Made by a program: the position numbers and the translations under genes | Source: an uncultured Bifidobacteriaceae bacterium | GTDB taxonomy: Bacteria; Verrucomicrobiota; Verrucomicrobiia; Limisphaerales; UBA11358 | NCBI GenBank assembly: GCA_964655855.1 | Contig: CAZZPE010000004.1 | Coordinates: 18,808-82,807, forward strand | Direction of reading: 5' to 3' | DNA: 64,000 nt | Shown: piece by piece, positions 1-64,000 of the stretch | Layout of the letters: each line of letters opens with the position of its first letter | How positions within the stretch are numbered: position 1 is the first letter of the stretch | The notes under the pieces: generated by a model | What the model was told of the DNA's origin: nothing | The model's database searches: none | The model's input: the letters and a program-made list of their open reading frames with translations, nothing else

Positions 1-18
1 GTTTGAAGTTGTGAATTT

Positions 19-1431
19 ATGAAGCCAGTTGCCATTTTAAGTTTGCTCGCCGCCAGCGTGCTGGTGTTCGCCGGCTGCCGGGGCGTTCCCGCGCCGGGCG
101 AAAAACAGGCGCGCCGGGATTTCGGCGCGGTCGCCGGTCAATACCGGCCCGGCAACCGCCCGCCGGTTTTGCCGGAGCTGACGCCGGATTCCAGCTTGAG
201 CAATTACCTCGCGTTCGCGCTGCTGAATTCGCCGGCGGTCGCGGCGGCGTATTACGACTGGTCGGCGTCGGTCGAAAACATCACCGTCGCGCGCTCGCTG
301 CCGGACCCGCAAATCACCTTTCAATCGGACATTGCCGACATCGTGACGAGCGTGATGCCGGGTTTCCTGCAACAATTTCCCGGCCCCGGCAAGCTCAAGG
401 CGCGCGCCCGATTCGCCGTGACGGAGAGCGGCGGAAAATACTTCGCGTTTGAAAGCGCGGTGCTGCAAGCAGCGTTCAATCTGAAGCACGCCTATTACCG
501 GCTCGGCCTGCTGGACGAACAGCTTTGCCTCAAGCGCGAGACGCTTTCGTTGCTGGAAAATCAGGAGCGCGTCCTTCGTGTCCAAAACGTCGCGGGCACG
601 GCGTCGCTGCCGGAAACGCTGCGCGTCCAGAGCGAGCTGGATCGCGTCCGCAACGAAATGGCCAATCTCGAAGACTCGCGCCGGCCGCTGCTGGAAAATT
701 TCAAGGCCGCGCTGGGCCTGACGCCGCCGCAGCCCGCTCCGCCGGCACCCGCGCATTTTGAAACGAGCGGCGAAAATCCCGATGCCGAGGAGTTGTTTCG
801 TTTTGCGTTCGCCCACAATCCGCAGCTTGCGGCGATGGAAGCCGATGTGCGCGCCGCCGAGGCCGGCATCGCCGTGGCTTACAAGGAGCGCGTGCCGGAT
901 TTCAGCCTCGGCTTGATGGCCGACGCCAAAACCGCGCCGACGCTGTTCCGGCCGCTGGCGGGCATGACCTTTCCGATCTGGCGCGACAAGCTCGCGGCGG
1001 AAGTTGCGCAGGCCCAGGCGAACGAGCTGGCGGAAAAATCGCGGCTGAAGGCCGGACAGATTGACCTCGCCGTGAATTTCGCCGAAAAATCGTTTGCCTG
1101 CCGTGAAACCGGCCGCAACGTCGCGCTGATTGAAAACCAACTCCTGCCGCAGGCGCGCCAGTCATTGGAAACCGTCCGCGCCGGTTATCGCACCGGCGCG
1201 GTGGATTTTTCCGCCATGACCGACGCAGAACGGGAGCTTTTGGATTTGCAGCTTGAAGCGGTTGAAGCCCGGACCGACCGCGAGATTGCGCTGGCGGAAC
1301 TGTCGCTCATGGTCGCCGGTGTGCCGCCGGCGAACGCACCGCTGTTACCTCGTAGCAGCGGACATGAGTCCGCTCCATCTTCCCGAAATGAAAGTCGGAG
1401 CCGACTTACGTCGGCTGCCACAAAGAATTGA
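19..1431 (+). CDS. TolC-family outer membrane efflux lipoprotein (CusC/CzcC-like)
   Basis: Lipoprotein signal (VLVFAGC), two OEP-like helical repeats, first gene of an operon with MFP and RND genes. The C-terminal ~25 aa derive from a REP doublet. Confidence 0.88.
   Translation: MKPVAILSLLAASVLVFAGCRGVPAPGEKQARRDFGAVAGQYRPGNRPPVLPELTPDSSLSNYLAFALLNSPAVAAAYYDWSASVENITVARSLPDPQITFQSDIADIVTSVMPGFLQQFPGPGKLKARARFAVTESGGKYFAFESAVLQAAFNLKHAYYRLGLLDEQLCLKRETLSLLENQERVLRVQNVAGTASLPETLRVQSELDRVRNEMANLEDSRRPLLENFKAALGLTPPQPAPPAPAHFETSGENPDAEELFRFAFAHNPQLAAMEADVRAAEAGIAVAYKERVPDFSLGLMADAKTAPTLFRPLAGMTFPIWRDKLAAEVAQAQANELAEKSRLKAGQIDLAVNFAEKSFACRETGRNVALIENQLLPQARQSLETVRAGYRTGAVDFSAMTDAERELLDLQLEAVEARTDREIALAELSLMVAGVPPANAPLLPRSSGHESAPSSRNESRSRLTSAATKN
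1352..1421. repeat. GTAG-type REP-like doublet (family A) inside the tolC 3' end
   Basis: GTAGCAGCGGACATGAGTCCGCTC (1352-1375) and inverted GAGCCGACTTACGTCGGCTGCCAC (1398-1421); each unit has a 7-bp stem. Related copies at 34629, 42005 and 52114. Confidence 0.85.
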
Positions 1432-1435
1432 ATTT

Positions 1436-3157
1436 ATGAAAACAAAAATGAAATTGATTTTGGCTGGAACGCTGCTCGTCGCGGCGGTTGGCCTCGGCGT
1501 GTTCGCCGCCGACAACTCCAGCAATTTGGACGCGACCAACTCCGTCGCCACTTCCTCCGGCAAAACGCTTTACACCTGCGGCATGCACCCGTGGATCATC
1601 CAGGATCATCCCGGCAACTGCCCGATTTGCGGCATGAAGCTGGAGCCGGTCCACAAAACCGCCGGCGCTGATGCGGCGACTTCGGCTGACCGCAAAATTC
1701 TGTATTACAAGTCCACGATGATGCCGGGCGAGACCGGCACCAAACCGGGCAAAGACAGCATGGGCATGGACATGGTTCCGGTTGATGCCGGGGAGCCTGC
1801 CGCCGCGAATTCTTCCGTCATCTCGATTGATCCGGCGACGATCCAGTTGATGAACCTCCAGACGACGGAAATCGCGCGCGGCCCGCTGCGCCGGAGCATC
1901 CGCACCGTCGGAACGATTGACTACAACGAAACCGCGCTGGCGGACGTGACGACCAAGTTCAGGGGCTGGATTGAAAAACTGGACGTGGACGCCACGGGCG
2001 AACTCGTGCATCGCGGCGAGCCGCTGTTTGGAATTTATTCACCGGAACTTTACAGCGCCGAGGCGGAGTATCTGGCGGTTCTGAATTCCACGAACGATTC
2101 CGACGCATCGCCGCTGCGCGACGCGGCGCTGGAAAAATTGAAATTCTTCGACATTTCGGATGGACAAATCGCCGCGCTTGAAAAATCCGGCAAGCCGTCC
2201 AGGACACTGGAAATGCTCGCGCCGGCGGACGGGTTTGTCATTGAGAAGGACATCGTGCAGGGCCAGATGGTGGACGCGGGCATGAAACTTTACCAGTTGG
2301 CCGACCTCGGCGTCGTCTGGGTCTTCGCGCAGGTTTACGAGCAGGATTTGCCTTGCGTCCAGCTTGGCCAGGAGGCGACGGTCAAATTGTCATCGCTGCC
2401 GGACCGCGAATTCCGCGGGCGCGTCACCTACATTTATCCGAACGTGGACGAAAAAACGCGGACGGCACGCGTGCGGCTGGAGTTTGAAAATCCCGGTTAT
2501 TTTCTCAAGCCCGGCATGTTCGTCTCGGCGCAAATCACGGCGGAATTGGAACCGTCCGCGCTGCTGGTGCCGGATTCGGCGGTGCTGCGCAGCGGCGAAA
2601 AAAATACGGTGTTCGTCGCGCTGCCCGGCGGCAAATTTGACCCGCGCACGGTCGCGCTCGGCCTGGAATCCGAACATAATTTGTATGAAGTCATCAGCGG
2701 TTTGAACGAGGGCGATCGCGTGGTCACATCCGGGCAGTTCATGCTGGATTCGGAAAGCCAGTTGCGCGAGGCCATCCAGAAAATGAGCGAGCAGGTGGCG
2801 GCGACACCGTCGTCGCCTTCTTCGGCCACAAATCTAACCGCGCAAATTTCTGCCACCAGCGCCGAAAAGGAACCGGTGGTCTACGTCTGTCCGATGCCGG
2901 AGCACGTCTCCATCACCTACGACCATCCGGGCAACTGCCCCATTTGCGGCATGGCGCTGGTGCCGGTGACGCCATCCGAACTCAAACAGCTTCAGCCCGG
3001 CGGCAAGGTGCTTTACTACACCTGCCCGATGCCCGAGCACGCCAGCGTTCACGAAGACAAACCGGGGAAATGTCCGATTTGCGGCATGACTCTCATTCCG
3101 GTGATGGCCGCACCAGATGCGTCCACGAATTCAACGCCGCCGGATGCCGCGAATTAA
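1436..3157 (+). CDS. cusB: RND efflux periplasmic adaptor (CusB-like) with multiple heavy-metal-binding modules
   Basis: Signal peptide; YTCGMHP..CPICGM, YYKSTMMP..MGMDMVP and two C-terminal CPMPEH..CPICGM modules; MFP core (TVALG..GLNEGDRVVTSGQF). Start moved to ATG 1436. Confidence 0.88.
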   Translation: MKTKMKLILAGTLLVAAVGLGVFAADNSSNLDATNSVATSSGKTLYTCGMHPWIIQDHPGNCPICGMKLEPVHKTAGADAATSADRKILYYKSTMMPGETGTKPGKDSMGMDMVPVDAGEPAAANSSVISIDPATIQLMNLQTTEIARGPLRRSIRTVGTIDYNETALADVTTKFRGWIEKLDVDATGELVHRGEPLFGIYSPELYSAEAEYLAVLNSTNDSDASPLRDAALEKLKFFDISDGQIAALEKSGKPSRTLEMLAPADGFVIEKDIVQGQMVDAGMKLYQLADLGVVWVFAQVYEQDLPCVQLGQEATVKLSSLPDREFRGRVTYIYPNVDEKTRTARVRLEFENPGYFLKPGMFVSAQITAELEPSALLVPDSAVLRSGEKNTVFVALPGGKFDPRTVALGLESEHNLYEVISGLNEGDRVVTSGQFMLDSESQLREAIQKMSEQVAATPSSPSSATNLTAQISATSAEKEPVVYVCPMPEHVSITYDHPGNCPICGMALVPVTPSELKQLQPGGKVLYYTCPMPEHASVHEDKPGKCPICGMTLIPVMAAPDASTNSTPPDAAN

Positions 3158-3169
3158 GAAGGAATTTCC

Positions 3170-6100
3170 ATGCTCACGCGCATCATAGATTTTTCGCTCC
3201 GGAACAAGTTCATCGTTCTGCTGGTGACGGTGGTGTTGGTGCTCGGCGGCGTTTACGCGGTGCGCAACATCCCGCTCGACGCCATCCCCGACCTTTCCGA
3301 CACGCAGGTCATCATTTACACGCCGTGGGAAGGCCAGGCGCCGAACATCGTCGAAGACCAGGTCACTTATCCCGTTACGACCAAGATGCTTTCCGTCCCG
3401 CGCGCGAAGGTGGTGCGCGGCTATTCGTTCTACGGCTACTCGTTCGTCTATGTGATTTTTGACGACGGCACCGATCCTTACTGGGCGCGCAGCCGGGTGC
3501 TGGAATACTTGAGCAGCATCAGCGGCCAATTGCCCAAGGGCGTCACGCCGTCGCTCGGCCCGGATGCCACCGGCGTCGGCTGGGCGTTCATGTATTCCAT
3601 CAACTCGACGAACCGCAATCTCGCCGACCTGCGCTCGATTCAGGACTGGTATTTGAAGTATCAACTGACCGCCGTGCAGGGCGTGTCGGAAGTCGCGTCC
3701 ATCGGCGGTTTTGTGAAGCAATACCAGGTGACGGTGGATCCGACGAAGCTCCGCGCCTACAACCTATCGTTGAACGAAGTGAGCCAGGCCATCCAGCGGA
3801 GCAACGGCGAGGTCGGCGGGCGTTCGCTCGAATTATCCGAGCGCGAATTCATCCTGCGCGTGAAGGGCTACATTGAAAATCTCGACGACCTGAAAAAGGT
3901 CGCCGTGGGCGTCGGTGAAAACGGCGTGCCGATTTTGCTGCGCGACGTGGCGAACATCCAGTTCGGCCCGGACATGCGGCGCGGCATCGCCGATTTGAAT
4001 GGCGACGGCGAGACCGTCGGCGGCATCGTCGTCGTGCGTTACGGCGCGAACGCCTCCAAGGTAATCCAGGCCGTGAAACAGCGGCTGGACCAGGCGATGA
4101 AAGCGCTGCCGCCGGACGTGAAAGTCACCGTCACCTACGACCGCACGGCGCTGATTGACCGCGCGGTGGCGACGCTGGAAGAAAAGCTCATCGAAGAAAG
4201 CATCGTCGTCGCGCTCGTGTGCCTCGCGTTCCTGCTGCACCTGCGGAGCGCGCTGGTGGCGATCATCATTTTGCCGGTCGCGGTGCTGATTGCATTCCTC
4301 GTCATGTTCGGGCAGGGCATCAGCTCGAACATCATGTCGCTCGGCGGCATCGCCATCGCCATCGGCGCGATGGTGGACGCGGTCATTATCATGATCGAGA
4401 ACGCCCACCAGCATCTGGAACGCGACCAGGGCAAAAAACCGCACTGGGAAATCATCCGCGACGCGGCCGTCGAAGTCGGACCGGCGCTGTTTTATTCGCT
4501 GCTCGTCATCACCGTTTCGTTCCTGCCGGTGTTCTCGTTGCAGGAACAGGAAGGCCGGCTGTTCAAACCGCTGGCGTTCACCAAGACGTATTCGATGGCG
4601 GCGGCGGCGCTGCTGTCCATCACGCTCGCGCCGGTTCTGATGGGCTGGTTCATCCGCGGAAAAATTCCGAGGGAGGAAAAAAATCCCATCAACCATTTCC
4701 TCATCTGGCTCTACAAGCCGGTGGTGGACCTGGCCATCCGGTATCGCTGGCTGGTGGTGATTTGCGGCGGCATTTTGGTCGGCTGGGTTTTCTTTCCGTG
4801 GAACTCGGTCGTAGCGCGGCTGCTGCCGGATGGCCACGTAAAACAAATGGCCTTCTCCGCCGGCAAGTTGTTCCCGTATCAAAACATCGGCTCGGAATTC
4901 ATGCCGCCGCTTTACGAGGGCGACCTGCTTTACATGCCCACGACCTTTCCGGGCATTTCTCCGACCAAGGCGCGCGAGCTGATTCAAATCACCGACCGCA
5001 TCATCAAATCGTTTCCCGAGGTGGAAACCGTTTTTGGCAAGGCCGGCCGCGCCGAGACCGCCACCGACCCCGCGCCGATGGACATGATTGAAACCACCAT
5101 CCGCCTCAAGCCGGAAGCCGACTGGCCTACCGTGGATATCAAGGACGACGACGGAAAAATCATCGCGCACCGACGACGCACGCCGGATGAATTGACCGGG
5201 GCGATGAACGACGCGGTGCAAATCCCCGGCCTGAATAATGCCTGGACCATGCCCATCGCCACGCGCATTGACATGCTTTCCACCGGCATCAAGACGCCCG
5301 TCGGCATCAAGATTGCCGGGCCGGATCTGGCCACGCTCGAACGCATCGGCATCGAGGTCGAGGCCGTCGTCCGACAGGTGCCCGGCACCGCCAGCGCCTT
5401 CGCCGAACGCGTGACCGGCGGACGCTACATCGAGTTTGAAATTGACCGCGACGCCATCGCGCGCTACGGCCTGACCGTTGGCGACGTGCAGGACGTGCTT
5501 TCAGTGGCGCTTGGCGGCATGCCGCTGACGACGACCGTGGAAGGTCTGCAACGCTACACCATCAACCTGCGTTACGACCGCGATTTCCGTTCCGATCTGG
5601 ATTCGCTCAGGCGCGACATTGTCATTCCCACACCCACCGGAGCGCAAATACCGCTCGGCGAACTCGCCAGCATCAAAGTCGTGGACGGCCCGATGTCCAT
5701 CAAGACCGAAGGCGCCGTGCCAAACGACTGGGTTTATGTGGACATCCACGACGTGGACGTTGGCACCTACGTCCAGAACGCCATGCACACCGTGAACGCC
5801 GCCATCGCCGACGGCCGGATCAAGCTGCCGCCCGGCTACAATCTTTTCTGGAGCGGCCAATACGAATACATGCTGCACGCCAGGGCGCGCCTGTTGATGG
5901 TCGTGCCGCTGACGCTGCTCATCATTTCGCTCATCATCTTCCTGAACACGCGCTCGCTGCTCAAGACCGCCATCGTGCTGCTGGCCGTGCCGTTCTCGCT
6001 GGTCGGCGCGTTCTGGACGCTCTACCTGCTGCACTACAATTTGAGCGTGGCCGTCTGGGTCGGCATCATCGCGCTCGCCGGTCTCGACGCCGAGACCGGC

Positions 6101-6418
6101 GTCATCATGCTGTTATACCTGGATCTCGCCTACGACGAGTGGCGGAGAAAAGGTTTGATGCGGAACCTCGGCGATTTGCGCGACGCGATTTATCACGGCG
6201 CGGTGAAACGGCTGCGCCCGAAAATCATGACCGCCAGCGTCATCATCGCAGGTCTCGCGCCGATTTTATGGAGCCACGGCACCGGAGCGGACGTGATGAA
6301 ACGCATCGCCGCGCCGATGGTCGGCGGCATCATCACCTCCACCATTTGCGTGCTGGTGGTTTACCCGGCCATCTTTTATCTGTGGCGCTCGCGAACAATC
6401 AAGGCGGACGGGAAATGA
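3170..6418 (+). CDS. cusA: CusA/CzcA family heavy-metal efflux RND permease
   Basis: 1082 aa; LDAIPDLSDTQVIIYT, GGIAIAIGAMVDA, AVKRLRPKIMT and Met-rich periplasmic motifs typical of CusA/SilA. Confidence 0.93.
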   Translation: MLTRIIDFSLRNKFIVLLVTVVLVLGGVYAVRNIPLDAIPDLSDTQVIIYTPWEGQAPNIVEDQVTYPVTTKMLSVPRAKVVRGYSFYGYSFVYVIFDDGTDPYWARSRVLEYLSSISGQLPKGVTPSLGPDATGVGWAFMYSINSTNRNLADLRSIQDWYLKYQLTAVQGVSEVASIGGFVKQYQVTVDPTKLRAYNLSLNEVSQAIQRSNGEVGGRSLELSEREFILRVKGYIENLDDLKKVAVGVGENGVPILLRDVANIQFGPDMRRGIADLNGDGETVGGIVVVRYGANASKVIQAVKQRLDQAMKALPPDVKVTVTYDRTALIDRAVATLEEKLIEESIVVALVCLAFLLHLRSALVAIIILPVAVLIAFLVMFGQGISSNIMSLGGIAIAIGAMVDAVIIMIENAHQHLERDQGKKPHWEIIRDAAVEVGPALFYSLLVITVSFLPVFSLQEQEGRLFKPLAFTKTYSMAAAALLSITLAPVLMGWFIRGKIPREEKNPINHFLIWLYKPVVDLAIRYRWLVVICGGILVGWVFFPWNSVVARLLPDGHVKQMAFSAGKLFPYQNIGSEFMPPLYEGDLLYMPTTFPGISPTKARELIQITDRIIKSFPEVETVFGKAGRAETATDPAPMDMIETTIRLKPEADWPTVDIKDDDGKIIAHRRRTPDELTGAMNDAVQIPGLNNAWTMPIATRIDMLSTGIKTPVGIKIAGPDLATLERIGIEVEAVVRQVPGTASAFAERVTGGRYIEFEIDRDAIARYGLTVGDVQDVLSVALGGMPLTTTVEGLQRYTINLRYDRDFRSDLDSLRRDIVIPTPTGAQIPLGELASIKVVDGPMSIKTEGAVPNDWVYVDIHDVDVGTYVQNAMHTVNAAIADGRIKLPPGYNLFWSGQYEYMLHARARLLMVVPLTLLIISLIIFLNTRSLLKTAIVLLAVPFSLVGAFWTLYLLHYNLSVAVWVGIIALAGLDAETGVIMLLYLDLAYDEWRRKGLMRNLGDLRDAIYHGAVKRLRPKIMTASVIIAGLAPILWSHGTGADVMKRIAAPMVGGIITSTICVLVVYPAIFYLWRSRTIKADGK

Positions 6419-6471
6419 GACAATGATATCTCTGAAAAACTCAATTCCGGGCAGCAGACTGGTGTGAAAAC

Positions 6472-6873
6472 TTATTGGCCGGTCATGGTGACCAGCAATT
6501 CCCCGCCCTCGTTGACCGACGTTGCGAACACCGGCAAATCGCGGCGGGCCGGCCCGTGGGTCACATGGCCGTCGGCATCAAAGGTCGAGCCGTGGCAGGG
6601 ACAGTGGAAGGAACGGTCCGGCTCAACGTCCAGCTTGCATTTCCGGTGGGTGCAGATCGCTGAAACGGCAAAAAGTCTTTCACCCTGACGGACGACGAAG
6701 AATCCCTGATTGCGAAAGCCGGCATATGCGCCGTCACCGGCATAATTGGCGGCCGCTCCCGCGTTCACCGTCCGTTCTCCGCCACCAGCGGCAGCGCCGC
6801 CGCTTTCAACGGAATTGCAACCAGCGGCAAAACCCGCGGTCAATATCAGGAATTCACGCCGGCTGATTTTCAT
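6472..6873 (-). CDS. Tat-exported Rieske [2Fe-2S] protein
   Basis: SRREFL twin-arginine signal; CTHRKC and CPCHGSTFD Rieske boxes. Confidence 0.9.
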   Translation of the reverse strand: MKISRREFLILTAGFAAGCNSVESGGAAAGGGERTVNAGAAANYAGDGAYAGFRNQGFFVVRQGERLFAVSAICTHRKCKLDVEPDRSFHCPCHGSTFDADGHVTHGPARRDLPVFATSVNEGGELLVTMTGQ

Positions 6874-6894
6874 GCCGCAGGCATTGATGCGGTT

Positions 6895-7785
6895 TCAAAA
6901 TTCAAACACCAGGCTGGTGATGACACCCCAGTGTGTGTCCTGGCGGGCGTTGTTATCCAGCGGGAAGACAAACGCGATGCCCGGTCGCGGCTGGATGCGG
7001 CCGACGGCCTTGAGATTGAGCCGGAATCCGGCATCACCCTGCAGGCCGTTCTGGCCGGGATGATCCTTGTTCAATTCGGTTTCGCCCATCAGCTCAAAGA
7101 CGGGGATGAGTTGTTCGACATCCGGCAGCGGCAGCGTGTTGTGCGGAATTGTATAACCAAAGACGAAACCGTATTCAAAGGTCTGCAAGCCGCCATCATC
7201 GCCGGGGCCGAACAATGTGGAATAACCGAGGATGGCCTGGGTGGTGAAATTGCCGAGCTTCAGGTCGTCAAAAATCTTGGGGACAAGTTCGCCGTTCTTG
7301 CTGACGGCGGATTCGGTGGGGATGCCCGCCTCGAAGCCCGCGCCAAGGGTTGAGTCCACAAGGCCTCCGGCCGAGACGAATTGATAAAACGGATAACGCG
7401 CGCCCACGTCAATGTTGTCGAAACCCTCCGTGGTCTGGCCGTCCGACACATCGCGTTCGTAGGGGATTTCCAATTCCAGCGTCAGCAGGCCGAATCCTTC
7501 TTCCACTTCAGGGTGGATGATGTCGGTCTTGGAACCGCCGGCTTCGGTGTGCAGCCAGTCCAGCCGCGCCTCGCCAGTCTCCAAATCGGAGTCGTCCACC
7601 AGAAACGGTTCAGGAAAGACGCCCAGACCATATCCGCTGCGGCTGTCGAGCCAGTCGAAAAGCCCGTGGCTCGTGCCGGCCTGTGTGGCGGGAGAAACTG
7701 GTGCGGTTTGTTCATTGGTGAACGCGGCATGGCTCGATTCAATGGCCAGCGCACAGAGGCAACCGATTGCGAACATCCTTTTCAT
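6895..7785 (-). CDS. Exported protein, probable outer-membrane beta-barrel (transporter-like)
   Basis: Signal peptide (MKRMFAIG..SSHA), alternating amphipathic segments, C-terminal VITSLVFEF with terminal Phe. Start uncertain (7785 or 7797). Confidence 0.6.
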   Translation of the reverse strand: MKRMFAIGCLCALAIESSHAAFTNEQTAPVSPATQAGTSHGLFDWLDSRSGYGLGVFPEPFLVDDSDLETGEARLDWLHTEAGGSKTDIIHPEVEEGFGLLTLELEIPYERDVSDGQTTEGFDNIDVGARYPFYQFVSAGGLVDSTLGAGFEAGIPTESAVSKNGELVPKIFDDLKLGNFTTQAILGYSTLFGPGDDGGLQTFEYGFVFGYTIPHNTLPLPDVEQLIPVFELMGETELNKDHPGQNGLQGDAGFRLNLKAVGRIQPRPGIAFVFPLDNNARQDTHWGVITSLVFEF

Positions 7786-7949
7786 CGAAGCGAGCATAGC
7801 AGCCCTCCCGAAATCCCGCAACTGTCTGCCCGCCATTTCCCGGCGGTGATTTTCTCCGTGGCCACAAGGTTCGGTCGCAGCCCTTCCAAATCTGCTGGCG
7901 TTTTATAATCGACGGCCTCTGGCGTCATGCATAAATTCTGCACGACCCT

Positions 7950-8186
7950 ATGAGCACAGACCTCCTTTGGCTGTTTTATGCCGGCATCTTCGCGCAGGCA
8001 ATCTTCCTGCTGATGGGCCGGTTTGAACCCGGGGATTTTCCCAAACTTGGCGGCTGCTGTCTGTGCTCGCTCGCCGGACTGATTCCAGGAAAACACGAAA
8101 CCAATTATCATCTCAACCTCCATCTGTTTCTCATTGCGTGCGCCTTCGCCATCGGCTACGCGCTCTGTTTCAATCGTAATTCGTAA
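7950..8186 (+). CDS. Small hydrophobic hypothetical protein, possibly truncated
   Basis: 78-aa ORF with 2-3 hydrophobic segments; its stop (8184-8186) lies inside a hexamer repeat array. Confidence 0.35.
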   Translation: MSTDLLWLFYAGIFAQAIFLLMGRFEPGDFPKLGGCCLCSLAGLIPGKHETNYHLNLHLFLIACAFAIGYALCFNRNS

Positions 8187-8238
8187 TCTTAATCAAAGAA
8201 AACCGGGATTACGATTAAGAGAAGGATTAAGATTAGGA
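8172..8238. repeat. Inverted hexamer-type array (AATCGT/AATCTT ... GATTAC/GATTAA)
   Basis: aatcgtaattcgtaatcttaatc and gattacgattaagagaaggattaagattagga are roughly reverse-complementary arms. Confidence 0.7.
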
Positions 8239-8299
8239 CATTGCCCCCAAATCCCGCGCTGGCCAAATCGTCTGTGGATTGCTAGGTTGACAGGCGACA

Positions 8300-9079
8300 A
8301 TGAATTTTTTGGCGAACAGGCGCGTGAATGACACGCTCGCCGGGCTGGGACAGATCACCCTGCTCGCGCGGGACGCCCTTGCGTCGTTGTGCCACCTCCG
8401 GGCGAAGTGGCGCGACGTGGTGTTCCAGATGTATTTCATCGGGGTGAAGTCGCAACTGGTGGTGCTGGTGACGGGCGCGTTCACGGGCATGGTGCTGGGG
8501 GCGCAGACGTATTTCCAGTTTCACAAGGTGAAGATGGACACGGCGTCGCTGGCGGTGGTGGGGGTTTCCATGTGCAGCGAGCTGGGGCCGGTGCTGACGG
8601 CGCTGATGGTGGCCGGGCGAGTCGGCGGGGCGATGGCCGCCGAAATCGGCACGATGCGGGTGACGGAGCAGATTGACGCGCTGCGGACGCTGGCGACGCA
8701 TCCGGTGGATTATCTGGTCCTGCCGCGGCTGGTGGCATCGCACATCGTGCTGCCGCTGCTCACGGTGGAGGCGGTCGTCATGGGCATCGGCGCGGGCTTT
8801 CTGGTGGGCGTTTATCTGCTGGGGATTGATCCGGCGTATTTGTGGTATAACATGCTGCACTTCACGCACGATGTGGATTTGGTGATCGGGCTGATCAAGG
8901 CGTTCATTTTCGGCGGGATCATTGCGCTCATCGGCTGTCACAAGGGCATGACGTGCGGGCTGGGCGCGCAGGGCGTTGGGCGCGCGACGATGGAAGCGGT
9001 GGTGTATGCGTCCATCAGCATCCTGATCTCGAACTTTTTCCTGACGCTGGTGATGGGCAAACTGGTGGGGCAATTATGA
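8300..9079 (+). CDS. mlaE: MlaE-family ABC transporter permease
   Basis: ELGPVLTALMVAGRVGGAMAAEIGTMRVTEQIDAL motif. Confidence 0.93.
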   Translation: MNFLANRRVNDTLAGLGQITLLARDALASLCHLRAKWRDVVFQMYFIGVKSQLVVLVTGAFTGMVLGAQTYFQFHKVKMDTASLAVVGVSMCSELGPVLTALMVAGRVGGAMAAEIGTMRVTEQIDALRTLATHPVDYLVLPRLVASHIVLPLLTVEAVVMGIGAGFLVGVYLLGIDPAYLWYNMLHFTHDVDLVIGLIKAFIFGGIIALIGCHKGMTCGLGAQGVGRATMEAVVYASISILISNFFLTLVMGKLVGQL

Positions 9080-9816
9080 TTGAGGTCCGCCACCTGCAAA
9101 AAAGTTTCAGCGCGCAGAAAGTGCTGGAAGACATTGATTTTCGGATTGAAACCGGCGAGTCGGTCGTGATCATCGGGCGCAGCGGCGGCGGCAAGAGCGT
9201 TCTGCTCAAGCACCTCATCGGCCTGCTGCGGCCGGACGCGGGGGAGGTGCTGATTGACGGCGAGAACATCGTGCCGATGAACGAGCGGCAGCTGCTGGGC
9301 GTGCGCCGGAAGTTCGGCATGGTGTTTCAGGGCGCGGCGCTGTTTGATTCGATGACGGTGGCGGAGAACGTGGCGTTCGGGCTGCGCCGGCTGGAGCATT
9401 TGACGGAGGCGCAAATCGCCGGGCGGGTGGCCCGGGTGCTGGAGCTGGTGGATTTGTCCGGCACGGAACGGAAGAATTCCGCCGAGCTGTCGGGCGGGAT
9501 GCGCAAGCGGGTGGGGCTGGCGCGGGCCATCATTTACGAACCGCAGATTGTGCTTTATGATGAGCCGACGACGGGGCTGGACCCGATTGTGTCGGACAGC
9601 ATTGACCAGTTGATCCTGCGGGTGCGGGACCGGCTGAAGGTGACGACGGTGGTGGTGACGCATGACATGCGGACGGCGCGGCGCGTGGGCCAGCGGGTGC
9701 TGATGCTGCACGAACGGAAGATTTACGCGACCGGCACGGCGGATGAGATTTTTGCGTCGCAGGACGCGGTGGTGCGGCAATTCATTGACGGCGTGGCGGA
9801 CGCAAAAGAGAATTAG
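9076..9816 (+). CDS. mlaF: MlaF-family ABC transporter ATP-binding protein
   Basis: GRSGGGKS Walker A, LSGGMRKRVGLARA, LYDEPTTGLDP; ATGA overlap with the mlaE stop. Confidence 0.92.
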   Translation: MIEVRHLQKSFSAQKVLEDIDFRIETGESVVIIGRSGGGKSVLLKHLIGLLRPDAGEVLIDGENIVPMNERQLLGVRRKFGMVFQGAALFDSMTVAENVAFGLRRLEHLTEAQIAGRVARVLELVDLSGTERKNSAELSGGMRKRVGLARAIIYEPQIVLYDEPTTGLDPIVSDSIDQLILRVRDRLKVTTVVVTHDMRTARRVGQRVLMLHERKIYATGTADEIFASQDAVVRQFIDGVADAKEN

Positions 9817-9825
9817 ATTTGAGTC

Positions 9826-10818
9826 ATGGAACAAAAACGATTGGAAACCAAAGTCGGCCTGTTTGTGTTCGTGGGGCTGGCGCTGCTGGCCGTGCTGCTG
9901 ATCCAGTTCAGCAAGGGCACGAGCCTGTTCCACGGCACCTACAATTTGCAGCTGCACGCCTCGAACGTCGGCGGCCTTCAGGAGCGCGCCAAGGTCCTGC
10001 TCGCCGGCGTGCAGGTCGGCAGCGTCTCGGACATCAAGCTGTCCGATGACACCAAGAGCGTGACCATCCTGCTGAAGATTTACAACAACTTCAAAATTTA
10101 CGGCGACGCGCGGTTCGTGATCGAGCAATCCGGCTTTCTCGGCGACCAGTATGTGGCGATTGTTCCGACGGACAATCTGGGATCGTATCTGACCAACAAC
10201 GCCCCGGTGAATTGCGAGCCGCCGTTCAATTTGCAGGAGGTCGCGCGCTCGGCCGCCGGGTTCGTCAACCGGATTGACGACACCGCCCAGAAACTGGACG
10301 CGTCCATCACGGACCTGCGCCGCGTGGTGTTGAACGTGAACACGCTCACCAATTTCTCCATCACCATGAACAACATGCGGGCGGTATCCGAACAGGCGAT
10401 GGGCACGATGAACGGCATCAACGCCATCGTCGCCACCAACGGCTCACAGGTCAGCCTCGCCGTGAGCAACCTCCTTTTCTTTTCGCAGGAGCTGACGCGT
10501 CTGGCCGGTTCCGCCGACACCGTGCTGGCGACAAACGCCCCGGAAATCACCGCCTCCGTGAACAACATCAAATCCTCCACCGACACCCTCAAAAAAATCA
10601 TGGATGATTTGCAGTCCGGCCGGGGTCTCGCGGGCACCGTGCTGCAAAACCAGCAGCTGGCCACTAACGTGCAGGCCATCGCGGACAATCTGTCCGTGGC
10701 GTCAAGCAATTTGAACCGGCTCGGCCTGTGGGGTTTTCTCTGGCACAAGGAGGCATTGCCCACCAACGCGCCGCCGCACGCGCTCCAAACACCGCGCCAA
10801 TCGAACGAACTGCCATGA
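9826..10818 (+). CDS. mlaD: MlaD/MCE family protein
   Basis: N-terminal TM (ETKVGLFVFVG), MCE domain (VGGL..AKVLLAGVQVGSV), helical C-terminus. Confidence 0.88.
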   Translation: MEQKRLETKVGLFVFVGLALLAVLLIQFSKGTSLFHGTYNLQLHASNVGGLQERAKVLLAGVQVGSVSDIKLSDDTKSVTILLKIYNNFKIYGDARFVIEQSGFLGDQYVAIVPTDNLGSYLTNNAPVNCEPPFNLQEVARSAAGFVNRIDDTAQKLDASITDLRRVVLNVNTLTNFSITMNNMRAVSEQAMGTMNGINAIVATNGSQVSLAVSNLLFFSQELTRLAGSADTVLATNAPEITASVNNIKSSTDTLKKIMDDLQSGRGLAGTVLQNQQLATNVQAIADNLSVASSNLNRLGLWGFLWHKEALPTNAPPHALQTPRQSNELP

Positions 10819-11867
10819 AACCCATTTGGATCATCCGCATCCTGTTTTTGAGCCTGTGCATCGTGGCAGGCTACGCCATCAGCCAGGTGCGCCCGGAATT
10901 CGTCAACCTTCCCCACGCGGGCTTGTTCGGCATGCTCATCGGATTCGGGTTCGGCGGCCTGCTGATTGCCGTGGACGAAATGCTCAAGGGTTTTTCGCTC
11001 CGCGCTTTTTCCGCCATCACGTTCGGCCTGCTGCTGGGCACGCTGGTTGCGCTGCTCATTGACAATTCCGGACTGTTTGAGTTTGAAAACCCCGATGACC
11101 GGTCCCGCTGGCTCATCCGGCTGGGATTGTTTCTCAGCTTCGGCTACATCGGCATCATCCTCGCCATGCGCAGCAACAAGGAGGATTTTTCGCTCATCAT
11201 CCCCTACGTCCGATTCTCGCCGCAAAACAAGCCGGACAATCTGCTGCTGCTCGACACCAGCGTCATCATTGACGGGCGCATCGCCGACCTGATTGAGACG
11301 CACCTGCTCGAAGGCCTCATCATCGTTCCGCGCTTTGTGCTCCGGGAAATCCAGCAGATCGCCGACTCCGGCGACGCCATCAAGCGCGCCCGCGGACGGC
11401 GCGGCCTTGAAATGCTCAACCGCATCCAGCACAACCACAACATCGAGGTCCGCATCCACGACGGCGATTTTCCCGACGACAAGGAGGTGGATTCCAAGCT
11501 CGTCCGCCTCGCGCGCAATCTCAACGCCCGGCTGTTCACCAACGACTACAACCTCGGCAAGATTGCCGCGCTGCAAAAGGTCACCTGCATCAACCTCCAC
11601 GAAGTCTCCAAGTGTCTCAAGGTCATCTTCCTGCCCGGCGAAATCCTCCAGTTGAAAATCGTCCGCGAAGGCAAGGACAAGGGACAGGGCATCGGCTACA
11701 TGCCGGACGGCACCATGGTCGTCGTCAACAACGGCCAGTCACACGTCGGCCAGCAGGTCGAAGCCGAGGTTCAAACCCTGCTCCAGACCGGCGCGGGCAT
11801 CATCGTCTTCGCGGATGTGCGGAGCGCCACCGGCCCCAGGGCCGAAACCGCATTCGACGCCAAATGA
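10815..11867 (+). CDS. Membrane PIN/TRAM domain protein (YacL-like)
   Basis: N-terminal TMs, LLDTSVIIDGRI PIN motif, RGRRGLEML, GKDKGQGIGYMPDGTMVVV TRAM motif. Confidence 0.9.
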   Translation: MKPIWIIRILFLSLCIVAGYAISQVRPEFVNLPHAGLFGMLIGFGFGGLLIAVDEMLKGFSLRAFSAITFGLLLGTLVALLIDNSGLFEFENPDDRSRWLIRLGLFLSFGYIGIILAMRSNKEDFSLIIPYVRFSPQNKPDNLLLLDTSVIIDGRIADLIETHLLEGLIIVPRFVLREIQQIADSGDAIKRARGRRGLEMLNRIQHNHNIEVRIHDGDFPDDKEVDSKLVRLARNLNARLFTNDYNLGKIAALQKVTCINLHEVSKCLKVIFLPGEILQLKIVREGKDKGQGIGYMPDGTMVVVNNGQSHVGQQVEAEVQTLLQTGAGIIVFADVRSATGPRAETAFDAK

Positions 11868-12010
11868 ACCCGAAAAACCGGATCCCGCGCGCCGGCGCGC
11901 CGACATGAGTCTGGATCGAAGCCTGAACCGCAACAAAACTTGAACATGGACTTCGCCACCGTCTTCACCGCCTTCACTCCCGCCGACGCCAAAGAATTTC
12001 TCAACGCCAA

Positions 12011-13387
12011 ATGACCCCCGCAAAAATCAAAATCCTCCGCCGGCTCAAAAAAACCCAGCCCGGCGAAATTTTTCTCGAACCCGCCACGCTCGAAAAATAC
12101 GCCGGCGACAAATGGTTCGCCGCGCACCAGCCCGACGCCGTCGCCCTGCCCCGCTCCACCGAAAGCGTCGCCGCGATTTTGAGGTTTGCGAATGAGCACC
12201 GGATTCCCGTCACGCCGCGCGGCGCCGGCCACGGCTACGTCGGCGGCTGCGTGCCCGTCCGCGGCGGCATCGTGCTCTCAATGGAGCGCATGAACCGCAT
12301 CCGGGAAATCAACGCCACGGATTTCGCCGCCGTCGTCCAGCCCGGCGTGAACACGAAAAAATTCCAGGAAGCCGTCGAGCGGCGCGGCCTGTTTTACCCG
12401 CCCGACCCCGCCAGCCGCGCGGACAACTTCATCGGCGGCAACATCGCCACCAACGCCGGTGGCCCGCGCTGCCTCAAATACGGCGTCACCCGCGATTACG
12501 TCCTCGGCCTCGAAGTCGTTTTGGCCAATGGCAACATCGTCCGGCTCGGCGGGCGCACGCACAAAAACAAGACCGGCTTTGATTTGCACCGCCTGTTCGT
12601 CGGCTCGGAGGGCTTGCTCGGCGTCATCACCGAGGCGACCTTGAAACTCATTCCGCTTCCGCCGTTCCGCGCCAACCTCGCCGTCGGTTTCAACTCCATG
12701 AACTCCGCCGTCCGCGCGTTGCAATCCATCTTTGCCGCCGGATATCTGCCCTGCGCCGCCGAACTGGCGGACGAATTCACCCTCGCCGCCGCCGCCAAGC
12801 GAACGAAAAGCAAGCGCCTGCTCGGCTGCCGGGCGCATCTCATTTGCGAGCTGGACGGACAGGAAAATTCCGTGCGCCATGAAATCGCCGCCGTGGAAAA
12901 AATTGTCCACACACAAAAGCCGCTGTTCGTCGAGCGCGGTTTTGGTGCCGGGGAATGCGAGGCCGTCTGGCAAATCCGCCGCGAATTTTCCTACGCGCTG
13001 CGCGACACCGGCCTCACGAAATTGAACGAGGACATTGTCGTGCCGCGCGGCAGGCTGGAGGCGCTTTTCAAGTTCGCCGCGGCGCTGCGGAAAAAGCACG
13101 GCATGCCCGTCGCCTGCTTCGGCCATGCCGGCGACGGCAACATCCACACGAACGTCATGGTGGATTACACGCAGCCCGGCGCCAAAGAGCGCGCCGAAAA
13201 ATGCCTCGACGAACTTTTCCGCTGGGTGATTGCCTCCGGCGGCGCCATCACCGGCGAACACGGCATCGGCCTGGCCAAGCAACGCTGGTGGCCGCAGGCG
13301 GTTTCCAAGGAATCGCACGAGCTTCACCGCGTCGTCAAAAAAGCGCTCGACCCCAAGGGCATTTTGAATCCCGGCAAGTTTGTGTAG
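12011..13387 (+). CDS. FAD-linked oxidase, GlcD/D-lactate dehydrogenase family
   Basis: PRGAGHGYVGG, GGNIATNAGG, GSEGLLGVITE, HAGDGNIH, GEHGIG. Confidence 0.9.
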   Translation: MTPAKIKILRRLKKTQPGEIFLEPATLEKYAGDKWFAAHQPDAVALPRSTESVAAILRFANEHRIPVTPRGAGHGYVGGCVPVRGGIVLSMERMNRIREINATDFAAVVQPGVNTKKFQEAVERRGLFYPPDPASRADNFIGGNIATNAGGPRCLKYGVTRDYVLGLEVVLANGNIVRLGGRTHKNKTGFDLHRLFVGSEGLLGVITEATLKLIPLPPFRANLAVGFNSMNSAVRALQSIFAAGYLPCAAELADEFTLAAAAKRTKSKRLLGCRAHLICELDGQENSVRHEIAAVEKIVHTQKPLFVERGFGAGECEAVWQIRREFSYALRDTGLTKLNEDIVVPRGRLEALFKFAAALRKKHGMPVACFGHAGDGNIHTNVMVDYTQPGAKERAEKCLDELFRWVIASGGAITGEHGIGLAKQRWWPQAVSKESHELHRVVKKALDPKGILNPGKFV

Positions 13388-13434
13388 CGTCGAGGCTGTG
13401 CCTCGACCGATTGAGCCGCAGGCTCAACGCTACA
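13383..13434. repeat. GTAG-type REP-like doublet between convergent genes
   Basis: TGTAGCGTCGAGGCTGTGCCTCGAC..TTGAGCCGCAGGCTCAACGCTACA: terminal inverted TGTAGCG/CGCTACA and two internal hairpins. Its TAG is the oxidase stop. Confidence 0.8.
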
Positions 13435-13439
13435 CCAAA

Positions 13440-15767
13440 TTACTTCACCAGTTCAAAATCCGCCGGCTTGCCGGAGGCGGAATCCCCGGCAATCCATAAC
13501 TGGTATTTGCCCGGCTCGACAATCCATCGGCCTTTCGCGTCGTAGCAGCCGAGGTCGTGCGCCGGCAGCGCGAAGTTCACCGTGCGCGACTCGCCCGGCT
13601 GGAGCAGGATTCTCTGAAATCCCTTCAGCTCGCGCACGGGCCGCGGCCCGGCCGAGCACGCGAGATCGCGCAGGTAAAGCTCCGCCACCGCCGGGCCGGC
13701 GCGCGCGCCGGTGTTCCTGATTTCCACGCTTGCGGAAATGCTGCCCTTCAATGAAATTGCATTCGTCGCCAGGCTGACCGGGCTGAATTCAAACGTGGTG
13801 TAAGCCAGTCCGAAGCCGAAGGGATAAAGCGGCGTGGTCGGGCCATCCACATAGTTGCCCTTGTAGTCGCCGACGCCGGGCCGGCCGGTGTTGGCGTGGT
13901 TGTAGTAAATCGGCACCTGCCCGACGCTGTTGGGAAACGTGGTGGTGAGCCTGCCCGCCGGATCAACGTCGCCAAACAGCACGTCGGCCACGCCGTTGCC
14001 GCCCTGCACGCCGGGAAACCAAGCCTCCAGAATTGCCGCGGCCTTTTTCTGGATTTCCGGCAAGGCCAGCGGCCGGCCGTTGAACAAAACGACGATGACC
14101 GGTTTTCCCGTGGCGGCGACGGCGTCGAACAATTCCTGCTGCCGCCCGGACAGTCCGAGGGTGCTGCGGCTGCCGTCCTCGCCGCTCCAGTCGCGCGGCT
14201 CGCCCAGCGCCATCACCACCACGTCCGCCGCGCCCGCCACGGCCACGGCATCGGCAATTTCATTGGCACCGGTGGGCTGCTCCTTGATTTCGCCGGAAGC
14301 ATCAAGCGGGCGGCGGCCCCTGCCGTTTTCGGCGATGGCGCAGCCGCGCGCAACAGTCAATTGAGCGCCGCTGGGAAGTTTGGCGCGGATGCCGGCGGCC
14401 AGAGAAACGATGTCGCGGGTGTGTGCGCGGGAATACCACGGGCCGACAAGTTCTCCGGCGTCCTCCGTGAACGGCCCGATGAGCGCGATTTTTTTTGCCT
14501 CCTTCGAAACCGGCAGCGCGCCATTTTCATTTTTCAACAGCACACAGGATTCGGCGGCGGCCTCGCGCGCCAAAGCGATGGCATCCGGCCGGAGAAATGC
14601 CGTCTGGCAGCGCGCCTCGTCCGTGTAGGGACGATCGAAAAGTCCTTTTTCAAACTTCACCGTCAGCACCCGGCGCACCGCCTCATCCAAAACTTTTTCG
14701 GAAATTTTCCCGGCCTTCACCTGCTGCGCCAGCGTGTCAGGATAAGTCGCGGAAACCATTTCCATGTCCACGCCCGCCGTGATGGCCAGCCGCGCGGCCT
14801 CGGTGTCATCCGCCGCAACGCCGTGGTCCACCAGCTCGCCGACCGCCGCCCAGTCGCTGACGACGTAGCCGGGAAAATGCCACTGGCCGCGCAGAATTTC
14901 CGTGAGTGTGTGGCGGTTGGCGCTGGCCGGCATGCCGGAAAGGTCGTTGAACGCGCTCATCACCGTCAGCGCGCCCGCGTCCACGCCGGCCTTGAACTGC
15001 GGCAGATAGAAATTCCGCAGCGCGAACTCGGAAATTTCCGTCGTGTTGTAATCGCGTCCGCCCTCCGCCGCGCCGTAACCGACATAATGTTTCAGGCAGG
15101 CGACGACGCGATCCGCGTCGGCGACGTTCGTTCCCTGAAATCCGCGCACACTGGCCGCCGCGTCAAGCGCGCCGAGCCAGGGGTCTTCGCCGAATCCCTC
15201 GGCGATGCGGCCCCAGCGCGGGTCGCGCGCCAGGTCCAACATCGGCGCAAACACCCAGTCAATGCCCCCCGCCGCCGCTTCGCGCGCGGCAATCGCCTGC
15301 GTGCGCTGGAACAAATCCGGCTCCCACGCGCACGCCTGCGCGAGCGAAATTGGAAAAATTGTGCGGAAGCCGTGAATGACGTCATGCCCGAAAATCAGCG
15401 GAATGCCGAGGCGGCTTTGCTCGACGGCGATGTGCTGCAGCCTGTTCCGCATCACGGGATTTTCGATCAGCGCCGAGCTGTCGAGAAATGAACCCACTTC
15501 GCCGCGCTTCAATTTGTCGGCGTATCTCCCGTCCGGATTGTCGCCGTAATTCACCTGCCAGAGCTGGCCGATTTTTTCGTCGAGCGTCATCCGCTGGAGC
15601 AAATCGTTCACGCGTTGGACGACCGGCCGTGACGGGTCTTCGTAGGCGTCCTTCTTTCCGTTCTTGTCGAGGTCAATCCAGCCGGCACGATAGATGGAAT
15701 TGGAATCCACCGCCGCCGCAACGAACGCGAACAACAGCAATCCGGCCACGGTTAGAAAAAATTTCAT
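13440..15767 (-). CDS. Periplasmic GH3 beta-glucosidase (BglX-like)
   Basis: Signal peptide; GHDVIHG, WGRIAEGFGEDP, KHYVGYG, VSDW; C-terminal Fn3-like domain. Confidence 0.92.
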   Translation of the reverse strand: MKFFLTVAGLLLFAFVAAAVDSNSIYRAGWIDLDKNGKKDAYEDPSRPVVQRVNDLLQRMTLDEKIGQLWQVNYGDNPDGRYADKLKRGEVGSFLDSSALIENPVMRNRLQHIAVEQSRLGIPLIFGHDVIHGFRTIFPISLAQACAWEPDLFQRTQAIAAREAAAGGIDWVFAPMLDLARDPRWGRIAEGFGEDPWLGALDAAASVRGFQGTNVADADRVVACLKHYVGYGAAEGGRDYNTTEISEFALRNFYLPQFKAGVDAGALTVMSAFNDLSGMPASANRHTLTEILRGQWHFPGYVVSDWAAVGELVDHGVAADDTEAARLAITAGVDMEMVSATYPDTLAQQVKAGKISEKVLDEAVRRVLTVKFEKGLFDRPYTDEARCQTAFLRPDAIALAREAAAESCVLLKNENGALPVSKEAKKIALIGPFTEDAGELVGPWYSRAHTRDIVSLAAGIRAKLPSGAQLTVARGCAIAENGRGRRPLDASGEIKEQPTGANEIADAVAVAGAADVVVMALGEPRDWSGEDGSRSTLGLSGRQQELFDAVAATGKPVIVVLFNGRPLALPEIQKKAAAILEAWFPGVQGGNGVADVLFGDVDPAGRLTTTFPNSVGQVPIYYNHANTGRPGVGDYKGNYVDGPTTPLYPFGFGLAYTTFEFSPVSLATNAISLKGSISASVEIRNTGARAGPAVAELYLRDLACSAGPRPVRELKGFQRILLQPGESRTVNFALPAHDLGCYDAKGRWIVEPGKYQLWIAGDSASGKPADFELVK

Positions 15768-15830
15768 GCGCGCAAAATTTGGAGGGAAACCAAGTTGAAT
15801 TCAAAGACTATTTCGCGCAAAGACGTAAAT

Positions 15831-15903
15831 GGCATGGCGCGTCGCTCCGTGCGCGCCGTCGCTGCAATCGGACGGACGGCGGGCGGAGGACTGCCCGCCT
15901 ACC
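15831..15903. repeat. GTAG-type REP-like doublet (family B)
   Basis: GCATGGCGCGTCGCTCCGTGCGCGCC and GGCGGGCGGAGGACTGCCCGCCTACC; reverse-orientation relative of 41230-41308. Supplies the rsmI TAG. Confidence 0.85.
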
Positions 15904-16600
15904 CTGCTGCGCCGTCAACCAGCACCACGAACTCGCCTTTCAGGCTGCGTTTCCGGGCGATTTCCAGCAGCTCCGCCGGTTTGCCGCGCAGAAATTCCTC
16001 GAACTTCTTCGTCAGCTCGCGCGCCAGAACGACCTGGCGTTCGGGGAACACCTCGTTCAGCTCGCTCAGCAGTTTTTCGATGCGATACGGCGATTCGTAG
16101 AAAACCAGCGTGCCGGAAACGGGCTTGAGCGATTCCAACCGGTTCCGCCGCTGGCCGGATTTGTGCGGCAAAAAACCGATGAAATGAAATTCGTCCGCCG
16201 GCAACCCGCTCGCCGTCAGCCCGGCGACGAGCGCACACGCGCCAGGCACGGCCTCGACGCGAAAACCGGCGGCGATGGCGGCCTTGACGACGCGCTCGCC
16301 CGGATCGCTGATGCCGGGACTGCCGGCGTCGGTGACGAGCGCGATTTTTTCACCGCGCCGGAGACGCTCGATGATTTCCTCGCTGCGCTTGGCTTCGTTG
16401 AACTGGAAATAGCTCAAGAGCGGTTTGGAGATTTCGAAATGCTTGAGCAACTGCCCGGAGCGCCGCGTGTCCTCGGCAGCGACCACGTCGCACTCGCGCA
16501 GGACGCGCAGCGCGCGAAGAGTGATATCCTCCAGGTTGCCAATCGGCGTGGCGACGAGGTAAAGCGTGCTGGCAGTGAGCGGCGGCAGTGCGGCGTCCAT
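15899..16600 (-). CDS. rsmI: 16S rRNA (cytidine1402-2'-O)-methyltransferase
   Basis: LYLVATPIGNLEDITLRA, AAEDTR, VTDAGSPGISDPG, RELTKKFEE. Confidence 0.95.
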   Translation of the reverse strand: MDAALPPLTASTLYLVATPIGNLEDITLRALRVLRECDVVAAEDTRRSGQLLKHFEISKPLLSYFQFNEAKRSEEIIERLRRGEKIALVTDAGSPGISDPGERVVKAAIAAGFRVEAVPGACALVAGLTASGLPADEFHFIGFLPHKSGQRRNRLESLKPVSGTLVFYESPYRIEKLLSELNEVFPERQVVLARELTKKFEEFLRGKPAELLEIARKRSLKGEFVVLVDGAAG

Positions 16601-16848
16601 GTCCCGACTTAAACAGAAATCCGGCGTGAAATAAACCGGATTCGGCGACGAACAGACGCCCGATTGTCCGTGAAGCGCATCACTGCGGCATGGAAGCCCG
16701 ATGGAAAACGGCAGGTTCAGGGGAAATCAAGCCGCACCGCCGGCATCAACCTGTCCGAAAAACCTTGTCAGATTCCACGCGCGGGAGTATTCCGCAGCCC
16801 AGACCATCAAATGGAAAATGCAGCGGAGTTAACATCAACCGAATGATT

Positions 16849-18294
16849 ATGAAAAAACTGATTCCAATCCTCCTGATCGCCGGCTTGCTGTCGTCTGTCA
16901 TTGCCACGGCCCAGCCCGCGCTCACCATCTACAACCAGAACTTTGCCGTCGTGCGCGACTCCGTGCCGCTCGACCTTCAGACCGGCGTGAACACCGTCCG
17001 CTACGCCGGCGCCACGGCGCAGGTCGAGCCGGATTCGGTCATCCTGCGCGACCCAACCGGAGAACATTCGCTGCAAATTCTGGAACAAAATTACCGCAAC
17101 GACCCGGTGTCGCAGGAACTGCTTCTGTCGCTCTTCGAGGGCAAGACGATTGATTTTGAAAATCTGCGGCTGAAGGACAACACGCAGACGCGCGAAGTCA
17201 TTCCCGGCAAAATCATCCGCAGCGGTTACGTTCCCGGCGGCGAGGCGCAGGCGCCCATCATTGAGGTGAACGGCAAGCTGCAGTTCAGCCTGCCGGGCGA
17301 GCCGCGGTTTCCCGACCTCGGCGATGACACGGTGCTCAAACCCGCCTTCAACTGGCTGCTGCAATCCGACAAGCCGGGCAAGTTCGACGCCGAGGTCGGC
17401 TATGTCACCGGCGGCTTCGACTGGAGCGCCAGCTACAATCTCGTCTCGCCGGAAAAAGGCGACAACGTGGATCTCGTCGGCTGGATCACGATGAACAACA
17501 ACAGCGGCAAGACATTTGAAAATGCCAAAATCAAACTGATGGCCGGCGACGTGAACAAAATCCAGCCACAAAACCGTGCATTTGCCATTGGTGGAGCAAT
17601 TCGGACATTGAATGGATTCGCCGAAGCCGCTCCCGCCGTCACCGAAAAAGCCTTTGACGAGTTTCATCTTTACGACATTGCCCGCCCGACGACGCTTCAC
17701 GACCACGAGACGAAGCAGGTTGAATTCGTCCACGCCGAGAAAATGTTTGCCCCGACGATTTACGTTTATGACGGCGCATCCGATTATCGTTTTTACGGCG
17801 GGTTGAATTACGACCAGGGCTGGGGCCAGTCGGGAAACAAAAAGGTCCTCGTCCAGCGCGAGTTCGTGAACGCGGAGACGAACCAGCTCGGCGTCGCGCT
17901 GCCGGCGGGCAAGCTGCGCTTCTATCGCCGCGACAGCGACGGGCAGTTGCAATTCGTCGGCGAGAACACCATTGACCACACCCCGCGCAACGAGACCGTC
18001 CGCGTGACCACCGGCAACGCCTTCGACCTCGTCGGCGAGCGCAAGCAGACCAGTTTCCGCGTGGACACCGGCGACAAATGGATTGACGAGTCGTTCGAAA
18101 TCAAGCTGCGCAACCGCAAGAAGGAGCCGGTGGAAATCCGCGTGGTCGAACACCTCTACCGCTGGAGCAACTGGGACATCACCGCCAAGTCCGACGACTT
18201 CGTGAAGAAGGATTCGCAGACGGTGGAATTCAGCATTCCGGTCAAGCCCGACGAGGAACGCACGGTGACCTATTCCGTGCATTATTCGTGGTGA
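16849..18294 (+). CDS. Secreted DUF4139-family protein
   Basis: Signal peptide, ALTIYNQNFAVVRD N-terminus, C-terminal LPAGKLRFYRRD..TIDHTP and beta-sandwich typical of DUF4139. Confidence 0.75.
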   Translation: MKKLIPILLIAGLLSSVIATAQPALTIYNQNFAVVRDSVPLDLQTGVNTVRYAGATAQVEPDSVILRDPTGEHSLQILEQNYRNDPVSQELLLSLFEGKTIDFENLRLKDNTQTREVIPGKIIRSGYVPGGEAQAPIIEVNGKLQFSLPGEPRFPDLGDDTVLKPAFNWLLQSDKPGKFDAEVGYVTGGFDWSASYNLVSPEKGDNVDLVGWITMNNNSGKTFENAKIKLMAGDVNKIQPQNRAFAIGGAIRTLNGFAEAAPAVTEKAFDEFHLYDIARPTTLHDHETKQVEFVHAEKMFAPTIYVYDGASDYRFYGGLNYDQGWGQSGNKKVLVQREFVNAETNQLGVALPAGKLRFYRRDSDGQLQFVGENTIDHTPRNETVRVTTGNAFDLVGERKQTSFRVDTGDKWIDESFEIKLRNRKKEPVEIRVVEHLYRWSNWDITAKSDDFVKKDSQTVEFSIPVKPDEERTVTYSVHYSW

Positions 18295-18424
18295 ATCCGT
18301 CCGCCAACGCTCCGGAAAATTGATTCGTCATCGGGTTGCCACCAAAGAAGCGCGCCACGCTGAACGAAACAGCGACCGGCGGCTCAACGCGGCGCAGAGG
18401 AATTGAGATTTCCTTGCTGGATTT

Positions 18425-19735
18425 TTATGGCCCGGTGATGGTGATCTGGGCGTTGGTGCTGGAAATTTGGTTCACACCGTCCGGAGTGGTGATTTGGGTG
18501 TCCACCAACCGCACGCCCCGCGCGTTGAAGATACCAAACGGTTTGTCGGCGGTGATGTTGACCCGCTCCAGCAACACGTTGGTGATGTTCATTTCCGGCA
18601 GTCCCCAAATCAATCCCGCCCGTCTTCCGGCTTGCGCCGTGGCGGTGATGTTGCTGAAGGTGATATTGGCATAAATCGGCGTGCGCGACCCGATGGCTGC
18701 GGCCGGATAACCGGCGGCGATGGCGGGCGTGAGGCTGTTCAGCAGGCGATACTCGCGGTTGGTGGCCATGTAGCTGGCGTAAATCAAAATCGGGCATCCC
18801 ACATTGGTCATGCCCAGGTTCAAGTAGGAAAGGTTGTGCACGTAACCGCCACGGTCGCGGTCGGATTTGATGCGGATGCCGCTCTCGGTGTTGTTGAAGG
18901 TGCAGTTGATGACGGTGATGTTCGACACGCCGCCGGCGGTTCCGCTGCCGATGGATACGCCGTGGCCGAAGCCGTAGGTGCAGTTGGTGATGAGCACGTC
19001 CGAGGTGCCGCCGCCGCAGGTGAAGTTGTCGTCGCCCACGCTCACATCGCAATTCTCGATCAAAACATTCCTGCCGCTCACGTCACAGGCATCGGTGTTG
19101 TGCCCGGGATGGAGCGGATCGGTCGAGGGATTGGCGCGGATGGTCACGCCGCGAACGGTGACATTCTCCGAGTGGCCGGAGATGGCGATGTGAAACATCG
19201 GCGAATTGGAAAGCGTGACGCTCTCGATCAGAATGCGGTCGCACGCCGACAGCGCAATCATTCGCGGCCGCCGCGCGCCCTTCACATCCGCATACGGCCA
19301 CCAGGGAATGCCCTGGCCGTCAATCATGCCCGAACCGCTGATGACAACGTCGTGCAGTTGCGCACCGCCGATGAAGTTCGCCGGGGCGTCAGTGCCGCCG
19401 GGATATTTGTCCAGCGGCAGCATCCGCAGCACCGCGCCGGCGTCCAGATGCAAATTGATGCGGCTGGCCAACTGGATGGGACCGCTCAAAAAAATTCCCG
19501 CCGGCACTTCGACCGTTCCGCCGCCGGCAAGGTCTGCGGCGTTGAGGGCGGCTTGAATGGCTGCGGTGTTTGTCGTCACGCCATCCCCGGCCGCGCCGTA
19601 ATTCACGATGTTGAAACTTCCGTCAGGAATGACCGGCAGCGCGGGATTGACGGTTGATTGGGCATTTGCGCCCAAGGAGGCAAATCCAATCAAACCCGCC
19701 AGGACAATCACGAGTGAATTTCGAGAAGTGTGCAT
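18425..19735 (-). CDS. GH28 polygalacturonase-like glycoside hydrolase
   Basis: Signal peptide; NTDACD, GDDN, GHGVSIGS and RIKS motifs of GH28. Confidence 0.9.
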   Translation of the reverse strand: MHTSRNSLVIVLAGLIGFASLGANAQSTVNPALPVIPDGSFNIVNYGAAGDGVTTNTAAIQAALNAADLAGGGTVEVPAGIFLSGPIQLASRINLHLDAGAVLRMLPLDKYPGGTDAPANFIGGAQLHDVVISGSGMIDGQGIPWWPYADVKGARRPRMIALSACDRILIESVTLSNSPMFHIAISGHSENVTVRGVTIRANPSTDPLHPGHNTDACDVSGRNVLIENCDVSVGDDNFTCGGGTSDVLITNCTYGFGHGVSIGSGTAGGVSNITVINCTFNNTESGIRIKSDRDRGGYVHNLSYLNLGMTNVGCPILIYASYMATNREYRLLNSLTPAIAAGYPAAAIGSRTPIYANITFSNITATAQAGRRAGLIWGLPEMNITNVLLERVNITADKPFGIFNARGVRLVDTQITTPDGVNQISSTNAQITITGP

Positions 19736-19787
19736 GAAAGAGTTATTGCAGAATGACGCTTAATTGCAATGCCGCTCTGCCATCGGC

Positions 19788-20594
19788 CTACATTGCCGGC
19801 AGAAATTCCGACACGCGTTGGATTTTAATCGCCCTGCCGCTGGCGGCGTCAATATCGATCATCGCGCCGTGAAGCATCACCCGGTTTTTGGCCACTTCAA
19901 ACCGCTGCGGCATTCCGGTGAGGAATTTTTTCATCACCGGCTCGATTTCGCGGCCCAGGCAGCCGTCGTGCGGGCCGGTGAATCCGGCGTCGGTGAGATA
20001 CGCCGTGCCGCCGGGCAGAATCTGCTCGTCCGCCGTCTGCACATGCGTGTGCGTGCCCACCACCGCGCTCACCTGCCCGTCCAGCAACCGCCCGAACGCA
20101 ATCTTCTCCGAGGTCGCCTCCGCATGAAAATCCACAAAGATGATCTTTGTCCGCTCGCGCAGCCGCTTCACTTCCTCGCCAGCCAGGAGAAACGGATTTT
20201 CAAGCGGCGGCTGCATGAACGTGCGTCCCTGTGCGTTCAGAACACCAACCAAACTTTGGACTTTGGATTTTGGATTTTGGACTTCAAAAATTCCGCTTCC
20301 CTGCCCCGGCGTTCCGACCGGATAATTGAGCGGACGGAGAAAGCGTTTTTCGTTCGCGAGCAGTTCCGTCACTTCCTTCTGGTCCCACAAATGGTCGCCG
20401 CAGGTGATGACGTCCACGCCGGCGTCGAAGATTTCCCCGGCGATCAGAGGGGTTATGCCGGAACCGCCGGCGGAGTTCTCGCCGTTGGCGATGACAAAAT
20501 CGAGCGCGTGCTGTTCGCGGAGCCTGGGCACAAGGGTTTTGACCGCGCGGCGCCCCGGTTTGCCCACGATGTCGCCGATGAAGAGCAGTTTCAC
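19788..20594 (-). CDS. ymdB: YmdB-family metallophosphoesterase (TIGR00282-like)
   Basis: LFIGDIVGKPGR, NGENSAGG, DFHAEATSEK, GTHTHV. Confidence 0.92.
   Translation of the reverse strand: MKLLFIGDIVGKPGRRAVKTLVPRLREQHALDFVIANGENSAGGSGITPLIAGEIFDAGVDVITCGDHLWDQKEVTELLANEKRFLRPLNYPVGTPGQGSGIFEVQNPKSKVQSLVGVLNAQGRTFMQPPLENPFLLAGEEVKRLRERTKIIFVDFHAEATSEKIAFGRLLDGQVSAVVGTHTHVQTADEQILPGGTAYLTDAGFTGPHDGCLGREIEPVMKKFLTGMPQRFEVAKNRVMLHGAMIDIDAASGRAIKIQRVSEFLPAM
20254..20281. repeat. Four-unit heptamer array (YTTTGGA) in frame in ymdB
   Basis: CTTTGGA CTTTGGA TTTTGGA TTTTGGA; encodes VQNPKSKVQS. Confidence 0.85.
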
Positions 20595-20605
20595 GCGGGA
20601 ATTCT

Positions 20606-20630
20606 AACCACGAAGACACAAAGACACGAA
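20606..20630. repeat. Solo arm of octamer-type repeat
   Basis: AACCACGAAGACACAAAGACACGAA; similar to arms at 41043, 43645 and 53052. Confidence 0.5.
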
Positions 20631-20682
20631 AACAATTTTCCGATCTTGTTCGGCTCTCCCGGACGCCCGCCCGCCTGTTTTG

Positions 20683-21657
20683 CTACACAGCGGCCAGGAT
20701 GCCAACCATCACGGCAATCATCCAAAGCAGCAGCACGGCGCGGGTGCGGCTCAAGCCGGCGCGGACGAGCCGGTGCGAAAGATGGTTGGTGTCGCCAATC
20801 CAGAACGGCTTGTGGTGGAGCGTCCGAAAAACGACCACTTGCGCCAGATCAATCAGCGGAATCGCCAGCACCAGCAGCGGCGAGAGCACGGCCAGCGGAT
20901 GCGGATTTTGTTTGTTGTAGAAATGCGGCAGGATGGCCATGACAGCGAGCAGGTAGCCGACCAGATGACTGCCGGCGTCGCCGAGAAAGGCGCGGGCGTT
21001 CGGAAAATTCCACGGCAGAAATCCGATGAGCGCGCCGCACATCAGAAATCCAACCGTCGCCACGAGGTATTCGCCGTTCGCCGCCGCGATGATGCCGAAC
21101 AGCAGCGCGCCGATCACGCCCAGCCCGGCGCAGAGGCCGTTCATATTGTCCATGAAATTGAAGGCGTTGATGACGGTGAGAATCCAGAAAATCGTGATGG
21201 CGTAGCTGAAAACATCGCTGTGAACAAACAGCGTGATGCGCTTGCAGGCCATGGCGACGGCGACGGCGACGAACAACTGGCCGATGAACTTCGGGAGCGG
21301 CTTCAATTCGCGCTTGTCGTCGAGCCAGCCGAGCAGGGTGATCGCAATCGCCCCGAAGGCGATGGTGGCCAGTTCAAACCCGCGCCGCTCCAGACCGTGC
21401 TGGATGGGTTGCGTCTGGCTCAAGACGTGCGCGCCGGTCTTCAGCAGAATCGCGCCGACGGCGAGCGGCAGCAAAATGCCCGTCAGCACGGCAAGCCCGC
21501 CCGCGAGCGGAACGGGATGGTCGTGAATTTTGCGCCGGCCGGGGTCGTCCACGAGTCTGATGCGCAGACACCATCGGCGCCAGAGCGGGAGCGCGAGCAG
21601 CGTCGTCAGAAACGCGCCCGCAAACGCGGCGAGAAAAAAGTTGAATGGAAACGTCAC
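20683..21657 (-). CDS. MraY/WecA-like polyprenyl-phosphate HexNAc-1-phosphate transferase
   Basis: VDDPGRRKIH..PLAGG, LGWLDD, NAFNFMDNMNGL, AFLGDAGS, DTNHLSHRL. GTG start inferred. Confidence 0.9.
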   Translation of the reverse strand: MTFPFNFFLAAFAGAFLTTLLALPLWRRWCLRIRLVDDPGRRKIHDHPVPLAGGLAVLTGILLPLAVGAILLKTGAHVLSQTQPIQHGLERRGFELATIAFGAIAITLLGWLDDKRELKPLPKFIGQLFVAVAVAMACKRITLFVHSDVFSYAITIFWILTVINAFNFMDNMNGLCAGLGVIGALLFGIIAAANGEYLVATVGFLMCGALIGFLPWNFPNARAFLGDAGSHLVGYLLAVMAILPHFYNKQNPHPLAVLSPLLVLAIPLIDLAQVVVFRTLHHKPFWIGDTNHLSHRLVRAGLSRTRAVLLLWMIAVMVGILAAV

Positions 21658-21659
21658 AA

Positions 21660-22844
21660 TTAAGCCGGTGGCGGAGGCACAGCGGCACCCCCACCGTTCA
21701 ACAGCTTCAAATACAAATTGTAGATGGCATCCACCATTTTTTCGACGGCGAAATTTTCGCGGACGAAATTCTGCCCGGACCGGCCGAGCTTTTCCTGCAA
21801 CGCGGCGTCGCCGGCAAGCTGGAGCAGGCGGTTTTTCAACGTGGTCAAATCGCCGGGCCGGACCAGAAATCCGGTTTTGCCGTCGAGGCAGACTTCGCGC
21901 GCGCCATCGCAATCGTAGGCCACAACCGGTTTTCCGGCGGCGAGCGCCTGCGGCAGGGCGCGCGGCAGTCCTTCGCGCAACGACAAATGAACCAGCGCGT
22001 CCATGATGCCAACGCAGCGCGGCACTTCAGCCGGCGGGATGAGGCCGGTGAAAATGAAATTTTTCTCCAGGCCAAGAGTCTTTGCCAGATTTTCAAAACG
22101 ACCGCGCCATTCGCCATCGCCGACGAGCAGAAATTTGATTTTCGGATTCTGGCGGACGAGTTCCGGCGCGACGGTAAACAAATCGTCATGCCCCTTGAGT
22201 CTGAACAGCCGGGCAATTTTGCCGATGACGAAATCATCCGGCACGATTCCCAGTTTTCTCCGCAGTGCCGCGTCATTTTTCGCGGCGAGAAACGGTTCCA
22301 GCGGAAAGCCGCTGAAGATTTTGGCGTATTGCCCCAGCCGGCCAATCCCAGCGGCGAGGTATTGCTCCTTCATCGCGTCGGCGACGACGACGAAATGCGT
22401 CGTGGATCGGGCGGCGTGTTTTTCGGCGGCGCGGAAGATGAAATTGGCGGCGGCGTTTTGGAAATTGCCGAACGACGGACCATGAACCGTGTGGATGATG
22501 ACCGGAACCCCGGCGCGCCTGGCAGCAAGCCGGCCCAGAATGCCCGCCTTGCCGCTGTGGGTGTGGACGATGTCCGGCTTTTGTTCGCGCAGGATTTTCT
22601 CGAGGTGCCGCAGCGCCAGCCAGTCTTTCAACGGATGAACGGGCCGGACCAACCCGGGGACCATTTCAAGCAGTCCGGGGATTTTTGAAACTTCAGGCTC
22701 CAGCGAGCCTTCGGGGCCGGTCGTCGGGCCGGAGATCAAACAGACTTCGACGCCGGGCTTTTGGCGCAGGCCGAGGACGGTGGCGACGGTGTTCTCCTGA
22801 GCGCCGCCGACGACGAGCCGCGTGATGATGTGGGTGACACGCAT
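21660..22844 (-). CDS. GT4-family glycosyltransferase
   Basis: HTHSGKAG, EGLPRALPQALAAGKPVV (EX7E-like with Q), DGKTGFLV. Confidence 0.9.
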   Translation of the reverse strand: MRVTHIITRLVVGGAQENTVATVLGLRQKPGVEVCLISGPTTGPEGSLEPEVSKIPGLLEMVPGLVRPVHPLKDWLALRHLEKILREQKPDIVHTHSGKAGILGRLAARRAGVPVIIHTVHGPSFGNFQNAAANFIFRAAEKHAARSTTHFVVVADAMKEQYLAAGIGRLGQYAKIFSGFPLEPFLAAKNDAALRRKLGIVPDDFVIGKIARLFRLKGHDDLFTVAPELVRQNPKIKFLLVGDGEWRGRFENLAKTLGLEKNFIFTGLIPPAEVPRCVGIMDALVHLSLREGLPRALPQALAAGKPVVAYDCDGAREVCLDGKTGFLVRPGDLTTLKNRLLQLAGDAALQEKLGRSGQNFVRENFAVEKMVDAIYNLYLKLLNGGGAAVPPPPA

Positions 22845-22860
22845 CGCGCGTCAGGATGAT

Positions 22861-25761
22861 TTACTTTTTGAGTTCGCGCAACCGCTGAAGGACGGTCTGG
22901 GCCTCGCCGGTATTGGTATTGGCGTTGGCGAGGTAGATTTGGTAATTGCGGACGGCCTCGTTGGTGTCGTGCTGGCGCCAGGCAGTTTCGCCCAGGCCGT
23001 AGGCGACCTGGAACGCGTTGCTGGAGATTTGCTGCAGCCGCAGGTAGTCGGCGCGCGCGGCGTCGAGCCGGCCGCTGTCGAGATTGGCGATGGCGCGGTT
23101 GAAGAGCGCGTTGTCGTTGTTGGTCTGGACCGCCAGCACACGGCTCAAGGCGGCGATGGCGGCGTCGTAATTTTTGAGCTGGATGGAAATGTAGCCCCGG
23201 CTGTAAAGCCAGGCCGGGTCGTCGGGCGCGGATTTCAATTTGCGGTCAATGACGCCGAGCGCCCTGTCAAACTGCCCGTTCACCATGTAGGCCTGCGCGG
23301 CGGAGGCGAACAAATCATTGTTGTCCGGGTGGAGGGCCATTTCGGCATCGAGCATTTCCGCGCCGCGCGAGAAATTGGTCTCCTGAAAACAGGCGGCGGC
23401 GGCGAGCACATGCAGCTGGGTTTCGTTGGTTTCGGCCAGGGAGAAATTTTCCGGGTGGGCCAGCGGGTCGCTCAACGCGGCCAGCGCGGGTTTGGGCAGG
23501 CGGGCCATCAGGTAAATCTGGCCGAGCCAGAGGCGCGCGGGCAGATAGTCCGGCGCCAGTTCGCGGACGCGGTCAAACGACGCGACGGCCTGGCGGAAAT
23601 AACTGTTGCCCGCCGCCAGATTGACCCCGATTGCAAAACAAAAACTTGGCTCGTCGAACGGGCCGTTGGCATTCATCAGTTCGCCCCATGTCTGGTATTG
23701 ACCGAACTGATCAATGGTGGCCTTGGTCAAATCCATGGACGCCGGGCGGCCCGCCCGGAGGTTTTGGTTGAAACGGAGATTGTTCCGGGCGACGACGTTT
23801 TCTGGGTTCAACTTTTGCGCGGTGTCGAACTGGACGGCGGCCTTTTCCAGCTCGCCGGCGCGCTGGAGTTCCACGCCCCAGAAATCCAAGCTGCGCGAGT
23901 AAAACAGCCCGGCCAGAATGGCCATCCGGTCCGGTTCGCGCGGCACATGGAATTTGTCCAGCCGGCGCTCGCCCCAGCTCTGCGGGGCGTTTGGGTCGGG
24001 CGGCGCGGCGGCGCGTTCGACGGGCGCCAGCGCCGGCATCGCAGTCTGCGTCCAGAACGTTTCATTTTCCGCGATCAGTTTTTTGTCCGGCGTGGGCGGC
24101 ACCAGCGTGTCCGCCGGCAGCATCTTCATTTTGTAAATCAAGCCGTGCGGCTCCAGGTAAAATTGCTCGAAGTAATAACCGAAGCTCGGATGCAGGTAAT
24201 AAAGGTCATTCGTCCGGGACAGCATGCCCAAAATCTGGATCAGCCCGACCGGATTGAGCGTGTTGGTCTGGGTGGCGGAGACAATTTCCGGCCAGCGTTG
24301 CGGAAAGGTCCGGTGCAAATAGCGGTGGTAGGCGGGCACCACCAGCGACTGCGTTTCGAGCGGCACAAAATCCCGCGCGCGCCCGTCCCGCACCAGCGCC
24401 GACCGCACCAGCGCCAGTTGCTGCGGGTCGTCGCTCAACAAATAGCCGCCCGCCGCAGGCAATTTTTCCTCGACGAGCCGGGTGTAACTCCGGAACGTAT
24501 CGCCGTTCGTGCCGCGGATTTGCGGCGCATTCCGGTAAGCCAGCCCCGCCACCGCCACGATGCACAGCAGCCACACGCCCATGAGGACGGGCCGATCCAG
24601 CGATTGCAACAACTCCGGCGTGCGGCCCCGCTGGCGCACGATTTTTTTTCCAAAAACCAGCAGGAAATAGCCGCTGTAATAACCGATGCTCAACGCCATC
24701 AGGTAGTAAATCGTCAGGCCAAACCCCGTGTGCCGCGGGCTGAACGGCGGATCAAAGACCAGCCAGAGGCAGCCCGCCAGAAAAAGGCCGTGAAGCAGGT
24801 GGAAGATGAAACTCGCCAGCGCCACGCCGATCCGGCTGTTGTCGCCAAAGGAGGTTTTCCAGCGGATTGACAGCACGAGCAGCGGCATCAGGTAGGCCAG
24901 CAGCAAGGACAGGGTTTCCAGATATTGCTGCGGGTGCAGGCCGAAGGTGAGATAGGTTTTCAGGACGTCATACTGCGGCGACAGGTTGAACTTCAAATAC
25001 TGCCAGAAGCTGAACGGCATTTTGTGGGCGGTCACCGCCAGCAACGGCAGCAGCAGGTAAAACAACATGCCCGCCAGCCCGCACACCAGCATCCGCCCCA
25101 GAAAGCGCAAATTGAAAAAGCTCAAGCCGCGCAGCCAGACAATCGCCACCATGAACAGCGGGAAAAAGCCCGTCATCCCCCAGTCGTCCGTCGTCCCCGC
25201 GGCATAAACGAACGCCGCCAGATACAAACGCCACTCGCGTTCGTCCAGCCGGTATTCCAGCAACGACCAGACCACGACCGCGAACAGCAGCAGGTCGAAC
25301 ATCTCGCCCGTCCAGTTGGTCGCGCGCTCCCAAAACGTGAGCTGCAAACCGCAGACCAGCACGGCCAGCAGCGGCGACAGCCACGCGCTGCCGGTCGTCA
25401 GAAATGAAAAAACGCTTTCTTCGCGTTTGCGCTGCGCGTCCGTCCGGTCGTGCGGCAGCAGCGCCACCGACCGCGCCAGCAGGCCGAGCGCCAGCGCCGC
25501 GCACACGGCGGAAAATAAATTCAACGCCAGCGGAATCGCCGGCGCGGGCAGCCAGCGGAACGGACCGGTGACCAGAAAGGTGATAGGACTCAACACCTCC
25601 GGCTGCCACGTCCAGCCGGAAATCCGGGCCACGGCGCCAAGATTGAACAGGGACACCCAGCGGTTCAGCGTCAGCCAGTAGAGCAGCAGCATCCCCGCCG
25701 CCAGCAGCCACGGCAGCCAGCGCGGAACGAAGTTTTTCCGCGGATCAGTTTGCGTTTCCAT
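22861..25761 (-). CDS. Multi-TM membrane protein with C-terminal TPRs, DUF2723/TMEM260-like (divergent)
   Basis: About 10 TM segments with Y..TL, LP....LNLFSA..AA and LTFW..A patterns, then a soluble domain and many TPR repeats. Family assignment is from recalled patterns. Confidence 0.6.
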   Translation of the reverse strand: METQTDPRKNFVPRWLPWLLAAGMLLLYWLTLNRWVSLFNLGAVARISGWTWQPEVLSPITFLVTGPFRWLPAPAIPLALNLFSAVCAALALGLLARSVALLPHDRTDAQRKREESVFSFLTTGSAWLSPLLAVLVCGLQLTFWERATNWTGEMFDLLLFAVVVWSLLEYRLDEREWRLYLAAFVYAAGTTDDWGMTGFFPLFMVAIVWLRGLSFFNLRFLGRMLVCGLAGMLFYLLLPLLAVTAHKMPFSFWQYLKFNLSPQYDVLKTYLTFGLHPQQYLETLSLLLAYLMPLLVLSIRWKTSFGDNSRIGVALASFIFHLLHGLFLAGCLWLVFDPPFSPRHTGFGLTIYYLMALSIGYYSGYFLLVFGKKIVRQRGRTPELLQSLDRPVLMGVWLLCIVAVAGLAYRNAPQIRGTNGDTFRSYTRLVEEKLPAAGGYLLSDDPQQLALVRSALVRDGRARDFVPLETQSLVVPAYHRYLHRTFPQRWPEIVSATQTNTLNPVGLIQILGMLSRTNDLYYLHPSFGYYFEQFYLEPHGLIYKMKMLPADTLVPPTPDKKLIAENETFWTQTAMPALAPVERAAAPPDPNAPQSWGERRLDKFHVPREPDRMAILAGLFYSRSLDFWGVELQRAGELEKAAVQFDTAQKLNPENVVARNNLRFNQNLRAGRPASMDLTKATIDQFGQYQTWGELMNANGPFDEPSFCFAIGVNLAAGNSYFRQAVASFDRVRELAPDYLPARLWLGQIYLMARLPKPALAALSDPLAHPENFSLAETNETQLHVLAAAACFQETNFSRGAEMLDAEMALHPDNNDLFASAAQAYMVNGQFDRALGVIDRKLKSAPDDPAWLYSRGYISIQLKNYDAAIAALSRVLAVQTNNDNALFNRAIANLDSGRLDAARADYLRLQQISSNAFQVAYGLGETAWRQHDTNEAVRNYQIYLANANTNTGEAQTVLQRLRELKK

Positions 25762-25792
25762 TGGTGTTGGTTGTGACAGTTGAATCCATATT

Positions 25793-26941
25793 TTACGGTT
25801 TGGCAAGGTTTTGTCCCGCGCGCAAATCCGCCACGCATTCCACGTGCTGCGTCTGCGGGAACATGTCCAGCGGCTGCACACGCGCCAAGTCAAAGACACC
25901 ATCGCCGCACAAAATGTTCAAGTCGCGCGCCATCGTCGCCGGATGGCAGGACACATAAATCACCTGCGCCGGCCTCGTTTCGCGGAGCAGTTGCAGGATT
26001 TCCGGCTGGCAGCCCTTGCGCGGCGGGTCGAGAATCACCGCCGTTTTTCCCGCTGAAAATTTTCCCAGCAAGCCGGGCAAAACGTCCTCGACTTTCGCGG
26101 AAATGAATTCGCCGTTGGCAATTTCCCGCGCCGCCGCGTTTTGCCGCGCCGCCTTGATGGCAAGCTGGTCGTATTCGACGCCGACAAACGACTCCACCGC
26201 GCCCGCCAGCTCAATGCCGAAAAATCCGACGCCGCAATACAAATCAACCAGATGCCGCGCGCCGCTGTTTTGGAGAAATTCGCGAACCGTCGCGACGAGC
26301 TTCGGCAGCAGGAAAAAATTGTTCTGGAAAAACGAATCCGGCGGCACGCTCCAACCTTCCGGCTGCACCCGCAGCACCACCTTGATTCCGCCCTTCGGCG
26401 GCGGATGCGCGCGGACGTGCCGGATTTGCTCGTTCAGCGCCAGCTCGGCGATTTTGCATTCCTCGATGTCCTCGACCAGCCCGCAATCGGCGCGCACGAA
26501 GCCGATGTTCAGCTTCTGCTCCGGCTTGTTCCACTGGCTGCGGATCATGATACGGTTCCGGTAGCCGTAAGGCTGCGGACAGGGAATGACCGGCGCGATC
26601 TTGTCCGCCGGGATTTTCCCGACGCGCTCGAACAAGTCCGAAATCTGTTTGTGCTTCAACTGCAACTGCGCCGGATAGGCGGTGTGCTGATACTGGCAGC
26701 CGCCGCACGCGCCGAAATAACGGCACTCCGGCGCGACGCGCTCCGGCGAGACCGTTTCCACGCGCAGCAGTTTCGCCCGCGCGAAATTCTTTTTGACCTC
26801 CGTGATTTCAGCGGCGACGGCTTCGCCAACCAGCACGAACGGCACGAACACGACAAAATCGTCCACGCGCCCGACGCCTTCGCCGCCGAAGGCGATGTCG
26901 TGAATCGTCAGGGTGATTGGGTCGCCGGTTTTAAGAGCCAT
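25793..26941 (-). CDS. rlmD: 23S rRNA (uracil-5)-methyltransferase RlmD/RumA family
   Basis: TRAM domain, CRYFGACGGCQYQH, DLYCGVG, LDPPRKG, YVSCHPATMARD, DMFPQTQHVE. Confidence 0.88.
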   Translation of the reverse strand: MALKTGDPITLTIHDIAFGGEGVGRVDDFVVFVPFVLVGEAVAAEITEVKKNFARAKLLRVETVSPERVAPECRYFGACGGCQYQHTAYPAQLQLKHKQISDLFERVGKIPADKIAPVIPCPQPYGYRNRIMIRSQWNKPEQKLNIGFVRADCGLVEDIEECKIAELALNEQIRHVRAHPPPKGGIKVVLRVQPEGWSVPPDSFFQNNFFLLPKLVATVREFLQNSGARHLVDLYCGVGFFGIELAGAVESFVGVEYDQLAIKAARQNAAAREIANGEFISAKVEDVLPGLLGKFSAGKTAVILDPPRKGCQPEILQLLRETRPAQVIYVSCHPATMARDLNILCGDGVFDLARVQPLDMFPQTQHVECVADLRAGQNLAKP

Positions 26942-27054
26942 GCGGGAAAGCTAGAACGCCGGGCGCAAACAAAAAAGATTTTTTAAGCAATTAACGCAAA
27001 ACGCATCGCCGGGAAATCAGCCGCTGGCGAAGATGAACTTCGATTGCGAGACCG

Positions 27055-29553
27055 CTATCGCAACAAAATGGAACGGTAAAACTCCGCGCTGCCATTGACT
27101 GTCGGACAGCTGGAGAAATTAATCATGCCGCCCACCGGCCAGTTGGTGCTGATGCTTGTCCAATTCAACAAGTCTGGAGAAGCTTCGATGGCATAAACAT
27201 GTCCGTCAGAACCGGTGAACTGGATGACCGGCCGGCCACTGGCGGATGCAACCGAGCCGACCGAATCCACGCGCAACAAAGGCAGGAACTGGCTGGAAAT
27301 TTCCTCGCAAGCTTCATCGCTGATGCCGTTGGTCCTTTGAACCGCGGAGCTGATATTCAGAAACGGCGACTGTTCCGCCAGTTGGGGAATTGCCAGAATG
27401 TCTCCGATGTCGGCGAAGGATTGTCCCGGCCGGCTCATCCGCGCGGATTCGATGGCACCGGCAATTACCGAGGCTTGATGTGAATTTGAGGAAACCATGA
27501 GTGTTGCAAATTGCGGCGGAAACTGTGGGATACGAATCTGGAGGTCGGTCGAGATATTTGTCAAAACGGTCAGGCCATCGCACAGAACCAGCCATGCATT
27601 TGGATCCGGATTATTCACCGAAACCAATGAGCCGGGGGTGTTTGTGGTCAGGAGAGATGCCAGCAGACTCGCCAGATGCCAGTCCTGCACCGGTGCCATC
27701 GCCGTGGCATCGGCCAGATTTTCGTCTCCCGTCCAATTGACCCATGTGTTGATGCCGTTTTGTCCAATATTGTTGGCCCAATCCAGAATGTTTGTGGACT
27801 TGAGATAAATCGTCTGCCACGGCGTGCCGCGATGCACCCGCCCCAGCCAGTTTGGATTCGAGATTTGCCCGGTGGGAAAATTCCAATTGTCCGAAGCGCG
27901 CACCAACGGGTCTTTGAACGCGAGATTGCAGGGATTCGGATCAACACCAAGTTCATACGTTGGCGGAAACACTCCCCACGGCTGGTAGCGAGATGTAGGC
28001 GTGTATAAATTGACCGAACCCCAGTCAATGACGAATGGATATTCGACCTGCGGCGCCAAATCACTGGCGAGATAATGCACCAGCGGATCGTTCGCCCCCC
28101 AAGTTATATGTTGGATGGCAAATACAATCGGCGTGTAGGGCATTTGCATGGCCGACTGTGTATTCGTGTAAATCACCGCGTTGTAATAATAGATCCCGTC
28201 TTTTGAAAAAAATCCCCTGAAAAAGGACTGTTGTGCCCCCGGGCTGACATCGCCGGTGGGCCCGCCAGGTATCGGTGCCGTGGTCCACGCGCCGGAACCA
28301 GTCGGCGCTTGACCAGTGCTTGTGGTGCCAAATGCTGAAACATAAAATTGATTCTCGACTCCAATCAGATTGCCGATCACATCATAGTTGGTATTCCAAA
28401 AGCTATTGGCATCATTTTCCGCCAGCGCCGAATTCAAAAGCTGGCTGCTGTTCAATCCGTCAAGCTGGACGTAATCCACAATCTGTCCAACGACGGGCCC
28501 GCCCGCATTCAAAGACGAAATATTGGTGGAATAATCAATGATGGCGACCTGCAAGCGGTTCGTCATCAGCAGCCCGAAATGCGGCAGTTCCCGAATGCCG
28601 GCGTCCAGATAATTGCTCGGACTGCCGCCCAAGTAATTGAGAAGTTCTGCCCCATTTGGCGGATTCGGCTCGTTGTAAAAATACATCGCATTGGTCAGCA
28701 TCAGGACGCTGGTGTTCAGCGGAACGAGAAATGAAGCCGACGCCAGCCCGGGCGTGCCGTTCCAGCCAGGCCAGTTTGGGGCGATTTCCATGGCGAACGC
28801 AAAGTTGGTTCCGAAGACATAGGGGAACATGTTGTTGTCATTCGTCAGCGTGATGCTTGAACCGCATCGCACCAGAATGTCCACCGGACCGGGATAATTG
28901 GAGCGGTAGGAATTCCAGCAGGACAGCCCGAAATAATTGGTAATGTTCATCAAATACATCTGGTTGGTCCATGTGATGTCCGGCTGCGTCGTCGCATTGG
29001 TGTCGCGCACCACCTCCAGCTTGCGCACCAATTCAAACGCGGTTTCGATCGAAAACGCGTTGAAGTTCGGGAACCCCTTTTTCGCGCCGATGATCCACGG
29101 CACGCCATAAACGTTGGTCAAAATGTTCTGTCCAACCGGCAGCGCGGTGGCCTCGACTGGCGGATCAAGGATGTCATTGTTCGCACCGGGAACCATCTGG
29201 CTGGCTTGGGTGACAAGGCTGGACTGGTTTGCATAGCCGGTGATGAACACCTTGCCGCCGCCATCCACGGTGAACAGCGGTCGGAAAATGGACGGATAGA
29301 AATTCGTCGTGGTGGCCTCATAGACATTTGCCGCGACTTGCAGCAACCGATGCACTGCGGGCGTATATTGGTTTGTCGGGTAAATCTCAATCCGCGTCAA
29401 ATCAAGGTTCATTTCCGACGACAGCAGGCGGGAGGCGGCGTTCGTGAAAAAGCCAAGCGGACAGGCGGCATCAAGATTTTGCGCGTCAGCTTTTGCAGCC
29501 GTCAACGCGACCAACGCCGTGATGGCACTCAAAAAGTGGATAAAACGTTTCAT
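27055..29553 (-). CDS. Large secreted Asn/Thr-rich hypothetical protein with C-terminal beta-rich tail domain
   Basis: Signal peptide (MKRFIHF..ADA), 832 aa, visibly more AT-rich than flanks, ends Y-AIEASPDLLNW...FYRSILLR. Confidence 0.75.
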   Translation of the reverse strand: MKRFIHFLSAITALVALTAAKADAQNLDAACPLGFFTNAASRLLSSEMNLDLTRIEIYPTNQYTPAVHRLLQVAANVYEATTTNFYPSIFRPLFTVDGGGKVFITGYANQSSLVTQASQMVPGANNDILDPPVEATALPVGQNILTNVYGVPWIIGAKKGFPNFNAFSIETAFELVRKLEVVRDTNATTQPDITWTNQMYLMNITNYFGLSCWNSYRSNYPGPVDILVRCGSSITLTNDNNMFPYVFGTNFAFAMEIAPNWPGWNGTPGLASASFLVPLNTSVLMLTNAMYFYNEPNPPNGAELLNYLGGSPSNYLDAGIRELPHFGLLMTNRLQVAIIDYSTNISSLNAGGPVVGQIVDYVQLDGLNSSQLLNSALAENDANSFWNTNYDVIGNLIGVENQFYVSAFGTTSTGQAPTGSGAWTTAPIPGGPTGDVSPGAQQSFFRGFFSKDGIYYYNAVIYTNTQSAMQMPYTPIVFAIQHITWGANDPLVHYLASDLAPQVEYPFVIDWGSVNLYTPTSRYQPWGVFPPTYELGVDPNPCNLAFKDPLVRASDNWNFPTGQISNPNWLGRVHRGTPWQTIYLKSTNILDWANNIGQNGINTWVNWTGDENLADATAMAPVQDWHLASLLASLLTTNTPGSLVSVNNPDPNAWLVLCDGLTVLTNISTDLQIRIPQFPPQFATLMVSSNSHQASVIAGAIESARMSRPGQSFADIGDILAIPQLAEQSPFLNISSAVQRTNGISDEACEEISSQFLPLLRVDSVGSVASASGRPVIQFTGSDGHVYAIEASPDLLNWTSISTNWPVGGMINFSSCPTVNGSAEFYRSILLR

Positions 29554-29699
29554 CGTATGCCTTCCCGCGCTTTCCCCGCCACTCAACAAAGAGGGCGTGA
29601 TTGCTCACGCACCGGAACCAGCTTGGGTTCGTTCTACAACTGACGGTTGTTTTCTACCCCCGGCGGATTTCACTGACAAGAAGTATTGTCAGAGATTTT

Positions 29700-31529
29700 T
29701 CACCGCAACGGGTCGCTTTTTTCGGCGATGGCCTCGGAGAAAATATTGAGCAGCTCGGCGCGCGACACGGAGCCGACGAGTTTATTTTCGCTGGAATTGT
29801 TCACAACGGGCACGTTGCGCAATTCGCAATCCAGCACGAGCGGCAGCGCGTCGAGCAGCCGCTGGCCCGGCGTAAGGCATTTGGGCGGTGGCCGCATCAC
29901 GTCGCCAGCGATGACTCCCTCCAAGGCCTGCGCGTTGTTTAGAAACTCCTTCAAGTCCTGCAACGCCACCACGCCGAGCAGCCGTTGCCGCGCGTCCACG
30001 ACCGGGACGAAATTGTTCGGGCTGGACAGGAACCGGCTGGCGATTTCCCGGAGCGGCGTGGTTTCCAAGATGGGAACGATGGGCACATGCATGAAATCGC
30101 CGACGGTTTGCTCCATCACCGCGCCAGGCCGGTTTGTCTCCTGCCCCAGCGCAAGCCCCTTGACGCGCAAGTGCTCGGTATAGACCGATTCGCCGTGCAA
30201 CTGCCGCGCCACGAGGATGGAAACCACGCAAGCGAGCATCAGCGGCGGCACGAGCGAATAATCCAGCGACAGTTCAAAAATCAAAATCATCGCCAGCAGC
30301 GGCGAGCGCGTCGTGGCCGCCAGCGTCGCGCCCATCCCGACGAGGGCCAGCGCCCCCGCCGGCACGCCGGGCGCGGCGCCGAGTTGATGCAGCACGCCGC
30401 CGAACAGCGCGCCCGCGGCCGCGCCGAGAAACAGCGTGGGCGTGAACACGCCGCCGACGGTGCCCGCGCCGACCGTCGCCGAAGTCGCCAGCATTTTGGC
30501 CAGGAACAATCCGGCCAGCCAGAGGAGCGCCCAGGCCGCGGGCGGAATTTGCGGCCAGGCGGCGGGCGGAAATTTATCGTGGAGAATGTCGTTGGTCACC
30601 GAATATCCGTTGCCGCAGACGCCGGGAAACCCGATGGCGATGATGCCCACGACAAATCCGGCCAGCGTGAGCCGGACATAAACCGGCCAGTTCAGCCTGC
30701 GGAACTGCTCCTTGCCGGCGCGCAGCAGTTTCAGAAAACACGCGCCGACCGCGCCGCAAATCACGCCCAGCAGCACGAACCACGGCAGTTGCGGCAGCGT
30801 GGCCGGCGGAAACGGCGGGATTTGATACCAGGGCGCGATGCCAAAAAAACTGCGCGAAACCATCGCCGCGATGACCGATGAAAAAACCAGCGGCGCGAAG
30901 AGGTTCATCGAAAAATTGCCGAGCACGACGAGCGCGGAGAAAACCGCGCCGGCAATCGGCGCGTTGTAGGCCGCCGCGATGCCCGACGCCGCGCCGCAGC
31001 CGACCAGCAGCCGCAGCCGATACGGCGGCCATTTCGCAAGCTGGCCGAGCTTGGACGAGAGCGTCGCCGCCAGTTGCGTGATGCCGCCTTCGCGCCCGAT
31101 GGACGCGCCGGTGGCGATGCTCACGATGGCGGAAATGGTTTTGACGAATTCGGTGCGGAACGGCAGCCGCCCGTCGCCGGCCACGACGACTTCGAGCAGA
31201 TTGGTCGAGCCTTGCGGTCCGACCATGCGCAATCCCCAGTGCAGCACCAGTCCTGCCGCCAGCCCGCCGAGCGTGGTCACCGAAACGCGCTCCCAGTCCG
31301 AAAACCGCTCCGCGACTTCCACCGGATCGCCCGGCTGCAGGAGGTGGACGGCCCAGTAAAAAAACAAATTCACCACACCGCCGATGACCCCGACGAAGCC
31401 GGCAAGCACAAGATGAAACGCCTCCTCCTTGAGGACCAGCTTTTCGCGCCAGCGCAGCGCGCGCCGCCAGTGCCGGCGGAGAAACTCACGCGCCCGGGCC
31501 ATCAGGCCGTTGTCCAACCACGGTTGCAC
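29700..31529 (-). CDS. ClC-family chloride channel/antiporter with two CBS domains
   Basis: GREGG and GGVFTP signature motifs, about 11 TMs, C-terminal CBS pair. Confidence 0.92.
   Translation of the reverse strand: MQPWLDNGLMARAREFLRRHWRRALRWREKLVLKEEAFHLVLAGFVGVIGGVVNLFFYWAVHLLQPGDPVEVAERFSDWERVSVTTLGGLAAGLVLHWGLRMVGPQGSTNLLEVVVAGDGRLPFRTEFVKTISAIVSIATGASIGREGGITQLAATLSSKLGQLAKWPPYRLRLLVGCGAASGIAAAYNAPIAGAVFSALVVLGNFSMNLFAPLVFSSVIAAMVSRSFFGIAPWYQIPPFPPATLPQLPWFVLLGVICGAVGACFLKLLRAGKEQFRRLNWPVYVRLTLAGFVVGIIAIGFPGVCGNGYSVTNDILHDKFPPAAWPQIPPAAWALLWLAGLFLAKMLATSATVGAGTVGGVFTPTLFLGAAAGALFGGVLHQLGAAPGVPAGALALVGMGATLAATTRSPLLAMILIFELSLDYSLVPPLMLACVVSILVARQLHGESVYTEHLRVKGLALGQETNRPGAVMEQTVGDFMHVPIVPILETTPLREIASRFLSSPNNFVPVVDARQRLLGVVALQDLKEFLNNAQALEGVIAGDVMRPPPKCLTPGQRLLDALPLVLDCELRNVPVVNNSSENKLVGSVSRAELLNIFSEAIAEKSDPLR
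30531..30575. repeat. 24-nt in-frame tandem duplication in the ClC gene
   Basis: CCAGGCCGCGGGCGGAATTTGCGG followed by CCAGGCGGCGGGCGGAAATTT; protein FPPAAWPQIPPAAW. Confidence 0.7.
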
Positions 31530-31579
31530 GCGGCGAATTTAATTCCGAACAGCCTGTTTGACGAGAGATGATTTCCGGC

Positions 31580-32110
31580 TCACCCCTTTTTCAGCCCGGC
31601 GATGGCGTCCTTCATCTCGTTGAAATGGATGTCGGGATTGCCCGCATCGGTGACGTGGACAATTTTCCCGTCCAGCCCGATGAGAAAGCTCACGCGCCTG
31701 TCCATGCTCTTGCCGTCCATCTTCACGCCGTAAATGTCTGCAATTTTTCCGTCCGTATCTGCAAGCAGCGTAAAATTCAAATGATACTTGGCGATGAACT
31801 GCTTGTGGCTGTCGGCGGAATCGAAGCTGACGCCGATGACGGCGACGTTGTTCGTCTGCAAATCGCCCATGCGATCGCGGAAACCGCAGGCTTCCTTGGT
31901 GCAGCCGGGCGTGTTGTCCTTGGGATAAAAATACAACAGCACAATTTTCCGGCCAGTCAGGTCGGCGAGTTTGACGGCGTTGCCGTCCTGATCCCGCCCT
32001 TCAAATGACGGCGCGGCGTCTCCCGCCTGCGGCATGGCGGCAAAAGCCGCCGCGGCGGAAAAGAGGATTGAACCTGCGATTAACAGAGTGGTGAACCGGT
32101 TTGTTTTCAT
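31580..32110 (-). CDS. bcp: Peroxiredoxin, BCP/PrxQ family, with signal peptide
   Basis: FYPKDNTPGCTKEAC motif; N-terminal MKTNRF..AAAFA signal peptide. Confidence 0.88.
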   Translation of the reverse strand: MKTNRFTTLLIAGSILFSAAAAFAAMPQAGDAAPSFEGRDQDGNAVKLADLTGRKIVLLYFYPKDNTPGCTKEACGFRDRMGDLQTNNVAVIGVSFDSADSHKQFIAKYHLNFTLLADTDGKIADIYGVKMDGKSMDRRVSFLIGLDGKIVHVTDAGNPDIHFNEMKDAIAGLKKG

Positions 32111-32158
32111 GGTGAACATCCTTTCGTTCTGGATTGGACGCACCGGCGGACAAATTGT

Positions 32159-32890
32159 TCACGCCTTTTTGCGCGGCCGGCGGCGGAGGCCGTTTTGCAG
32201 CCACAGCCACCAGACCATCCACAACGCTTCAACGACAATACCGCGCGACAGTTTGGAATGCCCTTCGACGCGCTCGGTGAAGGTGATCGGCACTTCGGCA
32301 ATGTTGAATCCGTCGCGCCAGAGCCGGTGGGTCAACTCGATCTGAAAGCTGTAGCCGTTCGAGTGGATCTGTTCGAGATTGACGGCCTGCAGCGCCCGGC
32401 GGCGGAAACATTTGAAGCCGCCCGTCGGGTCGGTGAGCGGCATCCCGGTGACGAGCCAGACGTAAATGCCGGCGCAGCGGCTCAACAACAGCCGCTTGAG
32501 CGGCCAGTTCACGACGCGCACACCGCCGGAGTAGCGCGAGCCGAGAACGAGGTCGGCATTTTGAGCTGCCTTGAGAAAATTGGGAATTTCATCCGGATCG
32601 TGCGAAAAATCGCAGTCCATCTCGAAGATGAATTCATAATTTTTTCCCAGCGCCCATTTGAAGCCGGCGGTATAGGCGCGGCCCAGCCCGTTTTTTTTCT
32701 GCTCGTGCAGGACGTGAATCTGCGGATGTTTCGCAGCGAGCTCATCGGCGATTTTCCCCGTGCCGTCTGATGAATTGCCGTCCACCACGAGCAAATCCAC
32801 CGGCACCGGCAGCGACAAAAGCTTTTGCGCCATGCGCGGGAGATTTTCCCGCTCATTGACGGTCGGCACGATGATGAGCGTCTGATTCAT
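32159..32890 (-). CDS. Polyprenol monophosphomannose synthase (GT2, DPM1-like)
   Basis: IIVPTVNERENL, VDGNSSDGTG, EMDCDFSHDP, TDPTGGFKCFRR, GYSFQIE. Confidence 0.9.
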   Translation of the reverse strand: MNQTLIIVPTVNERENLPRMAQKLLSLPVPVDLLVVDGNSSDGTGKIADELAAKHPQIHVLHEQKKNGLGRAYTAGFKWALGKNYEFIFEMDCDFSHDPDEIPNFLKAAQNADLVLGSRYSGGVRVVNWPLKRLLLSRCAGIYVWLVTGMPLTDPTGGFKCFRRRALQAVNLEQIHSNGYSFQIELTHRLWRDGFNIAEVPITFTERVEGHSKLSRGIVVEALWMVWWLWLQNGLRRRPRKKA

Positions 32891-32944
32891 GCTGGCGATG
32901 GCAGAAATTAGCCGGAAATGCGGCAAAGACAAGTTTGTTAATCC

Positions 32945-32985
32945 GTTGAATCGCGGAATCGGCTGGCTGCCCTTGACGATTCAAC
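32945..32985. repeat. Degenerate octamer inverted array (GTTGAATC ... GATTCAAC)
   Basis: GTTGAATC GCGGAATC ... GATTCAAC; overlaps the stop of the endonuclease III-like gene. Same family as 47199-47272. Confidence 0.55.
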
Positions 32986-33691
32986 GTGGCGGTAGCAGCG
33001 GCTTCAGCGGGCATTCATCGCAGCGCGGCGCGCGCGTCCGGCAATAATGCTTCCCCACCATCACCAGTTGCGCGTGATAATCCCGCCAGTAATCCAGCCG
33101 CGCCGCGCCGGTCTTTTGATCCAGCGCCGACTCGCAAAGCGATTTCAACTCGTCGTAGCCGCGAGCCAACTTTGAACCCCGAACCTTGAAACTTGAATCC
33201 GGCTTCCATCCGTGCCTTTCAAAAATCCGCTTCGTGTAAGCGTCAATCACAAAGCTGCAATGGCCGCCGGCATAAAGCGCCATGCTGTCCGCCGTCTCCG
33301 GCCCGATGCCGTTGACGGCCAGCAACCTTTCGCGCACGGCGGAAGTTTCGCCCGCGAAAAGCCTCTTCAAACCGCCGTCAAATTGCTCAACCAGCACCCG
33401 CAGAAACGACCGCAGCCGCCGCGCCTTGACGTTGAAATAACCGGCGGGCCGGATCAACTCCGCCAGCTTCACCTCCGGCAACACGAACATTTTTTCCGGT
33501 TCCAGCGCGCGCGCGGTTTTGAGATTGGCGATGGCGCGCTCGACGTTCGACCACGCGGTGTTTTGCGTCAGAATCGCGCCGACGCAGACTTCAAACGGCG
33601 TTTCGCCCGGCCACCAATGCTGGTGTCCAAACCGCGCGCGCATGAGTTCGTAGGCGCGACGCAGGTCGGCTTTGGTTCTCTTGGCAATCAT
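32981..33691 (-). CDS. Endonuclease III-related HhH-GPD protein with C-terminal Fe-S motif
   Basis: VGAILTQNTAWSNVERAI, GIGPETADS, HAQLV.VGK.YC..RAPRC.ECPL. Confidence 0.88.
   Translation of the reverse strand: MIAKRTKADLRRAYELMRARFGHQHWWPGETPFEVCVGAILTQNTAWSNVERAIANLKTARALEPEKMFVLPEVKLAELIRPAGYFNVKARRLRSFLRVLVEQFDGGLKRLFAGETSAVRERLLAVNGIGPETADSMALYAGGHCSFVIDAYTKRIFERHGWKPDSSFKVRGSKLARGYDELKSLCESALDQKTGAARLDYWRDYHAQLVMVGKHYCRTRAPRCDECPLKPLLPPR
33170..33197. repeat. Four-unit heptamer array (NYTTGAA) in frame in the endonuclease III-like gene
   Basis: CTTTGAA CCCCGAA CCTTGAA ACTTGAA; encodes SSFKVRGSKL. Confidence 0.75.
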
Positions 33692-33701
33692 CGCCGGAGG
33701 T

Positions 33702-33852
33702 TTTTAACGCAAAGACACGCCTGCCGCAACGAAGATGGAAGATGGAGAATGGAAGATCGCCGGAAAAAATGCGCGCCGGGTTTTGCCATTCTCCACCTTC
33801 CATCCTCTATTTTCGCTTGCTGGATTGCAGCGCGGGCGTCTTTGCGTTAAAA
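33702..33852. mobile_element. MITE-like nested element: 15-bp terminal inverted repeats enclosing an inverted heptamer doublet
   Basis: TTTTAACGCAAAGAC (33702-33716) and GTCTTTGCGTTAAAA (33838-33852) are perfect reverse complements. Internal GATGGAR-like array (33734-33760) and CCATCCT-like array (33786-33813). Confidence 0.6.
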
Positions 33853-34632
33853 ATGTGCGTCATGTTCGCCTCGCTGATTTTTGATTTGCTGAACGTCGGT
33901 TACCTGATCCACAACATCTGGCTGTGGCCAGTTGTCGCGTTTCTGGTCTGGATGTTCGTTGACGCGATCCGGCGGCGGGAATGGCTTTGGGCGATTTTTA
34001 TTTTGATCGGCTGGGGCATCTCGGCGATTTTGTATTTCTTCTTCGTCTATCGCGCCAGCGCGCCGTCGGTCACGCGCGGCTTCGAGCTGCCCGGCGCGCA
34101 GAGCCGCAAACGCATCAAGGAACTTCAGGCGCAAATCCATCACCTCGACAACGCCTATCACCATTTCCAGCTCGGCGACGTTTACTTCCAGCGCGGCAAA
34201 CTGGCCGAGGCCGAACAATGCTACCGCGCCGCGCTTCAGCGCGATGCCACCGACATTGACACCCGCGCGCATCTGGGCCAATGCCTCGTCCGCCTGAACC
34301 GTCCCGCCGAGGCGCGGCCGCTCCTCGAAAGCGTCATGAACGAGAAGCCCGAACACGATTACGGCCACACCATGATGGCGCTGGCCGAAACGCTCACCGC
34401 GCTCGGCGAGACCGACAACGCGATTCAATACTGGCAGCACATCACGCAAAACCATTCCTACCCGCGCGCCAAGGTTCAACTCGCCGAGCTTTACCTCGCC
34501 AAAAAACAGCCGGAACTGGCGCGGGCGGAATTGAAGGACATCGTCAGCGACGACCAGCACGCGCCCGCCTTCCAGCGCAAGCGCGACCGCGTCTGGGTCC
34601 GCCGCGCAAAAAGCCTGATGTCGCGGCTGTAG
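33853..34632 (+). CDS. Membrane-anchored TPR protein (N-terminal PLDc_N-like TM hairpin)
   Basis: WMFVDAIRRREWLWAIFIL TM motif, then TPRs (LGDVYFQRGKLAEAEQCYRAAL). Start 33853 or 33862. Confidence 0.8.
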   Translation: MCVMFASLIFDLLNVGYLIHNIWLWPVVAFLVWMFVDAIRRREWLWAIFILIGWGISAILYFFFVYRASAPSVTRGFELPGAQSRKRIKELQAQIHHLDNAYHHFQLGDVYFQRGKLAEAEQCYRAALQRDATDIDTRAHLGQCLVRLNRPAEARPLLESVMNEKPEHDYGHTMMALAETLTALGETDNAIQYWQHITQNHSYPRAKVQLAELYLAKKQPELARAELKDIVSDDQHAPAFQRKRDRVWVRRAKSLMSRL

Positions 34633-34682
34633 CAGCGCACGTGAGTTCGCTCCAATTTGAGCCGACTCACGTCGGCTGCTAC
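34629..34682. repeat. GTAG-type REP-like doublet (family A)
   Basis: GTAGCAGCGCACGTGAGTTCGCTC and GAGCCGACTCACGTCGGCTGCTAC; its TAG is the TPR gene stop. Confidence 0.88.
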
Positions 34683-34729
34683 AATTCATTTTGATTCGCG
34701 TTCCCGGCAAAATTCCCTATCCTTTGAGC

Positions 34730-36322
34730 GTGCCAAATCTCATCGCCATCGTCGGACGACCGAATGTCGGCAAGTCCGCATTGTTCAACCGCATCATCAA
34801 GAAGCGGATTGCAATTGTGCATGACCAGCCGGGCGTCACGCGCGACCGCGTCACCGCCGAGGCTGAGTGGGGCGGAAAATCCTTCACGCTGGTGGACACC
34901 GGCGGCATCGGCCTGTTGCGCCGCGAAAAATCCGACGACATCATCATCAAGGCCGCGCTCGAACAGGTGGAAATGGCGATTGAAGCCGCCAGCGCCATCA
35001 TCCTGGTCGTCAATGTGCAGGAAGGCGTCGTGCCGCTGGACCGCGAGGTGGCGCAACATCTCCACAAGAGCGGCAAGCCAATCCTGGTGGCGGTCAACAA
35101 GGTGGACACCGAACGCGCGGAAAAAGGCGCGGACGAATTTGCCGCGCTCGGCTTCGACAAGATTTTCCCCGTCAGCGCCATTCACGGCGAAGGCATCCAG
35201 AATCTGATGAACGCAGCGGTGGCCCTGTTGCCAGTCCAAAGTTCAAAGTCCGAAGTTCAAAGTCAAGAAGCTGCCGGCGATGACTCGGCTGATTCCGCAA
35301 TCCGCAATCCGCAATCCGCAATTTTGAAGCTGGCCATCGTCGGCCGGCCGAACGTCGGCAAGTCGTCCATCATCAACGCGCTCACGCAATCCAAGCGCGT
35401 CATCGTCTCGCCGATTCCCGGCACGACGCGCGACGCGATTGACGTGCCGTTCGAGGTCGAGGCCGACGGCATCCGGCAGAAATACATCCTGATTGACACC
35501 GCCGGGATGCGGAAGACGCGGCGCGTGGACGATTCGATCGAGTATTTCAGCGTGAAACGCGCCGAGGATTCCATCGAGCGCAGCGACATCACGGTGCTGG
35601 TGATTGACGCCGAGGCCGGCATCACCGAGCAGGACAAAAAGATCGCCGACGTGATCGTCGAAAGCCGCAAGGCGTGCATCATCGTCGTCAACAAATGGGA
35701 TTTGTTCGAGGCGGAGGTTCTCAAGGCGCGCGAGGATGAAATCGGGCGGCGCAACCGGAAGGAGCGCACCGAGGGCCAGGCAAAGCAACTGACCACGCTC
35801 GGCGAGTTCGCCGAGTGGGTGCAGCGGAAACTGTTTTTCCTCGATTACGCGCCGGTGATTTTCACGTCCGCCAAGTCCGGCTTTCATCTGGAGCGGTTGC
35901 TGGAGGCCATCCGCTATGTCGCCGCGCAGTTGCAGCAGAAAATCCCGACGGCGATTTTGAACCGCACCATCAACGACGCCGTCGAGCGCCGCCAGCCGAT
36001 CAGCGCGATGGGCCACCGGCTGAAATTTTTCTACGCGACGCAGGTGCGGCAGGCGCCGCCGACCTTTCTGCTGTTCGTCAACCGCGACGAATTGTTTTCC
36101 GACCAATACAAAAAGCATCTGGCGGGCGAGCTGCGCACGGCGTTCGGCTTCGAAGGCTGCCCGATCGTGCTGGTGCCAAAGGCGCGCCCGAAGACGATTG
36201 AGCCGGTGCGGAAATTCAAGCCGGAGCACAAAAAACAAACGGGAAAAGCGGGAAGGATTGAGGCCCATCGGAAGGCGCAGCACGAAAGATATTCCCGCGT
36301 TCGCGGAAAGAAATCGCAATGA
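34730..36322 (+). CDS. der: Ribosome biogenesis GTPase Der/EngA
   Basis: Two GRPNVGKS G1 motifs, DTGG/DTAG, NKVD/NKWD, KH-like C-terminal domain. GTG start inferred. Confidence 0.96.
   Translation: MPNLIAIVGRPNVGKSALFNRIIKKRIAIVHDQPGVTRDRVTAEAEWGGKSFTLVDTGGIGLLRREKSDDIIIKAALEQVEMAIEAASAIILVVNVQEGVVPLDREVAQHLHKSGKPILVAVNKVDTERAEKGADEFAALGFDKIFPVSAIHGEGIQNLMNAAVALLPVQSSKSEVQSQEAAGDDSADSAIRNPQSAILKLAIVGRPNVGKSSIINALTQSKRVIVSPIPGTTRDAIDVPFEVEADGIRQKYILIDTAGMRKTRRVDDSIEYFSVKRAEDSIERSDITVLVIDAEAGITEQDKKIADVIVESRKACIIVVNKWDLFEAEVLKAREDEIGRRNRKERTEGQAKQLTTLGEFAEWVQRKLFFLDYAPVIFTSAKSGFHLERLLEAIRYVAAQLQQKIPTAILNRTINDAVERRQPISAMGHRLKFFYATQVRQAPPTFLLFVNRDELFSDQYKKHLAGELRTAFGFEGCPIVLVPKARPKTIEPVRKFKPEHKKQTGKAGRIEAHRKAQHERYSRVRGKKSQ
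35234..35321. repeat. Two four-unit heptamer arrays in the Der GD1-GD2 linker
   Basis: GTCCAAA GTTCAAA GTCCGAA GTTCAAA (35234-35261) and TCCGCAA x4 (35294-35321). Confidence 0.9.
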
Positions 36323-36437
36323 AAACTTGTTCACCGCGGCGAATAAGTGGCTGCCGCGCCAATCTCGGCGCGAAGATTCCGTTGATTTTGTTTGGGAATA
36401 ACTCATTTGTAACTTTTTTGAAAAATTTTCTTGAATT

Positions 36438-36485
36438 CCACAACAGGTGGTAGCAAGATATGACCCGTTCCCCAACTAATTGGGG
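36438..36485 (+). promoter_or_regulatory. Putative tandem NrdR boxes
   Basis: CCACAACAGGTGGTAG (36438) and CCCCAACTAATTGGGG (36470), 32 bp apart, upstream of nrdJ; partial match to acaCwAtATaTwGtgt. Confidence 0.5.
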
Positions 36486-36613
36486 ATTCAAATATCGGCA
36501 AAAAGTCCGTTTCAGCGGTTAATTAACAATATTTTAAGCCAGACCGGGTTCCGCTTTGTCTGAAACTGCGGGGGGGAGCATTGGCGTTGGAACATTTTAA
36601 CGAGGAGACAATC

Positions 36614-39600
36614 ATGATTGACGCACGCGAGGAAATTTTAGCCCCAGTTCCGCACACCGGCCACCGCCGCACCGCAAAAGTCAGCGCGTCGCGGGAATCA
36701 AAGGGCGGCAGAAGCGCCGGGAAAAAATCCCTGGCCATTGAGCGCATTTTCAGCGATCCGAAGACCAAGCCATTCGACCAGATTGAATGGGAGAAGCGCA
36801 CCGCCGAAATCACCGACGACGCAGGCAAGGTGATTTTCAGACAGGAAAACGTCGAGGTGCCGAAGTCTTGGTCGCAGCTCGCGACGAAGGTGGTCGTCTC
36901 GAAATATTTTTACGGCGAGCAGCACACCGCCGAGCGCGAAACTTCCGTGCGCCAGCTCATCCACCGCATCTGCCGGACGATTGCCGACTGGGGCGTGGCG
37001 GACGGCTATTTCAGCAAGGCCGACGGCGAGATTTTTTACGAGGAGCTTTGCTGGCTGTGCGTGAACCAGTGCGGCGCGTTCAACTCGCCGGTCTGGTTCA
37101 ACGTTGGGCTGTTCCACCAATACGGCATCGGCAAGAAATCCGGCAAGGGCAACTGGTTTTTCAACCGCAAGACCGGCGAAGCCGAGCGCGCGGCCACGCA
37201 ATACGAATATCCCCAGGGCAGCGCGTGCTTCATCCAGTCCGTCCAGGACAACATGGAGGACATCATGCGGCTCGCATCCAGCGAGGCGATGCTCTTCAAA
37301 TACGGCTCCGGCACCGGCACGGATCTCTCGCCGCTGCGGTCCAGCAAGGAAAAACTTTCCGGTGGCGGTCGCCCCAGCGGACCAATGAGCTTCCTGAAGG
37401 TTTATGATCAGGTCGCCAACGTCGTGAAGTCCGGCGGCAAAACGCGCCGCGCGGCCAAGATGAACACGCTGCGCGACTGGCACGGCGACATCGAGGAATT
37501 CATTGACGCCAAGCAAAAGGAAGAGAAGAAGGCATGGGCGCTGATTGAACAAGGTTATGACGGCTCCTACAATGGCGACGCCTACGGCAGCGTGATGTAT
37601 CAGAACGAAAATCTTTCCGTGCGCGCCAGCGACGAATTCATGACCGCCGCGATTGGCGGCAAGGAATGGTGGACACGCGCCATCACCACCAACAAGCCGC
37701 TCGAAAAGAAAGACGCGGCGAAACTGCTTTTCAAAATCGCCGAAGGCACCTGGATCTGTGGCGACCCCGGGATGCAATACGACGGCGCGATCCAGAAATG
37801 GCACACCTGCAAGGGCACCGAGCCGATTCACTCGACCAACCCGTGCAGCGAATACGTTTTCATCAACAACACCGCCTGCAATCTCGCGTCGCTAAACCTG
37901 ATGAAGTTCAAAAACGCGGACGGCAAATTTGAAGTGGACCGGTTCAAGGCCGCCGTCCGCATTTTTATCACCGCGCAGGAAATCCTGGTGGACAACGCCA
38001 GCTATCCGACGAAGGACATCGCCGAAAACTCCCACATTTACCGCACGCTCGGCCTCGGCTTCGCGAACCTCGGCTCGCTTTGCATGAGCTACGGCCTGCC
38101 TTACGACAGCAACGAAGGCCGCGCGCTGGCCGGCGCCATCACGGCCATCATGACCGGTCACGCTTACGAGCAGAGCACGGAAATCGCCGCGAATATCGGC
38201 GCGTTTCCGGGCTATCGCGACGCCCGTTGCGCGCATGTTTCCACGCCGCTGGCGAAAGACAACGTGGATTCCATGCTCGGCGTTATCAAATTGCATCGCG
38301 ACGCCGTCGAAACCATCCAGCCCAGCCGGGAATTTAATTATTTGAAGGACGAAGCGCGCAAAACCTGGGACGGCGCGCTCGCTAGGGGCCGGCAGCACGG
38401 CTACCGCAACGCGCAGGTCACCGTGCTCGCGCCGACCGGCACCATCGCCTTTTCGATGGACTGCGATACGACGGGCATCGAACCCGACATCGCGCTGGTG
38501 AAATACAAACTCCTCGCCGGCGGCGGCATGTTAAAAATCGTCAACCGCGGCGTGCCGGATGCGCTGCGCCGCCTCGGTTATGGCGAGGCTGAAAACAAAA
38601 ACATCATCGCCCACATCGAAAAATTCGACACGATTGAAGACGTCGAGGAAAACGGCGCGGTCGTGAAAAGCGGTTTGAAGCCGGAGCATTTGCCGATTTT
38701 TGACTGCGCGTTCAAGCCTGCGCGCGGCAAGCGCAGCATCCATTATCTGGCGCATTTGAAGATGATGTCCGCCGCGCAGCCGTTCATCAGCGGCGCGATT
38801 TCCAAGACCGTCAACATGCCGAACGAATGCACCGTCGAGGAAATTCGCGACACCTACGTTCAGGCCTGGAAGCTGGGACTCAAGTGCGTGGCGATCTACC
38901 GTGACGGCTCGAAGCGTTCGCAGCCGCTCAACACGAAAAAAACCAATGAGGGCGGCGGCAAAACCTCACCGGGCAATTCCGCGTTGGAGGGCAAAATCGC
39001 GGAACTCGAAGCCGAGATCGCCCGGCTGCGGATTGATTCCGGCAAACCGCTGCGCCGCCGGCTGTCCGACACGCGCACGGCGGTCACGCACAAATTCGAC
39101 ATCGCCGGACACGAAGGCTACCTCACAGTCGGCCTGTTCAAAAACAACCAGCCCGGCGAGCTGTTCATCACGATGGCCAAGGAAGGCTCGACCATCGGCG
39201 GCTTGATGGACGCCATCGGCACGCTCACCAGCATGGCGCTGCAATACGGCGTGCCGCTGGAGGCTCTCGTCAAAAAATTCGCCCACCAGCGTTTTGAACC
39301 GAGCGGCTTCACCAAAAACCCGGACATCCGCAACGCCTCCTCCATCACGGACTATGTGTTCCGATGGATGGCCCTGCAATTCATCCCCGGCTACCGGGAA
39401 AGCCTCCCGTCCACGCGCAACCAGCCCGAACTCGCCATGCCCGGCCTGATTGACGAGCTGAAAAAAAAGATAAACCGTCCGGTGCCTGAACTGCCCATCG
39501 CCGAGGAAAACGACGCGCTCGAAGTATCAAACGGCAACGGCCATCACGCCGACGACGGACACGCCGTGAGATCATTGAACGATTCCGTCGCGCATTTCCA

Positions 39601-39700
39601 GCAGGACGCGCCGACCTGCCCGAACTGCGGCCACGTCGCCGTGCGCAACGGCGCGTGCTACAAATGCCTGAATTGCGGCGAGAGTCTCGGCTGCTCCTGA
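36614..39700 (+). CDS. nrdJ: Class II (B12-dependent) ribonucleotide reductase
   Basis: FNSPVWFN, SACFI, TNPCSE, LGLGFANLG, VLAPTGTI, SGAISKTVN, C-terminal TSCPD-like domain and CPNC..C..C Zn ribbon; GAGGAG RBS before ATG 36614. Confidence 0.95.
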   Translation: MIDAREEILAPVPHTGHRRTAKVSASRESKGGRSAGKKSLAIERIFSDPKTKPFDQIEWEKRTAEITDDAGKVIFRQENVEVPKSWSQLATKVVVSKYFYGEQHTAERETSVRQLIHRICRTIADWGVADGYFSKADGEIFYEELCWLCVNQCGAFNSPVWFNVGLFHQYGIGKKSGKGNWFFNRKTGEAERAATQYEYPQGSACFIQSVQDNMEDIMRLASSEAMLFKYGSGTGTDLSPLRSSKEKLSGGGRPSGPMSFLKVYDQVANVVKSGGKTRRAAKMNTLRDWHGDIEEFIDAKQKEEKKAWALIEQGYDGSYNGDAYGSVMYQNENLSVRASDEFMTAAIGGKEWWTRAITTNKPLEKKDAAKLLFKIAEGTWICGDPGMQYDGAIQKWHTCKGTEPIHSTNPCSEYVFINNTACNLASLNLMKFKNADGKFEVDRFKAAVRIFITAQEILVDNASYPTKDIAENSHIYRTLGLGFANLGSLCMSYGLPYDSNEGRALAGAITAIMTGHAYEQSTEIAANIGAFPGYRDARCAHVSTPLAKDNVDSMLGVIKLHRDAVETIQPSREFNYLKDEARKTWDGALARGRQHGYRNAQVTVLAPTGTIAFSMDCDTTGIEPDIALVKYKLLAGGGMLKIVNRGVPDALRRLGYGEAENKNIIAHIEKFDTIEDVEENGAVVKSGLKPEHLPIFDCAFKPARGKRSIHYLAHLKMMSAAQPFISGAISKTVNMPNECTVEEIRDTYVQAWKLGLKCVAIYRDGSKRSQPLNTKKTNEGGGKTSPGNSALEGKIAELEAEIARLRIDSGKPLRRRLSDTRTAVTHKFDIAGHEGYLTVGLFKNNQPGELFITMAKEGSTIGGLMDAIGTLTSMALQYGVPLEALVKKFAHQRFEPSGFTKNPDIRNASSITDYVFRWMALQFIPGYRESLPSTRNQPELAMPGLIDELKKKINRPVPELPIAEENDALEVSNGNGHHADDGHAVRSLNDSVAHFQQDAPTCPNCGHVAVRNGACYKCLNCGESLGCS

Positions 39701-39718
39701 AAATTGTCCAGCGACACG

Positions 39719-39755
39719 GGCCGGGGAATTTCGATTCCCCGGCCTGTTTTGTTTT
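39719..39755 (+). terminator. Rho-independent terminator after nrdJ
   Basis: GGCCGGGGAAT-TTCG-ATTCCCCGGCC 11-bp stem followed by TGTTTTGTTTT. Confidence 0.85.
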
Positions 39756-39798
39756 CCGCGCGCTTGTCTCCGCCCGCAGCCGGGATTAAGCTCCGGCC

Positions 39799-40479
39799 AT
39801 GAGCGACACAACCTTTCTCATGCGCGAGGATCCCTGGCGCATCTTCCGCATCATGTCCGAATTTGTGGAGTCGTTCCACACGATGTCGGAAATCGGACCG
39901 GCGGTGAGCATCTTCGGCTCCGCCCGCATGAAGCCGAACGACAAATATTACCGCGCCGCCACCGCCATCGCCAAGGGACTCGCTCGGCACAACCTCGCCG
40001 TCGTCACCGGCGGCGGCCCCGGCATCATGGAGGCGGCCAACAAGGGCGCGGCGCAGGCGGGCGGCAAATCCGTCGGCCTCAACATCGAGCTGCCGCGCGA
40101 GCAAACTGGCAACCGCTACGCCAACATCCCGCTTCACTTCCACTATTTTTTCGCGCGCAAAGTCTGCTTTGCCAAATACAGCCTCGGCTTCATTTACATG
40201 CCCGGCGGCTTCGGCACGCTCGACGAATTGTTTGAGATCATCACCCTCGTCCAGACCGAGCGCATCCCGCAGTTCCCGCTCGTGCTCTTCGGGCGCGACC
40301 ACTGGACCGGCCTGCTGCAATGGATGAAAAAGGAACTGGTGCAAAAAAACAAATTCATCAAGCCCGCCGACCTTGAGCTAGTAAAAGTCACCGACGATGT
40401 TGAGGAAGTTGTCGCCATCATCCGCGACTACGAACGCCATGTCGGCACGCCGCCCGCCCCGCCCAAGGCGTTTGCGTGA
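39799..40479 (+). CDS. LOG-family nucleotide phosphoribohydrolase (TIGR00730-like)
   Basis: GGGPGIMEAAN, FFARK, PGGFGTLDE. Confidence 0.92.
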   Translation: MSDTTFLMREDPWRIFRIMSEFVESFHTMSEIGPAVSIFGSARMKPNDKYYRAATAIAKGLARHNLAVVTGGGPGIMEAANKGAAQAGGKSVGLNIELPREQTGNRYANIPLHFHYFFARKVCFAKYSLGFIYMPGGFGTLDELFEIITLVQTERIPQFPLVLFGRDHWTGLLQWMKKELVQKNKFIKPADLELVKVTDDVEEVVAIIRDYERHVGTPPAPPKAFA

Positions 40480-40485
40480 CGAAAA

Positions 40486-42063
40486 ATGCGCCCGCTGATT
40501 CACGAAATCTCCACCGCGCACACGCCCGAATCGCTCGTCGGGCAATTGCGGATTGCGGGTTGTGGATTGCGGAATGTCGTTTTGCTTCGCACGTCGCAAT
40601 TTGATTCACCTTCGGCGCGCTACTCGTTTGTCGCTGCAAATCCATTCCTGACGTTCCGCTCCTTCGGCTCGCGTTGCGAGATAACTCCGCACTCCGCATT
40701 CCGCGCTCCGCACTTCGGAAATCCGTGGCATCTTCTCGGCAGCCTGATGTCGCGCTATGAGCTGCTGGACGAAATTGACCTGCCCTTTCCGCTCGGCGGC
40801 TGCTTTGGTTTCTGGGGCTACGACCTGAAAAACTTCACCGAACCGAAACTCCCGCGCCGCGCCGTCAACGATTTGGAATTGCCAGACTGCCACGCCGGTT
40901 TTTATGACAGTCTGGTCGTCTTCGACCATCAGCTCGGAAAAGTTTTCATCGTCTCAACCGGCTTGAACGCCGACGGCTCGCGCAGCGAAAAGCGGGCGAA
41001 CGAGCAAATGGAATTTTGGAACCTGTTGATTTCAGGAAAATTGCCACCGAGACACAGAGTCGCGAAGAAACATTCCCCGCTTCCGCGCCTCTGCGGCTCC
41101 GTGGCCCAGATCATCTCAAATCTGTCACGCGACGAATTTATTTCCAAGGTTCAGCGCGCCCAGCGATACATCCGCGCCGGCGACATTTACCAGGTCAACC
41201 TGTCGCAGCGGCTGACGGTGGATTTTTGTGGTAGGGCGGGCAGTCCCCTGCCCGCCGCCGGACGAACGCAGGCCCACGAACGGCGCGCACGGAGTGACGC
41301 GCCCTACCTTCTGGCAAATTCGGACGGCTGGGAATTGTTCCAAAAATTAACCGCCGTTTCCCCAGCTCCGTTTTCGGCATTTCTCGACTGCGGCGATTTT
41401 CAGATTGCATCGTCCTCGCCGGAACAATTTTTACGCATGAGTGGTTCGCAAATCGTCACACGTCCGATCAAGGGCACGCGCCCGCGCGACCCCGACCCGA
41501 CACGCGACGCGCAGCTCGCCTACGAACTCCAGACCAGCACGAAGGAACTCGCCGAGCTGGTGATGATCACCGATCTGCTGCGAAATGATTTGGGCAAGGG
41601 CTGCGAATTCGGCTCCGTGCAAACACCGGAAATCGCCAAGCTGGAAAAATTCGCGCAGGTGCAGCACCTCGTTTCCACCGTCGAGGGTCGCCTGCGGAAC
41701 GACGTGACGCATTTCACCTCGTTCGCGGCAGCTTTTCCCGGCGGCAGCATCACCGGCGCGCCGAAATACCGCGCGATGGAAATCATTGACGAACTGGAGC
41801 CGGTTTCGCGCGGACCTTACTGCGGCGCGATCGGCTTCCTCGGCTTCAACCGCGAGAGCCAGTTGAGCATCACCATCCGCGCAGCGATCTGCCAAGACGG
41901 CCTCGCGCATTTCAACGTTGGCGCGGGCATCGTGGCGGATTCCAATCCCGAGTCGGAATACGAGGAAACGCTGGCGAAGGCCGCCGGCTTTCTGGCGGCA
42001 TTGAGTAGCAGCCGACGTGAGGAGGCTCCGACTAAAATTCCATCGAGCGATTTTGAAGTTTGA
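40486..42063 (+). CDS. pabB: Aminodeoxychorismate synthase component I (PabB/TrpE family) with several repeat-derived inserts
   Basis: GDIYQVNLSQ, SSPEQFL, PIKGTRPR, FPGGSITGAPK, VGAGIVADS; pabC-like gene nearby. Confidence 0.85.
   Translation: MRPLIHEISTAHTPESLVGQLRIAGCGLRNVVLLRTSQFDSPSARYSFVAANPFLTFRSFGSRCEITPHSAFRAPHFGNPWHLLGSLMSRYELLDEIDLPFPLGGCFGFWGYDLKNFTEPKLPRRAVNDLELPDCHAGFYDSLVVFDHQLGKVFIVSTGLNADGSRSEKRANEQMEFWNLLISGKLPPRHRVAKKHSPLPRLCGSVAQIISNLSRDEFISKVQRAQRYIRAGDIYQVNLSQRLTVDFCGRAGSPLPAAGRTQAHERRARSDAPYLLANSDGWELFQKLTAVSPAPFSAFLDCGDFQIASSSPEQFLRMSGSQIVTRPIKGTRPRDPDPTRDAQLAYELQTSTKELAELVMITDLLRNDLGKGCEFGSVQTPEIAKLEKFAQVQHLVSTVEGRLRNDVTHFTSFAAAFPGGSITGAPKYRAMEIIDELEPVSRGPYCGAIGFLGFNRESQLSITIRAAICQDGLAHFNVGAGIVADSNPESEYEETLAKAAGFLAALSSSRREEAPTKIPSSDFEV
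40546..40573. repeat. Four-unit heptamer array (TTGCGGA) in pabB
   Basis: TTGCGGA TTGCGGG TTGTGGA TTGCGGA; reverse complement of the der TCCGCAA array. Confidence 0.85.
40685..40712. repeat. Four-unit heptamer array (YTCCGCA) in pabB
   Basis: CTCCGCA CTCCGCA TTCCGCG CTCCGCA; encodes TPHSAFRAPH. Confidence 0.85.
41043..41105. repeat. Octamer-type inverted repeat in pabB
   Basis: GCCACCGAGACACAGAG ... CTCTGCGGCTCCGTGGC, imperfect inverted arms. Confidence 0.7.
41230..41308. repeat. GTAG-type REP-like doublet (family B) in pabB
   Basis: GGTAGGGCGGGCAGTCCCCTGCCCGCC and GGCGCGCACGGAGTGACGCGCCCTACC. Confidence 0.9.
42005..42028. repeat. Single family-A REP-like unit in the pabB 3' end
   Basis: GTAGCAGCCGACGTGAGGAGGCTC. 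Confidence 0.75.
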
Positions 42064-42085
42064 GCCTCGTTACAAATCGAATAGC

Positions 42086-43588
42086 CTATTTCACCTTTTC
42101 CACCACCAGCATTTCAATAGGCATGTTGGTCGGAACAAGTTCCAGCCCCAATTGTTTATGCAAAGCGTCTCCGAAGGCTTGTCTCATGGCATTAATGTTT
42201 GTGTTCCAAGATGGATTCAATTCCGGACGATGAAAGGAATAATCGTATTGGTTCGTGAGCCCGGTCTCATCAATAATTGGCAAATTCAAGGTATCTTCCA
42301 ATGAATTCTGCCATATCAAATCGCCTATGGTCCGATTGAAGTGAGCGTCTCCATCATCATGGCCGGCAGCCGCATTGGCGCTGGGTTTGAATGCAGGAGC
42401 CTCCAGGTTTGAAAGTTTGAGCAAAAGAACATTCCTTTGCCTCAATTCCTTTTTCCCCACAAAGCCGAATTTTCGCTTTATTTCTTGTGCCAGTGCTTCA
42501 GACGAACCTTTTGTAAGGCTGACGATGTAATCGTAGTTTTCCTGTGGCAATTTGGGAAGAATGGCCCGGGTCGGTTTGGAATCATAAGCATCGAAAATCA
42601 TTTGTTCGACTGACGTGTCGAATTCCAGCCTCTTGACATTTTGGATTCGTCCTTGGCCGTTGTTTTGGAAATAGGTTGCCACGGTGCTGCGACGCTGAGA
42701 AAATATCGTCGGTCGAATTTCCACCATTGGCGGCGCCGCTTCAAGCACTTTGGCCATGTTATCCGTTTGAACCTGCCATTGATAAGCGTAATGTTTCGTT
42801 AATTCCTTGATGGTTATTGTCGCTGTCCCCACAGCAATCAACGCGGCTAACCCGATAACAGTCGTCGTTCTTGCCTTTGTCCACGCCATAATTTTCAATG
42901 TTCCTTTGATGAGGGTTAAGATTGAAGCCGAGGCCGCCGCGCCTTTGGCCAGCGCCACGGCGGTCACGGTTTTTGCCAGCGCCGGGGGCGCAGCTTGAAT
43001 GGAATTGACGGAAATCTTTTCCGCAATGGTTGCCGCCGTCGAACTCACGCCGCGTTTGGCAAAATAACGGCTCAACTTCTCCAAAGCGCGGCTCACGCGC
43101 TTGCGCGCGGGGTCTTCGCCCATTCCGAGAAAGCTTCCGACTTCCGCCAGGCTTTTGTTTTCAAAGAAGCGCAGCAGCACGGCCTGCCGGTCTTTCTCGC
43201 CGAGCGTCGCCAGCGCCTCGTCCAGCACCGGCGACATTTGGTTCCAGACTTCATCAGCCGCCGGGGTTTGAAATTCAGATTGCATTTGCACCTCCAGTTC
43301 GCGGCGCCACCGCTTCGCCCGCTCGCGGATTTGCGCCAGCGCGGCAAACCGCGTCGTCCGGAAAAGCCAGCCGGTCAAAATGGTTTTGTCCGAAATCCGC
43401 CCGGCCTTTTGTGCAAGAATGATGAACACCGCCTGTGTGATTTCCTCCGCCAGATGCGGGTCGCGCACCTGCCGCAGCGCCGCCGCATAGACAAAACCGA
43501 TCCGCCGCGAAACCAGTTCCGCAAACGCCGTTTCGGAGTTGTTCGCCACGTAGTCGCGCAATAGCGCCATGTCGTCCACTGCCTGCAT
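42086..43588 (-). CDS. ECF sigma-70 factor fused to a TM helix and a C-terminal TIGR03435-like domain
   Basis: Sigma regions 2 and 4 (AEEITQAVFIIL, LLRFFENKSLAEVG), TM (VIGLAALIAVGTATI), C-terminal IIDETGL..YD..LGLELVPT.MPIEMLVVEK pattern. Confidence 0.82.
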   Translation of the reverse strand: MQAVDDMALLRDYVANNSETAFAELVSRRIGFVYAAALRQVRDPHLAEEITQAVFIILAQKAGRISDKTILTGWLFRTTRFAALAQIRERAKRWRRELEVQMQSEFQTPAADEVWNQMSPVLDEALATLGEKDRQAVLLRFFENKSLAEVGSFLGMGEDPARKRVSRALEKLSRYFAKRGVSSTAATIAEKISVNSIQAAPPALAKTVTAVALAKGAAASASILTLIKGTLKIMAWTKARTTTVIGLAALIAVGTATITIKELTKHYAYQWQVQTDNMAKVLEAAPPMVEIRPTIFSQRRSTVATYFQNNGQGRIQNVKRLEFDTSVEQMIFDAYDSKPTRAILPKLPQENYDYIVSLTKGSSEALAQEIKRKFGFVGKKELRQRNVLLLKLSNLEAPAFKPSANAAAGHDDGDAHFNRTIGDLIWQNSLEDTLNLPIIDETGLTNQYDYSFHRPELNPSWNTNINAMRQAFGDALHKQLGLELVPTNMPIEMLVVEKVK

Positions 43589-43644
43589 TCACCTATAAAT
43601 GCCGGTTTTTGGCGAAACCGGACAATCTTTTTGCAAAATAATTC

Positions 43645-43722
43645 AACGCAAAGACGCAAAGGCGCAAAGCCGAAGAGGTAAAAACATGACATTGCGCCTT
43701 TGCGTCTTTGTGTCTTTGCGTT
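43645..43722. repeat. Octamer inverted array (CGCAAAGA ... TCTTTGCG)
   Basis: AACGCAAAGACGCAAAGGCGCAAAG ... CTTTGCGTCTTTGTGTCTTTGCGTT; same termini as 33702-33852. Confidence 0.85.
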
Positions 43723-43732
43723 AAAAAAAGGC

Positions 43733-44572
43733 GTGCAGGTTTTTCTTAATGGAAATTTTGTTCCCGAGAAACAGGCGGTCGTTCCCGCAAGCGACCGCGG
43801 GTTTCTGCTGGGCGACGGATTGTTTGAAACGATGCGCGTCGCCGGTGGAACGCCATTCCGCTTCGCGCAGCATCTGGAACGGCTGGCGCGCGGCGCGGAA
43901 TTTCTGAAAATCATTTGCCCGTTCACGCCGGGTGAACTGGAAAAATTCGCCGGGCAGCTCATCGGGCGGAATCAAATGCCCGAAGCCATCCTTCGCCTGA
44001 CGCTGACGCGCGGGCCGGGCGGACGCGGCTACACGCCGAACGGCAAAGGCAGTCCGACGGTCGTGATGACCTTGCATCCCGCGCCATCGTCGGACAATTC
44101 CGTCAAATGGAGCCTGGTCACATCATCGTTTCGGATTCCAGCCGCCGATCCGCTGGCTTCGTTCAAAACCACGAGCAAGATTTTGCACGTCATGGCGCGC
44201 GCCGAGGCCGCGGAACGGGGCGCGGACGAGGCGCTGCTCCCCAACACAAACGGCGAAGTGGCCGAGACCGCCGGCGGCAATTTGTTCTGGGTCCATGACG
44301 ACACCATTTGCACCCCGCCGGCCGGGAGCGGCGCGCTACCGGGCGTCACACGGGCGGTCGTCCTCGAAATCTGCCGGACGCTCGGACTGAAAACGGACGT
44401 GCGCGCCACCAAGCCGGAGGCGTTGCGGAATTCAGGCGGCCTTTTCATCACGCAAAGCGCGCTGGGCATCGTGGCGGTGACGGCGTTCGACGGCGCGCCG
44501 GTCGCGCCGTCGCCACTCGTGGACCGGATCGCGCGTGCTTACCATCAAATGCTGGTCCGGCCAGTGGTTTAG
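43733..44572 (+). CDS. pabC: Class IV aminotransferase, 4-amino-4-deoxychorismate lyase-like
   Basis: DRGFLLGDGLFETMR, GEVAETAGGNLF, LPGVTR; near pabB. GTG start inferred. Confidence 0.75.
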   Translation: MQVFLNGNFVPEKQAVVPASDRGFLLGDGLFETMRVAGGTPFRFAQHLERLARGAEFLKIICPFTPGELEKFAGQLIGRNQMPEAILRLTLTRGPGGRGYTPNGKGSPTVVMTLHPAPSSDNSVKWSLVTSSFRIPAADPLASFKTTSKILHVMARAEAAERGADEALLPNTNGEVAETAGGNLFWVHDDTICTPPAGSGALPGVTRAVVLEICRTLGLKTDVRATKPEALRNSGGLFITQSALGIVAVTAFDGAPVAPSPLVDRIARAYHQMLVRPVV

Positions 44573-44674
44573 TTTTAATAATTGTTTTAATTAGAATCAA
44601 TCAAATCATCCCATGCGCCCTTGAAAACGGCCCTTCCGGGGCATAGTTTGCCTTGGAAAACGGCGGAGGTGATT

Positions 44675-45376
44675 ATGACGAACATTGGCGTTGAACATTG
44701 CGCGTCCTTTGTCAGCAGCCAGTTCCAATCGGGCGGAACGGCTGAAGCCGGGGCGGAGACCGGCGTCCGACAGGCGGTGACTATTTCCAGGCAGGCCGGC
44801 TGCGGCGCGCTGGCGGTCGCCGAAAAACTCTCCCACTATTTGCAGGAACATTCGCCTCAACACGCCGTCGCGTGGAAGGTTTTCGACCGCAATCTCATGG
44901 AAAAAGTGCTGGAAGACCACGATCTTCCGGCCCGCCTGGCCCGGTTCCTGCCGGAGGATCGCGTTTCCTATCTCGAAGACATCCTGGCCGATCTTTTTCA
45001 GGCCTATCCGCCGTCGCAAACGGTGGTCCGCCAGACGGCCGAAACCATCCTCAAACTAGCCAGCCTCGGCAACGCCATCCTCATCGGACGTGGCGGCAAC
45101 GTCATCACGGCCCGGCTGCCGAACATGCTTCATGTCCGTCTGGTAGCCCCGCTGGAGGACCGCATTGCGCATTCCCACGATGCCTATGGCATGACCAAAA
45201 TCGAGGCCCGCAAATTCTGTTTGCACGAGGATTTGGGCCGAGAACGTTACCTGAAAAAATATTTTCACGCCGACGTCAACGACCCGCTGCTTTATCACAT
45301 GGTCATCAACACCGGGCTGGTCGGCTATGACAACGCCGCGAAAATCATCGGCGACGCGGTGCTGAACCAGCGCTGA
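44675..45376 (+). CDS. Cytidylate kinase-like family protein
   Basis: VTISRQAGCG, IGRGG, RYLKKYF..D.NDP..YHMVINTG; GGAGGT RBS. Confidence 0.85.
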   Translation: MTNIGVEHCASFVSSQFQSGGTAEAGAETGVRQAVTISRQAGCGALAVAEKLSHYLQEHSPQHAVAWKVFDRNLMEKVLEDHDLPARLARFLPEDRVSYLEDILADLFQAYPPSQTVVRQTAETILKLASLGNAILIGRGGNVITARLPNMLHVRLVAPLEDRIAHSHDAYGMTKIEARKFCLHEDLGRERYLKKYFHADVNDPLLYHMVINTGLVGYDNAAKIIGDAVLNQR

Positions 45377-45430
45377 TTCCGCCGCGACTTCAAACTTGGG
45401 TTGGCGGCGGGTCTGTGGCTTAATCCCATC

Positions 45431-46507
45431 ATGCCTCGCCGCTCCAGATCAAAATACCGGATGCCGGGCGCTCGCCGCAAATGGCGCGGCGGCTTTGGCT
45501 GGCTGGTCGTGCTGGTGCTTGTTGTTGGCGCGATCTGGTTCTGGCGTGAGCACAAACGCCCGAAAACAACTGCCCGCGCGCACCCAGCGGCAACCACAAC
45601 GACGGCGGTCAGGCCGCAAACCCGGCCACTGACAATTCCACGCCAGTCACCGGCAGATTTTCCGCGCCCGGTTCACGACGTTTTGGAGGCGCAAATCGCG
45701 CTGGCCCGGCGCGGCATTTCGCCAGGTTCGATTGATGCCGCGCTCGGTTCGCAGACGCGCGCGGCTATTTCGGTTTTTCAGGAATCGGAAAATCTGCCGC
45801 AGACCGGAACGCTCGACGCCGACACGCGCGCGCGGCTGACGCTTGACGCGCCGCTTTTGACAAATTACATCGTGACGGCGGACGACCTAGCGCGGCTGCA
45901 GCCGCTCGGCAAATCGTGGCTGGCCAAGTCGCAGCAGACCGCGCTGGATTACGAGACCGAGCTGGAGCTGGTCGCGGAGAAAAGCCACTCGCATCCGCTG
46001 TTGATTGAAAAACTGAATCCGGCCGTGAACTGGACGAACCTCGCGGCAGGAGCCGTTTTGCAAGTTCCGGACGTGAATTATCCCGACCCGGCGGACAAGG
46101 CGGCCTTCGTGGTCATCCACCTGTCGGACAAATTTCTGGAGGCGTTCGACACGGAGACAAATCTGCTGGCACATTTCCCGTGCAGCATCGCGGCGAAGGT
46201 CGAAAAGCGGCCGGTCGGCGAACTGCACGTCGCCGTGGTCGCGCCAAATCCGAATTACACATTTGACCCGGAACTTTTTCCAGAATCCGGCGAGACGCAA
46301 AAGCTGGTTTTGCCTCCCGGCCCGAACAATCCGGTGGGCGTGGCGTGGATCGGCCTGGACAAGCCGGGTTATGGCATCCACGGCACGCCCGCGCCGGAGC
46401 AGATCGGGCGGACGGAATCGCATGGCTGCTTCCGGCTGGCGAACTGGGACGCGGAATATTTGCTAAAGCTGGCGTGGGTCGGCATGCCGGTGCTGGTCGA
46501 ACCGTGA
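45431..46507 (+). CDS. L,D-transpeptidase (YkuD family) with peptidoglycan-binding domain
   Basis: N-terminal TM, PG-binding motif (DAALGSQTRAAISVFQ), GIHGT..SHGCFRL. Confidence 0.9.
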   Translation: MPRRSRSKYRMPGARRKWRGGFGWLVVLVLVVGAIWFWREHKRPKTTARAHPAATTTTAVRPQTRPLTIPRQSPADFPRPVHDVLEAQIALARRGISPGSIDAALGSQTRAAISVFQESENLPQTGTLDADTRARLTLDAPLLTNYIVTADDLARLQPLGKSWLAKSQQTALDYETELELVAEKSHSHPLLIEKLNPAVNWTNLAAGAVLQVPDVNYPDPADKAAFVVIHLSDKFLEAFDTETNLLAHFPCSIAAKVEKRPVGELHVAVVAPNPNYTFDPELFPESGETQKLVLPPGPNNPVGVAWIGLDKPGYGIHGTPAPEQIGRTESHGCFRLANWDAEYLLKLAWVGMPVLVEP

Positions 46508-46592
46508 GCGACTACAAAAATCGCGCCAAATTATCATTGCCCGCCGGCGTGCTTTGCTTTAGCTGTTAAGCAAACTTAACCAAAGGAAATTT

Positions 46593-47195
46593 ATGGCCAT
46601 TGGATTGATTGTTGCGATTGTGGTGCTCGTCGTTGTCATCGGCGTCATCGGTTTCATCGTCGGCGTCTATAACAAGCTCGTCACGATGCGGAACCGCTAC
46701 AAAAACGCCTACGCGCAGATTGACGTGCAGCTCAAGCGCCGCTACGACCTGATTCCGAATCTCGTTGAGACGGCGAAGGGTTACATCAAGCACGAGCGCG
46801 AAACGCTCGAAGCGGTCACTGCGGCGCGCAACATCGCCTACGCCGCGTCCAAGGCCGCCGCCGCCAACCCCGGCGACGCCACCGCGATGAAGAGCCTGGC
46901 CTCGGCGGAAACCGGCCTCGGCGGCACGTTGAGCCGGCTGATGATGGTTTCCGAGGCGTATCCCGATTTGAAGGCGAACCAGAACATGATGCAGCTCACC
47001 GAGGAGCTGACCTCGACGGAAAATAAAATCTCCTTCGCCCGGCAGGCTTATAACGACTCGGTGATGACCTACAACACCGACCGCGAAGTGTTTCCGAGCA
47101 ACCTCATCGCCAACACGTTCAACTTCGGCCCGGCGGAACTGTTCGTCGTGGACAAGCCGGAGCAGAAGGACGCGCCAAAGGTTTCGTTTTCGTGA
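46593..47195 (+). CDS. lemA: LemA family protein
   Basis: YNKLV, QIDVQLKRRYDLIPNLV, EAYPDLKAN, ARQAYND. Confidence 0.95.
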   Translation: MAIGLIVAIVVLVVVIGVIGFIVGVYNKLVTMRNRYKNAYAQIDVQLKRRYDLIPNLVETAKGYIKHERETLEAVTAARNIAYAASKAAAANPGDATAMKSLASAETGLGGTLSRLMMVSEAYPDLKANQNMMQLTEELTSTENKISFARQAYNDSVMTYNTDREVFPSNLIANTFNFGPAELFVVDKPEQKDAPKVSFS

Positions 47196-47198
47196 GCC

Positions 47199-47272
47199 GT
47201 TGAATTGTTGAATCGTTAAATCGGCCAACGTGCTCATTCCGATGCAACGATTCACGATTTAACAATTCACGA
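47199..47272. repeat. Octamer inverted array (GTTGAATC ... GATTYAAC)
   Basis: GTTGAATT GTTGAATC GTTAAATC ... GATGCAAC GATTCAC GATTTAAC AATTCAC; fills the lemA-M48 gap. Confidence 0.8.
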
Positions 47273-47280
47273 GCAACGCC

Positions 47281-49254
47281 ATGGATTTTTTCCAGCAACA
47301 GGATAAGGCGCGCAAAAAGACCAGGCTCCTCGTTTTCTATTTCGCCATCGCCGTGGCGGCGCTCATCGTTGCCGTTTATTTTGCCTCGCTGGTCATTTTT
47401 TCCGGCGTCCAGTCGCAACAACATCATAATTTCGGCGAGCAGCCGCAGTTCGAGCTTTGGAATCCGCAACTGTTCCTCGGCGTCGCCCTCGGCGTGCTGG
47501 CCGTCGTTCTCATTGGCAGCACCTACAAAACCCTGGCGCTCGCCCAGGGCGGCAGCGTGGTTTCCGAAATGATGGGCGGACGGCCCATCGCCCCGAACTC
47601 GAACGACCCCGACGAGCGCAAGCTGCTGAACGTTGTCGAGGAAATGGCCATCGCCTCCGGCGTGCCCATGCCGCAGGTCTATGTCATGGACGAGGAGGAC
47701 GGCATCAACGCCTTCGCCGCCGGCCACAAGCCCGGCGATGCCACCATCACCGTCACGCGCGGCTGCATGAAAATTCTGTCGCGCGACGAATTGCAGGGCG
47801 TCATCGGCCACGAATTCAGCCACATTTTGAACGGCGACATGCGGATGAATCTCCGGCTCATGGGAATCATTTTTGGGATTCTCTGCCTGGCCATCATCGG
47901 CCGCGTTCTCCTGCAAACGGGGCGCGGCGGTGGGCGCGGGCGCGGCCAAAATCCGCTGCCAATACTCGGCCTCGTGCTGCTGATTGTCGGCTACATCGGC
48001 GTTTTTTTTGGGCGGCTCATCCAAGCCGCCGTCAGCCGCCAGCGCGAATTTCTCGCCGATGCCTCGTCCGTCCAGTTCACGCGCAATCCCGGCGGCATCA
48101 CCGGGGCGCTGAAAAAAATCGGCGGCTTGGGCGAAACCGGCTCGCGGATCAGCCACGCGCACGCCGAGGAGTTGTCGCATATGTTTTTTGGCAACGGCGT
48201 CAGCGAACCGTTCATCGGCCTGCTCGAAACTCATCCGCCGCTCCCGGAACGCATCCGCGTCTTCGATCCGAATTTTGACGGGCAATTTCCTCCGGTTCGT
48301 TACGACGAATTCGACCGGTCGTCTAAAGAAGTTTCCAAACCCAGACGGCAGCAGATGCCGAACATTTTCGGCGGCGTGCTTGGCGGCGCCATTCTCACAT
48401 CGGGTGACGGGACACAACCTCCGGTCATCCGCTCGCATTCCGTCCTGCCGAATCTGGGCAAACCCACGCCGCTGCATCTCGAATACGCCGAGCAAATGCG
48501 AAATTCACTGCCCGACAGCGTGAAGGCCGCCGCGCGCGAGCCGCTCGACGCCGTCGCGCTGATTTACGCGATGCTGTTGAGCAACGACGAAACCGGGCGC
48601 GCCACCCAGCTTGCCGGACTCGCCCAGCGCGCCGATCCGGCGATTGCGAAAAAAACCGCCGCGCTGTTCCCGGATGTTTCCCAGGCCGCCGCGCACGCAC
48701 ATCTGCCGATGGTCAATCTCGCGCTCGGAACGCTCCGGCATTTGACGGCGGAGCAGTTCAACCAGTTTTCGCAGACGCTGGAATGGCTCATTGGCAGCGA
48801 CGGCAAGATTGAATTGTTTGAATTTGTCCTCCAAAAAATCATCCTGCACCACCTCGCGCCACAATTCGGCCAGGCGTCGCGCACGACGGTGCAGTATTAT
48901 TCCATCAAACCGCTGGTGCCGGATTGCACGGTTTTGATTTCGGCGCTGGCAAACGTCAGCAGCGCCGACGCCGGCGAAATCCAAAAGGCATTTGAAGCCG
49001 GCGCACCGTATTTGCGCGCGCCGGACGATGGCGGATTGAATTTGTCCCCGCGCGACCAATGCGGCGTGGACCAGATTGACGCCGCGCTCAACCGGCTGGC
49101 GCAGGCCGCTCCGCAAATCAAGAAAAATCTGCTCGAAGCCTGCATCCACACCGTCGGCGCGGACGGCGTGATTTTGGAAGCGGAGGCCGAACTGCTGCGC
49201 GCCATCGCCGACACGCTGGACTGCCCGATGCCGCCGTTCATCCAGACGGAATAG
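47281..49254 (+). CDS. M48 (HtpX-like) membrane metallopeptidase with C-terminal extension
   Basis: INAFAAG, HEFSHILNGD (HExxH), SRQREFLADA, THPPL.ERI; follows lemA. Confidence 0.9.
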   Translation: MDFFQQQDKARKKTRLLVFYFAIAVAALIVAVYFASLVIFSGVQSQQHHNFGEQPQFELWNPQLFLGVALGVLAVVLIGSTYKTLALAQGGSVVSEMMGGRPIAPNSNDPDERKLLNVVEEMAIASGVPMPQVYVMDEEDGINAFAAGHKPGDATITVTRGCMKILSRDELQGVIGHEFSHILNGDMRMNLRLMGIIFGILCLAIIGRVLLQTGRGGGRGRGQNPLPILGLVLLIVGYIGVFFGRLIQAAVSRQREFLADASSVQFTRNPGGITGALKKIGGLGETGSRISHAHAEELSHMFFGNGVSEPFIGLLETHPPLPERIRVFDPNFDGQFPPVRYDEFDRSSKEVSKPRRQQMPNIFGGVLGGAILTSGDGTQPPVIRSHSVLPNLGKPTPLHLEYAEQMRNSLPDSVKAAAREPLDAVALIYAMLLSNDETGRATQLAGLAQRADPAIAKKTAALFPDVSQAAAHAHLPMVNLALGTLRHLTAEQFNQFSQTLEWLIGSDGKIELFEFVLQKIILHHLAPQFGQASRTTVQYYSIKPLVPDCTVLISALANVSSADAGEIQKAFEAGAPYLRAPDDGGLNLSPRDQCGVDQIDAALNRLAQAAPQIKKNLLEACIHTVGADGVILEAEAELLRAIADTLDCPMPPFIQTE

Positions 49255-49277
49255 GAAACGCGGGTTGCGGGAACAAA

Positions 49278-50552
49278 TCACTCAAACCGCACGGGCTGCC
49301 CGGTGGTGGCCAGCGCCGCGTGCCAGAGCGGGCCGTCCGGATCCACGCGCTTCTGCCGTTTTGTCAGCATTCTGACCGGCACATGGATGAACTGGTCGTG
49401 GAGCAGCCCGATCATCAGGCCGGTTTTTCCGGCCATCGCGGCATGGACGGCGTTGCGGGCGTATTGGTCGCACAGGATGGCATCCTCCGAATCGGCGCGG
49501 ACGCTCCGGATGATGTAGCTTGGCTCCAGATAACGCATCACCATGGGAATCTTTTCCGCGCGGAAATAAGACTCGATTTTTTCACGGAGAAACGGCCCGA
49601 TGTCCTTGAGCCTGACGTTTCCCGAGGCGTCGCGTTCCTCGCCGTTGTTCTCCAGCAGATCCTGCCCGGCGCCTTCCGCCACCACGATGACCGCGTGCGC
49701 CCGCTTCAACGTGCGCTTCTTCAGCGCGTTAAGAAATCCGCCGGGGCCTTCCAGCTTGAACGGGATTTCCGGAATCAGGCAGAAATTCACCTCCTGGCTG
49801 GACACCGTGGCTTCCGTGGCGATGAATCCGGCATGCCGGCCCATCAGCTTGACCAGGGCGATGCCGTTCCGGACGCTGTGGACTTCCGTGTGGGCGCAGA
49901 CAATGACCCGGGCCGCTTCCTGCACCGCGGTCTGGTAGCCGAAAGTGCGCGAAACGTAAAGCACATCGTTGTCCACGGTCTTGGGAATGCCCACGACTGC
50001 CAGGGCGTGTCCGCGTCTTTGCGCCTCGCGGAAAAGTTCATAGCCGCCGCGCTGCGTGCCGTCGCCGCCGACGACCAGCAGGATGCTGACGCCGCGTTTG
50101 ATGAGATTATCCACCGCGACCCGGATGTCCACCGGACCGCGCGAAGTGCCCAGCACCGTGCCGCCTTCCTGGTGAATGTCGTCCACAAAATCGGCCGTGA
50201 GCTGGAGCGGTTCCAGTCCGTGCGAGGGGTCAAGCCCCTGATAGCCGTCGCGGAAGCCCAGCACCTGTTTCACGCCGTAAGTGTGGTGCAGTTCCAGAAA
50301 GGCGGAGCGGATGACGGTGTTCAGGCCGGGACAAAGCCCGCCGCAGGTCACGATGCCAACCCGGGTTTTTCTGGAATCAAAAAAAAGTTTCGCGCGCGGT
50401 CCGGCTAGCTCGAATAGAAAATCCTCCGGCGGCCGGACGCCGGGTTTCCGGATGATGTTCAGCGGCAGCCGCGCGTCATCGCCGACATGGTGCGGAATCG
50501 GCGACGCGAAGCGGGCCTTGCCAAGCCGGGTGATGTTTGCGGCATTATTCAC
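49278..50552 (-). CDS. pfkA: ATP-dependent 6-phosphofructokinase (group II type)
   Basis: TCGGLCPGLN, GGTVLGTSRG, GGDGT (Gly indicates ATP), PKTVDND, MGRHAG. Confidence 0.9.
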   Translation of the reverse strand: MNNAANITRLGKARFASPIPHHVGDDARLPLNIIRKPGVRPPEDFLFELAGPRAKLFFDSRKTRVGIVTCGGLCPGLNTVIRSAFLELHHTYGVKQVLGFRDGYQGLDPSHGLEPLQLTADFVDDIHQEGGTVLGTSRGPVDIRVAVDNLIKRGVSILLVVGGDGTQRGGYELFREAQRRGHALAVVGIPKTVDNDVLYVSRTFGYQTAVQEAARVIVCAHTEVHSVRNGIALVKLMGRHAGFIATEATVSSQEVNFCLIPEIPFKLEGPGGFLNALKKRTLKRAHAVIVVAEGAGQDLLENNGEERDASGNVRLKDIGPFLREKIESYFRAEKIPMVMRYLEPSYIIRSVRADSEDAILCDQYARNAVHAAMAGKTGLMIGLLHDQFIHVPVRMLTKRQKRVDPDGPLWHAALATTGQPVRFE

Positions 50553-53034
50553 GCACGACCGCTTTCAACTGGGCCTTGAACGCCTCCACAATTTTCCCGT
50601 GCACCGCGCCCACTTCGGCGTCGGTCAGTGTTTTTTCCGGCGAGCGGTAGGTGAACGCGTAAGCCAGGCTCTTCTGCCCTTCCGGCACGTGCTTGCCGTG
50701 AAACACGTCAAACAGCTCCACTGCCTCAAGATTCGCGGGCCTGGTTTTTTTGACGGCCTGCAAAACCGCCTCGTGCGTCGTCGCCTCCGGCACCAGCATC
50801 GCCACGTCGCGGCGGATGGACGGGAATTGCGGCAGCGGCTTGAACGACCGGGCCGGATTGCGCCGCGCGAGCAGTTGATCCAGATTCAGCTCGGCGAGAA
50901 AAACCGCGCCGCGCAAATCATATTTTTTCACCAGCGCGGGTGAAAGCCGGCCCATTTCGCCGAGCGGCAATTTGCCCCCCAGCGCAACCGTCGCGGATTC
51001 CAGAAACATCGCCGTGCTTTCGGCCCGCCGGGCGAACGCCACTCCGCGAACACCGAAATGTTCGAGAAATTCCTCGACCACCCCTTTCAGGTCAAACGCG
51101 TCAAACGTGGCGTTGCGCTCCTCGCCGCTCCAGAAGGGCAAGGCGCGCTGGCCGGTGATGGCGACGGCCACGCGGCGTTCTTCCTTCACCGCGCCGTTTT
51201 GCAAACTGAACACGCGCCCGATTTCGAACAGCGCCACGTCGCCATTTTTCCGGCTGACATTGTGCCGCAGCGAATGAATCAATCCCGGCAGCAAACTCGG
51301 CCGGAGCACGTCCATGTCGCTGCTCAACGGATTGGCCAACATCACGGATTCCGCATTCCGCATTCCGAACTCCGCGCTGGAAATGAGCGTCTGCCCCTGC
51401 GCCTCGTTCAAGCCGAGTCCGGTGAGGATGCGGCGCGCCTCGGCAATCTGGTCATAAACTGAATCAAAGGCGTTCGAGCCGATCGCGCCGCGCGGCGGCG
51501 TGGCGGGGATTTTCTCCACGCCGTAAAGCCGTTCGACATCCTCGATCAAATCCACCGCGCGCTTCAAATCCACCCGCCACGACGGAATCTTGAACGTGCA
51601 GACGCCGGGCGACTGCTCGGTCACCGCCAGCCCCAGCTTGGTGAGAAACGAAACCTGATCCGAATGTGAAATGCCGACGCCCAGCAAATCCTTCGACTTT
51701 GAAAAATGCAGGGTGATCTGCTTCGGCTCGGCGGGCTTCGGATAAACGTCCACCACGCCTTCGGCCAGCCGGCCACCGGCGGTTTCCAAAATCAACTGCG
51801 CCGCGCGCCGGCTCGCCCAGTCGCAAATATTCACGTCCGCACCGCGCTCGTAGCGGTAGCTGGCGTCGGTGCGCAGGCCCAGCAGCTTGCTCGTGCGGCG
51901 GATGTTCGTCGGCTTGAAATACGCGCTCTCGATGAGCACGTCCACGGTCGAGTTGTTGATCTCCGTGTTCGCGCCGCCCATGACGCCGGCAAGGGCGATG
52001 CCTTTGGTTTCGTCCGCGATCAAAAGCATTTCGCTCGTGAGCGTGCGCTCCTGATTGTCGAGCGTCTTGAATTTTTCCCAGGCGGCGGCGCGACGGACGA
52101 CGATCGTTGGAATGTGGTAGCCGACGTCAGTCGGCTCTGATTTGATTTGAGCGGACTCACGTCCGCTGCCACGAGAGATCAAATGATAATCAAACGCGTG
52201 GAGCGGCTGGCCGATTTCCAGCATGACGTAATTCGTCACGTCCACGACGTTGCTGATGCTGCGGATGCCGACTTTTTCCAGCGCCGAGCGCAGCCAGTCG
52301 GGGCTTGGCCCGATTTTCACGCCTTTGATGACGCGCGCGGTGTAACGCGGACAAAGCTCCGAGTCTTCAATTTTTACCGAAACCAAGTCAGTCGTTTTTC
52401 CGCCGATGGAAACGAGTTTGATTTCTGGAACTTTCAATGCATTCCCGGTGACCGCCGCGATTTCACGCGCGATGCCGATGACGCTGTTCAAATCCGGCCG
52501 GTTCGGCGTGACTTCCAAATCATAGACCACGTCGCCGCCGCTGCGGCCGAGATATTCGCCAAACGGCTGACCGACCTTCGCGTCTTCGCGCAAAATGAGC
52601 AGACCATCTTCCTTTTTGTGGCCGATCGCTTCGGGATCAATGAGCAATTCTTCATGCGAGCACATCATGCCGTGCGATTCCACGCCGCGGATTTTGCCGA
52701 CCTTGATGGTGAACGGTTCCTTGTCGCCGGCCTTCAACGGCAGCGACGCGCCGGGCAGGATGAGCGGCACTTTGTCGCCGGCCTTGAAATTCTGCGCGCC
52801 GCAGACGATCTGCCGTTCGCCCGTGCCGTCGTTGACGCGGCAGACGGAGAGTTTGTCGGCGTTGGGGTGCTTGTCGCGCGTGACGACCTGCGCCACGACG
52901 ATGCCGTCGAACGCGGCGGCGATCTTCTGCACGCCCTCGACTTCGAGGCCGAGCATAGTGAGCCGCTCGGTCAACTCCTCGGGCGACCAGTTGAAATCAA
53001 CGTATTGTTTGAGCCAGTTGAGAGTTACTTTCAT
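50545..53034 (-). CDS. pheT: Phenylalanine-tRNA ligase beta subunit
   Basis: MKVTLNWL, HPNADKL, TPNRPD, GQPLHAFD, DLIEDVERL, FDX-ACB C-terminus. Confidence 0.97.
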   Translation of the reverse strand: MKVTLNWLKQYVDFNWSPEELTERLTMLGLEVEGVQKIAAAFDGIVVAQVVTRDKHPNADKLSVCRVNDGTGERQIVCGAQNFKAGDKVPLILPGASLPLKAGDKEPFTIKVGKIRGVESHGMMCSHEELLIDPEAIGHKKEDGLLILREDAKVGQPFGEYLGRSGGDVVYDLEVTPNRPDLNSVIGIAREIAAVTGNALKVPEIKLVSIGGKTTDLVSVKIEDSELCPRYTARVIKGVKIGPSPDWLRSALEKVGIRSISNVVDVTNYVMLEIGQPLHAFDYHLISRGSGRESAQIKSEPTDVGYHIPTIVVRRAAAWEKFKTLDNQERTLTSEMLLIADETKGIALAGVMGGANTEINNSTVDVLIESAYFKPTNIRRTSKLLGLRTDASYRYERGADVNICDWASRRAAQLILETAGGRLAEGVVDVYPKPAEPKQITLHFSKSKDLLGVGISHSDQVSFLTKLGLAVTEQSPGVCTFKIPSWRVDLKRAVDLIEDVERLYGVEKIPATPPRGAIGSNAFDSVYDQIAEARRILTGLGLNEAQGQTLISSAEFGMRNAESVMLANPLSSDMDVLRPSLLPGLIHSLRHNVSRKNGDVALFEIGRVFSLQNGAVKEERRVAVAITGQRALPFWSGEERNATFDAFDLKGVVEEFLEHFGVRGVAFARRAESTAMFLESATVALGGKLPLGEMGRLSPALVKKYDLRGAVFLAELNLDQLLARRNPARSFKPLPQFPSIRRDVAMLVPEATTHEAVLQAVKKTRPANLEAVELFDVFHGKHVPEGQKSLAYAFTYRSPEKTLTDAEVGAVHGKIVEAFKAQLKAVVRE
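51349..51376. repeat. Four-unit heptamer array (YTCCGCA) in pheT
   Basis: TTCCGCA TTCCGCA TTCCGAA CTCCGCG; encodes AEFGMRNAE. Confidence 0.85.
52114..52172. repeat. Family-A REP-like doublet in pheT
   Basis: GTGGTAGCCGACGTCAGTCGGCTC and GAGCGGACTCACGTCCGCTGCCAC. Confidence 0.9.
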
Positions 53035-53051
53035 TTGCCGGAATGGTTTTA

Positions 53052-53070
53052 GCCACAGATGGACACAGAT
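53052..53070. repeat. Solo repeat arm between pheS and pheT
   Basis: GCCACAGATGGACACAGAT; resembles the arm at 41043. Confidence 0.5.
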
Positions 53071-53076
53071 GTCGGA

Positions 53077-54129
53077 TTAAAATTGTTTCAAGAACCGCAC
53101 GTCGTTTTCGTAAAAGAGGCGGATGTCGTTGATGCCGTAGCGGAGCATGGCGATGCGTTCGATGCCGAAGCCGAACGCCCAGCCGGTCCACACTTCGGGA
53201 TCGTAGCCGACGGTCTCGAACACCTGCGGATGCACCATGCCGCAGCCGGCGATCTCCAGCCAGTCCTTGCCCATTTTCTTGACCATCGCGTTGGTGAAAT
53301 CAATCTCGTAGCTCGGCTCGGTGTAGCTGAAATAATGCGGTCGGAAACGGATCTTCACGTCGTCGCCCATGAGTTCGCGGAAGACGAATTCCACCGTGCC
53401 CTTGAGGTCGCCCACGGTGACGTTCTGGTCCACGTAAAGCCCCTCGATCTGGTGGAACGTGGGATTGTGCGTGGCATCGGCGTTATCGCGGCGATAGACG
53501 CGGCCTGGCACGATAATGCGCACGGGCGGCGCTTGTTTTTCCATCACGCGGATTTGGACGGACGAGGTGTGCGTGCGGAGCAAAAATTGTGGGACAGGCA
53601 TCTTGCCTGTCTCCGATTTGTTTTCTGACAGGCTGGAAGCCTGTCCCACTAAATAAAATGTGTCCTGCGAATCGCGCGCCGGGTGATCTGCCGGCGTGTT
53701 CAGCGCGTCGAAACAATGATACTCGTCCTCGATTTCCGGGCCGTCCGCGACGGCAAAGCCAATTTTTCTAAATGCACGAACAATGTCGTCCGTCACCTGC
53801 GTGAGCGGATGCAATTTGCCGAGCGCGCGGCGGCGTCCGGGCAGCGTGAAATCCGTCGGCTCTTTCGGCAGCGCGGCTTTGAGTTCCAATTCTTCGCGGC
53901 GCGCGGCGAGCGCAGCTTCGAGTTCCACCTTGGCGGCGTTGATGAGTTTGCCGGCGGCGGGCTTTTCCTCTTTCGAGAGCGTGCCGAGCTGTTTCATCAG
54001 CGCGGTGAACTTGCCGTTCGGGCCGGTCCACGCGCCCTTGATTTGTTCCAGCGCGGCGAGGTCGGACGCATTTTTCAACTCGGTCAGCGCGGCCTGTTTC
54101 AGCGGCTCTATGTCATTCAGGAGTCCCAT
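53077..54129 (-). CDS. pheS: Phenylalanine-tRNA ligase alpha subunit
   Basis: HPLTQ, FDALN.P.DHPAR..QDTFY, LRTHTS, FRPHYFSYTEPS, GWAFGFGIER. Confidence 0.97.
   Translation of the reverse strand: MGLLNDIEPLKQAALTELKNASDLAALEQIKGAWTGPNGKFTALMKQLGTLSKEEKPAAGKLINAAKVELEAALAARREELELKAALPKEPTDFTLPGRRRALGKLHPLTQVTDDIVRAFRKIGFAVADGPEIEDEYHCFDALNTPADHPARDSQDTFYLVGQASSLSENKSETGKMPVPQFLLRTHTSSVQIRVMEKQAPPVRIIVPGRVYRRDNADATHNPTFHQIEGLYVDQNVTVGDLKGTVEFVFRELMGDDVKIRFRPHYFSYTEPSYEIDFTNAMVKKMGKDWLEIAGCGMVHPQVFETVGYDPEVWTGWAFGFGIERIAMLRYGINDIRLFYENDVRFLKQF
53589..53649. repeat. GTGG-type REP-like doublet (family C) in pheS
   Basis: GTGGGACAGGCATCTTGCCTGTC and GACAGGCTGGAAGCCTGTCCCAC; each has an 8-bp stem and the termini are inverted. 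Confidence 0.9.
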
Positions 54130-54240
54130 AAAATATGGATGGAGGATAAACGATGGCGGACGGAAGAAAAGAAAAACGGGCGGACCGTTGCCGGCCGCCC
54201 GTCAGTTGAACTTCAAATTAAAGCTGAAGGTTTGAAATTT

Positions 54241-54624
54241 TCAGGCCTTGGCCAGTGTGGCACCGGGCTTGGCTTTCAGCGCGGTTTTGGCGAGCGTCAC
54301 CAGTTCGGCAAACGCGGCGGCGTCGGTGGCGGCGAGGTCGGCGACGACCTTGCGGTCGAGCGCGCATTTGGCGGCTTTCAAGCCTTCCATGAACCGGCTG
54401 TAGGTGATGCCGGCGGCGCGGGCGGCCGCATTGATGCGGATCTGCCAGAGATAGCGGTAATTGCGCTTCTTGGTGCGGCGGTCGCGGTAGGCATAAACCC
54501 GGCCGTGATCCACGGCATCGGAGGCGTAGCGATAAAGTTTGGAGCGCTTGAGGCGGTAGCCCTTGGCGGCGGTGAGCATTCTCCCGCGGCGTTTGCGGGA
54601 AGCTGGGGAATTGGTGACTCGCAT
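54241..54624 (-). CDS. rplT: 50S ribosomal protein L20
   Basis: AKGY, YAYRDRR.KKR..R.LW..RINAAAR, LDRKV.ADLA. Confidence 0.97.
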   Translation of the reverse strand: MRVTNSPASRKRRGRMLTAAKGYRLKRSKLYRYASDAVDHGRVYAYRDRRTKKRNYRYLWQIRINAAARAAGITYSRFMEGLKAAKCALDRKVVADLAATDAAAFAELVTLAKTALKAKPGATLAKA

Positions 54625-54654
54625 AAGATTTTAGAGCGTTGGATTTTGTGGCAA

Positions 54655-54870
54655 TCAACCGCGATGGCTGAAGGGCAGGCTTTGCGTGATGCGGTAGACA
54701 TCCGTCTTGTCCACCACGGCGACCTTGCCGAGACGGCGGAGGCGTTTGGCGTTTTTGGATTGAGCCAGATGGCGGCGGCCGGCGCGATGGCGCAGGACCT
54801 TGCCGGTGGCGGTGATCTTAAACCGCTTGGATGCGGATTTATTCGTTTTGATGCCTTTGGGACGTCGCAT
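54655..54870 (-). CDS. rpmI: 50S ribosomal protein L35
   Basis: IKTNKSASKRFKITATGKV..RRH..K.AKR.RRL; upstream of rplT. Confidence 0.95.
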   Translation of the reverse strand: MRRPKGIKTNKSASKRFKITATGKVLRHRAGRRHLAQSKNAKRLRRLGKVAVVDKTDVYRITQSLPFSHRG

Positions 54871-54967
54871 AAATTCAATTCAATTGCAAAAGAGCGTGGA
54901 ATCTATGTCATTCCACGCTTCAAGGCAAGCGTGATTTTTCCAGTTGTGGCTCGCGCCTTTGAAACCG

Positions 54968-55636
54968 CTACGGAGCGTTGGTGTTCGACAGCGATGGCAC
55001 GGGCAAAATCGCCGGTGCCGAACCGGTGGGCGTCATGTCAATCGGCGCACCGGCGTTGAGTTGCTGAAGCACGGTCGCGGTCAAATCAATCTCGCTGGCG
55101 CTGTAAATGACGGCGGAAGGCACGCTGATGCTGGCCGAGCCGAGGTTGATGCCCTGGGCGGCGGTGTTGAGAACGACGGTGTAACCGCCGGCCTTGGCGG
55201 CGGCATTGACGTGCTCCTGGATGTCGGCCATGATCTTTTCACTCATCCGCTGGTGCTTCTCCTTCAGCGTGGCCTGCGCCTGACGCTCATACTGGTCAAT
55301 GGCCGAACGACGCTCATCCAGCTGCTTTAATTTGTCGGCGGCGGCCTGTTTGCGCCGGTCGCGCTCGTCGGCGGAAATGGTCTGATCATTCGCCTGCGTC
55401 AGGAGCTGCTGATACTCGTCGCTGGCCTTCTTCAAATCATCCTTCATGCTCTTGTCGTCCTTGTCGAGCTGGGCGACGTTGTCCTGAATGGCCACCTGGG
55501 CCTGCTTGGTCTTCCAGTAATTATCGAAAAGCTTCCCCACGTCCACGGTGGCGATCTTGGTTTGCGCGAGGGCGGAGCCGCTCAAAAAAGTCAGCAGCAG
55601 GACCGCCGGAAACATGGTTCGTAAAATACGCTTCAT
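54968..55636 (-). CDS. skp: OmpH/Skp periplasmic chaperone
   Basis: Signal peptide, KIATVDV..LF, coiled coil, YTVVL..DLT..VL..LN. Confidence 0.88.
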   Translation of the reverse strand: MKRILRTMFPAVLLLTFLSGSALAQTKIATVDVGKLFDNYWKTKQAQVAIQDNVAQLDKDDKSMKDDLKKASDEYQQLLTQANDQTISADERDRRKQAAADKLKQLDERRSAIDQYERQAQATLKEKHQRMSEKIMADIQEHVNAAAKAGGYTVVLNTAAQGINLGSASISVPSAVIYSASEIDLTATVLQQLNAGAPIDMTPTGSAPAILPVPSLSNTNAP

Positions 55637-55691
55637 CAGAAAATGAAAGCAGAATTTGCCCGCCAAGCCAAATCAAAACTCGCGCGCGGCG

Positions 55692-58166
55692 TCAAAATCT
55701 TTGCAGCCGGAAAAACAAATCGCCGCTGGTCAGGGGCAGCGTGATGATCTGCAGCCCGTTGGTGAGAACGGGCGGCGGCGGCAGCGTCACCAGCGTCCAG
55801 CTGTTGGTGGACAGCAGGTTGGTGTTGGATTCAAGGCGGTATTCGGGCAGATAGGCCGGCTGGGTCAGAGTCACGTTCGTCTTGCCCGGACCTGAAACAA
55901 TGGTCAATGCCGGCGGGACTTCCAGCAGCAGGATTTTGGCGAGGAAGGCGTCGCTGGTCCCGTTGAGCGCGGCGTGCAGCGCGTTGTTCGTCGGAAAATT
56001 GGACGAGAGCGTCTGGCCGACCACGTAGGCATCGCCGGCCGGATCCAGCGCCAGACCGTAGCCGAAATCGTCGTTCGCACCGCCGAGACAGACCGAATAG
56101 AGCAGCGCCGAGGCATCGGAGTTGAATGCCGTGACAAAAACGTCGTTGCCACCGGAATTGGTCCCGGCCAGATAGGTTGCCGTGTTTGTCGTCGGGAAAT
56201 CGGTCGAGGTGGCGGCTCCGACGACAAATGCCTCACCCGCCGGATCCACCGCCACGCCGTAGCCGACATCACCGGCAAGCCCGCCGAAAACCACGGCGTA
56301 AACGATGTTGGTTCCTGTCGGTCCGAGCTTCACCAGAAAGGCGTTGGTCGTGAGAATCGAGCCGCTTAAATTGTTGGTCACCCCGCTGAACAAGCCGGGG
56401 ACATTCGTTGTGGTGTCCGGAAAATTCGGCGAAATCGCCCCGCCGGTCACGTAGGCATTGCCCGCGGAATCCGCCGCGACAGCGTAGCCGAGGTCATCGT
56501 CCATCCCGCCCAGATAAGTGGAATAAACCAGCGCAAGGTTCGTGGCGGAGGGCTGCGCGAATTTTGCAACGAAAACATTGTAGCTGAGGGTCACGTTGGT
56601 GATGCCGCCCAAAACACCCTGCCACGCGTTGGTCGTCGGGAAATTGGTCGAGTCGGTGAAACCGGTCAGATAAACGGCACCGGAACCATCCACGGCAATG
56701 CCCTCGGCCGCATCCACGTTGGTGCCGCCGAAGTAGGTTGAATACAACAAATTCGTGCCACCCGGCCCGATCTTGGTCAAAAATCCGTTAAAGAATCCTG
56801 CCAGCCGGTTCAACAAGACATTGGTCGTGCCCGCGAGTTTGTAAGCCAGCGGATGGACGGCAGGAAAATTGGTGGAACTGGTGTAACCGGTGACATACGC
56901 ATCACCCGCCGAATCCAGCGCGATGCCTAAGCCTTCATCTCCGGTGCCTGCAATTCCAACAGTGCCGCTGCCGCCAAGGTAGGTCGAATAAACCAAGTTC
57001 GATCCGCTGGAATTCAACTCTGTGACAAAAGCGTTGCCGCTGTAGTAAGCATAGCCATGATAAGTATAATAGGCATGTCCGAGAATCTTGGGATAAAGCG
57101 CATTGGTTGTCGGAAAATCCGGAGAAGTCGTGTAACCGGTCAGAAAGACATCGCCCGCTTTGTCAACGGCCAGACCGGAAGCCAGATCATCCTGACTGCC
57201 ACCGAGATAGGTGTAATAAACCAAATTGGAACCGTTATTGCTGAATTTTGCAACAAATGCGTCGCCGTTAATGGAACCGCCAGCGAAGTTCGTCTGAAAC
57301 GCACCAACCGTCGCCAGTTTTGCCGAGAGTGTCTCGCCCACGACATAAATAAAACCGTTTGTGTCCACAGCCACCGCCGCAGCCCCATCATCAGCGCTTC
57401 CACCAAAATAAGTCGAATAACTCAAAATCGGGTCAATCACCAGCGGCAGGCTGTGGTCATACTCACCAACGGTGAACGCGGCGGTGTGCGCATCCAAAAT
57501 TCTGTAGCCGCCGCTGATTTCCCGGCGCGCGCCATTGGCTGTCTGGTAAATGACCGGCTTCGGCTGGCGGATTTCACTGTCGCCCAGGTTCAAAACCAGT
57601 TCGCCGGCATGACCGACGGAAACATTGTCCGCGCCGTCAAAACGGATGGCGATGACGCTGGGATCCGCTCCGGGCGCGACGGTGAAATCATATTCAAGCT
57701 GCCGCTGGTTGCCATAATAGGTCAGATTGACGCCGGGATAAAGCCGGCCGACATCCACCCGAGCAAAGGTTGCCACGCCGGTCTGCCAGTGCGCCGGTTG
57801 ATTGCCGATGAGGTAGTTGATTTTGCCGGACAACTCCTCCGCACCGGAAATTTGGGCGCGGTCGTTTGCGCCCGCAAATTCCATCCGCACCGATCGCATG
57901 GAAAAAGCGCCCGGCGCGGTTGTCTTGCGAAGAACGAATTGCGCCGCGCCGGGCGAGATCAGAAATTCAGAATCGCGTCCGCGCGCGATGAATTGCGCCG
58001 GGGAATCCACCTGCCCCTGGTTGGTCTCAAAATAGAGCGGCAGACCGGCCGGCACCACCGCCGTTTGTGCCACGGCAACGGCGGCAAACAGTCCCAGCCA
58101 GCCCGCACCGCAGAGACCCGTGAGGACTGGCTTCACAAACCGGATTTTTTTCATCCAAGTCGTCAT
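55692..58166 (-). CDS. Secreted SBBP-repeat (beta-propeller) surface protein with C-terminal tail domain
   Basis: Signal peptide, LPLYFETNQGQ..QLEYDF N-terminal domain, about seven YSTYLGGS.DD.G..IAVD..G..YVTG.T.S..FP repeats, ends YRLESNTNLL..W...FFRLQRF. Confidence 0.85.
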   Translation of the reverse strand: MTTWMKKIRFVKPVLTGLCGAGWLGLFAAVAVAQTAVVPAGLPLYFETNQGQVDSPAQFIARGRDSEFLISPGAAQFVLRKTTAPGAFSMRSVRMEFAGANDRAQISGAEELSGKINYLIGNQPAHWQTGVATFARVDVGRLYPGVNLTYYGNQRQLEYDFTVAPGADPSVIAIRFDGADNVSVGHAGELVLNLGDSEIRQPKPVIYQTANGARREISGGYRILDAHTAAFTVGEYDHSLPLVIDPILSYSTYFGGSADDGAAAVAVDTNGFIYVVGETLSAKLATVGAFQTNFAGGSINGDAFVAKFSNNGSNLVYYTYLGGSQDDLASGLAVDKAGDVFLTGYTTSPDFPTTNALYPKILGHAYYTYHGYAYYSGNAFVTELNSSGSNLVYSTYLGGSGTVGIAGTGDEGLGIALDSAGDAYVTGYTSSTNFPAVHPLAYKLAGTTNVLLNRLAGFFNGFLTKIGPGGTNLLYSTYFGGTNVDAAEGIAVDGSGAVYLTGFTDSTNFPTTNAWQGVLGGITNVTLSYNVFVAKFAQPSATNLALVYSTYLGGMDDDLGYAVAADSAGNAYVTGGAISPNFPDTTTNVPGLFSGVTNNLSGSILTTNAFLVKLGPTGTNIVYAVVFGGLAGDVGYGVAVDPAGEAFVVGAATSTDFPTTNTATYLAGTNSGGNDVFVTAFNSDASALLYSVCLGGANDDFGYGLALDPAGDAYVVGQTLSSNFPTNNALHAALNGTSDAFLAKILLLEVPPALTIVSGPGKTNVTLTQPAYLPEYRLESNTNLLSTNSWTLVTLPPPPVLTNGLQIITLPLTSGDLFFRLQRF

Positions 58167-58167
58167 C

Positions 58168-60696
58168 TTAAAATTGTCGTGTGTAGCCGACGCCGAACTG
58201 GAACTTTCCGGAAGAGCCATTGTATTGATCATGCGTAATGGGAATGCCGTAGTCCAGCCGCAACGGGCCGAGGTGCGGAATATCCAGCCGCAAGCCGATG
58301 CCAGCGTCGTCGTCAAAATAGCCGGAGAAGGAATACGATCCCGCGCCCACCGCGCCGGCGTCATAGAACAGTGCAAAACGCACGCTGGGGCCGTTTTCCT
58401 TTTCGAGAATCGGAATGCTGTATTCCAGCGAACCATACCAGAAACTGTCGCCGCCAATCGGCTCGTTGGGCATCGCCGGATTGTCGCCAAACGCAGGGTC
58501 GCGCGGCGCGATGTTCCGGTATTTGAAGCCGCGCAGCGAGTAAAGTCCGCCAAGATATTCGCGGTCATAAAATGGCACGTCGTCGGAACCCAGCCCGCTG
58601 TCTAAACCGGCGCGTCCGTCCGCCTCCAGCACATGACCCTTGAACAAGCCGGGGAAATACCACGCGGTCTTGGCCTCCAGTTTGTAATAAATCGTGTCAC
58701 CCACGCTCAATTCAGGATCCAGTTCCGTCCGCTGGCCGTGATTCGGCAGTTTATTATTGTTCCGCGTGTCGTAGGCAAGCGAAGCACCGAAACGCTGAAA
58801 CAAATGGTCGCCGGTTTGTTCAAAAATGGCCCCGGGCACATTCGATTGATAGGGGGTTCCCGGTGCCGTGATGCCACCACGACTAAATGGCGGCGGCACG
58901 CCCGGTTGAGGTTGAGCGTCATGCCACCCGCCATTCAGATCAATGCCAACATCCTCGACGGTATAGCTGACGCTGCCGATGAGGAAATCGCTCCCCAGGG
59001 CGCGGGTCAGGCTCAAGCGCGTGCCGGTGCGGGTCTCGTTGTAAATGTTGTTGGGGCTTTCATAATCCATCTCGTGCCGGTAAAGGTCCACGCCCAGCGA
59101 CAGCTTGCGATTCAAAAACCACGGCTCGATGAACGAGAGTTCGTAGTCCTGCCGCTGGGTGCCCAACTGGATGAACAGGCGCAATTTCTGCCCGCCGCCG
59201 GTGAAGTAGGGCGGATGGAACAGGTCGAAATTTCCCTGCGAGATTTCGGCAAACCCGACGAGCGCGTCCACCGAGCTGAAGCCCGCGCCGAGCGTGAACT
59301 TGCCGGTGTCCTTCTCCTCCACGTTCACGTCCAGGTTTTTGCGCCCGGCAATCGGCGGGTCGGTCGGCTCCGGCTGCAAATCCACCTTGTCAAAATAGTC
59401 CAGCCCTTCGAGGCGCTGCTTGCTGGTTTTCACGCGCACCATGTCAAAGACCTCGCCGGGCGCGATGGCCAGCTCCCGGCGGATGACCTTGTCCTTGGTC
59501 TTGATGTTGCCACGGATGTTGATCTGTTCCACATGGGCCTTCTGCCCCTCGTCCACGTGGAATCCCAAATCCATCGTCCCCGTGTCCACGTTCGGAACGC
59601 GGACGGTGTTCAGCGACTGCCCGCGCTGCACGTCAATGTAACCCTGGCTGCCGTAGAAATCCTCGATGGCCGTCATGTCCTTGTTCAAACCGTCGGGCGT
59701 GAAGGTGCTGCCCGTTTTCATCTTGAAATCCGCGTTCAATTTTTTGCTTCTCAACCACGCGGCATCCGCCGGACTACCCTTGGGCTTCGGCTCCGGCCCC
59801 GGTTTGAAGGCGGGGCTGACCGCGTTGGTGGGCAGCAAGGTCGTGCCGCTGAACGTGACCGCCCCCATCTTGTATTGTTTTCCTTCATAAACGAAAAACC
59901 GGAGCAGCAGCATGTTCGGGAACGGATACTCGAACGTCACATCCTTGATGTCAAAATCCAGATAGCCGTGGTTGCGGTAATATTCCGTCAGCGCGTCCTT
60001 GTCGTCGTCAAACTCATCCTTCTTGAACACGCCGCTGCCCGTCAGCCACGAAAACATCCAGTGCGCCCGCGTCTTGATCTGCTTGGCCAACTCCTTCTGC
60101 GGAAACGCCGACGCGCCGATGAACTCGACCCGCAGAATCTTGATCTTCTGGCTTTCGACAACCTGAAACGTGACCGAGGCGCGGCCCGCGGCCTCGTCAA
60201 ACGTGTCAAAAACGTATTTCACCTGCGTGTCGGGATAGCCGTATTTCTCGTAGAGCTTTTTCATCTCCTGCACGTCGGTGAACAATTTCTGCTCGTCCAG
60301 CGGTTCGCCGGTCTTCACCGTGATTTTCTTCTTCAGCTTTGAACTGCTCAAGTCTTTGTTACCCGTGATCTTGATGTCCGTGATCCGCAATCGCGCCTGC
60401 ACGGTGTAGGTCACCACCAGGCCACCGTCGTCCTGCGGATCCACGGAAACACGGATGTTGTTGAACTGGCCGGTGCCGTAAAGCGAATGGATGTCGTCCT
60501 CGGTCAGATTCGGATGGTAGATGTCGCCGGCCTTGAGACGGATGTTGGCACGGACAAACTGCTCGCTGACCGACGCGGGCCCGACATATTTGATGTCCAC
60601 GCGCTCCACTTTCGGCCCGGTGTCCTGCGCCCACGCGAGCTGCGCGCAGCCAAACAGGAGCCATATCCCAAAAAGGCGGGTAAGTAATTTCATCAC
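58168..60696 (-). CDS. bamA: Outer membrane protein assembly factor BamA
   Basis: Signal peptide, POTRA repeats, GNIKTKDKVIRREL, YLGG..SLRGFKYR, C-terminal FQFGVGYTRQF. Confidence 0.95.
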   Translation of the reverse strand: MMKLLTRLFGIWLLFGCAQLAWAQDTGPKVERVDIKYVGPASVSEQFVRANIRLKAGDIYHPNLTEDDIHSLYGTGQFNNIRVSVDPQDDGGLVVTYTVQARLRITDIKITGNKDLSSSKLKKKITVKTGEPLDEQKLFTDVQEMKKLYEKYGYPDTQVKYVFDTFDEAAGRASVTFQVVESQKIKILRVEFIGASAFPQKELAKQIKTRAHWMFSWLTGSGVFKKDEFDDDKDALTEYYRNHGYLDFDIKDVTFEYPFPNMLLLRFFVYEGKQYKMGAVTFSGTTLLPTNAVSPAFKPGPEPKPKGSPADAAWLRSKKLNADFKMKTGSTFTPDGLNKDMTAIEDFYGSQGYIDVQRGQSLNTVRVPNVDTGTMDLGFHVDEGQKAHVEQINIRGNIKTKDKVIRRELAIAPGEVFDMVRVKTSKQRLEGLDYFDKVDLQPEPTDPPIAGRKNLDVNVEEKDTGKFTLGAGFSSVDALVGFAEISQGNFDLFHPPYFTGGGQKLRLFIQLGTQRQDYELSFIEPWFLNRKLSLGVDLYRHEMDYESPNNIYNETRTGTRLSLTRALGSDFLIGSVSYTVEDVGIDLNGGWHDAQPQPGVPPPFSRGGITAPGTPYQSNVPGAIFEQTGDHLFQRFGASLAYDTRNNNKLPNHGQRTELDPELSVGDTIYYKLEAKTAWYFPGLFKGHVLEADGRAGLDSGLGSDDVPFYDREYLGGLYSLRGFKYRNIAPRDPAFGDNPAMPNEPIGGDSFWYGSLEYSIPILEKENGPSVRFALFYDAGAVGAGSYSFSGYFDDDAGIGLRLDIPHLGPLRLDYGIPITHDQYNGSSGKFQFGVGYTRQF

Positions 60697-62166
60697 CTAT
60701 CGCTCCATTGGCACGTCTTCATCGCTGACTTTGGCTGCGCTTTCAAATCGCGTGTAAGATTTCAAGAATGTCAAGTTCACGTCGCCCGTCGGGCCGTTGC
60801 GCTGTTTCGCAATCAGCAGGTTGACCGGCATGCCGTCCGCTTCTTCCATGTTTCCGTCGTCGTCCTCGCCCGCGCTCGGCTTATACAGCAGTCCCACCAG
60901 GTCGGCGTCCTGTTCAATCGCGCCGGACTCGCGCAGGTCGCTCAACCGCGGCTTGCGGCTCTTGTCCCGCTCCAGCTCGCGGTTCAACTGCGAAAGCACC
61001 AGCACCGGCACCTTCAATTCCTTCGCCAGCGCCTTGAGGCCGCTGGAAATATCCGAGATTTCCTGCTGCCGGTTTTCCTGCGAACGCCGCGCAGTAGAAT
61101 GCAGCAACTGCAAATAGTCAACCACGAAAAGCTTCACGCCGTGCATCTGGTGCAGCCGCCGCGCCCGCGCCCGCAACTGCAAAATCGAAAGCCCCGCCGA
61201 ATCGTCAATGAACAGTTTCGAGTTCGCCAGCCTCCCCGCCGCGTTCGTTAACTTCGGAAAATCCGCCTCGCTCATGAAGCCCTCGCGGATGCTCCGCAGG
61301 TTCACCCGCGCGATCGAGCACATCATGCGCATCACCAGCGCCTCCGCGCTCATTTCCAGGCTGAACACCGCCGCCGGCAATTTTTGCTCCAGCACGACAT
61401 TCTCCACGATGTTCATCGCCAGCGACGTTTTTCCCATCGAGGGCCGCGCCGCGATGACGACCATTTCGCTGCCGTGCAAACCGTCCGTCATCCGGTCCAG
61501 GTCCGCATAGCCCGTTCCCAACCCCGTGAGCGCGCCCTTGCGGCTGAAAAAATTCTCGATCGTCCCGATGGCCTTGCCGACCAGCTCCTTGGTCGTCAGC
61601 GAATCGCTTTGCGCGCGCGACTCGCTGATCCGCAGCACGTCGCGCTCCACCTCGTCCATCAGCGCGTCCACATCGCCCTCGTAATCATAAACCCGCCCCA
61701 CCACCTCCGTGCAGGTCTGGATCATTTTCCGCAGCAGGAACTTCTCCTTCACGATGTCGAGGTAATAGCTCAGGTTCGCCGCACTCGGCACCGCGTCCTG
61801 AAGCTGCGACAGATAAGCGATGCCGCCGACCTGATCCAGAAGCTGCTTGTCCTTGAGCCGCTGCTGGACGGTGATGACGTCAATCGCCTCGCGCGTGTTG
61901 AACATCGCGGCCAGCGTCTCGTAAATCGTCTGATGCCGCAGGTCGTAGAAAACCTCCTGACCGTTGTCCTTCAATTTCTCGATGCACTCGCCCAGGCATT
62001 CGTTCGGCGAGAGCAGCGCGCAGCCGAGCACCCCCTGCTCCGCCTCCGGCGAATGCGGCGGCAGCCGGTCCAGTTTGACGGGGTCGGATGCGGAAACATT
62101 TTTGCGGCGGCGCGCCTTCTTCAAATCCGCCGCGGCACCGGCGGCTTCGGAAACGGAATCAATCAT
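60697..62166 (-). CDS. dnaB: Replicative DNA helicase
   Basis: PPHSPEAEQGVLG, AARPSMGKT, DYLQL, PRLSDLRESGAIEQDAD; 489 aa. Confidence 0.97.
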   Translation of the reverse strand: MIDSVSEAAGAAADLKKARRRKNVSASDPVKLDRLPPHSPEAEQGVLGCALLSPNECLGECIEKLKDNGQEVFYDLRHQTIYETLAAMFNTREAIDVITVQQRLKDKQLLDQVGGIAYLSQLQDAVPSAANLSYYLDIVKEKFLLRKMIQTCTEVVGRVYDYEGDVDALMDEVERDVLRISESRAQSDSLTTKELVGKAIGTIENFFSRKGALTGLGTGYADLDRMTDGLHGSEMVVIAARPSMGKTSLAMNIVENVVLEQKLPAAVFSLEMSAEALVMRMMCSIARVNLRSIREGFMSEADFPKLTNAAGRLANSKLFIDDSAGLSILQLRARARRLHQMHGVKLFVVDYLQLLHSTARRSQENRQQEISDISSGLKALAKELKVPVLVLSQLNRELERDKSRKPRLSDLRESGAIEQDADLVGLLYKPSAGEDDDGNMEEADGMPVNLLIAKQRNGPTGDVNLTFLKSYTRFESAAKVSDEDVPMER

Positions 62167-62251
62167 ACGAATAGAATCGCCGCTGGCATTTCGGCGGCAA
62201 GACAAAGTTGTTTTTCTTGTTACCAAATTATTCGCCGCGCGATTTCAGGCT

Positions 62252-62317
62252 TCATCCGTCCCACTCGCCGGTCTGGAGATACGGCTTGAGCTTTTCCTTG
62301 AGCGTTTCGCGACCGCG
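62252..62317 (-). repeat. Duplicated 3' end of the ECF sigma gene (distal direct repeat)
   Basis: 62261-62311 is identical to 62900-62950 (51 bp), extending to 57 bp with one mismatch; reads RGRETLKEKLKPYLQTGEWDG-stop. Confidence 0.92.
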
Positions 62318-62321
62318 CTTT

Positions 62322-62615
62322 CTAAACGCGGCTTTTCCAATAACCCGGACGCCGTTTCATGTGCATCACCGCCAAAATCCAGATGCGGTCTGGCTGCTCG
62401 ACGTAAACCACCGCATACGGAAAGACGGTTGAGAAATGCCGTTGCGCAGGCGGGTCAAAATGGCGGAAGCGTTTCGGATTGCGGCGGACATCTTGAACGA
62501 GCCGCTCCATCTCGTCGTAAAAACGTCCGCCGAGTTCGAGAGAAACATGCGCGTAGTAATTTGCGGTGTCCGCATATTCCGCCGCCGCTTCGGGATGGAA
62601 GGCGTGCGGTTTCAC
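62322..62615 (-). CDS. RelE/ParE-family type II toxin
   Basis: FHPEAAAEY..YY..LG.RF..E, FPYAVVY..IWILAVMH.KRRPGYW; overlaps the antitoxin stop. Confidence 0.88.
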   Translation of the reverse strand: MKPHAFHPEAAAEYADTANYYAHVSLELGGRFYDEMERLVQDVRRNPKRFRHFDPPAQRHFSTVFPYAVVYVEQPDRIWILAVMHMKRRPGYWKSRV

Positions 62616-62845
62616 CGCCCGACGATTTTGCGGATGCGGCTGCTGACAACTTCACCGGGGACGGCTTGCACCTTGCCGCTTTCCAATTCGGCCAGACGGC
62701 GACGCGTTTCCTGTTTCCAAGCGAATTCAATTTCCGGCTCAACATCGGCGTGCAATCCAGAGGTGAGGCGATCCACAACCTCCGCCACCTGCTCGCGCGG
62801 CAATTGGCTCGCTTCTTCGACGATTTGATCCAACGTCATCGGCAT
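62612..62845 (-). CDS. Addiction-module antitoxin (TIGR02574-like)
   Basis: 77 aa; L.LP.E....V..L, AW..E..RR..E..SG.V..VPGE pattern; directly upstream of the toxin. Confidence 0.85.
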   Translation of the reverse strand: MPMTLDQIVEEASQLPREQVAEVVDRLTSGLHADVEPEIEFAWKQETRRRLAELESGKVQAVPGEVVSSRIRKIVGR

Positions 62846-62890
62846 GGTTTGAAACTACGCCCTGTTATTGTCCGGCGCAATCGGGAAATT

Positions 62891-63493
62891 TCATTCCGTC
62901 CACTCGCCGGTCTGGAGATACGGCTTGAGCTTTTCCTTGAGCGTTTCGCGGCCGCGATGGATGAGCGATTTGGTGGCGGAGAGCGAGCAGTCCAAAACCC
63001 CGGCAATTTCCTCGTAGCTCAATTCGTCCTGCCGGCAGAGCAAAATGGCGGCGCGCTGGTTTTCCGGCAGCCCGGCGAGCGCCTCCTCGATTTTCCGCGC
63101 CAGCTCGCCTTGCAGCAGTTGTTCCGGCGGGGCCATCTGCGATTTGTCCTCGTATTGCCGGTGCGGCTGGTCCTCGTGTTCGGCGTGCTCTTCCTCGATG
63201 GACTCGGCAGGATGGCGCGAACGGCGGCGGATTTCGTTCAGGCACAGATTCCGCGCGATGGTGAAAAGCCAGGTGGAAAACTTCGCGGTCTGCCGGTAGC
63301 GGCCGCGCGATTTCCAGGCCTGGAGAAAAACATTTTGCGCCAGGTCCTCGGACTCCGCCTCGTCGCGCAGCGAGCGGTGGATGAAGTTCATCACGGGCTG
63401 CTTGTATTTGTCCACCAGCCCGGCAAAAGCCGCGCGGTCGCCGCGCCGGGCGCGGAGCATCAGCGCGGCATCGGGATCGGTTTGGGCTGGCAT
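62891..63493 (-). CDS. ECF RNA polymerase sigma factor (SigW/RpoE-like)
   Basis: D..LMLRA..GD..AF..LV, EDLAQNVFL, FSTWLFTIARN, LSYEEIA..L..S..ATKSLIHRGR. Confidence 0.93.
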   Translation of the reverse strand: MPAQTDPDAALMLRARRGDRAAFAGLVDKYKQPVMNFIHRSLRDEAESEDLAQNVFLQAWKSRGRYRQTAKFSTWLFTIARNLCLNEIRRRSRHPAESIEEEHAEHEDQPHRQYEDKSQMAPPEQLLQGELARKIEEALAGLPENQRAAILLCRQDELSYEEIAGVLDCSLSATKSLIHRGRETLKEKLKPYLQTGEWTE

Positions 63494-63620
63494 CGCGCGC
63501 AGAGTGTATCAAACCCGCCGCGCACGGAAAGATTTCGATGCGCCCATCGTCCTCGAATTCAACAAGGAGCGTCGCGGCATTGCTTGCTTTGGAGCCGTTT
63601 TGCCCGCAATTTATGCGCCC

Positions 63621-64000
63621 GTGCAGGATTTGCAGAAAAAAATCGAAGCCGCCGCCAGGGAGCGTTTGACGCTGCCGGCGGACAGCACCGCCGTCGAAAA
63701 GCTCGCCTCCTACAAGGGATTTCTCAAGATCCAGACGCACCGGCTCAAGCTGCTGCACCGCGCGGGCGCGGGCGGGCGCGAAATCTGCCTGGGCCGGGCG
63801 GCGATTCTGGACGCGCTGTTGCGGCATTTGTGGACATCGGCCAAAAGCAGCCTCTCCGCGCAGGCGCAGGAGGAATTCCCGCCGCTGGCGCTGGTGGCCA
63901 TCGGCGGCTACGGCCGCGCGGAGCTGAATCCGCACAGCGACATTGACTTCATGTTTCTGCACGACGGCCAGATCGCGGCGAACAAGCCGCTGCCGCATTT
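63621..64000 (+). CDS. glnD: [Protein-PII] uridylyltransferase, 5' part (runs off window)
   Basis: Read manually from GTG 63621: ...LALVAIGGYGRAELNPHSDIDFMFLH nucleotidyltransferase motif. Confidence 0.85.
   Translation, partial: MQDLQKKIEAAARERLTLPADSTAVEKLASYKGFLKIQTHRLKLLHRAGAGGREICLGRAAILDALLRHLWTSAKSSLSAQAQEEFPPLALVAIGGYGRAELNPHSDIDFMFLHDGQIAANKPLPH

Follow-up and report, generated by a model that had tools for sequence, protein, structure and literature searches.

A toxin-antitoxin pair between two copies of a sigma factor gene end in an uncultured Verrucomicrobium: a candidate insertion with long target duplication

Small genes of a selfish or accessory kind, toxin-antitoxin pairs and restriction-modification genes among them, enter chromosomes without any mobile element, and the question of how they do so is long-standing. 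It is raised again by a locus in the window, as we call the whole 64,000-nucleotide stretch of DNA analysed here, where a toxin-antitoxin pair lies between two copies of the 3' end of an ECF-type sigma-70 factor gene. The sigma gene (62891..63493, minus strand; 200 amino acids; Pfam Sigma70_r2, r4_2 and ECF; NCBIfam sigma70-ECF) has more than 7500 homologues, and its orthologues (78–100% identity) keep their position beside glnD. Its final 66 nt, comprising the functional last 21 codons and the stop codon (copy B; 62891..62956, minus strand), are repeated on the same strand at 62252..62317 (copy A), with 61 of the 66 positions identical when the last two codons and the stop are included. Positions 62261–62311 are an exact match, of 51 nt, to positions 62900–62950, the stretch from CGCGG to the Trp codon is identical at 56 of 57 positions, and the starts of both copies are 639 nt apart. 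The initial annotation had described this duplication of the last ~21 codons accurately (51 identical nucleotides; 57 with one mismatch), and the two C-termini it gave are those that we read: GEWTE-stop at the copy attached to the gene and GEWDG-stop at the distal, orphan copy, which has no ORF start attached.

That this duplication is an assembly artefact or a chance repeat appears extremely unlikely, the metagenomic origin of the data being the only point in favour. With up to three mismatches allowed, the 51-mer occurs only twice in the 64 kb, against no occurrence expected from 100 shuffles, and the window holds no further long near-identical direct repeat. The same sigma protein was found on 14 independent contigs (ENA and JGI assemblies), with an identical layout in those contexts that were read; further contigs carry close alleles, and long contigs of up to 4.6 Mb have the same kind of structure. 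Likewise, in a DNA run the unitig between the repeats had a depth of 31, against 27–36 in the flanks, and depth doubled over the repeat, a profile that matches the duplication and, together with the 14 contigs, supports it.

The repeats enclose an antitoxin gene and a RelE/ParE toxin gene and no third gene, in agreement with the initial annotation. The antitoxin gene (62612..62845, minus strand; 77 amino acids) matched PF09720 Unstab_antitox (45.6 bits, E=7e-12) and TIGR02574, and the toxin gene (62322..62615, minus strand; 97 amino acids, GTG start) matched PF05016 with 29.6 bits, the cut-off being 23 bits. The antitoxin stop and the GTG start of the toxin overlap by 4 nt. Having two small, adjacent and overlapping genes, antitoxin first, both above their family thresholds, 62322–62845 is by its sequence a type II toxin-antitoxin module of the RelE/ParE superfamily, with predicted toxin and neutralisation functions. 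We retrieved 452 homologues of the toxin, several of which carry the source name ParE, and a structure search of the toxin found no close solved relative. The GC3 of the toxin gene is 0.63 versus 0.77–0.82 in neighbouring core genes, and RNA contig depth over the toxin-antitoxin unit was 5–8 times that of its neighbours.

Upstream of the antitoxin, a 45-nt leader (AATTTCCCGATTGCGCCGGACAATAACAGGGCGTAGTTTCAAACC; 62846..62890, minus strand) has a homologous counterpart in another locus, L173, where the unit sits at a different gene and the counterpart is the 51 nt ahead of the antitoxin. This leader probably holds a putative promoter or operator of the toxin-antitoxin unit itself; a scan of 62100–63000 for promoter and terminator consensus sequences gave nothing useful within it. 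On the other side, the toxin stop is separated from the orphan repeat by a joint of 4 nt (AAAG; 62318..62321, minus strand), and not by 5 bp as initially annotated. Beyond copy A follow the native sigma-dnaB intergenic region (62167..62251, minus strand), dnaB (60697..62166, minus strand; 489 amino acids from the ATG at 62166; Pfam DnaB and DnaB_C) and, from the gene calls, bamA (58168–60696, minus strand), dnaB-bamA being the downstream anchor in the clade. The inner edge of the duplicated segment is marked by a palindrome, TCGCGGCCGCGA (62946..62957), which is a recurrent breakpoint in relatives.

Comparison with these relatives indicated that the 639-bp unit is an insertion into a formerly empty sigma-dnaB site. 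The initial annotation had placed an insertion at the 3' end of the sigma gene and proposed a search for empty sites, and these do exist: in L085 (sigma identity 92%) and L005 (89%) the target occurs once and sigma is followed directly by dnaB, across a gap of 86–88 nt with which the native intergenic region of the window aligns. The orphan copy and the right flank of the window are collinear with both empty sites through the downstream intergenic region, and the DG end is therefore the old native end; it is also the real sigma terminus in P0014/L164. In comparison with the target of L085, the two 66-nt copies were identical at 61/66 and 59/66 positions (attached versus orphan copy, 61/66). 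The T-E end, for its part, accompanies the cargo in other genomes, where the last two codons and stop of copy B are tied to the toxin-antitoxin unit, as ACGGAATGA-AATTTC, in L019, L084 and L090.

In the clade of the window, this insert is old, transcribed and fixed at sigma identities of at least 94%, where all lineages contain it, and shows no sign of continuing excision; empty sites appear among relatives at 89–92%. The DNA depth gave no hint of an empty-site subpopulation in runs made of k=31 contigs, which cannot bridge the 51-nt exact repeat, and the only circular contig (RNA run X7) is the graph closure expected at k=31 from that repeat. Orphan copies decay like neutral DNA, those of L084 and L171 having a 1-nt deletion and 89% identity; that the orphan of the window is nevertheless identical at 56 of 57 positions implies gene conversion or later recombination. 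In sliding comparisons of sigma with its relatives the 3' end was always the more conserved, so that no mosaic signal could be read from them.

Extra copies of the sigma end, from one to four each, were present in 29 of 163 related loci (26 of 151 distinct junctions), all of them on the same strand and downstream of sigma. They bracket at least eight unrelated small cargos, in an order that varies by genome and in arrays of up to four units: the ParE toxin-antitoxin unit, PIN_3+DUF6364, PIN_3+MazE, an N_methyl/DUF1559 protein, a Calx-beta protein, an alpha-L-fucosidase, a DJ-1/PfpI protein and gene-less units. The cargo at this gene is thus variable, and the arrangement is not the invariant one that the initial annotation had set against its own reading. 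Its suggestion of a remnant of a larger island found no counterpart, because none of the 163 loci holds a larger island at the site.

Copies in one genome have lineage-specific codons in common. The duplicates at sigma cluster at lengths of 59–75 nt with the stop codon (50–66 nt up to the Trp codon), and the cargo units lie 0–5 nt from the stop codons at the repeats. Measured on 29 distinct extra copies, the distance of the inner boundary to the left of GCGAAAC is 0–16 nt (mode 5–7), and across several unrelated cargo families the inner boundaries cluster at TCGCGGCCGCGA. Boundaries differ between families by up to ~28 nt. The last codons of the attached and orphan copies differ in the window, L035, L039 and L173.

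The same pattern was found at other genes. Relatives of the ParE toxin-antitoxin unit, inserted in either orientation, are flanked by 33–115 nt duplicates of other 3' ends, namely those of a polyprenyl synthetase gene (58, 79–86 and 101–115 nt; L137, L087/L113 and L174), a PfkB-like ORF (33 nt; L173) and a gene for 1115 amino acids (82 nt; L075), which have no sequence in common. Small units of other kinds occur at such genes too, again between duplicates of the 3' ends, and duplicates of intergenic DNA (32–137 nt) likewise bracket units. The duplicates at these several genes are target-derived and of variable length and, hence, do not represent a constant att that the cassette brings along; we thus dropped a candidate reading in which every copy was a cassette-borne att with a fixed crossover. 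It also follows that a duplicated gene end beside an insert is not automatically the attachment site of an integrase. The same toxin-antitoxin family was also met in four further contexts that have no flanking duplicate, and for the events at the polyprenyl synthetase gene in L107 and L113 the outer flanks differ, so that they offer no clean comparison of empty and occupied sites.

Searches for mobility functions were negative. We compared XerD, the C-terminal domain of lambda Int and the gamma-delta resolvase, using phmmer, with all six-frame ORFs of the window and of the 163 loci, and with these three queries no tyrosine or serine recombinase was detected in the window or in the 5 kb downstream of the 163 loci. 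The insert contains only its two typed genes and is integrase-free, as annotated; an integrase linked to the same att sequence, which the initial annotation had envisaged, was not found in cis among the 163 loci. The sole real match, an integrase in L022, sits at tRNA-Gly beyond glnD and is hence unrelated. There were no terminal inverted repeats at the ends of 16 units and no end motifs shared among units. Both strands of both copies folded no better than shuffles when analysed for an attC-like structure (z +0.26 to +1.06), there was no Rfam match, the putative att sequence had no match in IMG/VR viral contigs and the whole unit had none in plasmid and phage collections. An IS in L175 is unrelated. 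Of the minimal cassette at a protein-coding attachment site that was originally proposed, the insertion, the cargo-linked T-E end and the lack of an integrase stand; a dedicated attachment site served by an integrase is not supported, in view of the duplicates of other genes and of the decaying orphan copies.

Our results show an insertion between duplicates of target origin and variable length, with clustered breakpoints at sigma, with neither recombinase genes nor inverted ends, and with counterparts at several genes. As to how the unit entered, we favour, with confidence about evenly divided, an insertion with long target duplication, that is, a recombinase-independent event of the repair type with no dedicated att. 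We infer that the chromosome broke at TCGCGGCCGCGA, within the terminal ~60 nt of sigma, after which the sigma-side end would have paired with DNA of a relative that had the toxin-antitoxin pair directly behind sigma. This end would then have copied the gene end of the donor (T-E-stop) and, behind it, both genes with their 45-nt leader, and could have been rejoined to the other broken end, which still held the resident D-G-stop and the dnaB promoter region; sigma would thereby be left intact, followed by the cargo and, beyond it, by the old 3' end as an orphan copy. Such insertions would recur at TCGCGGCCGCGA, taken as a break-prone palindrome within a hotspot between core genes. Later, the repeat-cargo-repeat module might spread to relatives by homologous recombination, for which the repeat and the conserved sigma gene would provide the arms, and the same process could build arrays of stacked modules and make the repeat copies more alike. 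Addiction would protect the toxin-antitoxin pair from loss, which is consistent with its fixation in the clade and with its transcription above the level of its neighbours. Four observations weigh against an insertion with long target duplication: boundaries within ~16 nt at one palindrome would equally suit a site-specific enzyme, the 0–5 nt abutment to stop codons is not predicted by simple break repair, the first placement of each cargo directly behind a stop codon is left without an account, and four contexts of the same toxin-antitoxin family lack the flanking duplicate.

Such an enzyme is central to a reading that we consider possible, if doubtful, in which the last ~66 nt of sigma are a true att and small recombinase-less cassettes are inserted, stacked and perhaps excised by an unlinked tyrosine or serine recombinase, with parallels in the pseudo-SCC elements at rlmH, in cis-mobilizable elements and in Xer-dependent elements. 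The presence at one site of at least eight unrelated cargos, in arrays of up to four and in varying order, the clustering of inner boundaries at TCGCGGCCGCGA and the replacement gene end brought by the cargo, as integrative elements do, are all in its favour. However, no recombinase was found in cis with the three queries, in the window or in the 163 loci, the integrase of L022 being elsewhere (tRNA-Gly), and boundaries vary by up to ~28 nt between families. Moreover, the orphan copies are not conserved, and the copies follow the resident sigma allele, not a site brought in by a cassette. Integrative elements would also have the same att core everywhere, but units of the same toxin-antitoxin family are flanked, in both orientations, by duplicates of other genes' ends, of other lengths. 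Speculatively, and rather improbably in our judgement, the sigma 3' end could be the primary capture site of an integron-like cassette platform in Limisphaerales: the cut at TCGCGGCCGCGA would fall to an unlinked enzyme, whether recombinase or restriction-type nuclease, and compact cassettes (toxin-antitoxin, fucosidase, DJ-1, pseudopilin-like) would be inserted directly behind the stop, co-transcribed with sigma, stacked and reshuffled, the gene end being rebuilt each time.

Homologous recombination might also account for the arrival of the copy in the window, if a small circle with the cargo and one sigma end, released from the array of a relative by recombination between the repeats there, recombined with the resident sigma end by RecA-dependent Campbell integration. 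All relatives have the 75–100 nt of near-identical homology that this needs, the difference between the tails of both copies is the one expected from a single crossover, and the locus shows evidence of recombination or gene conversion. Still, we regard it as unlikely, because a double-stranded circle would have to be taken up or transferred intact, no circle was seen (the sole circular contig is the expected k=31 closure), and new combinations of gene and cargo, like the ones at polyprenyl synthetase or PfkB, cannot be made in this way; nor does it cover the origin of the first module. Very unlikely, in turn, are non-autonomous transposable units moved by a transposase with widely staggered cuts. 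In its favour, duplicates of target origin flank the units at several genes and are long and variable, IS1634-type elements are known to give long, variable direct repeats (PMC2266710), and the ends of the ParE toxin-antitoxin unit are similar in three contexts. But DDE transposons or miniature elements would have inverted ends and a short target duplication of fixed length; inverted ends are absent from the 16 units examined, the duplicates vary (32–137 nt), no end motif is common to the units, the cargos are unrelated in sequence, and the only transposase nearby belongs to the unrelated IS of L175. Pure target duplication by staggered cuts also fits poorly because the attached and orphan last codons differ in the window, L035, L039 and L173.

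Insertions with long target duplication were reportedly first described by Nobusato et al. in 2000 (Gene 259:99), in few cases. They have been found for restriction-modification genes (Furuta, Abe and Kobayashi 2010, PMC2853133), where their unexplained mechanism is suspected of involving a double-strand break. As in the window, they involve a small selfish or addiction unit opposite an empty site in a related genome, direct target duplicates of more than 30 bp and of variable length that frequently extend over a gene's 3' end, and an insert without integrase, transposase or other mobile element (PMC2853133). The window has each of these features: an empty relative, a duplicate of 66 nt, variable lengths with no common att and no mobile gene. 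Its insert thus behaves like this class and extends it to another type of cargo. Unlike in that class, the cargo is a type II toxin-antitoxin pair (PF09720 and PF05016), with other small genes elsewhere, and not a restriction-modification system, which means that it encodes no evident DNA endonuclease; also unlike in that class, the events concentrate at one hotspot, with arrays of up to four and a recurring breakpoint at a palindrome. A literature search for the phrase "insertion with long target duplication" retrieved no report for toxin-antitoxin pairs.

CALINs lack intI by definition, and the absence of this gene is hence not decisive by itself; beside the array we found glnD upstream, no intI, and no recombinase within the loci. 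Integron arrays and CALINs resemble the group of loci to which the window belongs in their compact, mostly single-operon cassettes, rich in toxin-antitoxin genes and without mobility genes, and in a recurring separator of 60–100 nt (PMC4889954). Here, unlike in integrons, there is no IntI, the cargo occurs in both orientations, and the separator is the end of the neighbouring gene and no attC hairpin, its folding being no better than that of shuffles. The window also has features in common with rlmH/orfX, where pseudo-SCC elements and composite islands are found (PMC4723332), and with fda, where cis-mobilizable elements are found (PMC5704250): a site formed by a protein gene's 3' end, direct repeats that partition the downstream region, genes that vary strongly between strains and, in some units, the lack of a recombinase. 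Their repeats are of ~15 bp and fixed sequence and are cut by a known Ccr or Int (PMC4723332, PMC5704250), unlike the sigma-end repeats, which measure 50–75 nt, decay freely and are replaced by different repeats when the same cargo sits at other genes.

Repeated insertion at one gene end, with older units pushed outwards and scattered partial gene copies, is likewise known from tycheposons at tRNA genes (bioRxiv 10.1101/2020.12.28.424599) and from the ssrA islands of Dehalococcoides (PMC3146451), which differ from the present loci in having integrases or their remnants and fixed att cores. The transfer hotspots between core genes (PMC5635113) turn over rapidly, like the interval from sigma to polyprenyl synthetase/dnaB, and combine a lack of recognisable mobile elements with signs of homologous recombination in the flanks; unlike the present loci, they are not known to have duplicated core-gene ends that bracket each unit.

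In one short interval, this locus assembles dozens of natural independent events (26 distinct junctions in the loci sampled), among which empty sites, single inserts and arrays, at least eight cargo types and a breakpoint at one palindrome can be compared, and such comparable events at a single site make the mechanism directly testable. For the window itself the message is modest, an old, fixed and expressed toxin-antitoxin operon between the sigma gene and the dnaB-bamA operon. Its host is an uncultured peat Verrucomicrobium.

The ECF sigma factor gene (62891-63493, minus strand, 200 aa) is followed on the same strand by an antitoxin gene (62612-62845, 77 aa, PF09720/TIGR02574) and a toxin gene of the RelE/ParE superfamily (62322-62615, 97 aa, PF05016), which overlap by 4 nt, and then by dnaB (60697-62166, minus strand) and bamA. 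As claimed in the initial annotation, this pair alone lies between two copies of the end of the sigma gene: copy B, formed by the actual last 66 nt of the gene (62891-62956, minus strand), and the orphan copy A, 639 nt away (62252-62317, minus strand). Both copies share 51 exact bases, and are identical at 56/57 positions up to the Trp codon and at 61/66 once the final two codons and stop are added. The 51-mer, allowing up to three mismatches, had only these two matches in 64 kb and none in 100 shuffles, and no further long near-identical direct repeat was found within the window. The toxin stop does closely adjoin copy A, at a distance of 4 nt instead of the 5 originally given. The GC3 of the toxin-antitoxin genes is 0.63-0.65, versus 0.77-0.82 for the adjacent core genes.

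The DNA stems from an uncultured Verrucomicrobium in a peat or wetland metagenome, and the duplication with its insert is not an artefact. Fourteen contigs of independent ENA and JGI assemblies encode an identical sigma protein, with the same layout in the contexts read, and the layout also accompanies sigma alleles of 98%, 95% and 94% identity. The depth profile also fits the duplication: in DNA run X1, the inter-repeat unitig has a depth of 31, even with that of the flanks (27-36), and depth is doubled over the repeat. The cassette is also present in strain variants from peat runs X11 and X13, which carry a 12-nt insertion (CTTCGGGATGGA) at 62587, a tandem duplication that adds four residues near the toxin N-terminus, and a G for A at 62312 that removes the sole mismatch between the repeat copies.

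Empty sites, which the initial annotation had proposed to look for in relatives, were found in loci L085 (sigma 92% identical) and L005 (89%), where dnaB comes directly after sigma, 86-88 nt apart, with a single target copy. Copy A and the whole dnaB-side flank align with these sites, whereas copy B leads, unlike them, into a 45-nt leader (62846-62890) belonging to the toxin-antitoxin unit. The tail of copy B (ACGGAATGA, T-E-stop, then AATTTC...) accompanies the unit in L019, L084, L090 and L096, and a D-G end is found elsewhere as an authentic sigma terminus, in P0014/L164. Together, these comparisons show that the orphan copy A is the old end of the sigma gene and that the unit is an insertion. 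Because every lineage with sigma identity of at least 94% carries the insert, the insertion is old and fixed in the clade of the window. In the empty-site relatives, the "native" intergenic sequence after sigma (GAAATTGCGCCGGCGAATAA; L005 4960-5049, L085 4539-4626, L016 about 5603-5650) resembles the leader of the unit (CGATTGCGCCGGACAATAA), and the empty sites may be scars of previous occupancy instead of naive sites. In L084 and L171/L172, from the 94-95% lineages, unrelated ORFs (a MauE-domain gene and two unknowns) stand upstream of sigma in place of glnD; the other flank of sigma has therefore also been rearranged in close relatives.

Variable cargo at the same gene, likewise anticipated for relatives, was apparent when a profile built on the 3' end of sigma was run over 163 loci (160 related ones fetched by the sigma protein, plus the locus of the window itself in three copies). 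Two to five sigma-end copies occur in 29/163 loci (26/151 distinct junctions), the extra copies being all on the same strand, all downstream of sigma and spaced 182-3263 nt. According to approximate gene calls using a GC3 filter, the intervals between copies contain at least eight unrelated cargos across the 163 loci: the ParE toxin-antitoxin pair, a PIN_3+DUF6364 pair on the opposite strand, a PIN_3+MazE pair, a prepilin-type N_methyl/DUF1559 protein, a Calx-beta protein of 800-1600 aa, an alpha-L-fucosidase, a DJ-1/PfpI protein, and gene-less units whose flanking copies are only some 130 or 200 nt apart. The independence of events was judged by differing cargo and boundaries, not by phylogeny. 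In relatives, this site is thus known as a hotspot by its changing content, and cargo order varies by genome; L048, for instance, has a stack of fucosidase, DUF1559 protein, PIN pair and ParE pair. As far anchor, the variable interval has a convergent polyprenyl synthetase gene in most lineages, and dnaB in the clade of the window.

In L020 (about 1200-3000), the sigma stop is lost (TGG for TGA) and the ORF continues into the DUF1559 cassette gene, resulting in a 607-aa fusion ORF. A REP-like palindromic element of ~30 nt (CAAAGATGCCGCGCCGACGGCGCTCCGAAA) appears in both orientations throughout the hotspot (after the toxin stop in L024/L157/L161, before extra copies in L019 and L035, and in L041 5910-6463), accompanied by other GC-rich hairpins (GGAGGGCGGAGCGCTGCGACGCCCT); these could possibly be break or gyrase sites. 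The contigs of L026, L038, L049, L069, L082 and L083 carry this Verrucomicrobial sigma gene but have been assigned to genome bins of Bifidobacteriaceae, Aquilonibacter, Acidoferrum or Methylacidimicrobium, probably due to binning or labelling errors in public records.

On their inner side, the extra copies are bounded 0-16 nt (mode 5-7) to the left of GCGAAAC, at the palindrome TCGCGGCCGCGA, with one family extending further, and the outer boundary falls between the Trp codon and 4 nt beyond the stop. Cargo ORFs often begin or finish within a few bases of this outer boundary, and some start codons overlap the sigma stop. Copies from one genome have lineage-specific codons in common. Orphan copies decay: those in L084 and L171 have a 1-nt deletion and 89% identity to their own sigma copy, and orphan tails differ between close relatives. 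The freshness of the window orphan (56/57) is unusual and points to gene conversion or later recombination.

The initial annotation had interpreted the repeat as an attachment site. An insertion duplicating the sigma 3' end is indeed what we found; however, and this is decisive, such duplicates are not specific to sigma. Tracing relatives of the window toxin to their contigs, we found the pair convergent with a polyprenyl synthetase gene in L174 and L182-184, with the toxin stop 1-2 nt from the stop of the gene and a copy of the synthetase 3' end beyond the pair (101-115 nt in this set; at least 65 nt in L182). In L173, the pair is located behind a PfkB-like ORF; a second copy of the last 10 codons and stop of this ORF follows the toxin, and the 51-nt leader of the pair is homologous to that of the window. 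Likewise, L075 contains a distant toxin-antitoxin pair between 82-nt copies of the end of a gene for 1115 aa; L087, L113 and L137 contain a 90-aa gene between 58-86 nt duplicates of the polyprenyl synthetase end; and several units lie between duplicated intergenic DNA of 32-137 nt. Four further contexts of this toxin-antitoxin family lack a flanking duplicate. In L186 and L189, one relative of the pair, also without a flanking duplicate, sits in an island densely packed with addiction modules (Fic/VbhA, a Zeta-toxin fragment, BrnT/CopG, DUF433). Given the diversity of duplicated targets (polyprenyl synthetase, PfkB-like ORF, 1115-aa gene and intergenic DNA), the flanking copies are made from the local target, in variable length and with either cargo orientation.

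Insertion with long target duplication has been described for restriction-modification gene complexes (Nobusato et al. 2000; Furuta, Abe and Kobayashi 2010, PMC2853133). Those inserts come without any other mobile element, their target duplicates exceed 30 bp and vary in length, the repeats often overlap the 3' end of a gene, and their mechanism, in which a double-strand break is suspected, is not known (PMC2853133). The window unit and its relatives match this type of insertion, for which we found no report on classical toxin-antitoxin pairs in the searched literature using the term. Partial analogues are the recombinase-less pseudo-SCC units at rlmH (PMC4723332), cis-mobilizable elements, integron arrays and CALINs, tycheposons, which accrete at tRNA genes, and transfer hotspots lying between core genes (PMC5635113).

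We infer a repair-type origin for the insert. A break in the 3' end of sigma, close to the palindrome, would be followed by pairing of the sigma-side end with related DNA already having a toxin-antitoxin unit behind sigma; this end would copy the donor's gene end and cargo, and would then be rejoined to the other broken end, which retains the resident gene end. Such a course would account for a T-E end that was rebuilt and a D-G orphan that is native, and would also explain why recombinase genes are lacking, why both conserved anchors of the hotspot are used and why repeat length varies. Subsequently, modules could be spread and stacked, and their copies homogenised, by ordinary homologous recombination, for which the conserved sigma gene and the repeat would serve as arms. 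The repair model does not account for how tightly breakpoints cluster at sigma, how closely the cargo fits against the repeats or how each cargo was first placed against a stop codon. These points mainly speak for the rival, a site-specific trans-acting enzyme, which we consider unlikely. Searches with phmmer (XerD, lambda Int, gamma-delta resolvase), of limited sensitivity, revealed no tyrosine or serine recombinase either in the window or on the downstream side of sigma in any of the 163 loci. Also, the unit ends show no inverted repeats, and the repeat folds no better than shuffled sequence, has no Rfam match and was not found in viral, plasmid and phage collections. The single integrase found, a tyrosine integrase (PF00589) in L022 (517-1986), is beside a tRNA-Gly(CCC) beyond glnD; we discarded it as the agent of the repeat, because it belongs to an ordinary tRNA-linked island ~3 kb from sigma and unrelated to the repeat.

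The insert seems to be transcribed from its own promoter and may cause read-through into the dnaB-bamA operon, because RNA-run contigs are 5-8 times deeper over the unit (62322-62890) than over sigma and dnaB (27.5 vs 3-5 in X7, 12 vs 3 in X8 and 10.6 vs 2.3 in X12), and because one contig of X9 spans the unit, the orphan copy and the dnaB leader; as contig depth measures expression poorly, this evidence is only indicative. RNA run X7, which like all runs consists of k=31 contigs that do not resolve a 51-nt repeat, also contains a 669-nt contig over 62261-62899 that closes on itself across the 51-nt repeat (62899 to 62261, going back 639). We rejected it as evidence of a circle, because a k=31 graph is expected to close when the interior is far deeper than the flanks. 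Elsewhere in the window, a 41-nt motif (CCGGGCAACTGCCCGATTTGCGGCATG...) occurs three times in one ORF (1610-1650, 2927-2967 and 3062-3102) adjoining an efflux pump gene, and these repeats look like Cys-rich metal-binding motifs.
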